A DNA stretch of 37,652 bases from a virus. Its lineage: Duplodnaviria > Caudoviricetes. Each line of letters starts with the position of its first letter. The stretch's first letter is position 1. This document shows, one piece after another, positions 1 to 37,652 of this stretch. The notes under the pieces are model-generated. The model was not told the origin of the DNA and made no database searches. It saw nothing but the letters and a program-made list of their open reading frames with translations. The stretch lies in the IMG/VR virus record IMGVR_UViG_3300032250_000339, positions 1 to 37,652 of that record, one strand, 5' to 3'. Made by a program: the position numbers and the translations under genes.

Positions 1-123
1 AGGTGGCCCTTTACGAAATTATATGCCGCAACGTTCTCGGTTTCAACATGGACAGCGCTGAGCTTTACGGCATGCCCATCAGAGTAGGCAGGACCGGCAA
101 AACAACAGAAAGCGAACGCGGCG
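1..123. repeat. 123-bp terminal direct repeat, copy 1 (most likely assembly circularisation overlap)
   Basis: Bases 1-123 (aggtggccct...gaacgcggcg) are identical to 37530-37652 and fall inside the portal ORF. Confidence 0.95.
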
Positions 124-692
124 AATTTGAGGCGGCATTATCAAAAATGGGCAACGCAGGATACATCCTCCTCGATATGATGGACGAGCTCGAACTGATG
201 GAATCAAAGCAAACCGGGCAAGGCTTCAAAATATACGAGAGCCTCGAGACCAGGTGCGAGAAAAAAATAAGCAAGCTGATCCTAGGACACGCCGACGCCT
301 TAGATAGCACCCCAGGCAAACTAGGAGCAGGCGCAGGCGAGGACAACCCAGTATCGGAAGCGCTCAAAAACATACAAACCATAGACACGCGGTTCTTGGA
401 GCACAACGTGAACACCGAACTACTGCCCAGGCTGCGCGAAATGGGGATGGCAATCCCGGACGACTTGCACTTCGAAATCAAAAACGACCAGGAGCGCGAA
501 GAGATGCGCCGCCGCGAGGACGCAAGCAACAAAGCAACAGCCGAGATAGCGCAGACAATGAAGAGCGCAGGATTGCAGATGGATCCGGCATACTTTGAAG
601 AGCGCACCGGCATACCAACAACAGCAGCGCCGGCACCGGAACCAACGCTGACACCCGGAATACAAAACAAGCTAAAAGCCCTTTATAAATGA
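3..692 (+). CDS. Portal protein (Mu gp29/DUF935-like), C-terminal part; gene starts at 36890 across the junction (443 aa total)
   Basis: In frame with the 36890 ORF through the terminal overlap; ELYGMPIRVG and KISKLILG motifs typical of DUF935 portals; lies between gp36-like and MuF genes. Confidence 0.85.
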   Translation: MALYEIICRNVLGFNMDSAELYGMPIRVGRTGKTTESERGEFEAALSKMGNAGYILLDMMDELELMESKQTGQGFKIYESLETRCEKKISKLILGHADALDSTPGKLGAGAGEDNPVSEALKNIQTIDTRFLEHNVNTELLPRLREMGMAIPDDLHFEIKNDQEREEMRRREDASNKATAEIAQTMKSAGLQMDPAYFEERTGIPTTAAPAPEPTLTPGIQNKLKALYK

Positions 693-2119
693 AATTCGAG
701 ATGAGCGAAGCTGACATAGACCGCCTACTACGGGCGGTTTTTGATGGCGACATCGACTCCAGCAGCAAACTGCCGGAATGGTACTACGACCGCCTCAGCA
801 GCTACCTCGAACACGGGCTATTCAAAGGCTTTGGAGACAACATCGACGACTTAGAGATAGGAACCACACGCAGCGCCCTCCTGCAGGATTTACGCGAGAA
901 CGTTTATATGTTCAGCGGCGCCAAAACATACCAGCAGGTACGCGACTACGAAAGCACGCTACGCGACCTCAGCAGCAAAATGGCGGACGCAGCAACCTAC
1001 CGCGACTTTAAGAACAGCGTGATGGCCACCTACGACAATTATAACACCAATTGGCTCGCTTCTGAATACAACACCGCCGTAGGGCAAGCGCAACAGGCCT
1101 CGCAATGGGATGAGATACAAAACACAAAGGCAACGTTTCCATACCTGAAATACAGCGCCGTGATGGATCCGAACACCTCCGAGATTTGCGCCCCCTTGGA
1201 CGGGATGACGCTACCGGTCGACGACAAAATGTGGGATAAATACACGCCGCTCAACCACTTCAACTGCCGCTGCATTTTGGTGCAGATAGACAAATACGAC
1301 GACGTCAAATTAACGACCGACGCAGAGAAAAAAAAGCTAGCGCAGCAGGTAGGCGACCAAATGCAGGACGTATTCAAAATGAACCCAGGCAAGGACGGCT
1401 ACATTTTTAAACCGGACCACCCATACTTTGAAGTCGCACCAAAGGACCGGAAATTCGCTCGCGAGAATTTCGGACTGCCGCTGCCAAAAGACAAAGAATA
1501 CGAAAACGTTGAAATATCATATCAAAATGACCACGATCCATCAGTGTCTCCGCCTAACGCAAAAGAATTGATGCGAATAGCAGGAGTGCCACACGACATA
1601 AAAGGCAAGGCGGATATAGAATATTACAAAAGCAACGCGGAGGTACGGTTTAAAGGCGAAGGCGTAATAATGACGAGAGTAATCAGGTACGAAGAAAAAA
1701 CAATAGATAACGAATATTTCCGTATTGCTCAAGACAGCGCATACAAAGGCAAAGGTGCTCAGATTTTTAAATCACAAGTGGACCATGCCACAAGGGCTGG
1801 ATACAAAGAAATAAAAACAGCGGCAGCAGGATCCGCAAAAGAAAGTAAAACCTTCAACGGGTATTATACCTGGGCAAGACTTGGATACGTGCCAACAAAA
1901 GATAAGCAATACGGAAAAAGCATATCAGAGGCAATAGGAAACTTTAATGATGAGCACGGAACCAACGCTAAAATTTTTGAGGAGTTAATGGGTACCAAAA
2001 CAGGCCAAGAATTTTGGAAAAATAAAGGCTTCCCTTTTAATGGTAAATTTGACTTACAAAAAAACAGCTATTCACAAACAACACTACAAAACTACATCGA
2101 TGGCAAAGGAAAAAAGTAA
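689..2119 (+). CDS. Phage Mu F-like minor head protein with C-terminal GNAT-like extension
   Basis: MuF signature YLKYSAVMDPNTSEIC...PLNHFNCRC; directly follows the portal; ~200-aa extension with YKGKG and NGYYTWARLGY motifs. Confidence 0.85.
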   Translation: MKFEMSEADIDRLLRAVFDGDIDSSSKLPEWYYDRLSSYLEHGLFKGFGDNIDDLEIGTTRSALLQDLRENVYMFSGAKTYQQVRDYESTLRDLSSKMADAATYRDFKNSVMATYDNYNTNWLASEYNTAVGQAQQASQWDEIQNTKATFPYLKYSAVMDPNTSEICAPLDGMTLPVDDKMWDKYTPLNHFNCRCILVQIDKYDDVKLTTDAEKKKLAQQVGDQMQDVFKMNPGKDGYIFKPDHPYFEVAPKDRKFARENFGLPLPKDKEYENVEISYQNDHDPSVSPPNAKELMRIAGVPHDIKGKADIEYYKSNAEVRFKGEGVIMTRVIRYEEKTIDNEYFRIAQDSAYKGKGAQIFKSQVDHATRAGYKEIKTAAAGSAKESKTFNGYYTWARLGYVPTKDKQYGKSISEAIGNFNDEHGTNAKIFEELMGTKTGQEFWKNKGFPFNGKFDLQKNSYSQTTLQNYIDGKGKK

Positions 2120-2261
2120 AGCACAAAAAGAGCTCGACGAGTACAGAGAAACAAAAATCGCGTACCTTAGTACAGCGGACAAAGACATGGACTTCTCAAA
2201 AGTAAACGATCCCGACAAAAAACCAACGGAACCAACAACGCAAAAAAGCAAACAGGCATGA
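2100..2261 (+). CDS. Small charged protein (53 aa), candidate immunity partner of the MuF extension
   Basis: ATG at 2100 overlaps the MuF 3' end by 20 nt; stop overlaps the next start (ATGA); function inferred from position only. Confidence 0.5.
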   Translation: MAKEKSKAQKELDEYRETKIAYLSTADKDMDFSKVNDPDKKPTEPTTQKSKQA

Positions 2262-2620
2262 AAATACAGGACTTCATAATCACGGCAAACGAAGTATGGG
2301 CCAACGTACGCCAAATGCACCACTTGACCTACAGCAACCCGGAGCATTTAGAGCTTGGCGATTTTTACGACAAATGGGCCGAGCTGACCGACACCTTCAC
2401 AGAAACCTACTACGGCAAATACGGACGCGCCCAGGCAGCAGGATTAATACAGCTGCAAGGACCACCAACGGACCTGCAGGCATACATGAAAGGGCTAAGA
2501 GACACCGTATGGGAAGCGCACAACACACTGACAGCACCCGAGGACATCGACCTGCGCAACATCCTAGCAGATATGACACAATTAATAAACCACACAGCAT
2601 ACCGATTAACACAAAAATAA
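2258..2620 (+). CDS. Ferritin/Dps-like four-helix protein (DUF5856-like)
   Basis: H21/H22...H30-x14-D45-x3-E49 resembles Dps ferroxidase ligand spacing; DFYD...ETYYGKYGR motif. Confidence 0.65.
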   Translation: MKIQDFIITANEVWANVRQMHHLTYSNPEHLELGDFYDKWAELTDTFTETYYGKYGRAQAAGLIQLQGPPTDLQAYMKGLRDTVWEAHNTLTAPEDIDLRNILADMTQLINHTAYRLTQK

Positions 2621-2895
2621 TGCACAACTTCAGCACATACGCAACGACACACAACACAGCGATAGACCAATGCGCAAACATTATCGCGCTGTGCAGAAAA
2701 CGCAACGAGCCGCTCAAAGCGCTGCACCTACGCCCCATTTATTACGAATGGTTCAAAAGCGGAGTGCAGACTTTAATGGACCGCCCCCTAGAGGACGGCG
2801 AGCTCATGCAATTTGATGGCGTCGACATAGAGAAAGCGACCAACCTGCAAAGCAAAAATATCGTCCTTGAATACTACCCAATAAACATAAAATAA
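2620..2895 (+). CDS. Hypothetical protein (91 aa, MHNFSTY...)
   Basis: TAATG coupling at both ends; the start at 2296 in the ORF track overlaps the previous gene and is unlikely. Confidence 0.6.
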   Translation: MHNFSTYATTHNTAIDQCANIIALCRKRNEPLKALHLRPIYYEWFKSGVQTLMDRPLEDGELMQFDGVDIEKATNLQSKNIVLEYYPINIK

Positions 2896-3365
2896 TGAGC
2901 AAATTCAAATTTGATAAGCTACTGAACGCCATGGAGCACGACAAGATCGAGCTAATGCAGGTGCTCGCAAAGCGCTCACTAGCCTATTGGGATGAACGAT
3001 TTGTTAAACAGGACTGGGATGGAAAAAAATGGCAAACACCGCAAAGGCAGATACCAGGCACCAACGCCTATAAGTACCCGATGCACAACGCAAAGAGACG
3101 GCAAACGAGGGCAATCCTAACCGGAACCGGGCTATCACCCACCGGGCGCCTTAGACGGAACGTAGCCACCTCAGCAAAGACAATCAACGGGCAAATCGTG
3201 CGGTTTGTTGTGACAAGCCCCTACGCAGCAATACACAACAACGGCGGCGAATTAGCCAACGGAGGCAAGATGCCACAAAGACAATTCATGGGCTTCAATA
3301 AGGAACTGAACGATAAGCTAATAAAAGCAATTGAACAATTTATAAAAGCAAAATGGCCGGCATAA
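2895..3365 (+). CDS. Virion morphogenesis protein (Mu gpG/P2 gpS-like neck or tail completion)
   Basis: TGRLRR...PYAAIHNNGG...MPQRQFMG motifs. Confidence 0.8.
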   Translation: MSKFKFDKLLNAMEHDKIELMQVLAKRSLAYWDERFVKQDWDGKKWQTPQRQIPGTNAYKYPMHNAKRRQTRAILTGTGLSPTGRLRRNVATSAKTINGQIVRFVVTSPYAAIHNNGGELANGGKMPQRQFMGFNKELNDKLIKAIEQFIKAKWPA

Positions 3366-3862
3366 AAGACGCAATATTCTCCATCATGGAGAAACTGACC
3401 AACGACGTACCCGCGCTGAAATTCGTGCGGATTTGGAACAACCAGCTCTCGGATGAAACCGACGGCAAAATGTACGACTTCCCGAAACCCGCTGCCTTCA
3501 TCGAGATTGCAGCACCCAACCAGCACCATCCCCTAGGGGGCGGTTTTAGCCAGGCGGACCTTCAGGTGATAATCCACCTGGTGACAGAGGACTACGACAT
3601 GACCGACGGCACCTTCGAACAATTCACGCAGCCATACGAGATCAAGGCGCTGATAAACGCCGCGCTGACCAACTACCAACCAACGCAATGCAGCAGCATG
3701 ATGCGCAGTGGCGAATCGCAGGACTACGACCACACCAACCTATATCATTACCAAATAACCTACATTTGCGCATTGATAGATACGGAAGGCGTACCAGCGG
3801 AGACGCTAAGCGAACCCCCGAACAATTTTATTGTTGAAGCTCAAATCGATTTAAACCCATAA
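3353..3862 (+). CDS. Probable tail terminator/completion protein (Mu gp37-like)
   Basis: VRIWNNQL...FPKPAAFIEI pattern; size and position after the morphogenesis gene. Confidence 0.6.
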   Translation: MAGIKDAIFSIMEKLTNDVPALKFVRIWNNQLSDETDGKMYDFPKPAAFIEIAAPNQHHPLGGGFSQADLQVIIHLVTEDYDMTDGTFEQFTQPYEIKALINAALTNYQPTQCSSMMRSGESQDYDHTNLYHYQITYICALIDTEGVPAETLSEPPNNFIVEAQIDLNP

Positions 3863-3863
3863 C

Positions 3864-4706
3864 ATGGCACGGACAATAGACGACATACAACAGCAGATTA
3901 TAACTAACGTACAAGCAACGCCGGAGCTCGCAGGAGCCACCTCGACAAGCAAGCGCGCCATATGGCGATTGTGGACCTACGTCGTCGCCGTTGCAATCAA
4001 TTTGTTTGAGCAGCTACAGGACGTATTCTTAGCACAAAGCGAAAGCGTCGTGGCATTATCGGCCCCGCAGACACCGCAATGGGTGCAGGACCGCGCGTTT
4101 AAATTCCAATACGACGCAGCAAACCCGCAAATCGTGCAATTAATCGACCTGGTGCCACAATACCCCGTCGTTAACGCCGATCTTCGAATTGTGAGCCGCT
4201 GTAGCGTTCGTAGCACCGGTTCAGGACGGGTGCAGGTAAAGGTAGCCAAAAACGATCCACCGGAAGCGCTCGACGGATTAGAGCTAGCCGCCCTGCAGAG
4301 CTACATGAGCATCATCGGAGTAGCCGGCATCGCCTACAATTGTACCAGCGCAGCAGCAGACAAGCTATACGTAGCCGCGAGCATTTACTACCAAGGCGGA
4401 TACTCCTCCATAATCAGCGGCACCGTTATTGCAGCGATTGAGGCTTACTTCGCAGGCATCCCATTCGATGGCAACATGAGGCTGCTCGATTTGGAGATTG
4501 CCATAAAGAGCGTACCCGGAGTGAACGACGTGGTATTTGAAAACGTAAGCGCACGCTATGACGCGACGCCATACGGCACCGGCACATACCTGGTACAAAA
4601 CAACACCGTGATAGCACGCCAATGGGCAACCGTTGCGGGATACATAGTAGGGGAGACAACAAGCGGCGCAACGCTCGCCGATACATTAACCTTTATACCT
4701 GAATAA
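3864..4706 (+). CDS. Baseplate wedge protein (gpJ-like)
   Basis: MARTIDDIQQQI...SKRAIWRL N-terminus and IKSVPGVNDV C-terminal motif typical of baseplate J-like proteins. Confidence 0.7.
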   Translation: MARTIDDIQQQIITNVQATPELAGATSTSKRAIWRLWTYVVAVAINLFEQLQDVFLAQSESVVALSAPQTPQWVQDRAFKFQYDAANPQIVQLIDLVPQYPVVNADLRIVSRCSVRSTGSGRVQVKVAKNDPPEALDGLELAALQSYMSIIGVAGIAYNCTSAAADKLYVAASIYYQGGYSSIISGTVIAAIEAYFAGIPFDGNMRLLDLEIAIKSVPGVNDVVFENVSARYDATPYGTGTYLVQNNTVIARQWATVAGYIVGETTSGATLADTLTFIPE

Positions 4707-4708
4707 AA

Positions 4709-5383
4709 ATGGGCTTTTTTGATTACGACTACATAGCAAGGACGGTCGACCTGCTGCCACCCGACAAGCGCTACACGCGCATGGTGAAATGGTTATACAA
4801 CCTTGTCACCCCGCTGGAGACGGATCACGCGCGAATTTTCGACGATTACAAAACAGGCAACGACACCTACCCCGTTTATTTTTTCAGCGCCCTATACGGC
4901 AAAGGAGCAATTGTGCGATACGGCGAAGGCTTGTACATTTCACTTATCAATTCTAACTATTTCCCACCAACGGAACCAACGGCATGGTCGGTATACAGCC
5001 CGAGCTTTATCGGAGTAGACGAGCGCCTGAAATACACGCATGAAAAAATAATTCTTGAATACGCGCTGAACCGCAGGTACGAAACCACCTTCAGGCAGCC
5101 GCCCGATTTACCGGACATTTTCATAGAAACCAACACACCGCCATACGGCCCATTTATTGTGGGCGGCACGGAGGTAATAAGCAGCATAAGCTACAGGCTC
5201 GAATCAACGGACTACATCATAGACGGCTACAGCTTCGCGGCATTTTACAGCTACACGATATACATGCCGGTGGCGGTTTTTGAGGCGCAAGGAACCAACG
5301 ACGTACTGAGAGAAAAAACAATTCGAGAATTCGTAGACAAATACAACACAATCGGACTCACCTACAACATACAAACATACTAA
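4709..5383 (+). CDS. Baseplate wedge protein (gpI-like) with short CBM-like insert
   Basis: Follows the J-like gene; LLPPDKR...LEYALNRRY...VDKYNTIGLTYNI pattern. Confidence 0.55.
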   Translation: MGFFDYDYIARTVDLLPPDKRYTRMVKWLYNLVTPLETDHARIFDDYKTGNDTYPVYFFSALYGKGAIVRYGEGLYISLINSNYFPPTEPTAWSVYSPSFIGVDERLKYTHEKIILEYALNRRYETTFRQPPDLPDIFIETNTPPYGPFIVGGTEVISSISYRLESTDYIIDGYSFAAFYSYTIYMPVAVFEAQGTNDVLREKTIREFVDKYNTIGLTYNIQTY

Positions 5384-5384
5384 G

Positions 5385-6185
5385 ATGAAAAAAATAACAA
5401 CCGACAACATCACGACTTCGGTCGGCATGCCAATCAAAAGCGGAACGCTTCAACACCTTCAATCAGCATACCAGGAAGCCCTAGACGCGCTGGCGAGAAA
5501 CGTACTCGGCGAGGTGGATCCGACAAAAATATACGTTTTATGGGGCTGCGTTAACACCGGCACCTACCCGAATTTTATTATCAGCGAGGGCGCGGTTTAC
5601 TACAACGGCGAAATCTACCTGGTACCAGCGGCAAACATCACGGTGCCATACGGAGACGCGCAGGCGGTGCTCGACGTTTCGTACTTTTCTGCAGGCAACG
5701 CGGATCCGGTGCAATTCACCGACGGAATAAGCTACAACGTACACGAAATAAGACAAATCGTTTTCACGGTGCCACCGACAACAGGCATTGCTGAATTCTT
5801 TAGCTTGGTCCGCAACCAATGGACCATCGTAGAAGCGCCGATAACAACGGTCGACGTAGGCAGCGCAACCATACCTATTATATTTTTGAAATACAAACGA
5901 GTGGGCGACGTCGCATACGTTAACCTGAATCTTTCAGGCAGCGTGACGCCTTCGCTTGGCCGTTTTTATTTGACTATAACCCTGCCTGATATCATCGCGG
6001 CGGTTTTCGCAAGCGAATTCGAGCAGCCAAACGCAGCCGCCGCATTTGAAGTGGCCAATAGGCTTTTCACAGCGTACGCCTATATACAATTTGGAGGCGA
6101 GAACCAGCTGAAAATAAAAGCAGAAAGCAACATATCCGGCCTATTCAACATAGGCGTACAATTGACATACCAAGTAGCGCCATAA
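5385..6185 (+). CDS. Baseplate-anchored short tail fibre/receptor-binding protein
   Basis: Follows J/I-like genes; ISEGAVYYNGEIY N-terminal anchor; beta-rich C-terminus with YKRVGDVAYVNL motif. Confidence 0.55.
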   Translation: MKKITTDNITTSVGMPIKSGTLQHLQSAYQEALDALARNVLGEVDPTKIYVLWGCVNTGTYPNFIISEGAVYYNGEIYLVPAANITVPYGDAQAVLDVSYFSAGNADPVQFTDGISYNVHEIRQIVFTVPPTTGIAEFFSLVRNQWTIVEAPITTVDVGSATIPIIFLKYKRVGDVAYVNLNLSGSVTPSLGRFYLTITLPDIIAAVFASEFEQPNAAAAFEVANRLFTAYAYIQFGGENQLKIKAESNISGLFNIGVQLTYQVAP

Positions 6186-6400
6186 TGGAAAAAAACACGA
6201 TACTAGACCGCAAGGTGCAAGCCTACCTAAAGCCCAAAACCTACGCGCTTTTTGAGGGCTACGTATCGCGTCACCAGGTGAGCGAATCGACCGCAATTAA
6301 CATGATTTGTAAGGAATACTTCAGCGCGCTCCCGGAAAAAAACAGAGCCGAGATTATGGCCGAAATAAAAAAAAGTAATTCACAAACACACAGCGAATAA
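6185..6400 (+). CDS. Small putative ribbon-helix-helix DNA-binding protein
   Basis: RKVQAYL strand followed by two helices (SESTAINMICKEYF); TAATG coupled. Confidence 0.45.
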   Translation: MEKNTILDRKVQAYLKPKTYALFEGYVSRHQVSESTAINMICKEYFSALPEKNRAEIMAEIKKSNSQTHSE

Positions 6401-6422
6401 ATAGCCGTTGTAATATTGAACC

Positions 6423-7562
6423 ATGGTACACACGCCGGACACATATCTCTGCTACGTTGTAGATCCAAACGTCGACGAGCCCGTGATGCTGATAGACCGC
6501 CACATAGGGTGGGATGATAACGAGGGCCCAGGCATCGACGGCGGACAATTTGTACGCGAGCTGATGGCGCTAGATCAGATGGGAAAAAAGAGCATAAAGA
6601 TTTGGATTAACAGCCCAGGCGGAATCGTGATGGACGGCTACAGCATATACAACGCGATCCTGAAAACAAAGACCAAAGTAGACACCGTCTGCGTCGGGAT
6701 TGCCGCTTCGATTGCAGCGGTAATTTTCCAAGCCGGCAGAAAGCGCGTGATGAACGAATACGGACTGCTTATGTACCACAACCCATATGGCGGCAATTCC
6801 GAAGAGCTAAAGAAAATGCGCGTATCCATCGCGACCATGATAGCAGGCAGAACAGGCAAATCCGTTGATGACGTTTTGAAAATCATGGACAAAACAACCT
6901 GGATCACCGCAGACGAAGCCCTCGCTTCGGGATTTTGTGACGAAATAGACGCCTCTGCAGACTTCAACAAGGGCAGAACAAAGCCAACAGAAATGACCGA
7001 CGCAAAAGCCATGTGGCAAAGCGGACAAACAATACTCAATAGCATTTTTCAAAAACCAAAAAATAAACAACAGATGACAAAGATCGCAAATAAGCTCGGC
7101 TTAATAGCTGACGCTAACGAAGAGTCAATTCTTGCCGCCATCGCTTCTATCGAGAACAAAAAAAACGACATGGAAGATAAGATGAAAAAAGCAGAGGACA
7201 AATACAACGAAGCGCAGGAAGAGTGCGACAAGTTGAAAGCCGAAATGGAGGACTTAAAACAAAAGGCAAAAAAAGCAGAGGACGAAGCTAAAAAAGCAGA
7301 GGACGAAGCAAAGAAATCAGAAGCCAAAAACATGGTGGAAGGTTTCGCAAAGAGCGGAAAAATCAAAAACGAATCAATCGACACATGGGTGGAATTGGCC
7401 GTTGCTGACCTTGCAAAAGCAAAGAATATGTTGGAGCAATTACCAACAAACAAAACAGCTGCAGTTATTGCGACTTCAGGCAACCCAGGAGACGAAGCTC
7501 ACCTGACAAACGTGATCGCAAAGAACATGGCTGAAATCAGAAACAGAATCGAAAAAAAATAA
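6423..7562 (+). CDS. ClpP-like prohead protease fused to coiled-coil scaffold
   Basis: INSPGG, GIAASIAA (Ser), MYHNP (His), EALASGFCDEI motifs; charged coiled-coil C-terminal half; precedes the capsid gene. Confidence 0.9.
   Translation: MVHTPDTYLCYVVDPNVDEPVMLIDRHIGWDDNEGPGIDGGQFVRELMALDQMGKKSIKIWINSPGGIVMDGYSIYNAILKTKTKVDTVCVGIAASIAAVIFQAGRKRVMNEYGLLMYHNPYGGNSEELKKMRVSIATMIAGRTGKSVDDVLKIMDKTTWITADEALASGFCDEIDASADFNKGRTKPTEMTDAKAMWQSGQTILNSIFQKPKNKQQMTKIANKLGLIADANEESILAAIASIENKKNDMEDKMKKAEDKYNEAQEECDKLKAEMEDLKQKAKKAEDEAKKAEDEAKKSEAKNMVEGFAKSGKIKNESIDTWVELAVADLAKAKNMLEQLPTNKTAAVIATSGNPGDEAHLTNVIAKNMAEIRNRIEKK
7074..7562 (+). CDS. Probable in-frame nested scaffolding protein (MTKIANKLGL...)
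   Basis: Internal ATG preceded by an A-rich leader (caaaaaccaaaaaataaacaacag) like other gene starts; analogous to Mu I/Z and lambda C/Nu3. Confidence 0.5.
   Translation: MTKIANKLGLIADANEESILAAIASIENKKNDMEDKMKKAEDKYNEAQEECDKLKAEMEDLKQKAKKAEDEAKKAEDEAKKSEAKNMVEGFAKSGKIKNESIDTWVELAVADLAKAKNMLEQLPTNKTAAVIATSGNPGDEAHLTNVIAKNMAEIRNRIEKK
7266..7307 (+). repeat. Two 21-bp tandem units (AKKAEDE) in the scaffold coiled coil
   Basis: GCAAAAAAAGCAGAGGACGAA then GCTAAAAAAGCAGAGGACGAA. Confidence 0.85.
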
Positions 7563-7588
7563 ATATAAACCCCTAAAAAAGAAAAATC

Positions 7589-8620
7589 ATGGCTGATGCT
7601 TTAAACATTATAGACACGTCGTGGAGCGGCCCGGCGGCGTCTTATATGATTACCCGCGCCGTTGTAGGCGCCGATACAATCGAGAAAGGCTGTATCTACG
7701 TAGAGGATGGAATCCGCAAAAAGAAAACCATCCCAAGGATCGAAGTATCCAATTTTATCCAACCATACACGGCGACACCAACCTCAACGGGAACGGTAGA
7801 CGTAGACGGCCGCGTTTTGGATCCGCAGAATTTGATGTTATACTACGAATTCAACCCGAGAGATTACGAGCAGCACTTCTACGCGGAAATGTTGCAGCCG
7901 AAATTACTAGGCCGTGAATTACCGGTAACAGCGGAGAATTTCATGATGATCCAAACCATGAAGCGTTTAAACGAATTCTTCGAGAACGCAATATGGCACA
8001 GCCGTATCGAATACGATCCAGCGGGAGACAACGTCGATCCAACAACAAAAGGAGACAGCGCATCAGCAGCGTCGTACTACTATTTTGATGGCTTGATAAA
8101 GAAAGCCTTGGACGCAGCAACGGATCCAACATATCCAACAATTGTGATTTCAAGCCCGGCGATTTTGGTACCAGGAACCGCAGGCGCAGGACAAGAAAAT
8201 ATCGGCGCAGCATTCCAAAGATGCTACCAGTCAGTACCTAGAGCGTTGCTTTACAAGTACGGCGAAATGGGCTTAAAGTTCCACGTGAGCTACAAGACAC
8301 AGCAAGTATACGAAGAGTGGCTAACCACTTCTGCGGTTTACAAAAACAACGACTACACAGAGCGCGGTATCAATCGTTACAAAGGGTACGAAATCAAACC
8401 ACTTGCAGGCATGCCTGACAACACAATCGTGGTGGCAATTTCAAAGCCGGACATCGACTCTAACTTATGGTTAGGTATCAACAGCACAGAGGACAACCAA
8501 CTGCAGTTGATGCGTTTACAAAACAACAGCTCGCTGTTTTTTGTAAAGGGCTTGTTCAAAATGGACACGCAAATCGGCTTCGCTGACCAATTGGTGTTGT
8601 ACACAACCCTGATCGCATAA
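7589..8620 (+). CDS. Major capsid protein
   Basis: 343 aa, directly after the protease/scaffold gene; strong A-rich leader; followed by a stable hairpin. Confidence 0.8.
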   Translation: MADALNIIDTSWSGPAASYMITRAVVGADTIEKGCIYVEDGIRKKKTIPRIEVSNFIQPYTATPTSTGTVDVDGRVLDPQNLMLYYEFNPRDYEQHFYAEMLQPKLLGRELPVTAENFMMIQTMKRLNEFFENAIWHSRIEYDPAGDNVDPTTKGDSASAASYYYFDGLIKKALDAATDPTYPTIVISSPAILVPGTAGAGQENIGAAFQRCYQSVPRALLYKYGEMGLKFHVSYKTQQVYEEWLTTSAVYKNNDYTERGINRYKGYEIKPLAGMPDNTIVVAISKPDIDSNLWLGINSTEDNQLQLMRLQNNSSLFFVKGLFKMDTQIGFADQLVLYTTLIA

Positions 8621-8629
8621 AAATAAAAA

Positions 8630-8670
8630 AGGAAACCCCGCTCCGCACACGCAGAGCGGGGCAACTTCCT
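8630..8670. terminator. GC-rich stem-loop after the capsid gene (terminator or mRNA-stabilising hairpin)
   Basis: CCCCGCTC(8636-8643)/GAGCGGGG(8654-8661) plus outer AGGAA/TTCCT; no U-tract on the + strand. Confidence 0.55.
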
Positions 8671-8681
8671 GAAAAAAAACT

Positions 8682-9443
8682 ATGGCAAATTTCAGATTTA
8701 TAAACGAAGCTGGACAGGACGACACAGGCAGAGTAGCAACCTATCTACAGAAATCCTTACCCATTGCCGTAGCCGACGATTTAAGCGTTACAATTAACCC
8801 GATTTGTTACGTTAACACATTTGTGTTTGAAGGGGCGCAGAGCACAAACGCGATGATTGTCAACATCGCAGCGCAGCACAACCTGAAGAGCAGCAAAGGC
8901 GATTATCTAGAGTTGATTTTTGCCCCAACAGACAGCCTCGAAATTTACTTGTCATTTGCAAACGTAGGCGCAACTTTATCCGCAGAACAAAGGTTTGTGG
9001 CATACTTTCAATACGACGGCGTGAATTGGCTATACACCAACCCACCTAGCAGCGGCGGAGGCCCAGGCCCTACCCCAGCATTGGATGCGGTATTAGGTGC
9101 AGGACGCCAATCAAACAAGCCCATAATTCTGACGGATGAAAACGGAAGCTCAGCGGTAGCAACTATTCAATACGGTGGTTTTAAAAGCTCGGCAATAGGC
9201 GTCGAATGCAGCTTGATCCCATACGGCCTAACGATGAATTTCGCAAACGGCAAAAACATTGTTCTATGGTACCCGAACGGAATACCAGCGCCGAATAACA
9301 GCATGGAATTTAGGTTCCCGGTAGCGACAACAGGCGTTTATCTTGTATCAAAACAAAGCGGATTAGACGGTTACACCGGAACGGTTAACACAGGAACGCA
9401 AACGCTGACATTCGATAACGGCGTTTTAATGACAGTAACATAA
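8682..9443 (+). CDS. Putative head decoration/head fibre protein
   Basis: Directly after the capsid gene; Gly/Pro hinge (SSGGGPGPTP); LDAVLGAG and terminal GYTGTV...LTFDNGVL fibre-like motifs. Confidence 0.45.
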   Translation: MANFRFINEAGQDDTGRVATYLQKSLPIAVADDLSVTINPICYVNTFVFEGAQSTNAMIVNIAAQHNLKSSKGDYLELIFAPTDSLEIYLSFANVGATLSAEQRFVAYFQYDGVNWLYTNPPSSGGGPGPTPALDAVLGAGRQSNKPIILTDENGSSAVATIQYGGFKSSAIGVECSLIPYGLTMNFANGKNIVLWYPNGIPAPNNSMEFRFPVATTGVYLVSKQSGLDGYTGTVNTGTQTLTFDNGVLMTVT

Positions 9444-9464
9444 TCACAATAAAAAACTAAACAA

Positions 9465-9746
9465 ATGGACAGCGCAAGATTAAAGGAAATATTCAAAGAA
9501 TTACCGCACGTAACAAAGGTATGGGTAAACGAAGCCGGCGAATATTGGCTCGTTAAACAGCCAAATACACGCATGGTAACAATCACTAGAGCAGCAACAC
9601 CGGAGCCAGCAGAAATACCTGCAGAAGCGACTGTAAAAGCGGCTGAAGAACCACCAACGGAAACACCCGCAGAAGCCCAGGCGGAAACAACCACCGAAGC
9701 ACCTGCAGAGAAAGGAAACAACAATAAGAAACCAAATAAAAAATAA
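9465..9746 (+). CDS. Hypothetical protein with Ala/Glu/Pro/Thr-rich tail
   Basis: A-rich leader; lies between head and sheath genes. Confidence 0.6.
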   Translation: MDSARLKEIFKELPHVTKVWVNEAGEYWLVKQPNTRMVTITRAATPEPAEIPAEATVKAAEEPPTETPAEAQAETTTEAPAEKGNNNKKPNKK

Positions 9747-9749
9747 CCA

Positions 9750-11270
9750 ATGGCCCTGAACGATATCATATTCAACAAAGGTCAAGGCGGGCTAGGCAGA
9801 CCACTAGCAGGCGAAGATTACATCAGCGGTTTATCTTTATACGCCAATGATGAAGATTTGCCGTCGGGATTTACAGCCAGCGACCGCATCAAGCTCGTAG
9901 GCAGCGTACAAGACGCTGAGAACCTCGGCATTACAAACGACTACGCTGACGCAACCTCGGCGACGTTTACCGTTGTCTTGGACAGCTTAGGCTCAACAGG
10001 CGATGTAGGCAAGATCGACTACACAAACGTAGACGGCTCAAACACGAACCTTGCAAACTACACGGTACTAGCAGCGGATACTACGATTGCTTTGCAAGGG
10101 CAAGCGATAACAGACGCAATCAACAACGGAACATACATGCACGGCTTCAGCGCAACTTTTAGCGTTGACACGATAACGGTGACGGTTCCAAAAATGCAAG
10201 GGTACTACCCAAGCGACAACAATCCGGTGTCCGTTTTCGCAACCGGCGATTTGTTCTTGATCCTAACGCAGCCAACAGGCGGAACGCCGTCGAAATTTGC
10301 GGTGTGGCATTACCACATAGCGGAATACTTCAGAATCCAACCAAAGGGCTCGTTGTACATTTGCTTTTCACAATTAACAATGGGCAACACTTTTGCAGAG
10401 CTGCAAATGATGCAAATCTACGCAGGCGGCAAAATTAGACAGGTGGGCATCTACAAAGACGGCGGCTTTTTTGATGGCGATTTAGCAACGATACAAGCGG
10501 TGCTGAACATCCTCGATACAGACCACATGCCAATATCGTCTGTGCTTTACGCAAGCGATATCGTGAGCTATGGCGACTTAACAACGCTTCCCGATTTGAA
10601 CCCACAGAACGCACCAAAGGTGAGCGTGGTAATTTCGCAGGACGGAGCAGGACAGGGCGCGTTTTTATACAAAACGAATTTTAAATCGATAACCACCCTA
10701 GGCGCTACGCTTGGAGCGGTGAGTTTAGCATCGGTAAGCGAGGACATCGCATGGCCCGTTAAATTCAATATCAGCAACGGAGCAGAGTGCGATACGGTCG
10801 CATTTGCAAACGGACAACTAGCAAGCGTGGTAAGCAAAAACAACCAGGTAACACTAGACAACCGCCGCTACATTTTCTTATTGAAATACGTAGGCCTTGC
10901 AGGTAGCTACTTTAACGACTCGCACACAGCAGTAGCGGTTAATTCTGACTACGCCTACATCGAGAACAACAGAACCATCGATAAAGCAATTCGCAACGTT
11001 TATGCAGCCATGATAGCCTACATTAACAGCCCGCTGGTGTTAAACACCGACGGAACGTTAAGCGACACCACGGTGGCATTTTTTGAAAGCCTAGCAAGTA
11101 CCAGCCTCGACGAGATGGTGCGCGCTTCAGAGCTGAGCGGCAAAAGCGTGACAATCGATCCAACACAAAACGTACTAGCGACAAGCAACATAACCATATC
11201 GGTTAAATTGCTGCCAGTAGGAGTAGCACGCCAAATCACCGTTAACATCGGATTTACAACAACCCTTTAA
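9750..11270 (+). CDS. Tail sheath protein (DUF2586-like)
   Basis: MALNDIIFNKGQGGLGR N-terminus; GSYFNDSHT...DYAYIENNRTIDKAIR; PVGVARQITVNIGF C-terminus. Confidence 0.85.
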   Translation: MALNDIIFNKGQGGLGRPLAGEDYISGLSLYANDEDLPSGFTASDRIKLVGSVQDAENLGITNDYADATSATFTVVLDSLGSTGDVGKIDYTNVDGSNTNLANYTVLAADTTIALQGQAITDAINNGTYMHGFSATFSVDTITVTVPKMQGYYPSDNNPVSVFATGDLFLILTQPTGGTPSKFAVWHYHIAEYFRIQPKGSLYICFSQLTMGNTFAELQMMQIYAGGKIRQVGIYKDGGFFDGDLATIQAVLNILDTDHMPISSVLYASDIVSYGDLTTLPDLNPQNAPKVSVVISQDGAGQGAFLYKTNFKSITTLGATLGAVSLASVSEDIAWPVKFNISNGAECDTVAFANGQLASVVSKNNQVTLDNRRYIFLLKYVGLAGSYFNDSHTAVAVNSDYAYIENNRTIDKAIRNVYAAMIAYINSPLVLNTDGTLSDTTVAFFESLASTSLDEMVRASELSGKSVTIDPTQNVLATSNITISVKLLPVGVARQITVNIGFTTTL

Positions 11271-11281
11271 AAAAAAGAACC

Positions 11282-11701
11282 ATGCCATCAACGCCTTTAA
11301 TCAACGGAATAAACTACAGCTGGGCAAACATAAGCCTCGTGCTTTTTGGCGTGCCCGTTGTCGGCATTGCTAAAATTGATTACAAAAAGAAACAGAAAAA
11401 AGAGAACAACTACGGAGCAGGATCGCAGCCCATCAGCAGAGGCTACGGCAACTACGAGTACGAAGGTACAATCGACATCTACCAGGACGAGTGGAAACGA
11501 ATAATCGCAGCAGCACCGGACCGCGATCCTTCTAAGATTGCGCCGTTCGATATTCAGGTAACGTTCTCGGGTAGGGGCTTAGTAACGGAGAAAGACGTAC
11601 TACGCGCCTGCGAATTCACCGAGGACTCGATGTCAGCCTCGCAGGGCGACACAAAGCTCATGGTTTCTGTTCCTTTAATCATTGGCTCAATTGACCGATA
11701 A
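11282..11701 (+). CDS. Tail tube protein
   Basis: INGINYSWANI...YGAGSQPISRGYGNYEYEGTI; directly after the sheath gene. Confidence 0.85.
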   Translation: MPSTPLINGINYSWANISLVLFGVPVVGIAKIDYKKKQKKENNYGAGSQPISRGYGNYEYEGTIDIYQDEWKRIIAAAPDRDPSKIAPFDIQVTFSGRGLVTEKDVLRACEFTEDSMSASQGDTKLMVSVPLIIGSIDR

Positions 11702-11707
11702 AAATCC

Positions 11708-11715
11708 TACATTTG
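11708..11715 (+). promoter_or_regulatory. Bacteroidota-type -7 promoter element
   Basis: TACATTTG matches TAnnTTTG in the intergenic gap; no well-spaced -33 box found. Confidence 0.35.
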
Positions 11716-11731
11716 TCATAAACAAACAAAT

Positions 11732-12064
11732 ATGACAGATCAAGAAATTCTAGCAAAAGCGGGTGAGCTTAGTCAGCGTGAAGGCTGCCGAGTTCACCCG
11801 TTGTGTTTTAAGACAGACGGCGAAGAGATTGTCGGATTTATCCGCGAGCCGCAAAGAATCGTTAAACAAAGAGCGCTCGACGCAGCCATCCAAAAGGGAA
11901 CAACCGTCGCAGCAGGGGAGCTTCTCGAAGCGTTGATAATTCGCGACGAAAGCGATCCGCGCATTTTTTCAGACGAGTCGCAATACGATGAGTTTTACTT
12001 CGGAGCCAGCATGGCCTGCTTTGAGCTTATCAACATAAGCCAAAACGCCTTTAAAAAAAAATAA
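11732..12064 (+). CDS. Tail assembly chaperone (G-like)
   Basis: Between tube and tape measure genes; ends in TTT AAA AAA AAA TAA. Confidence 0.8.
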   Translation: MTDQEILAKAGELSQREGCRVHPLCFKTDGEEIVGFIREPQRIVKQRALDAAIQKGTTVAAGELLEALIIRDESDPRIFSDESQYDEFYFGASMACFELINISQNAFKKK

Positions 12065-12231
12065 AGGAATACGAGATAACAACGGAGAGCAGCGAAGAGA
12101 GCCAAATAGCAGCCTTCATAGCCTACTATTCGCAATTTAACCTGAACCCGGACGAGATGACTGATTACGAATTTCACACGGCATGGGCGAGAATTCAATT
12201 CGTTTTAAGACAAGAAGGTAAAATGAAATAA
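12050..12231 (+). CDS. -1 frameshift extension of the tail chaperone (G-T-like): IKEYEITTESSEESQIAAFIAYYSQFNLNPDEMTDYEFHTAWARIQFVLRQEGKMK
   Basis: Slippery A9 run at 12053-12061; the -1 frame is open to TAA at 12229-12231, immediately before the tape measure ATG. Confidence 0.75.
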
Positions 12232-12232
12232 A

Positions 12233-13816
12233 ATGGCAACACCGGTCGAATACATACTCAGGCTGACGGATCAATTCACGGGCCCAATGAGGAACGCGGA
12301 GCAGAGCGCGAATAACCTAGAAAGCGGAATGGACCGAATACACGGCCTCATGAAAAATATGGCTGGCGTGGTCGGTACCGCATTCGCTGTCGACAAATTA
12401 GCGCAATTTGGGAAATCCATTATAGACGCAGGCAGCAAAGTAGAGGACGCGACAACAGGGCTCACAACGCTTCTAGGAGACGCAGCAGCGGCAACAAAAG
12501 TCGTAAAGGACACAATGGAGGACGCGACAAAAACACCGTTTGAATTCGAAGGCCTGCTATCAGCAAACCAGCAATTAATAGCCTCCGGCGTCAACGCAGA
12601 CAAAGCAAGGGCCGACGTCATGAACCTAGCAAACGCCGTGGCGGCATCAGGCAAAGGAAACGACGAATTCCAACGAATGTCGGCAAACCTAGCGCAAATA
12701 AGCACCGTGGGCAAGGCAACCGCAATGGACATAAAACAATTTGGAATTGCAGGTATTAACGTTTACAAAGTTTTAGCGGACTACACACACAAACCGATTG
12801 AGCAGGTAAAAGAAATGGAGGTCGGCTACGGCACGCTAACAGCCGCGCTGCAGAAAGCGCATGAGAAGGGCGGCATTTACTACAACGGGCTCGAGAACAT
12901 GCAGAAAAACACGTCGGTAAAAATATCAAACCTAGGCGACACAATCTTCGTCTCCATGGTCGACGTTTTCCAAAAAATGAAACCGCTCACCGACTTTGTG
13001 CTTTCAGGAATTGCCAACGGGCTGGAGTGGATAAAAGAGAAAATCGGATCGCTCGATTTGGCAGGATTTGCCAACACGCTGATCAACGGCTTCAATTCAT
13101 TCATGGAATTTATAAAGCCTCTTTTTGAGCCGATAAAAAACCTATTCATGACCGTTTACAATTCGGTCAAAAAAGTATGGGCCGCGCTTTCGCAATTCAG
13201 CAGCGAAGGAACCGGTCTGCTGGAGGGCATACGAACGGCGCTGATTTACCTGATAGACGGCTTCACCTGGCTATACAACAACATCTACAACACCATAGCC
13301 ATGGCCATCGACGTAATACACACGCTGTGGGTGGTTTTACAGAAGCTGCACATCGTCGATATTTTTGTGCTCCCCTTCAAAATAGGCTGGGCCGTTTTAA
13401 AGCAAATAGGCAGCTGGATAAAATCCTTCTACGATAGCACCATTAAACCGATTGTAGACACCGTCGTGGGCGTTTATGACAAGTTTAAATCGATGATGGG
13501 CATAAAGGACACCGTAGAGAAAGCAAAGACAAAAACAGCCCCAAAAACGGCCGAAAACCCCGTGCAGGATTTTATCGACAAAGGAGCGCTCGGCAAAGGC
13601 AAAACGGAAGCCATGGTACCAACCACCTCAAAAAGCGAAGCGAGCAAAGTAACGGGCACGAAGGCAACCACGATCAACATCAAAATAGACAAATTAATAG
13701 AGCTTTTTAAAATAGAAACCATGCAGATGACAGAAGGCGCCGGTCGAGTTAAAGAGCTCGTCGCACAGGCGATCCTAGAAGCCGTCCGCGACTCACAAAT
13801 AACAGCAGGAATGTAA
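12233..13816 (+). CDS. Tail tape measure protein
   Basis: ATKTPFEFEGL tape-measure motif; Ala/Gly-rich N-half; Trp/Phe-periodic amphipathic helices; position. Confidence 0.9.
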   Translation: MATPVEYILRLTDQFTGPMRNAEQSANNLESGMDRIHGLMKNMAGVVGTAFAVDKLAQFGKSIIDAGSKVEDATTGLTTLLGDAAAATKVVKDTMEDATKTPFEFEGLLSANQQLIASGVNADKARADVMNLANAVAASGKGNDEFQRMSANLAQISTVGKATAMDIKQFGIAGINVYKVLADYTHKPIEQVKEMEVGYGTLTAALQKAHEKGGIYYNGLENMQKNTSVKISNLGDTIFVSMVDVFQKMKPLTDFVLSGIANGLEWIKEKIGSLDLAGFANTLINGFNSFMEFIKPLFEPIKNLFMTVYNSVKKVWAALSQFSSEGTGLLEGIRTALIYLIDGFTWLYNNIYNTIAMAIDVIHTLWVVLQKLHIVDIFVLPFKIGWAVLKQIGSWIKSFYDSTIKPIVDTVVGVYDKFKSMMGIKDTVEKAKTKTAPKTAENPVQDFIDKGALGKGKTEAMVPTTSKSEASKVTGTKATTINIKIDKLIELFKIETMQMTEGAGRVKELVAQAILEAVRDSQITAGM

Positions 13817-13818
13817 CC

Positions 13819-14463
13819 ATGGCAACATACGTACTAAACAAAGGCCTCAACGTAATCGGCACGCTCGTGCGGGCTTTCAACATGCAGAACGTAGAAGTAC
13901 GAGACGCACGCGACAACCCCTACAAGCCCGCCGTTGTTCAGGCAGGATTTATAACACCGGACGAAACCAGGCCCGCAAAAATGAGCGGCATGGGCGGCAT
14001 TCCGATATTCGTCGACGTGCTGCTGACAGGGCCGAGCGGGAACGCCAACACACCGGATACCTACTACGACTACACGCTGAAAAAAGACATAGAGATACCA
14101 ATCGTACAATTAGAAACCGTTATCTGCACCATGGAGCAACCAATGACAATTGTCAAAACAGCCATCCAGGGGCGCAACGGAACCGTAAAAGAGTACATCG
14201 GCATGGATGATGCCAAGATAACCCTAAACGGCGTTATATGCGGCACAAACGGCGTATACCCAAAAGAGGACGTGCAGGTGCTCATGAATTGGGCAAAGGC
14301 ACCGACCACAAAAGGAATCGTCTCCAGGTGGATGCAAAACCTCGGCGTTACCAACATCGTCGTCGAATCAATCAGCATACCACAAATGGCAGGCGGCTAT
14401 TCATACCAGGCCTTCAGCATTAACTGCGTAAGCGACCTACCGGTCGAGCTAAAATACCAATAA
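13819..14463 (+). CDS. Baseplate/tube initiator protein (DUF6046-like)
   Basis: IVKTAIQGRNGTVKEYIGMDD...SINCVSD motif; follows the tape measure gene. Confidence 0.75.
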   Translation: MATYVLNKGLNVIGTLVRAFNMQNVEVRDARDNPYKPAVVQAGFITPDETRPAKMSGMGGIPIFVDVLLTGPSGNANTPDTYYDYTLKKDIEIPIVQLETVICTMEQPMTIVKTAIQGRNGTVKEYIGMDDAKITLNGVICGTNGVYPKEDVQVLMNWAKAPTTKGIVSRWMQNLGVTNIVVESISIPQMAGGYSYQAFSINCVSDLPVELKYQ

Positions 14464-14464
14464 A

Positions 14465-15640
14465 ATGTTCAGATGCTACACGCTCATAACGATACAACAG
14501 AACAGCCCGAACCGGGCAAAGACGCTGTTTTTTGACTTTTGTAACCAGTTCGACGCCTCCGACACATGGGTGGATTTAACCAACCAGGCGAAGATCACGG
14601 TGCCCAAAAACATATACGTCCGCGACCAAAACAACAAGCTGCTCCCCCTTGGAGGCGACAACGTCAACGTCGGCGGATTTGACAAATACAGCCCGCTGTT
14701 TTTGAGGGGCGACAAAATAAAAATCGAGATGGGCTACCGCTACTACCGCGGCAACCAGGAGATCCTAGAAAAGAGCCAAATCTTCGAAGGGTACATCAGC
14801 GAGGTGGGCTCGAAAAAACCAATGGAGCTGAAAGCCGAGGACAACATGTGGCTGCTTAAGCAGATACCATGCAAACCGCAGACCTGGAACAAATCGGTCG
14901 AAGAGCTTGTCGCCACCATGCTCAAAGACCACCCCGAAATAACGGTTAACAAACGGAGCTCGACCAGCATAGGACAAATCGTAGTACAGAATGAAACCGT
15001 GGCACAATTCCTAGAGCGCATGAGAAAGGACGCAGCGATGGAGGCATACTTTAGAGGCAACGAGCTCCGGGTGGGCAGCCTGGTATACCTTCCATCGGAC
15101 AACATCGTGAATGGGAAGGTTATCTACAAAAAGTTCGTTTTTCAGGGCAACATTATAACGGACGAGCTCACATACAAGCGAAAAGATGACGTCGTTATGT
15201 CGGCCGTTGTTACTTCCCAATTTGAGAACGTAAGCGGCACAACAAAAGACGGCCAACCAAAATCGAAAAAAGAGCGCCTCGAAATTTTGGTATTTTGGAA
15301 TAAGAAAAAAAACGACTGGGATTTTGTCAAAAAAGAGAAAGGAAAGGAGCTGCCGGCAAACACCGAAGGCGAACGCAGGACGGTGCCTCTTATGAACGTA
15401 AGCTCGATACCGGTCATGTTCAAAGCAGGAAAGGACGCGATACAAAAATATTTCTACGAGGGCTTCAGGGGCAAATTTACGACCTTCGGAATTCCGTACG
15501 TGAGACAAGGCGACAACGTAATAATTGAGGATCCTATCCTGCCGGAGCGGAACGGGAAATACAAAGTAAAGGGCGTAAATTACAGCGGCGGCGTAAGCGG
15601 ACACAGACAGGAAATAATACTCGACTATTTAATACCATGA
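14465..15640 (+). CDS. Baseplate hub protein (gpD/Mu gp44-like)
   Basis: GDKIKIEMGY...FEGYISEV...EDNMWLLK and GKFTTFGIPYVRQGD...GKYKVKGV motifs. Confidence 0.8.
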   Translation: MFRCYTLITIQQNSPNRAKTLFFDFCNQFDASDTWVDLTNQAKITVPKNIYVRDQNNKLLPLGGDNVNVGGFDKYSPLFLRGDKIKIEMGYRYYRGNQEILEKSQIFEGYISEVGSKKPMELKAEDNMWLLKQIPCKPQTWNKSVEELVATMLKDHPEITVNKRSSTSIGQIVVQNETVAQFLERMRKDAAMEAYFRGNELRVGSLVYLPSDNIVNGKVIYKKFVFQGNIITDELTYKRKDDVVMSAVVTSQFENVSGTTKDGQPKSKKERLEILVFWNKKKNDWDFVKKEKGKELPANTEGERRTVPLMNVSSIPVMFKAGKDAIQKYFYEGFRGKFTTFGIPYVRQGDNVIIEDPILPERNGKYKVKGVNYSGGVSGHRQEIILDYLIP

Positions 15641-16152
15641 ACGAACAACACGACCGGTCCATATCGACCGCAATAAAAAAGCTAGCAGGCACCGATAAGG
15701 CGCAGTTTTTAAAGCTGGGCACCGGCAACGTGGAATCCGTCGACAAGGACAAACGAAGCTGCGTGGTTACGCTTGACAACTACGTCGAAATGGAATGCCT
15801 GCTGATGACGCAGGTCGGAGACGGGATGCTGCTGATACCCACCGTAGGCTCGACGGTTCTCGTCGTTTACGGCACCTACACAAGCGGATACGTAATCCAA
15901 TGCAGCGACGTGGACCAAATATCCTTCAAAGGCTTTGAGAACGGAGGGCTTGTAAAAGTGGCGGAGCTGACAACGAAGCTGAACAACCTAGAGAACAAAG
16001 TAAACACGATCCTATCAACTTTTAACAGCCACGTCCATACCAGCGCTACCGCAGGCAGCCCGACAACACCAACGACGAGCCCGATCAGCGGAACGCTTAC
16101 ACCGACGCAGCGCAACGACATAGAAAATAAAAACGTTCAACATGGCGATTAA
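15637..16152 (+). CDS. Baseplate spike (gpV/Mu gp45-like)
   Basis: OB-fold-like N-terminus (IPTVGSTVLV); C-terminal FNSHVH HxH metal-binding tip motif. Confidence 0.8.
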   Translation: MNEQHDRSISTAIKKLAGTDKAQFLKLGTGNVESVDKDKRSCVVTLDNYVEMECLLMTQVGDGMLLIPTVGSTVLVVYGTYTSGYVIQCSDVDQISFKGFENGGLVKVAELTTKLNNLENKVNTILSTFNSHVHTSATAGSPTTPTTSPISGTLTPTQRNDIENKNVQHGD

Positions 16153-16450
16153 TTACGACATAGCCCTACGCGATAACGATATCGACTTCAGAGGCGGAGA
16201 TTTGTACTACGTCGAATCAGACGAGCAGCACATCATCGATACGCTCAACGCCTTTCCAGGATGGTGGAAAGAATACCCATCAGACGGCGTCGGTTTGATG
16301 CAATACCAAAAAGCCAGCAAGGACCTATCCGTCCTGAACCGCAGCATCCAGGTACAGCTCCAATCGGACGGATACCGGGTAGAAGGCGCGGTGATTTCGC
16401 TGACACCGGACGGAAACCTAAACATAAACCCAAACGCAGTTAAAATATGA
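16142..16450 (+). CDS. Baseplate gp25/gpW-like protein
   Basis: SDEQHI...PGWWKEYPSDGVG...QLQSDGY motif; follows the spike gene. Confidence 0.7.
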   Translation: MAINYDIALRDNDIDFRGGDLYYVESDEQHIIDTLNAFPGWWKEYPSDGVGLMQYQKASKDLSVLNRSIQVQLQSDGYRVEGAVISLTPDGNLNINPNAVKI

Positions 16451-16989
16451 GCACATACACCGGCATCAACGGGCAAAGCCTCATGGACGTTTGCCTAAAC
16501 ACATACGGATCGCTTGACTATTTGTACAAGCTCCTGCAGGACAGCGGAGTGAGCAACATAAACCAACCGGTCGTATCGCAGCAGCCCTTCACCTGGGATA
16601 GCGACCTGATCGTAGACCAAAACGTAAACAGGATCACATCGCTGCAGGGCGTGATTTACGCCACCGCGGCAAACGGAAGCGACGGCACCTATTATGTTGT
16701 CAAAGGCCAGGCACCGATAGCACCATCAGCACCATACGTGCCTCCATTCAACCCCGGCGGCGTTTTTCAATACCAGCGAACAGGCTTCACAAATTACATC
16801 GCAGAGGCGGACGGCGCAAGCGTGACAATACCAACGCTGATAGGCAAAACAATCGGGCAAATAGAGCGCAACATAGCACCCGACACAGAATACAGCTTTG
16901 ATGCAATAACAGGAACGATTACCTTTGCAAATCCGCTGATGACAGGCGAGAAATTATACATTATTTACACCGAAATGATCACACTATGA
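16447..16989 (+). CDS. LysM-like/gpX-like baseplate protein with C-terminal beta domain
   Basis: GQSLMDVCLNTYGSLD N-terminus; YSFDAITGTITFANPL...YIIY C-terminal domain. Confidence 0.6.
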   Translation: MSTYTGINGQSLMDVCLNTYGSLDYLYKLLQDSGVSNINQPVVSQQPFTWDSDLIVDQNVNRITSLQGVIYATAANGSDGTYYVVKGQAPIAPSAPYVPPFNPGGVFQYQRTGFTNYIAEADGASVTIPTLIGKTIGQIERNIAPDTEYSFDAITGTITFANPLMTGEKLYIIYTEMITL

Positions 16990-19124
16990 AACGGCTGATT
17001 TTTACAATTTTATTGTTTGCAGGAATAACCGCAAAGGCGCAATGGACTCCAATATACGGAAAGCAACGCTTCATGCAGGGCCTCGCAATTCCATACACCG
17101 ACACAACCGCTTTAAAAAACATATCCGACACAGGCTGCATCGTTATGGGCCGAGACAGCGCCATCTACTACCGGTACAAAGGGCCATGGAAAAAACTAGG
17201 CGGCGGATCCGAAACCGCAACCGACACGACAAGCCTTAGCAACAGAATCGACCTCCGGGTAAAATACACCGACACCGCCTCCATGCTGAGCCCATACGCG
17301 AAGAGCAGCGCTGTGGCATTGAAGGTAAACATAGCAGACACCGCCTCCATGCTCAGCCCATACGCGAAGAGCAGCACCGTGGCATTGAAGGTAAACATAG
17401 CAGATACCGCAACGATGCTGAGCCCATACGCGAAGAGCAGCGCTGTGGCTTTAAAAGTAAATATAGCAGACACAGCGACCATGCTAAACCCATACGCGAA
17501 AAGCAGCGCGGTAGCATTAAAAGTAAACATAGCAGACACAGCGACCATGCTTAGCCCGTATGTTAGACGAACGCTGCCAGCATCACCCACACCATACCCA
17601 ATCAACACCAACGGAAACTACTTAATTATAGGATCATACAGCTCGCCATTCACCTCCGGTCGAATTGACATCGACAATACCATAGCGGCAATAGGAACGC
17701 AAACAGGCGGAGCATTTGCGGGCTTAAAATTCACACAAACCGACGGATCCGCGGTATTTTCAAACAGCGGCACAATTCGAATGGTACCACTTAGCGGAAC
17801 CGGAACCAGGATGGTGGTGGCTGGCAGCGCAGGCGAATTATCAACACAAACAATACCTAGCGGCGGGAGCGGAACCGTGACAAACGTAGCCACCGGATAC
17901 GGCCTCAGCGGCGGACCAATTACCAACACAGGCACAATCATAGTAGACAGCGCCACGCTTAGCACAAAATACCTACGAATAGTCGACACAGCAAACAAAT
18001 GGGTGAACAGCGTGAGCCAACCAAATGACAGCACAATCCGCGTTATAAAAAATGGCGCTACAAACGATTTAATAATACGATCAAGCGTCGCAGGAAGCGC
18101 GACGCGATTAATAACGCAGGTATACAACAACAGCGGCGCCACAATCGCCAAAGGAAGCGTAATATATATTAACGGCGCACATAGCAGCAATCTGCCCACA
18201 ATAGCCCTTGCAAAAGCAAATACAGAGGCGACAAGCGCATACACCTACGGACTTGTGGAAACAGACATAGCCAATAACAGCAGCGGCACGGTTATACAAA
18301 ACGGAAGTATTACAAATTTAAACCTGCCGACTTCAAACTATACCGACGGACAAACATTATATCTTAGCCCAACGGTAGCAGGTGGCTACACAACAACTAA
18401 GCCATTAGCGCCTTATCATTACGTCGCGATTGGAACGGTAACTAGAGCACATCCAAACTTCGGAACCATACAAATCGCGGTTAGAAATGGTTTTCAATTA
18501 GACGAAATGAGCGACGTATCCATTGCAATAACACCTGCAGATAGCACCCTACTGCAATTTAGCCGCGTGGACAGTTTATGGCACGATGTAAGCGTCGTAA
18601 ACGCCATCGGCACAAAATACATAAAACCAAGCGACACTTCAGTATTTCAGCGCAAAAGCATATCGGCCTACTCGATTATGGCGAATAACACCAACGCCGC
18701 AGCAAACGCAACCGCGCAAACTTTCAGAGACACCGCAGGAACATACTCCGGAACAATAACATGGATTGGAACAACAGCACCTACAACCCCGACAATAAGC
18801 TACTATCAATGGCAGCAGACAGGCAAGTGGGTGCATTTACAAATTTTTATACAATTTAGTATTGCTGGAGCAGCTATCACAGCAGCCACGCTTACAATAC
18901 CAGGTGACTGCCCAGCGCCTGATATTAGCATGTTTCAGCTAGGAAATACCGCCGTTTTATATAGCGGCATTGGAGGGCTTGGTTTAAGTAGCACAACGGT
19001 ATCATTAACAACAACATGCTACATGAGAAGAAACGCCACAAATACGGCAAATGAATTGTACGTAGCCGGATCATCAAACAATTATCGCAGGATACAATAC
19101 GACATAACCTACAGAGCACAATAA
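16986..19124 (+). CDS. Long fibre/adhesin-like protein with N-terminal Sec signal peptide
   Basis: MKR-hydrophobic-AKA|Q signal; 22-aa repeats; GTVTNVATGYGLSGGPIT fibre motif; Thr/Ser/Gly-rich; C-terminal RBP-like head. Confidence 0.7.
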   Translation: MKRLIFTILLFAGITAKAQWTPIYGKQRFMQGLAIPYTDTTALKNISDTGCIVMGRDSAIYYRYKGPWKKLGGGSETATDTTSLSNRIDLRVKYTDTASMLSPYAKSSAVALKVNIADTASMLSPYAKSSTVALKVNIADTATMLSPYAKSSAVALKVNIADTATMLNPYAKSSAVALKVNIADTATMLSPYVRRTLPASPTPYPINTNGNYLIIGSYSSPFTSGRIDIDNTIAAIGTQTGGAFAGLKFTQTDGSAVFSNSGTIRMVPLSGTGTRMVVAGSAGELSTQTIPSGGSGTVTNVATGYGLSGGPITNTGTIIVDSATLSTKYLRIVDTANKWVNSVSQPNDSTIRVIKNGATNDLIIRSSVAGSATRLITQVYNNSGATIAKGSVIYINGAHSSNLPTIALAKANTEATSAYTYGLVETDIANNSSGTVIQNGSITNLNLPTSNYTDGQTLYLSPTVAGGYTTTKPLAPYHYVAIGTVTRAHPNFGTIQIAVRNGFQLDEMSDVSIAITPADSTLLQFSRVDSLWHDVSVVNAIGTKYIKPSDTSVFQRKSISAYSIMANNTNAAANATAQTFRDTAGTYSGTITWIGTTAPTTPTISYYQWQQTGKWVHLQIFIQFSIAGAAITAATLTIPGDCPAPDISMFQLGNTAVLYSGIGGLGLSSTTVSLTTTCYMRRNATNTANELYVAGSSNNYRRIQYDITYRAQ
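17271..17561 (+). repeat. 66-bp tandem repeat, about 4.4 copies (DTASMLSPYAKSSAVALKVNIA)
   Basis: Units start at 17271, 17337, 17403, 17469 and 17535, with mostly synonymous differences. Confidence 0.95.
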
Positions 19125-19126
19125 CC

Positions 19127-19309
19127 ATGAAGCACATAAGACAAATAAACAGCGTAGGAACCAGCGCCTACACGATTGTAATTACAGCGGATTATACCGA
19201 CGAGCAACTGCCGACACACCCGGCAATTGTTGAGCACCCCGAGCTGTTCGAAATTGCCGACGACAGCGAGATACCACCATACCACCAATTTCTCGTCTAC
19301 GGTTTGTAA
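19127..19309 (+). CDS. Small acidic protein, possible fibre chaperone
   Basis: 60 aa, immediately downstream of the fibre gene. Confidence 0.55.
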   Translation: MKHIRQINSVGTSAYTIVITADYTDEQLPTHPAIVEHPELFEIADDSEIPPYHQFLVYGL

Positions 19310-19368
19310 TTCACAAAAGCCCGGATGACAAAAAGCCTTTTTATTTTTAAATAAAAATCAGGCACCCT

Positions 19369-19581
19369 ATGTCCTCTGCAGAAATTACCAACATACTAAT
19401 TTTTTTGGTACTAGGATTGATATCCTACGTAAGCAAGCGCATGATTGATAAAATGGACAGTTTCGAGAAAACGGTCCAGGACATTCTCATGTCCAACATC
19501 GCCACAAAAAAAGACATTGAGCAGCACGAAAAAATACTAGACAACCACGAAGAGCGAATAACAAAACTAGAAAAAACCTAA
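19369..19581 (+). CDS. Single-TM coiled-coil protein (holin/antiholin-like)
   Basis: N-terminal TM (ILIFLVLGLISYV); HEERITKLE coiled-coil end; first gene of the lysis cluster. Confidence 0.6.
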   Translation: MSSAEITNILIFLVLGLISYVSKRMIDKMDSFEKTVQDILMSNIATKKDIEQHEKILDNHEERITKLEKT

Positions 19582-19591
19582 ACCAAAAAAC

Positions 19592-19864
19592 ATGGAAACA
19601 GCAACAACAAAAAAATGGCTTAAAAGCAAAACCGTATGGGGCATTTTCATCGCCTTCATTGGATGGCTTGCACAAACAAAACTAGAGGTGCCCGATTTGC
19701 AACTACCGGCAAATCCTGACTTCGAGCAGCTCAAGAATTACACTCAGGCAATAAAGGACGCGCACGGAAGCATGGCCGTAATTTTTGCACAGGTGACATC
19801 ACTCATTGGATACCTGGTCGCATTATACGGCAGGATTGTAGCCAACGAGAAAATCACCCTTTGA
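19592..19864 (+). CDS. Putative holin (2 TM)
   Basis: KKWLKSKTVWG N-terminus; two hydrophobic segments; ALYGRIVA end. Confidence 0.65.
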   Translation: METATTKKWLKSKTVWGIFIAFIGWLAQTKLEVPDLQLPANPDFEQLKNYTQAIKDAHGSMAVIFAQVTSLIGYLVALYGRIVANEKITL

Positions 19865-19871
19865 AAATAAA

Positions 19872-19899
19872 AAAGCCCTAGATAGAAATCCGGGGCTTT
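19872..19899. terminator. Stem-loop between holin and spanin genes
   Basis: AAAGCCCTAGAT-AGAA-ATCCGGGGCTTT; only a short T-run follows the GC stem. Confidence 0.45.
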
Positions 19900-19947
19900 A
19901 AAAAACGCACTGCACCATGCAACCTGCATGACTTGAATCACGAAGAT

Positions 19948-20430
19948 ATGAAAACACCGGTAATTATAATTTTTTTGGCATCATTGTTGGGCTGTTATAC
20001 ACAAAAGAAAGCACAACATGATCTCATTAAAGCCCAGCTCAGCTACCCCGCCGTCGCTTCGAATTTTGCGCGTGTGTTTTACCCTTGTATTGGTATACGA
20101 GATACTATTGTTCGCAGCGATACTGCTTACCAATTTGCTGAAATAAGCTGCGATACAACACGCATCGACACGATCCGAATAACGACCAACCAAATAATAT
20201 ACAAGCAAGCGAAATCAAAAATCGTGGCCGTTCCCACGGTGACCGTTTACAAAGAACGCCTGATAAGAGACACAGCAGAATACGCCTTGTTAAATTACCG
20301 ATTGCAAGCCAGCGAAGAGGACAAACAAGAATGGATTGCAAAAGCCGACAAAAGGCTTAACCGGTCCTGGTGGTTAATTATAGCGCTTGCGGTTTCAATA
20401 ATCCTAAACCTAATACAGCTAAGAAAATGA
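19948..20430 (+). CDS. Putative unimolecular spanin (lipoprotein with C-terminal TM)
   Basis: MKTPVIIIFLASLLGC lipobox; C-terminal TM WWLIIALAVSIILNLI; in the lysis cluster. Confidence 0.65.
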   Translation: MKTPVIIIFLASLLGCYTQKKAQHDLIKAQLSYPAVASNFARVFYPCIGIRDTIVRSDTAYQFAEISCDTTRIDTIRITTNQIIYKQAKSKIVAVPTVTVYKERLIRDTAEYALLNYRLQASEEDKQEWIAKADKRLNRSWWLIIALAVSIILNLIQLRK

Positions 20431-21362
20431 AAACATGGCTAACAGCCATGGCGCTTTTATTGGCCTTAAAGAACAGCGGACAATGCCTCGACGTATACAA
20501 CCAATCAACGCCATGCCCTACCGATAACGACAGCCTCACCGTTTACAACAACGCGGTGAGCGTTTACGATTTCTACGAGAACAACAAGCTGTACAAATTA
20601 ACGCGAACGACGGAAGTGAAAACAAAGGACCAGCAGCGCGACGTTTTCGATAATTTAATCCAGGCAAGGCACATGTTCCACCTTATCCGCAAAGGGCTGA
20701 AAGCAACGCCTGCAGATAACAAATTTGCAGCAGGAAACCCAAGCGCAAAATACAAGGACATTGACTACAGCCAATACTACCAGGAGATAGACGATTATAA
20801 ATTCTACCAGCGCGAGATAGAGAATCAAATCGTAAACGCGGAGGCGCCCATCTCAATGTACGACACGCGCATCTGCCCGATCGTAATCAACGAATACAAA
20901 TGCCTGGACTCGACAAGCGCCTACTACAACGACCTCGTAAATTTGCCGTTATACATCCCCGTTACCGTCAAGCCATACATGCTCCTAACCAGCACGGAGC
21001 TGCAGCTTAGGAACAGCATCCTGAAAACAGCACCGATAGCCCAGGCGATACCAAAACAGAAAACGGAACCGATGCCCGCGAAAATTAAAGAGGTGCCGGT
21101 GCGCACAATGCTGAAGAGAGAAATCGAAATTACAAACCGCAACGCGCAATACACAGGCGTGCCGATTTACGCTTTGAACGGATACGGAGCAGGAGCGCTG
21201 CTCGGTTTTTTAGCAGGTCGAAATTTTACAAAAATAAATCCGAATGATTACGCCACCTTTGCAGTGCCGGCATTTGCGCAGGAGATCCTGAAAAACGATG
21301 ATTTATTAAAAGCGCTCCTAAAGCAGAAATTCGGAAATTACATACAAACAATAACGCCATGA
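20427..21362 (+). CDS. Hypothetical exported protein (311 aa)
   Basis: MKTWLTAMALLLALKNSG|QC signal-like N-terminus; ATGA overlaps at both ends. Confidence 0.7.
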   Translation: MKTWLTAMALLLALKNSGQCLDVYNQSTPCPTDNDSLTVYNNAVSVYDFYENNKLYKLTRTTEVKTKDQQRDVFDNLIQARHMFHLIRKGLKATPADNKFAAGNPSAKYKDIDYSQYYQEIDDYKFYQREIENQIVNAEAPISMYDTRICPIVINEYKCLDSTSAYYNDLVNLPLYIPVTVKPYMLLTSTELQLRNSILKTAPIAQAIPKQKTEPMPAKIKEVPVRTMLKREIEITNRNAQYTGVPIYALNGYGAGALLGFLAGRNFTKINPNDYATFAVPAFAQEILKNDDLLKALLKQKFGNYIQTITP

Positions 21363-21826
21363 TGACATTCTCCAACAAAGGCCTCGCCTTTTTAAAGAAA
21401 GCGGAGCACTGCGTCCTGACAGCATACAAGGATCCGTTGTCAAAGACAGGGCTCCCGATAACAATCGGATACGGCTCGACCATGTACACCAACGGAACCA
21501 GGATAAAGCTAGGCGACCGGATAACCCTGGCGCAAGCCGAAGAGCTCCTGGCTTGGGAGGTAAGCAAAAAGAGCATGGTATTAAATTTAATCGGGCTTAA
21601 ATTAACACAGGCGCAATTTGATGCCGTCGTCCTGCTGACATACAACATAGGCGTCGGAGCTTTCAAAGACAGCACTCTGCGCAAAATGATAAAGAAAAAC
21701 CCCACGGATCCTGCAATTGAGGCGGAGTGGCTAAAATGGCATTTTGCAGGCGGGATCCCTTCCAGGGGCCTGCAGAACCGACGCAGAGCGGAATACAAAA
21801 TATACAACGAATCGATTTACTCATAG
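21359..21826 (+). CDS. Endolysin, GH24 phage lysozyme
   Basis: E16-x8-D25...T35IGYG catalytic pattern; QFDAVV..TYNIG; GLQNRRRAE. Confidence 0.93.
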   Translation: MMTFSNKGLAFLKKAEHCVLTAYKDPLSKTGLPITIGYGSTMYTNGTRIKLGDRITLAQAEELLAWEVSKKSMVLNLIGLKLTQAQFDAVVLLTYNIGVGAFKDSTLRKMIKKNPTDPAIEAEWLKWHFAGGIPSRGLQNRRRAEYKIYNESIYS

Positions 21827-21850
21827 ATTGTGCGGATTTAGTTTTTGTTC

Positions 21851-21878
21851 GCCTGGCGTTTCCACGCCGGGCTTTTTT
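21851..21878 (+). terminator. Rho-independent terminator ending the structural/lysis operon
   Basis: GCCTGGCGT-TTCC-ACGCCGGGC followed by T6. Confidence 0.85.
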
Positions 21879-21938
21879 GCACCTTTTTTGCACCCTAAAA
21901 ACAGCACCAAAAAAAACACAAAAAAAGTGCTGTAAATA

Positions 21939-21970
21939 TTTGGTAGTATGAAAATAAAGCCCCACCTTAG
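21939..21970 (+). promoter_or_regulatory. Candidate early promoter (Bacteroidota -33/-7 type)
   Basis: TTTG(21939-21942)-N20-CACCTTAG (6/8 match to TAnnTTTG), upstream of the early gene cluster. Confidence 0.45.
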
Positions 21971-21990
21971 CATAACAAAACAAAAACAAA

Positions 21991-22290
21991 ATGAAAAAAC
22001 AAACCGCAACAACCGAAAGCAACAAAGCCCTTACACAAACATTGATAAAATACGAAGCGCTAAAATTAAGACCAAACAGCATCTGCGCATGGGACATACA
22101 AAACGGATGCACAAGATGGGACATTGAAGAGCAGCTAAAAATGTGGATGCAAACTAAGGACGTAACAGAGCAGGACATCGCCTACATCAGAGAAGCGGCG
22201 GTTAAACTTTACAACGAGCGCTGCATGAACAGAAACGACATGAAAGGTTACCAATTACCCTTTGAAACTTTAAAAGAGATCTACGCTTAA
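21991..22290 (+). CDS. Hypothetical early protein
   Basis: AAACAAAAAC leader; first gene after the candidate promoter. Confidence 0.7.
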   Translation: MKKQTATTESNKALTQTLIKYEALKLRPNSICAWDIQNGCTRWDIEEQLKMWMQTKDVTEQDIAYIREAAVKLYNERCMNRNDMKGYQLPFETLKEIYA

Positions 22291-22325
22291 AAATAACACC
22301 AAAAACAAAACAAAAACAACGCACC

Positions 22326-22652
22326 ATGACACAACCAACACAAACCTCGACGCTTTCATTCACAGCACACAACGGGAGAATTACAAACATTGATTACATT
22401 GCCTACGGCTGGTACGAAGTGACGGTCAGCTTAGACGGCACAGAGATTGAGCGCCTAAACGACGAGCTGCAAACAGAGACACACACCCCAGCAAACAGAG
22501 AGGTGAAATACCAAACAGCACGCGGATGGCTTATAGAGATGATCAAAGACGCAGACAACGAAATAAAAGAGCTTGGAACGCAACGTTTGATAAACCGCGC
22601 CTTTATAGAAGGCGAAATAGCAACAACAAAAAACTTTCAATACATCTACTAA
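22326..22652 (+). CDS. Hypothetical early protein
   Basis: A-rich leader; codon usage like neighbouring genes. Confidence 0.7.
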   Translation: MTQPTQTSTLSFTAHNGRITNIDYIAYGWYEVTVSLDGTEIERLNDELQTETHTPANREVKYQTARGWLIEMIKDADNEIKELGTQRLINRAFIEGEIATTKNFQYIY

Positions 22653-22662
22653 AAACAACGCC

Positions 22663-22746
22663 ATGAGCCAAAAAACAAAAGACACAATCACAGTCACCGT
22701 AATCATCCTGGTGACATTATTTATCGAAAATTTTATAAAATTCTAA
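22663..22746 (+). CDS. 27-aa hydrophobic peptide (MSQKTKDTITVTVIILVTLFIENFIKF)
   Basis: Fills the gap exactly; A-rich leader; one TM-like segment; below the ORF-track cutoff. Confidence 0.45.
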   Translation: MSQKTKDTITVTVIILVTLFIENFIKF

Positions 22747-22748
22747 AC

Positions 22749-22925
22749 ATGAAAAAAACAATCGGCCGAAAGCCACTCCCAGTAGGCGAGAAAAAACAAC
22801 GCGTTATTATCTACCTGAAGCCCGCCGAAATAAAAAAGCTCGGCGGCGAGGACGCAACAAAGCAACTATTACATGACACCGTAAATTTAAAAGTTTATGC
22901 TAAAAAAAATAATGCTGTATGTTAG
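22749..22925 (+). CDS. 58-aa basic putative DNA-binding protein (MKKTIGRKPLPVGEKKQRVIIYLKPAEIKKLGGED...)
   Basis: GRKPLP basic arm, a strand and LGG helix-turn pattern seen in small phage regulators; not in the ORF track. Confidence 0.6.
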   Translation: MKKTIGRKPLPVGEKKQRVIIYLKPAEIKKLGGEDATKQLLHDTVNLKVYAKKNNAVC

Positions 22926-23052
22926 CCGCCTCATTTTCAGCCCGGATCTTAAAGCGCAAAAAACCCATGAACAGCGCCTCATGGACTTTTATAGTGGCAA
23001 GGGTAAGAACCAGCCACACATCAAGGATTACAAAACAACACACCCTAACTAA
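22897..23052 (+). CDS. Hypothetical 51-aa protein (MLKKIMLYVSRLIF...)
   Basis: Open frame filling the gap between flanking genes. Confidence 0.35.
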   Translation: MLKKIMLYVSRLIFSPDLKAQKTHEQRLMDFYSGKGKNQPHIKDYKTTHPN

Positions 23053-23063
23053 AATGACCGACG

Positions 23064-23294
23064 ATGAATACGAAGCAGCTATCGCCCACCTTAGACAGGA
23101 TCGAAGCGCTGAAGAGAATAAGCCAACTGCCTAAAATCGGCCTATACGGCGAAGTCATAGCGACCTGGTTCGATTACCGATTATACGACGTACTCGAGAT
23201 GATCCAGGACCAAACGCAGACCTGCCCACGCGAAATGAAGCGGTTTCTAGGCGACGACTTCGAATACTTTTCAAAATTAAATTTTAAACAATAA
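23064..23294 (+). CDS. Hypothetical protein
   Basis: 76-aa ORF ending just before the A-rich leader of the next gene. Confidence 0.6.
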   Translation: MNTKQLSPTLDRIEALKRISQLPKIGLYGEVIATWFDYRLYDVLEMIQDQTQTCPREMKRFLGDDFEYFSKLNFKQ

Positions 23295-23306
23295 AACAAA
23301 AACAAC

Positions 23307-23681
23307 ATGGAAATCAAAATCACGCACAGCCTGTCACCGGAAACAGCGCAGCTTTTAACAGACCTTATCAACGTCCTGCGCCCAGCGCACGCCAACCCGG
23401 ACAACAAAGTACCAGCAGCGGCACCCCAGGCGCCGAAAAATTACCTTCCCTTCACAGAGCCGGACATTGTACCCTCCAAGCCGCCAAAAGCCTCAGAAGC
23501 GCCCCAAACACCTGCAGAAGGCGTCGACATTGCAACGATCCGCTCCCTTGTAAAGGACAAAGCCGACGCAGGCCTAAAGAGCGAAATTAAGGAGCTACTA
23601 ACTGAGCACGGAGCCGCCAACGTTTCACAGCTTAAGCCTTCCGCTTACACCGCATTTTTTCAACAATTACAAACCCTTTAA
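23307..23681 (+). CDS. Conserved phage protein preceding DUF2800 in APSE-like replication modules
   Basis: Pro/Ala linker and IKELLTEHGAANVSQLKPSAY C-terminal motif; synteny. Confidence 0.7.
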   Translation: MEIKITHSLSPETAQLLTDLINVLRPAHANPDNKVPAAAPQAPKNYLPFTEPDIVPSKPPKASEAPQTPAEGVDIATIRSLVKDKADAGLKSEIKELLTEHGAANVSQLKPSAYTAFFQQLQTL

Positions 23682-23683
23682 AA

Positions 23684-24841
23684 ATGGCACACGCACTATT
23701 ATCACCCAGCTCAGCCAGCAGATGGCTCAGCTGCACCGCCGCCCCAAAACTAGAGGCGCGGTACCCTGACAAAACAAGCGACGCAGCAGAAGAGGGTACG
23801 GTCGCGCATTCGCTCGCAGAGCTGATATGCCGCAGGAACCTGAAGCTCATCAGCAACGCGAAGTACCGGTCCGAATTTGCCAAAATTGAGACAAACAAAT
23901 ACTACACAAAGGACATGCACAAATACTGCGACGACTACGCAGGCCTTGTCATGGAGCGATACACCGACGCCCTCCGCAGGACCGAGGACGCAGTAATAAA
24001 GCTGGAGCACCGCCTCGACCTTTCGGCCTTTGTGCCCGAGGGCTTCGGCACCGGAGACTGCATCATTATTGCCGACGAATGGATCGAGGTTATCGACTTA
24101 AAATACGGCAAAGGCGTCGAAGTTGATGCCTACGAGAACAAACAGATGATGCTGTACGGACTCGCAGCCTTTGAGGAATTCAGCGTTTTATACGACATCA
24201 CGAAGGTGCGCATGACCATACACCAACCGCGAATGAACAACTACAGCAGCTACGAGATAGACGCCATCGAGCTGCTCAAATGGGGATGGGAGACGGTACG
24301 CTTCAAAGCCCAGGAGGCATACGAAGGCAGAGGATCCTACCAACCAGGTGATCATTGTAAATTCTGCAAAGCGAAGGCAAGCTGCCGCGCACTAGCGGAC
24401 CAAAACATGCAGGTGTTACGCCACGACTTCGCAGAGGCGCAAACCTTAACCCCGGACGAAATAAGCCACGTAATCGAACAAATGGACGCCATACGATCAT
24501 GGCTGACAGCCGTCGAAGAGTACGCCCTAGCCCAGGCAATAGACGGCAAAGAATGGCCCGGTTACAAGCTCGTCGAAGGCAGGTCAAACAGGACCATCAC
24601 TGACGCAGATAAAGCAGCGGAGATCCTGCTGCAAAATGGCCTGACAGCAGAGCAGGTGTGGACTAAGAAATTAAACACCATAACCGCCCTAGAAAAAGAA
24701 ATGGGCAAGGCTGCATTTAATACCGCGCTGAGCGCTTATATTGCGAAGCCTCCAGGCAAACCAACCCTGGTACCAATATCAGATAAAAGACCGGCACTAG
24801 GTACAGCACAATCAGCAGTAAACGATTTTTCAAACCAATAA
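23684..24841 (+). CDS. DUF2800 family Cas4-like PD-(D/E)XK exonuclease
   Basis: HALLSPSSASRWLSC; GFGTGDC...VIDLKYGKG; CKFCKAKASC; PGYKLVEGRSNR. Confidence 0.9.
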   Translation: MAHALLSPSSASRWLSCTAAPKLEARYPDKTSDAAEEGTVAHSLAELICRRNLKLISNAKYRSEFAKIETNKYYTKDMHKYCDDYAGLVMERYTDALRRTEDAVIKLEHRLDLSAFVPEGFGTGDCIIIADEWIEVIDLKYGKGVEVDAYENKQMMLYGLAAFEEFSVLYDITKVRMTIHQPRMNNYSSYEIDAIELLKWGWETVRFKAQEAYEGRGSYQPGDHCKFCKAKASCRALADQNMQVLRHDFAEAQTLTPDEISHVIEQMDAIRSWLTAVEEYALAQAIDGKEWPGYKLVEGRSNRTITDADKAAEILLQNGLTAEQVWTKKLNTITALEKEMGKAAFNTALSAYIAKPPGKPTLVPISDKRPALGTAQSAVNDFSNQ

Positions 24842-24852
24842 ACAAAAACAAA

Positions 24853-25425
24853 ATGGCACAACAAAACGACAAGCCGCAAACAAAAGTAATCACCGGGAAG
24901 GTGAGATTTAGCTACCTACACGTATGGCAACCCGAAGCCATCGGAGACAGCGACGAGAAAAAATACAGCGTTTCGCTGATTATTTCAAAGGACGACAAAG
25001 AGACGATTAAGCGAGTAGAGGCCGCAATTAAAGCCGCGGTCGCTGCAGGCAAGGACTCGAAATTCGGTGGCAAGGTACCAGCCAACATCAAAATGCCGCT
25101 GCGCGATGGCGACATAGACAGGGCAGAGGACGAGGCCTACAAAGACGCCTACTTCCTGAACGCCACCTGCCGCACGAAGCCAGGAGTGGTCGACAAGAAC
25201 CTGAACCCGATCATCGACCAGGACGAGTTATACAGCGGCTGCTTTGGACGCGCCTCGGTTACCTTTTACGCCTTCAACACCAACGGCAACAAAGGAATCG
25301 CCTGCGGATTGAACAACGTACAAAAGCTAAGCGACGGCGAACCATTAGGGGGCCGATCAACAGCAGAGTCTGACTTCGGCGACGGCTTCAAAGCCACCGC
25401 GGACGACGATGACGATTTGTTTTAA
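24853..25425 (+). CDS. DUF2815 family single-stranded DNA-binding protein (T7 gp2.5-like)
   Basis: VRFSYLHV, PLRDGD, YSGCFGR, GIACGLNNVQKLSDGEPLGG; acidic DDDDDLF tail. Confidence 0.9.
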   Translation: MAQQNDKPQTKVITGKVRFSYLHVWQPEAIGDSDEKKYSVSLIISKDDKETIKRVEAAIKAAVAAGKDSKFGGKVPANIKMPLRDGDIDRAEDEAYKDAYFLNATCRTKPGVVDKNLNPIIDQDELYSGCFGRASVTFYAFNTNGNKGIACGLNNVQKLSDGEPLGGRSTAESDFGDGFKATADDDDDLF

Positions 25426-25435
25426 CTTCACGCGA

Positions 25436-25463
25436 GCCGGGGCGCCTTACCCCGGCATTTTTT
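25436..25463 (+). terminator. Rho-independent terminator/attenuator between SSB and polymerase
   Basis: GCCGGGG-CGCCTTA-CCCCGGC followed by ATTTTTT. Confidence 0.7.
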
Positions 25464-25485
25464 CAAACAAAAAACACACTCCAAC

Positions 25486-27441
25486 ATGCACACGCTCGCA
25501 ATTGATATCGAGACGTACAGCTCCGTCGACCTTACGACGTGCGGAGTTTACAAGTACGTCGCATCCCCCGACTTTGAAATCCTGATGATAGCCTACAAGC
25601 TCGACAACGAGCCGGTGCGAATTATGACCGACCTAAGCGAAAATAACCCCGAATTACAAAGATTTATCCGCTGGCTTCTTTTACCGGAATACAAAAAAAC
25701 AGCTTACAACGCAACCTTTGAGAGGCTATGTTTAAGCCGCGCCTACAGCGCAGGAACCGACGCAGCTCAATGGGAGTGCACCATGATAAAAGCCGCCGCC
25801 ATGGGGCTGCCAATGGGCCTAGGAGCCGTCGCAGACGCCCTCAACCTAAGGCAGAAAAAAGACCGCAACGGATCCGCGCTCATTCGACACTTCTCCCTAC
25901 CCTGCAAACCAACAAAAGCAAACGGCATGCGCAGCAGGAACCTGCCCCAGGACGATCCTCAAAAATGGGAGGCTTTCAAAGCATACTGCATGCAGGACGT
26001 CGAGGTCGAAAGCGCCATCAGAGACCAACTAGCCTGGTACACCCTGCCACAAAAAGAACAGCGCCTATACATCCTAGACCAACAGATAAACGACCGCGGC
26101 ATCATGCTGGACAAACCCTTCGTACAGGCAGCCATAGCCATCAACGACGAATACACCGCGAGGCTAACCGGTGAGGCCATAAAGCTGACCAACCTAAACA
26201 ACCCAAACAGCGGAGCGCAATTAAAAAAATGGCTATCCGACGAAATGGACACGGAGGTGAAAACGCTAACGAAAGCCAGCATCCCGGGGCTTAAAGGGGC
26301 AACCAGCAACAAAACAATAACCCGTGTCCTTGAGATAAGGCAGGAGCTCGGCAAAAGCAGCGTGAGCAAATACGAAGCCATGCTGGCGACGGTAAGCGAC
26401 TACGACAGCCGCATACGAGGCCTGCTGCAATTCTACGGAGCCACGCGCACCGGGAGGTGGGCAGGAAGGCTCGTGCAAGTACAGAACCTACCACAGAACC
26501 ACATAAAGGACCTTGAAGAGATACGCAGCTACGTGGCCAGCGGATCCTTGGATTTGCTCGAGCTGATAACAGGCAATATCAGCAGCACGCTATCGCAGCT
26601 CATCCGAACAGCCTTTATAGCTAAACCGCGGCACCGCTTCCTCGTTTCGGATTTCAGCGCCATCGAGGCCCGCGTTATTGCATGGCTTGCAGGCGAAGCC
26701 TGGCGCATGAAAGTCTTTGAGGGCGACGGTAAAATATACGAAGCCTCAGCAGCGCAAATGTTCCGCATCCCCGTCGACCAGGTGACAAAAGAGCAAAGGC
26801 AGAAAGGGAAGGTCGCAGAGCTTGCGCTCGGGTACCAGGGCGGAGCCAACGCCCTCGTTAAAATGGGCGCCCTCGAGAAAGGGCTAACGGAAGCAGAGCT
26901 GCCGGCGATCGTTGCGCTTTGGCGCAAAAGCAGCCCTAAGATTGTGCGCCTTTGGAACGACGTGCAGGAATGCGCCATGAACGCCATCGACGAACCGAAC
27001 ATCGACATGCGCCTGCGAAATTTATCCTTCGTTTACAAGCACGACCGCCTAATTATAACGCTGCCATCCGGGAGGCACCTCATGTACTACAAGCCCGTTA
27101 TCCAGGGCGACCGCAAATGGGGCAAACCACAAATATCCTACATGGGCCTATCAGGCGAACGCAAGCTATGGGAACGACAAGATACCTACGGCGGCAAGCT
27201 GGTAGAAAATATCGTGCAGGCCATAGCGCGAGACTGCCTCGCAGAGGCCATGCTGCGCCTGCAGGAGCACAACTACAACACCGTCATGCACGTACACGAC
27301 GAAGTAATATGCGAGCTGCACGAAGGCGATACGGGAACGATTGCAGACATGAACGCCATCATGAGCCAAAACATACCCTGGGCACCAACGCTGCGACTTA
27401 CAGCCGCAGGATTTGAAACTAAGATTTATAAAAAAGACTAA
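25486..27441 (+). CDS. polA: DNA polymerase family A (APSE-like) with 3'-5' exonuclease
   Basis: IDIETYS exo I; TGRWAG; motif A DFSAIEARV; motif B RQKGKVAELALGY; motif C HVHDE. Confidence 0.93.
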   Translation: MHTLAIDIETYSSVDLTTCGVYKYVASPDFEILMIAYKLDNEPVRIMTDLSENNPELQRFIRWLLLPEYKKTAYNATFERLCLSRAYSAGTDAAQWECTMIKAAAMGLPMGLGAVADALNLRQKKDRNGSALIRHFSLPCKPTKANGMRSRNLPQDDPQKWEAFKAYCMQDVEVESAIRDQLAWYTLPQKEQRLYILDQQINDRGIMLDKPFVQAAIAINDEYTARLTGEAIKLTNLNNPNSGAQLKKWLSDEMDTEVKTLTKASIPGLKGATSNKTITRVLEIRQELGKSSVSKYEAMLATVSDYDSRIRGLLQFYGATRTGRWAGRLVQVQNLPQNHIKDLEEIRSYVASGSLDLLELITGNISSTLSQLIRTAFIAKPRHRFLVSDFSAIEARVIAWLAGEAWRMKVFEGDGKIYEASAAQMFRIPVDQVTKEQRQKGKVAELALGYQGGANALVKMGALEKGLTEAELPAIVALWRKSSPKIVRLWNDVQECAMNAIDEPNIDMRLRNLSFVYKHDRLIITLPSGRHLMYYKPVIQGDRKWGKPQISYMGLSGERKLWERQDTYGGKLVENIVQAIARDCLAEAMLRLQEHNYNTVMHVHDEVICELHEGDTGTIADMNAIMSQNIPWAPTLRLTAAGFETKIYKKD

Positions 27442-27453
27442 ACCCATAACAGC

Positions 27454-27708
27454 ATGCAGACACCAATCGAAGGCTTGATAAAAAAAATAGAAGCCCAAAT
27501 CCAGGAGGCAATAGAGGCGCAAAATTACATCGCCCAAACAGAATTAATAAAAACATGGGCCTGGGCAAAGGACACCCTAAAAAAAGAAAAAACCCACCTG
27601 ATAGACGCAAACCGCGACGGCGTACACATGGTGCTTTATAAGGACATGAGAACCGCCGATGAATGGTATTTCAAAAAATACAAAATGAATAAAATATCAA
27701 CATTGTAA
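27454..27708 (+). CDS. Hypothetical protein
   Basis: 84-aa ORF filling the gap between polymerase and primase genes. Confidence 0.65.
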   Translation: MQTPIEGLIKKIEAQIQEAIEAQNYIAQTELIKTWAWAKDTLKKEKTHLIDANRDGVHMVLYKDMRTADEWYFKKYKMNKISTL

Positions 27709-27758
27709 AAAACACCGCGCACATCCCTTAATTTTAGCACCCCAAAAACAAAAAACGC

Positions 27759-30227
27759 ATGAGCATAAAAAACGACGGTCAGCTTCACATCGCCATCGGC
27801 AAATCCCGCAAGGAAACAAGCTGGAAAAACAAAGAAATCCCGTGGTCAAAATTCGTCCAAAAGTGCGAGACCACCCACCGCACCGCGGAAACCTACACCG
27901 AATACACAACAGCAAAAAAACCCAGGCAGGATGAGATAAAAGACATCGGCGGCTTTGTTGGAGGCTACCTCAGCAGCGGACGCCGGAAGGCAACCGCCGT
28001 CCTTCACAGACAGCTGATCACGCTCGACCTCGACTTTGCGACCTTCGACTTTTGGTCCGATTTTACCCTGCAGTACGACTGCTCGGCTTTGCTTTACAGC
28101 ACACACAAACACTCAAAGGAAACCCCCAGGTACCGCCTGATTATACCGCTATCCCGGCAGGTATTCCCTGAAGAGTACCAGGCCATAGCCAGGCGGATTG
28201 CAGGCGTTCTGAACATTGAGCTGTTCGATCCGACCACCTTCCAACCCGAGCGCCTCATGTATTGGCCCAGCACCGCAAAGGACGGTGAATACGTATTCGA
28301 ACTGCAGGACGGGCCATGGCTCGACGCCGACGAGATCCTCGCCACATACCACGATTGGACTGACAGCAGCGAGTGGCCCATCAGCGAAAAAATAGACAGG
28401 CTCGTAAAGCGGTCCATGGTCAAGCAAGGCGATCCGATAGAGAAACCAGGCATCGTCGGCGCCTTCTGCCGCACCTACGGAATCGCAGACGCCATCGACA
28501 AGTACCTAGCAGAAATCTACGAGCGCACACGCGAGAACAACCGCTTCTCCTACCTCAAAGGCAGCACCGCAGGAGGCCTCGTGGTTTACGATGATAAATT
28601 CGCATACAGCCACCACGGAAGCGATCCCACCGGCGGCAAACTTTGTAACGCCTTTGACCTGGTACGCGTGCACCTTTACGGCATCATGGACGAGGACCAA
28701 AGCCCCGACACACCGGTCCACCGGACGGCATCCTACGAGGCCATGCAGAACCTCGCCACAAAGGATCCTGAAGTACGCCGCCAACTAGGCGAAGAGCGCC
28801 TAAAAAACGCAGCCGCCGATTTCAGCTTTGTACCCGAGGACGACACCGAACAAAGCTCAGAGTGGATGGCGGAGCTCGACGTGGACCGCAAAGGAAAATA
28901 CTACAACACCATAGACAACATCGTCCTGATCCTAGAGAACGATCCCGCCTTCAGGAGGGCAATATACTACGACGAATTCGAGAACCGACCGGTGCTGAGA
29001 CGCAACCTCCCATGGCGCAAGATCAACCACAAAACACGATACCTGATAGACCGCGACGACGCCAACATAGAACACTACATCGAGAAAGTATACGGAATAG
29101 CCAGCGGCACCAAACTAGAGAAAGCCATGCAGGTTATATACGAACGCCACAAAGTACACCCGGTCCGCGAATACTTAGACAGCCAGCGCTGGGATGGAAC
29201 GCCGCGCCTCGACAACCTGCTCATCGAGTACATGGGTGCCCAGGACACAGACTACGTACGCGCCATAACACGCAAGGCGCTATGCGCAGCCGTTGCGCGG
29301 ATTTTTCAACCAGGCGTTAAATTTGACTACATGCTGACCTTCGTCGGCAAACAGGGCCTCGGCAAATCATCCCTGATAGGGAAGCTAGGCGGCGAATGGT
29401 TCTCCGACAGCTTCACCACAATACAGGGCAAAGAGGCCTACGAGCAGATACAAGGCGTATGGCTGATAGAGGTCGCAGAGCTTGCCGGGCTACGCAAAGC
29501 AGAGGCGGAGCACATAAAACACTACATAAGCAAACGCGAGGACCGATACCGCGTCGCATACGGAAGGCGGACCGAAAACTTCCCAAGGCAGTGCGTGTTC
29601 TTCGGGAGCACCAACAGAACCGACTTCTTGCGCGATCCGACCGGTAACCGCCGATTTTGGCCAGTGCAACTGAGCGAAAGCCGCAACCGCGACGTATTCA
29701 GCCTTACAGAGCAGGATATCAACCAAATATGGGCGGAAGCCGTGCATTATTACAAACAAGGCGAACCGCTATACCTGGACAAAGGAATGGAGGCCGAGGC
29801 GCAAAAAATACAGGAGATCCACAGCGAACTAGACGAGCGAGAAGGCCTTATACACCGATACCTCGACGTACCCGTGCCGCCCGATTGGGAATATATGGAC
29901 ACCTACAGCAGGCGATCCTTCCTGAACGGAGACGACGAGCTGACACGCAGAGACGGCATGTACATACGCAATCACATAAGCGCCGCCGAGATTTGGTGCG
30001 AGGCCCTAGGCGGGATGCAAAAAGAAATGACAAGCCAAAACACAAAGTACATACACGACGTCATGAGAAAGCACCCGGAATGGACCGAAATGGACACGAA
30101 AATGAGGTTTGAAAATTACGGCATTTTAAAGGGATACATACGCAAGGAAACAAAAAATTCTATGTTCCCGCATCAACGATACACCGTTGCCGCTGTTGCC
30201 GCAAGCGATAATATTATAAAAAATTAG
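27759..30227 (+). CDS. Primase-helicase (AEP-like N-terminus plus VirE/VapE P-loop ATPase)
   Basis: LITLDLD, STHKH, RYRLIIPL; Walker A GKQGLGKS; PRQCVFFGSTN...FLRDPTGNRRFWPV. Confidence 0.9.
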   Translation: MSIKNDGQLHIAIGKSRKETSWKNKEIPWSKFVQKCETTHRTAETYTEYTTAKKPRQDEIKDIGGFVGGYLSSGRRKATAVLHRQLITLDLDFATFDFWSDFTLQYDCSALLYSTHKHSKETPRYRLIIPLSRQVFPEEYQAIARRIAGVLNIELFDPTTFQPERLMYWPSTAKDGEYVFELQDGPWLDADEILATYHDWTDSSEWPISEKIDRLVKRSMVKQGDPIEKPGIVGAFCRTYGIADAIDKYLAEIYERTRENNRFSYLKGSTAGGLVVYDDKFAYSHHGSDPTGGKLCNAFDLVRVHLYGIMDEDQSPDTPVHRTASYEAMQNLATKDPEVRRQLGEERLKNAAADFSFVPEDDTEQSSEWMAELDVDRKGKYYNTIDNIVLILENDPAFRRAIYYDEFENRPVLRRNLPWRKINHKTRYLIDRDDANIEHYIEKVYGIASGTKLEKAMQVIYERHKVHPVREYLDSQRWDGTPRLDNLLIEYMGAQDTDYVRAITRKALCAAVARIFQPGVKFDYMLTFVGKQGLGKSSLIGKLGGEWFSDSFTTIQGKEAYEQIQGVWLIEVAELAGLRKAEAEHIKHYISKREDRYRVAYGRRTENFPRQCVFFGSTNRTDFLRDPTGNRRFWPVQLSESRNRDVFSLTEQDINQIWAEAVHYYKQGEPLYLDKGMEAEAQKIQEIHSELDEREGLIHRYLDVPVPPDWEYMDTYSRRSFLNGDDELTRRDGMYIRNHISAAEIWCEALGGMQKEMTSQNTKYIHDVMRKHPEWTEMDTKMRFENYGILKGYIRKETKNSMFPHQRYTVAAVAASDNIIKN

Positions 30228-30458
30228 ATTGCGTTTTGTAGCCGCTGTTGCCGCAATGTTGCCGCAAAAAACGGACTGCGGCAACAGCTCAAACGCAAAG
30301 CAGCAAAGGAATACAGCGAATTGTTGCCACTGTTGCCGCAATAATTTATAAAATAATAAAAAATAGGATTAAAGGGGACAACACGCCCACGAACCCGCAT
30401 AACGCGTATACGCGTAAGAAAGTGTTATTATTGCGGCAACAAGGGCAACAAGGGCAAC
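30186..30458. repeat. Iteron-like GTTGCCGC/GCGGCAAC cluster, candidate replication origin
   Basis: At least 11 direct or inverted copies, AT-rich spacers and a 14-bp palindrome at the primase 3' end. Confidence 0.75.
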
Positions 30459-30488
30459 AAAACAAAAACAACCAAAAAACCACACGAC

Positions 30489-30809
30489 ATGACAGAAAAA
30501 AAACTTGAACAGAAATTGACAAAAAATGTCAAATCAATCGGCGGGATCGCGCTGAAATTTTACAGCCAATACAACACCGGTTACCCGGACCGCATCGTCC
30601 TGCTGCCAGGAGGCGTCGTTTACTTTGTGGAGCTCAAAGCCCCAGGCAAAAAACCAACAGCAAAGCAACAGATGATACACGAACGCCTGCAGGAGCTAAA
30701 CCTGATCGTGAAAATAATAGACAGCGAAGAGAGCCTCGCAGAATTCATCGACACAGCAAAATTAGCATCCGACACATCGGCCTTACTTTTAAAGCATTTC
30801 AACCTATGA
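30489..30809 (+). CDS. VRR-NUC domain nuclease
   Basis: MTEKKLEQKL...GYPDRIVL...FVELKAPGKKPTAKQ. Confidence 0.9.
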   Translation: MTEKKLEQKLTKNVKSIGGIALKFYSQYNTGYPDRIVLLPGGVVYFVELKAPGKKPTAKQQMIHERLQELNLIVKIIDSEESLAEFIDTAKLASDTSALLLKHFNL

Positions 30810-32212
30810 ACTACAAACCACACCAATACCAGCAACACGCCACCGACCACATCATCAACAACCCCGCCGCCGGGCTTTTCTTAGAGATGGGCCTAGGCAA
30901 AACGGTAAGCACCCTAACAGCCATCGTGCAGCTTTTCGAGTATTGCGACATCAGCAAGGTCCTAGTGATAGCACCGAAAAAAGTCGCAGAAAACACCTGG
31001 AGCACCGAGATAGACAAATGGAACCACCTCAGCCACCTGCGCCTGAGCAAAGTACTAGGAACCGAAAAACAACGCAAGCAAGCCCTCCAGGCGAAGGCAG
31101 ATATCTACGTCACCAACCGCGAAAACGTGGTATGGCTGACAGCCTACTACGGCCTTGCCTTCCCATTTGACATGCTGATCATAGACGAGCTGTCGTCCTT
31201 CAAAGACGCCAAATCGCAGCGCTTCAAAGCCCTAAGGCAGATACGACCAAAAATAAGCAGAGTGGTAGGCCTTACCGGCACCCCGGCACCCAACAGCCTG
31301 CTGGAGCTTTGGCCGCAGCTATACCTCCTAGACCAGGGCCAGCGCCTAGGCAAAACGCTGACGGAATACCGCACAAAATACTTCAACAAACAGGATTATC
31401 TGCCCTACGACGCATGGAAGCTAAAAGAGGAAACCGATCCGTTGGTCGGCCAGGGCTACTACGAGCGCAAAATATACGGCCTGATAGCCGACATTTGCAT
31501 CAGCATGAAAGCCGAGGACTACCTCCAAATGCCATCGCTGACTTACAACGTAATCAAGATACCGCTACCGCCAAAAACACAGGAGCAATACGACGCCTTC
31601 GAACGAACGGAGGTCCTGAAATTAATACAGGCAGCAGAGCAGGACGACGAGAAAAAAATATCAGCAGTTAACGCAGCAGCGCTGACAACCAAACTGCTGC
31701 AATTCGCAAACGGAGCGGTCTACGACGAGCAGCGCATACCACACGAAATACACAACGAGAAACTAGAAGCCCTAGAAGAAATTATCGACACCGCCAACAG
31801 AAAGCCGGTGCTTGTTTTCTACAGCTACAAGCACGACCTCGAGCGCATGCACAAACACCTCAAAGCATACAAACCCAGGGAGCTAAAAACAGAGCAGGAC
31901 ATACACGATTGGAACGCGGGGCGGATCCGCGTACTTTTTGCACACCCCGCCTCCGCAGGACACGGACTCAACCTCCAGGCAGGAGGCAACATAATCGTGT
32001 GGTTTGGGCTTACCTGGTCCTTGGAGCTTTACCAACAAGCGAATGCCAGGCTATACCGACAAGGGCAGCAGAACGGCGTAATTATTCACCTTTTGACAGC
32101 AACCGAAACCATGGACACCGACGTAATGACCGCCCTAGCCGGGAAGGCAAAAACGCAGGATGCGCTGATGAACGCGGTAAAAGCCAAAATAAAAAAATAT
32201 TTATCTTTATGA
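30806..32212 (+). CDS. SNF2-family helicase
   Basis: EMGLGKT, IIDELS, GLTGTP, SAGHGLNLQ, QANARLYRQGQ. Confidence 0.93.
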   Translation: MNYKPHQYQQHATDHIINNPAAGLFLEMGLGKTVSTLTAIVQLFEYCDISKVLVIAPKKVAENTWSTEIDKWNHLSHLRLSKVLGTEKQRKQALQAKADIYVTNRENVVWLTAYYGLAFPFDMLIIDELSSFKDAKSQRFKALRQIRPKISRVVGLTGTPAPNSLLELWPQLYLLDQGQRLGKTLTEYRTKYFNKQDYLPYDAWKLKEETDPLVGQGYYERKIYGLIADICISMKAEDYLQMPSLTYNVIKIPLPPKTQEQYDAFERTEVLKLIQAAEQDDEKKISAVNAAALTTKLLQFANGAVYDEQRIPHEIHNEKLEALEEIIDTANRKPVLVFYSYKHDLERMHKHLKAYKPRELKTEQDIHDWNAGRIRVLFAHPASAGHGLNLQAGGNIIVWFGLTWSLELYQQANARLYRQGQQNGVIIHLLTATETMDTDVMTALAGKAKTQDALMNAVKAKIKKYLSL

Positions 32213-32454
32213 GAATCGAGCTACACATTGAAGGTTACCTAGCCGACGAGGCTGAAACCACAACAGACAAACAGCAATGGCAAATAAGGGAAATGAAAAA
32301 TAAATGGGCGCCATCGCTGAACAAACAAACCGACTGGCAAATTTATATTATTCACACATCAACCCTAAAGCATGATAAAACTGATATGGCTCCTATCAAC
32401 CGTCACCGCTACAATTCTATGGCTAAAAATAAGAGGGGCACCGGACGAGCCTGA
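32209..32454 (+). CDS. Hypothetical protein (81 aa, MRIELHIEG...)
   Basis: ATGA coupling to the helicase stop; the 31909 start in the ORF track lies inside the helicase. Confidence 0.5.
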   Translation: MRIELHIEGYLADEAETTTDKQQWQIREMKNKWAPSLNKQTDWQIYIIHTSTLKHDKTDMAPINRHRYNSMAKNKRGTGRA

Positions 32455-32485
32455 CGAGGATGATAATGAAAACCCCTACCTTTGA
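32372..32485 (+). CDS. 37-aa membrane peptide (MIKLIWLLSTVTATILWLKIRGAPDEPDEDDNENPYL)
   Basis: TM segment plus acidic tail; stop 3 nt before the methyltransferase ATG. Confidence 0.45.
   Translation: MIKLIWLLSTVTATILWLKIRGAPDEPDEDDNENPYL
32477..32484 (+). promoter_or_regulatory. Bacteroidota-type -7 element before the methyltransferase/terminase operon
   Basis: TACCTTTG, a perfect TAnnTTTG, 4 nt before ATG 32489. Confidence 0.4.
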
Positions 32486-32488
32486 AAA

Positions 32489-33781
32489 ATGGAATACAGA
32501 CAACTAGCAGACATAAAACCCAACCCCAGGAACCCACGCACCATAAAGGACGAGAAATTCGTTAAATTGGTGCAGAGCCTGCGCGAATTTCCCGACATGC
32601 TAGAGAAGCGCCCCCTGATTTGCTACACCGACACGGACGGCAAAGCGGTGGTTTTAGGCGGCAACATGCGCCTCAAAGCAGCGAAGGAACTGAAGCTAAA
32701 GCAGCTACCCATTATCCTCGCGGACGATTGGACGGAAGAGCAAAAAGCCGAATTCTTGATAAAGGACAACGTGAGCTTCGGCGAATGGAACTACGACGAG
32801 CTACGCGACGAGTGGGATACGGACCAACTAGCGGCGTGGGGGCTCGATATGCCCGAGGAGTACGACGACGTTGTGCTGGAAGCCGAAGAGGACGAATACG
32901 ATATCCCCGACGAGATACACACCGACATCGTACCAGGCGACCTTTTCGAGATAGGGCCGCACCGCCTCCTTTGCGGATCCTCCACAGAGACCGACAACTG
33001 GGAGCGGGTGATGGCAGGCGAGCTAGCCGACATGGTGATGACGGATCCGCCATACAACGTAAACTACGAAGGCGGCACCGGGATGACGATCATGAACGAC
33101 AACATGGACGATGCCAACTTTTATCAGTTTTTATACGATTTCCACACGGCCCTCGGAGCTTACACCAAACCGGGGGGGGGGTGGTACGTTTGGCACGCAG
33201 ACAGCGAAGGATTGAACTTCAGGCGCGCCTTCATCGAGAGCGGGCTGCTTTTAAAGCAGTGCCTCATTTGGGTAAAAAACGCGCTGGTCATGGGCCGCCA
33301 GGATTACCAATGGAAGCATGAGCCCTGCCTTTACGGATGGATGCCAGGCGCCGCGCATTATTTCACACCGGAACGCCACCATACAACCGTAATCGAGGAC
33401 AAAATAGACATCAAAAAGCTGAAAAAAGAGCAGCTTGTTAAAATGCTTGAGGACATGACCAGGGAGACGGTACGAACCACGATCATACACTGCGACAAGC
33501 CCACAAAGAACGACCTGCACCCCACAATGAAGCCGATTAAATTATTGGCGCCTTTGATAGAGAACAGCAGCAGGATGGGCGAGATTGTCGCGGACGGCTT
33601 CCTTAAATCAGGCAGCACGATGGTGGCGGCGCACCAAATGAAGCGATCCTGCTACGGCATCGAGCTGGATCCGAAATACTGCCAGGTGATCGTGGACCGC
33701 ATGATAGCCCTGGAACCAACACTAACCATAAAACGAAACGGAAAAAAATGGAAGGCCAAACAAAAAAGCACAGCGCTCTAG
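32489..33781 (+). CDS. ParB-like N-terminal domain fused to N6A/N4C DNA methyltransferase (beta order)
   Basis: PNPRNPR...GGNMRLKA ParB-like domain; HRLLCG; TDPPYNV motif IV; HPTMKP; motif I reads FLKSG. Confidence 0.88.
   Translation: MEYRQLADIKPNPRNPRTIKDEKFVKLVQSLREFPDMLEKRPLICYTDTDGKAVVLGGNMRLKAAKELKLKQLPIILADDWTEEQKAEFLIKDNVSFGEWNYDELRDEWDTDQLAAWGLDMPEEYDDVVLEAEEDEYDIPDEIHTDIVPGDLFEIGPHRLLCGSSTETDNWERVMAGELADMVMTDPPYNVNYEGGTGMTIMNDNMDDANFYQFLYDFHTALGAYTKPGGGWYVWHADSEGLNFRRAFIESGLLLKQCLIWVKNALVMGRQDYQWKHEPCLYGWMPGAAHYFTPERHHTTVIEDKIDIKKLKKEQLVKMLEDMTRETVRTTIIHCDKPTKNDLHPTMKPIKLLAPLIENSSRMGEIVADGFLKSGSTMVAAHQMKRSCYGIELDPKYCQVIVDRMIALEPTLTIKRNGKKWKAKQKSTAL
33172..33181 (+). repeat. G10 homopolymer inside the methyltransferase (currently in frame)
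   Basis: ccGGGGGGGGGGtgg encoding PGGGW. Confidence 0.9.
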
Positions 33782-33981
33782 AAAGCGCAACCAACGTCGT
33801 GATAGGGCTAATTATTAGCTTTTTAATACAGCTATGGATTTACCCGTTTCTGCACATACCCGTAACTTTAGGACAAAACATTTTCATAACCGTGATATTT
33901 TTTGTAGCCTCGTTCATACGCGGCTACGTAATAAGGAGATTTTACAATGCCATTCAAAAAAGGAAACAAGCTAGCGCCTAA
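33748..33981 (+). CDS. Small two-TM membrane protein of the type often found next to phage methyltransferases
   Basis: QTKKHSALESATNVVIG...SFIRGYVIRRFYN pattern. Confidence 0.7.
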   Translation: MEGQTKKHSALESATNVVIGLIISFLIQLWIYPFLHIPVTLGQNIFITVIFFVASFIRGYVIRRFYNAIQKRKQASA

Positions 33982-34258
33982 ACCCTTTGTAAAGGGCAAA
34001 TCAGGCAACCCCAACGGCAAGCCAAAAAAGCTGCCACACCTAGACAAGCTCCTCGCAGAGGTACTTGGCGAGGAGAAAGACGGCATGACCGCAGCGGAGG
34101 CGATCCTGAAAGCGCTGCGAGTGAAGGCGACCAAAGGCGACATACGCGCAGCAGAGGTGCTGCTGGACCGCGGATACGGCAAGGTTAAAGAGACCATAAA
34201 CCTAACCAGCAAAGTGATTACAGTCAGAGTGCCCGGCGAAGAGGGGGCCGAATCATGA
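33947..34258 (+). CDS. terS: Terminase small subunit
   Basis: PFVKGKSGNPNGKPK motif; ATKGDIRAAEVLLDRGYGK; directly upstream of TerL. Confidence 0.75.
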   Translation: MPFKKGNKLAPKPFVKGKSGNPNGKPKKLPHLDKLLAEVLGEEKDGMTAAEAILKALRVKATKGDIRAAEVLLDRGYGKVKETINLTSKVITVRVPGEEGAES

Positions 34259-35685
34259 CCGTCAATTGGCCAAGATGGAGCAAAATAATAAACGAGCGGT
34301 TTGTTGAGCTAACCACCAACACGGACCGCTACCTGATCCTGTACGGAGGCAGGGGCTCGTCGAAATCCGACTTCACCTCAAAGCAGCTCATATACCGCTG
34401 CCTTTCACATCGCTATTTCAAGTGCATTCTTTATAGAAAAAACTACAACAGCATAAAGGAATCGAGCTACGAGACGCTAAAGCAGCACATATACGACCTA
34501 GGCCTGGAGGCGCTGTTTGTTTTCAAGATTAACCCCCTTGAAATTATCTGCGTGAACGGTAACCGGTTCATAGCCCGCGGAGGCGACGATCCCAACAAGC
34601 TGAAATCAATCAAGGATCCGAGCTGCGTATGGTACGAAGAGGACATCCCCAACGAGGCGGACTTTGCGACCATCACCCTGACGATCAGAGGCGGCAAGGC
34701 GGACCTGCTGCAGGAGATATTTACAATTAACCCACAGGTCGAAGGCGACCACCGTGATAATTGGTTTTGGCGCCGGTTCTTCGAGAACGACAACGAGCTG
34801 AATTTTAGAAGGGCCATCGACGTACCCGTGGAGGGCAAAACGGTGACCTACAACTACACGGTCCACCACAGCACCTACTCGGACAACCGCTGGCTTTCAC
34901 AGGAGGTCAAAGCGCAGATAGAGGATTACAAAACAAAGAACCCCTATCTCTACTCGATATACGCAAAAGGGCTGTGGACCGCAAAGCAAACAGTCGGCAA
35001 CTTTTACAAAGCCTTCGACCGGGCAAAGCACACAGCACCGCTGCGCTACAACCCCGACCTACCGCTGCACGCATCGTTTGACTTCAATGTCAACCCCTAC
35101 TGCTCCTGCCAGGTTTGGCAATTGGACGGCAAAAAAGCCATGCTGGTAGACGAGATCGCAGCGACCTACCCGGACAACAGCACAAAAGGAGTGAGCCGAC
35201 AATTCATGCGCCGATATTTTGCACACAAAAGCGGGCTGTTTGTTTACGGCGATCCTTCCGGCAAATCAGAGGACACCAGGTCGGAGCGCGGGCAAAACGA
35301 CTTCAGGATCATAGCAGCGGAGCTGGCACCGCTGAAGCCGGCGTTCAGGATACACACAAAAGCACCGGCGGTCGTCATGCGCGGCAATTGGATCAACCAA
35401 ATATTATCAAGCAACGAAGGCGGCATCGAGATACAAATTAGCGACGCCTGCAAACACAGCATCGCGGACTATTCGTACCTCAAAGAGGCCAGCGACGGAA
35501 CCAAACACAAAGAGAAAACAAAGGATCCGGAGACGGGTGTGAATTACGAAAAATACGGCCACATGAGCGACTGTACCGATTATTTACTTACATTCGCTTT
35601 TATAACCGAGTACAATAACTACCAGCGTGGTGGTGCCTCCGCAGTGCCGAGCTTTGGTAAAAACCGCTCAAAAAATACATTTTAA
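34255..35685 (+). CDS. terL: Terminase large subunit (PBSX-like)
   Basis: Walker A YGGRGSSKS; Walker B VWYEE; TINP; HSTYSDN; nuclease SFDFN, YGDPSG, HMSDCTDY. Confidence 0.92.
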   Translation: MTVNWPRWSKIINERFVELTTNTDRYLILYGGRGSSKSDFTSKQLIYRCLSHRYFKCILYRKNYNSIKESSYETLKQHIYDLGLEALFVFKINPLEIICVNGNRFIARGGDDPNKLKSIKDPSCVWYEEDIPNEADFATITLTIRGGKADLLQEIFTINPQVEGDHRDNWFWRRFFENDNELNFRRAIDVPVEGKTVTYNYTVHHSTYSDNRWLSQEVKAQIEDYKTKNPYLYSIYAKGLWTAKQTVGNFYKAFDRAKHTAPLRYNPDLPLHASFDFNVNPYCSCQVWQLDGKKAMLVDEIAATYPDNSTKGVSRQFMRRYFAHKSGLFVYGDPSGKSEDTRSERGQNDFRIIAAELAPLKPAFRIHTKAPAVVMRGNWINQILSSNEGGIEIQISDACKHSIADYSYLKEASDGTKHKEKTKDPETGVNYEKYGHMSDCTDYLLTFAFITEYNNYQRGGASAVPSFGKNRSKNTF

Positions 35686-36567
35686 ATGGCATATCTTATA
35701 CCCAAGGATTACCAGGTAAACATCCAAGATACCAACCTGCAGCAGATTATAGCCAACGACGAAAGCATACGCCAACGCGCACAATTAGCAGGCGAAGCGG
35801 AGGCGCAAAGCTACCTAAAGCAGAAATACGACATTAGCCGCGAATTCCAGGACATAGAGCCGTTTAATTTCAACAAAACATACCTCGGCTTGCAACGGTT
35901 CTACCTTGACTCGAACAACACATACAACCCAGCAGCAACGTACAACACAAACGACTTGGTGCTTTATACCGGGCACGTATACGCGGCGCGAGTAGACGGC
36001 ATAACGGGAGTCTTCACACCGCACGATTGGCTAGATTTAGGACCGCAATACAGCATTTATAGCGTTACAATACCTTATCCCGAATTCCGCTACGACGGCG
36101 TATACAGGCAAGGCGACCAGGTATGGTGGAAAAACAAAACGTACACCTGCCAAAAGCCAACGCCGATCATGGACCACGACACAGCGCTGCAATACGGCTA
36201 CTACCAAAACCTACCGCTGCCAAACGTTGCACCGGACGATCCGACTGCAGGCTTGCAAAATTGGGGTACAGGAACGCTATACCAGGTGACGCAGGAACTA
36301 CCAACCAACGAAACCTACTACGCAGAAACGGACACCCGAGACGCTCAAATGGTTTTATATTGCTGCGACATTGTGCTGTACCACCTGCACACGCGCATAT
36401 CGCCACGCAACATACCCGAGCTACGCGTTAAGCGATACGATGACGCCATCGCATGGCTGCAAATGTGCGCAAAGGGAGACATTACACCGAACCTCCCCAG
36501 GCTGCAACCGCTGCAGGGGAACCGCATCCGCTGGGGATCCGCAATCAGACAAGGCAACAGCTACTAA
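35686..36567 (+). CDS. Head-tail adaptor (Mu gp36/DUF1320-like) with inserted CBM-like modules
   Basis: EAQSYLKQKYDI N-half and DIVLYHLH..ISPRNIPELRVKRYDDAIAWL C-half separated by a ~160-aa aromatic-rich insert. Confidence 0.8.
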   Translation: MAYLIPKDYQVNIQDTNLQQIIANDESIRQRAQLAGEAEAQSYLKQKYDISREFQDIEPFNFNKTYLGLQRFYLDSNNTYNPAATYNTNDLVLYTGHVYAARVDGITGVFTPHDWLDLGPQYSIYSVTIPYPEFRYDGVYRQGDQVWWKNKTYTCQKPTPIMDHDTALQYGYYQNLPLPNVAPDDPTAGLQNWGTGTLYQVTQELPTNETYYAETDTRDAQMVLYCCDIVLYHLHTRISPRNIPELRVKRYDDAIAWLQMCAKGDITPNLPRLQPLQGNRIRWGSAIRQGNSY

Positions 36568-36582
36568 ACCACACACACACAT

Positions 36583-36915
36583 ATGAAAAAAAAACAGTTA
36601 AATCAGATTAAAAGAACGGCGGAAGGGCTGCCACCGATGCATCAAATCGTAAACCAATACGCAAGGCTCAAAGGCGAAGAGCTGAAAAAAAACGGCGTCA
36701 TGCAGCTTAAGGACGGAGGCGTGGTCGACGACGGCAAAATATACATATCGGTGCGCGAGGACTTACACACAATAAACCACAGACGCCGAATAAAAAAACA
36801 ATTCCAGCGCTACGGCATGGCGGGCGTTATCAGTTACCGCCGCGCAGTACTTGAATACGCAGAACAAAATAAAAATAAAACAGCAAACTATGGCCAGCCT
36901 GATAAACAAAGTTAA
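36583..36915 (+). CDS. Hypothetical basic protein
   Basis: 110-aa ORF between adaptor and portal genes. Confidence 0.6.
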   Translation: MKKKQLNQIKRTAEGLPPMHQIVNQYARLKGEELKKNGVMQLKDGGVVDDGKIYISVREDLHTINHRRRIKKQFQRYGMAGVISYRRAVLEYAEQNKNKTANYGQPDKQS

Positions 36916-37652
36916 AAGCTATTTATTCCCGACACCGGACAACCCGCTAACAGGCGAACGCCCGAGTGATTGGCGCACCATGAAAGATCCGGAGCGCAAC
37001 CTTCGCAGCTACATCACACCGGTGCAGCTCCAGCGCATACGCACCGACGTGAACCTTTGGCGCGAAGCCATCACGGAAGCGGAGCAGGCGTGGTACCCAC
37101 ACCGCGTACGCATGCAGAGAATCTACATGGACACGGTCCTGAACGGCCACGTAGCAGCCTGCATGTCGCGCAGGAAGGAAATGACGCTGCTGAAGGAATA
37201 CAAGCTATGCGACGCCAACGGCGAAGAGAACGAAGAGTGGACAAAAGCCTTAAAAAAGGATTGGTTCTACAAATACTGCAACTACGTCCTCGACGCAGAA
37301 TTTTATGGCTACAGCCTCATAGCCCTAGGCGACATTATCGACGACGAATTCCCGAAGCTGACCACAATACGCCGATTTAACGTAAGCCCGGACCGTTTGA
37401 ACGTTACCAGCTACGTATACAGCCTTTCAGGCGCGCAATTCCTCGACGATCCGTACCGTTTGTGGCACGTTTGGGTGCCAACACCAACGGAGATTGGGGT
37501 ATCATTGGTAGGCTACGGCTTGCTTTACAAGGTGGCCCTTTACGAAATTATATGCCGCAACGTTCTCGGTTTCAACATGGACAGCGCTGAGCTTTACGGC
37601 ATGCCCATCAGAGTAGGCAGGACCGGCAAAACAACAGAAAGCGAACGCGGCG
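36890..37652 (+). CDS. Portal protein (DUF935-like), N-terminal part (MASLINKVKSYLFP...), continues at base 124
   Basis: Open frame from ATG 36890 to the window end; NGHVAACMSRRK, DAEFYGYSLI and GLLYKVA motifs; missed by the ORF track because its stop lies across the junction. Confidence 0.88.
   Translation, partial: MASLINKVKSYLFPTPDNPLTGERPSDWRTMKDPERNLRSYITPVQLQRIRTDVNLWREAITEAEQAWYPHRVRMQRIYMDTVLNGHVAACMSRRKEMTLLKEYKLCDANGEENEEWTKALKKDWFYKYCNYVLDAEFYGYSLIALGDIIDDEFPKLTTIRRFNVSPDRLNVTSYVYSLSGAQFLDDPYRLWHVWVPTPTEIGVSLVGYGLLYKVALYEIICRNVLGFNMDSAELYGMPIRVGRTGKTTESERG
37530..37652. repeat. 123-bp terminal direct repeat, copy 2
   Basis: Identical to bases 1-123. Confidence 0.95.

What the first reader, a model, noticed from the sequence alone, without database searches (positions are those of the whole stretch)
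1490..2119. MuF head protein with a recently acquired GNAT-like C-terminal domain: candidate virion-delivered acetyltransferase effector
Seen: the MuF domain ends around HPYF...NFGLPLPK (~1490) and is followed by ~200 extra residues. These contain YKGKGAQIF (1742 onward, resembling the GNAT acetyl-CoA loop Q/RxxGxG/A), a helix-strand GYKEIKTAA, and NGYYTWARLGY (1856-1888, resembling GNAT motif B). GC drops at the boundary: hand counts give 34/60 at 961-1020 and 32/60 at 1201-1260, versus 22/60 at 1681-1740 and 18/60 at 2041-2100. Established: MuF proteins are packaged in heads, and long MuFs carry swappable C-terminal toxin domains such as nucleases, ADP-ribosyltransferases, peptidases and alarmone synthetases; GNAT toxins of the AtaT/TacT type acetylate aminoacyl-tRNA. 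Inference: this is a swapped-in acetyltransferase injected with the DNA for host takeover, anti-defence or interphage competition. I do not know of a characterised MuF-GNAT fusion.
Basis: partly seen in the sequence, partly recalled or inferred. Interest (0 to 1): 0.85.

Follow-up and report, generated by a model that had tools for sequence, protein, structure and literature searches.

The report
Phage head acetyltransferase with peptide partner
A phage head protein carries a swappable tail predicted to be an acetyltransferase that is likely injected into the bacterium, and a tiny overlapping gene encodes a peptide that likely binds this enzyme and keeps it switched off.

Summary
Observation confirmed. 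ORF 689-2119 is a MuF head protein (PF04233) with a 209-aa tail of low GC3 (0.36 vs 0.68). The tail folds confidently (pLDDT 95) into a GNAT-type fold with no close solved relative (best Z 7.5). It defines a large unnamed family (2,394 cluster representatives at E<=1e-10) found alone, fused to MuF or portal, and repeated in polyvalent proteins. Related MuF heads carry no tail, or ART, zeta or HExxH tails, so the slot is a polymorphic-toxin slot. 'Recently acquired' holds for the allele, not for the fusion. New here: the 53-aa ORF 2100-2261 is a real partner. Small coupled ORFs follow the domain in 86 of 125 loci (controls 161 of 701). Their acidic motifs also occur fused in frame after internal copies (51 of 176; controls 0 of 600), and the window's own peptide family is fused in P0110. 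In a natural fusion the peptide helix is modelled at pLDDT 97 beyond a disordered linker. Best reading: a virion-delivered acetyltransferase effector with a peptide inhibitor. Activity, packaging, target and inhibition are all untested. New variant of the MuF toxin-immunity kind.

The parts
689..1489 (+). MuF (SPP1 gp7 / Mu gp30 type) minor head part, aa 1-267 of the 476-aa ORF
   Evidence: PF04233 aa 108-197, E 7.4e-15; PHROG 220 'minor head protein and DNA pilot' aa 65-259; 63 of 120 closest relatives have no tail
1490..2119 (+). C-terminal domain (aa 268-476) with a predicted GNAT-type fold; member of a large unnamed family
   Evidence: AlphaFold2 pLDDT 95.2, pTM 0.90; fold searches; family size; PF00583 in 8 of 116 members
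1739..1756 (+). Predicted acetyl-CoA pyrophosphate loop A351-G356 (AYKGKG), between strand 71-79 and helix 89-102 of the model
   Evidence: G354 in 99 and G356 in 109 of 116 rows; secondary structure; consensus from PMC4964394 passages
1856..1888 (+). Family signature NGYYTWARLGY (motif B region); Trp395 sits where most GNATs have the general-acid Tyr
   Evidence: G391, W395, G399 invariant; N390 114, Y392 113, Y393 114, T394 115, R397 109 of 116; register from the weak alignment to GNAT 4h89, which also has Trp there
1450..2064 (+). Tract replaced by a divergent allele in three related contigs
   Evidence: Contigs of runs X3, X5, X14 match 400-1449 at about 95%, are replaced over 1449-1741 and 1837-2065, keep 1741-1837 at 83%
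2100..2261 (+). 53-aa partner peptide ORF, overlapping the MuF stop by 20 nt and the next start (ATGA); candidate inhibitor (immunity)
   Evidence: 54% to L001, 42% to L003, 44% to L131 small ORFs; same family fused in frame after the domain in P0110, 24.6 bits vs best control 6.9; 2065-2247 is 96-97% identical in X3, X5, X14
3..692 (+). 3' part of the Mu-type portal gene (5' part at 36851-37651), context
   Evidence: PF06074 at both ends of the window; complete virus record with terminal repeats
2258..2620 (+). DUF5856 gene, next in the operon, context only
   Evidence: PF19174 E 1.2e-13

Best explanation
The gene encodes a MuF head protein whose swappable tail is predicted to be a GNAT acetyltransferase that is likely packaged, likely injected with the DNA and would acetylate an essential host amino group, while the overlapping 53-aa peptide likely binds and inhibits it in the cell that builds the virions. 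Steps: (1) shown: MuF head plus exchangeable tail, and a coupled small ORF that travels with the domain; (2) predicted: GNAT fold with an intact G-x-G loop and an invariant NGYYTW-R-G patch; (3) from established MuF biology: one to two copies bound at the portal; (4) inferred: the peptide is not fused to MuF, so it stays behind or is lost, and the enzyme is free in the new cell; (5) inferred, weakest: the target is in translation (aminoacyl-tRNA or a protein N-terminus, about 0.45 of this reading) or another essential protein such as RNA polymerase. In relatives where the peptide is fused in frame, the enzyme would be self-silenced until the linker is cut.
For: Fold: (two independent models; nearly all rows acyltransferases). 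Sequence: PF00583 in 8 of 116 members, best E 3.1e-6; P0019 and P0047 pass the PF00583 cut-off. Toxin slot: of 120 closest heads 63 short, 5 GNAT, 5 ART, 2 zeta, 42 in five clusters whose representatives show HExxH, 2 intein artefacts, 1 unassigned; near-identical heads P0005 (GNAT) and P0210 (HExxH). Virion link: MuF and/or portal in 23 of 39 IMG/VR proteins. Partner: 86 of 125 vs 161 of 701; held-out motif 10 of 31 vs 0 of 306; fused in cis 51 of 176 vs 0 of 600; window family fused in P0110; natural fusion L140 modelled with linker pLDDT 58 and peptide helix 96-97, pTM 0.89. Two-gene pairs also sit among housekeeping genes (L088, L096), as toxin-antitoxin pairs do. [quoted passage not shown]
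Against: No activity, packaging or toxicity data. Fold scores are middling (best Z 7.5 and 7.9, under the tool's line of 8; Foldseek TM 0.28-0.38). The usual general-acid Tyr is a Trp and the Q/R of the loop is Ala in this copy. The small ORF stayed 96-97% identical while the domain allele was replaced, which is not what an allele-specific immunity protein would do. A fused inhibitor would be delivered with the enzyme, and no release step was found. 39 of 125 C-terminal copies lack a small coupled ORF by my rule, and 125 of 176 internal copies show no motif. The window's peptide does not match the common acidic motif (-3.9 bits); the modelled fusion is of the other peptide family, and I could not see coordinates. 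The domain is only mildly basic (net +4 here, median +2), unlike a strong tRNA-binding surface. No integrase or resolvase in the complete genome, whereas known MuF toxins are on temperate phages. Related sequences are not independent, so the counts overstate significance.
Confidence: 0.5

Rival explanations
1. Anti-defence or takeover enzyme of low toxicity: the injected domain acetylates a lysine of a defence protein or of RNA polymerase, as AcrVA5 and Rac do; the peptide only times or restrains it.
For: AcrVA5 is the tightest superposition (Z 6.7, rmsd 2.7 over 90 of 95 residues); no sign of lysogeny; family members share polypeptides with 2H, NUDIX, InPase and ART-PolyVal domains; Rac and polyvalent GNATs are proposed to act so (PMC7824862).
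Against: AcrVA5 is tied with many GNATs and falls to Z 5.8 with the second model; a dedicated, widely kept partner and pairs among housekeeping genes fit a toxic enzyme better.
Confidence: 0.2
2. The peptide is an activator or a missing structural piece: the enzyme is a split protein, complete only with the helix bound, and is packaged as a complex.
For: The motif follows each copy in repeated proteins (P0019 four times, P0042 three times), which fits an obligatory part; it was kept through an allele exchange.
Against: The domain folds at pLDDT 95 without it; at least three unrelated peptide families fill the slot; many copies have none.
Confidence: 0.13
3. The enzyme acylates the phage's own DNA or proteins (Mom-like base modification or head maturation) and has no host target.
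For: MuF sits with the DNA; solo members lie in DUF4417-ParB-QueC or PAPS-reductase clusters near terminase genes (L004, L128); Mom is a GNAT that acylates adenine (PMC13219725 abstract).
Against: The same slot holds ART, zeta and peptidase-like tails or nothing; one or two copies per virion are a poor way to modify a genome; L126 has an ART gene right after the pair.
Confidence: 0.1
4. The tail is a catalytically dead GNAT-like binding module.
For: Trp at the usual Tyr place; middling fold scores.
Against: The loop glycines and an N-G-Y-Y-T-W-x-R patch at the predicted cofactor cleft are nearly invariant over sequences 22-56% identical; a solved GNAT has Trp there too.
Confidence: 0.07

Closest known systems
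MuF polymorphic toxins with downstream immunity ORFs (Jamet 2017 PMC5576092; Bxa and Apk2, PMC11699363; Zhang 2012 PMC3482391)
   Same: MuF head, tail over 100 aa, exchangeable among relatives, small coupled ORF downstream, place next to the portal gene, likely Bacteroidota host (MuF relatives named from Bacteroidetes and Chitinophaga).
   Different: Tail class: no acetyltransferase appears in the text or the six searchable supplements of Jamet 2017 or in the held text of Zhang 2012. No integrase found. The partner also occurs fused in cis.
GNAT families of polyvalent proteins (Iyer 2017, PMC5512222)
   Same: GNAT domains in large virion-packaged multi-domain proteins, next to ART-PolyVal, 2H, InPase domains; proposed to modify host proteins.
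   Different: Family 2 marker gp113 of phage Alice is not matched. Family 1 is described from gammaproteobacterial prophages and could not be fetched. This family is broad (Bacteroidota, Planctomycetota and others), has a C-terminal subdomain with invariant G, W, G, F, Y and a partner peptide, which the passages read do not mention.
AtaT/TacT/KacT/ItaT aminoacyl-tRNA acetylating toxins with RHH antitoxins (PMC7180214, PMC7595197)
   Same: GNAT fold, two-gene pair with a small partner, pairs also outside phages.
   Different: Partner is downstream or fused, 35-100 aa, no Pfam RHH match; Trp in place of the catalytic Tyr144; no closer fold match than other GNATs; fused to virion proteins.
Phage acetyltransferases AcrVA5 and Rac
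   Same: Phage-encoded GNAT fold acting on host proteins; AcrVA5 superposes on the core.
   Different: They are small stand-alone proteins, not described as virion-fused (recalled); 12% identity; no partner peptide known to me.

Membership tests
MuF polymorphic toxins | N-terminal MuF domain in the head module | tested here: met
   PF04233 E 7.4e-15; directly after the portal gene
MuF polymorphic toxins | C-terminal extension of 100 aa or more that varies among relatives | tested here: met
   209 aa; 63 short and 57 long among 120; tails exchange on near-identical heads
MuF polymorphic toxins | Small ORF (<150 aa) directly downstream | tested here: met
   ORF 2100-2261, conserved with the domain
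MuF polymorphic toxins | Tail is toxic and neutralised by the small ORF | not testable with these tools
   Needs expression tests
MuF polymorphic toxins | Carried by a temperate phage | tested here: inconclusive
   No PF00589 or PF00239 match in the complete genome, no repressor among 69 ORFs scanned in PHROGs; other lysogeny modes not excluded
GNAT superfamily | Mixed sheet with beta4-loop-alpha3-beta5 core and motif B helix | tested here: met
   Model elements E71-79, H89-102, E107-112, H124-130; fold lists; Z under 8, so met by consistency, not by one strong hit
GNAT superfamily | P-loop Q/R-x-x-G-x-G/A | tested here: inconclusive
   G-x-G present; first place Ala here, K/R/Q in 69 of 116
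GNAT superfamily | Acyl-CoA binding and transfer | not testable with these tools
   Needs biochemistry
AtaT/TacT GNAT-RHH toxin-antitoxin systems | RHH antitoxin partner | tested here: not met
   Partner is a downstream 53-aa ORF with no Pfam match; the upstream gene is the portal
AtaT/TacT GNAT-RHH toxin-antitoxin systems | Catalytic Tyr in motif B (AtaT Y144) | tested here: inconclusive
   Trp at the aligned place by a weak alignment; two near-invariant Tyr lie two and three residues before it
AtaT/TacT GNAT-RHH toxin-antitoxin systems | Homodimer with a basic tRNA-binding patch; aminoacyl-tRNA substrate | not tested
   Only net charge was computed (+4)
Polyvalent-protein GNAT family 2 (Iyer 2017) | Homology to Alice gp113 | tested here: not met
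   hhalign probability 0.1%; no match in the Alice genome at E<=1; gp113 itself hits Pfam GNAT weakly
Polyvalent-protein GNAT family 1 (Iyer 2017) | Homology to BAR32501.1; ART neighbour; gammaproteobacterial prophages | tested here: inconclusive
   Marker not fetched; supplement unavailable. ART-PolyVal co-occurs in P0035, P0036, P0037, P0146. Four ART-PolyVal phages held no member, but none held a polyvalent GNAT to compare

The most novel reading that the evidence does not exclude
An undescribed acetyltransferase toxin family of thousands of members is controlled by a short peptide helix that is encoded either as an overlapping gene or as a tethered segment of the same chain; phages load the enzyme into virions on MuF, portal or polyvalent carriers, and it is armed on delivery by leaving the free peptide behind or by cutting the tether, with a Trp/Tyr-Tyr active site and a target not yet known for GNAT toxins.
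Probability: 0.3. Interest if true: 0.82.

Novelty: new variant of a known kind. Interest (0 to 1): 0.66.

Why it matters
It would add acetylation to the list of activities that phages deliver on MuF, name a family of over 2,000 sequence clusters that Pfam, PHROGs and NCBIfam do not model, and supply a minimal testable pair (209 aa plus 53 aa). The alternation between a separate and a fused partner offers a direct handle on an open question for MuF and polyvalent effectors: how a virion enzyme is kept off in the producing cell and switched on after injection. A MuF effector on a phage without an integrase would also widen the 'temperate only' rule.

Tried and rejected
No hit for the tail alone in Pfam, PHROGs, NCBIfam or PDB sequences; profiles gave only E 0.3-2.4 to solved GNATs. 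No member found in INPHARED phages with four single queries; the fifth (P0146) matched through its ART part. BFVD fold hits in Bacillus phages JL and CP-51 were not family members by sequence: nothing in JL, and the CP-51 hit was a helicase-like ORF. MuF-head scan of IMG/VR found nothing. The complex prediction of the window's domain with its own peptide was not obtained: the queue was full, so binding of this pair is unmodelled. A conserved frameshift joining domain and peptide was rejected: start offsets fall in all frames. The first motif pattern was drawn from the same loci and included one false row (L004, a ParB gene), so only the held-out and cis tests are counted. The 'ELPIEEF' peptide family was not found fused (best 6.8 bits vs control 5.6). 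Covariation between peptide and domain was not computed; only column tallies on 83 pairs. Substitutions in the small ORF were too few to show selection (3 silent, 5 changing). Mom is not among the listed fold rows, which excludes nothing. ESM Atlas gave unnamed clusters and one with PF00583 in 20% of members, a lead only. No earlier findings of the scan. Literature searches: MuF+GNAT+phage, MuF+polymorphic toxin+acetyltransferase, GYYTW, phage+acetyltransferase+virion+injected+GNAT+anti-defense showed no MuF-GNAT fusion or this family; subscription papers are not in the library.

Full report
Setting. The window is a complete 37,652-base virus record with terminal repeats. It has a Mu-type portal split over the two ends, a contractile tail, lysozyme and a PolA/primase module. 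No tyrosine integrase or resolvase was found. Named relatives of the MuF part come from Bacteroidetes and Chitinophaga, so a Bacteroidota host is likely (inference).

Observation. ORF 689-2119 (476 aa) has PF04233 at aa 108-197. The tail's GC3 (0.364) is below all 204 comparable windows, and its codon index is below all 27 reference genes. The tail alone hits no Pfam, PHROG, NCBIfam or PDB sequence.

The domain is a large family. A search with aa 270-476 gave 14 relatives. Their profile matched 3,458 cluster representatives at E<=1e-3, 2,394 at 1e-10 and 310 at 1e-30; the weakest may be other GNATs. Of 155 proteins examined, 38 are 300 aa or shorter and 62 have two to four domain hits. Of 39 IMG/VR proteins scanned (39 of 45 loci), 18 have MuF and 6 a portal domain, 23 one or both. 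Others share a chain with ART, ART-PolyVal, 2H, NUDIX or InPase domains. GTDB loci span Bacteroidota, Planctomycetota, Pseudomonadota and more. No member was found in cultured-phage records with four queries.

Fold. AlphaFold2 on 116 sequences gave pLDDT 95.2 and pTM 0.90, with strand 71-79, the KGKG loop, helix 89-102, strand 107-112 and helix 124-130 in GNAT order. All Foldseek PDB rows shown are acetyltransferases, but weak (best E 4.5e-4; TM 0.23-0.38). In the wide search 49 of 50 rows are acyltransferases or GNAT-fold proteins (some known to me by recall, not by title), the other is antizyme; best Z 7.5 (rmsd 3.8, 100 aligned), AcrVA5 6.7 (2.7, 90), TacT2 6.4, AtaT 6.2. A second model gave the same picture, best Z 7.9 with NatD. 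The tool warns that Z under 8 may be a common arrangement, so I rest the call on agreement with sequence evidence: PF00583 in 8 of 116 members, and two repeated proteins over its cut-off. The loop glycines and N-G-Y-Y-T-W-x-R-x-G are near-invariant. Against a textbook site: Ala at the Q/R place here and Trp at the usual Tyr place, as in the solved GNAT 4h89 (E 2.4).

The slot is polymorphic. Of the best 120 of 381 relatives of aa 1-267 (only 261-833 aa searched), 63 are short and 57 long. Long tails form ten clusters: GNAT 5, ART 5, zeta 2 (Pfam), five clusters (42 proteins) whose representatives show HExxH by eye, two intein artefacts and one unassigned. On a quick IQ-TREE tree of 122 heads (two intein rows left out, four GNAT rows added) the GNAT label needs 6 changes, at least 4 forced; P0005 (GNAT) and P0210 (HExxH) have near-identical heads. 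The closest heads, P0003 (95%) and P0004 (85%), carry the same family at 54-55%. Contigs from three of four runs laid match at about 95% up to 1449, are replaced over 1449-1741 and 1837-2065, and keep 1741-1837. So the allele was exchanged recently; the fusion is older and recurrent.

The partner. ORF 2100-2261 overlaps the MuF stop by 20 nt and the next start. It is 54%, 42% and 44% identical to ORFs after the domain in L001, L003 and L131, and shares a D-F-x-K end motif with ORFs after solo domains. L003 has no detectable kinship in its N-terminal part, so the peptide travels with the domain, not with the head. Of 211 domain ORFs, 167 were kept (duplicates, open ends, short flanks and two broken loci dropped); 86 of 125 C-terminal copies are followed by a coupled ORF of 30-100 aa, against 9 of 42 internal copies and 161 of 701 control genes. 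A motif model trained on earlier loci scored 10 of 31 held-out ORFs and 0 of 306 controls. The same acidic motif (L-T/S-x-E-D-E-x-x-L-D-x-x-W) lies in frame 4-54 residues after 51 of 176 internal copies and in 0 of 600 control segments; P0019 has it after each of four copies. The window's peptide belongs to a different family (-3.9 bits), but that family too is fused after the domain in the portal protein P0110 (24.6 bits; best control 6.9). A natural fusion (L140) was modelled with the linker at pLDDT 58 and the motif helix at 96-97, pTM 0.89, which I read as a docked helix; I saw no coordinates, and an isolated helix can score well. The complex job for the window's own pair could not be run because the queue was full. 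Against simple immunity: the peptide stayed 96-97% identical while the domain allele changed, 39 of 125 copies lack such an ORF, and relatives are not independent samples.

Mechanism. SPP1 gp7 is in the capsid at one to two copies with the portal, and co-injection of MuF toxins is a hypothesis (PMC5576092, Discussion). I commit to a packaged acetyltransferase that acts on an essential host amino group and is held off by the peptide in the producing cell (0.5). Rivals: low-toxicity anti-defence enzyme (0.2), activating peptide (0.13), self-modification (0.1), dead module (0.07). The target is the least supported step.

Comparison and novelty. It meets the architectural tests of MuF polymorphic toxins; toxicity is untested and temperate lifestyle inconclusive. 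'Acetyl' has no hit in the text of PMC5576092, nor four GNAT terms in its six searchable supplements (one PDF unread); PMC3482391 has none in the first 300,000 of 357,715 characters. PMC5512222 predicts two GNAT families in polyvalent proteins (passages): family 2 is not matched; family 1 is untested, and its unavailable supplement may bear on novelty. It is not a GNAT-RHH system. Papers seen: passages of PMC5512222, PMC3482391, PMC7824862, PMC11699363, PMC4964394, PMC7180214, PMC7595197 and PMC6851490 (irrelevant); passages, Discussion and supplement search of PMC5576092; abstract and outline of PMC13219725; search listings only for Rac (PMC7552054) and AcrVA5. Verdict: new variant of a known kind, interest 0.66.

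Noticed in passing
L004:2924-6358; L128:90-2912; solos: Solo members often start MGGR/MGGN (16 of 38) and lie in DUF4417-ParB-QueC or PAPS-reductase clusters, near terminase in L004; the N-terminal tag may be a capsid-targeting or modification signal (inference).
   Followed up: partly
L088:5731-6577; L096:5749-6746; L065:5956-6812; L097:5698-6584: Domain plus overlapping small ORF inserted among housekeeping genes (flagellar, hydrogenase), like a toxin-antitoxin pair in reversed order.
   Followed up: partly
L002:7717-7917; L046:7317-7478; L124:5458-5664; L133:1430-1636; P0014 C-terminus: A small Cys-rich ORF (C-x-x-C ... C-x-A-F ... H) follows proteins in which another domain comes after the GNAT; it is fused in P0014. 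Possibly the partner of that other domain.
   Followed up: no
L005:6467-6595; L137, L142, L144, L149, L150, L152, L172: A third partner family ('ELPIEEF') and a fourth (L020, L028, L171, L187) fill the same slot.
   Followed up: partly
P0159-P0269 tails: Forty-two of 57 long MuF relatives have HExxH tails in five clusters, mostly without Pfam names.
   Followed up: no
L055, L056, L063, L078, L085 and other Planctomycetota loci: A 220-310 aa solo group, often with no coupled small ORF and in non-phage context; possibly domesticated.
   Followed up: no
window 2258-2620 and 2620-2895: DUF5856 (PHROG 858, Dps-like label) and an unannotated 91-aa ORF follow the pair; this stretch differs more from related contigs than the small ORF does and shows short compensating indels.
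   Followed up: no
window 35686-36567: The Mu gp36-like adaptor gene carries weak CBM_5_12 repeats, also in L001.
   Followed up: no
L020:3187-7801; L102:2-1857; L155:2236-3884: Tandem genes each bearing the domain.
   Followed up: no
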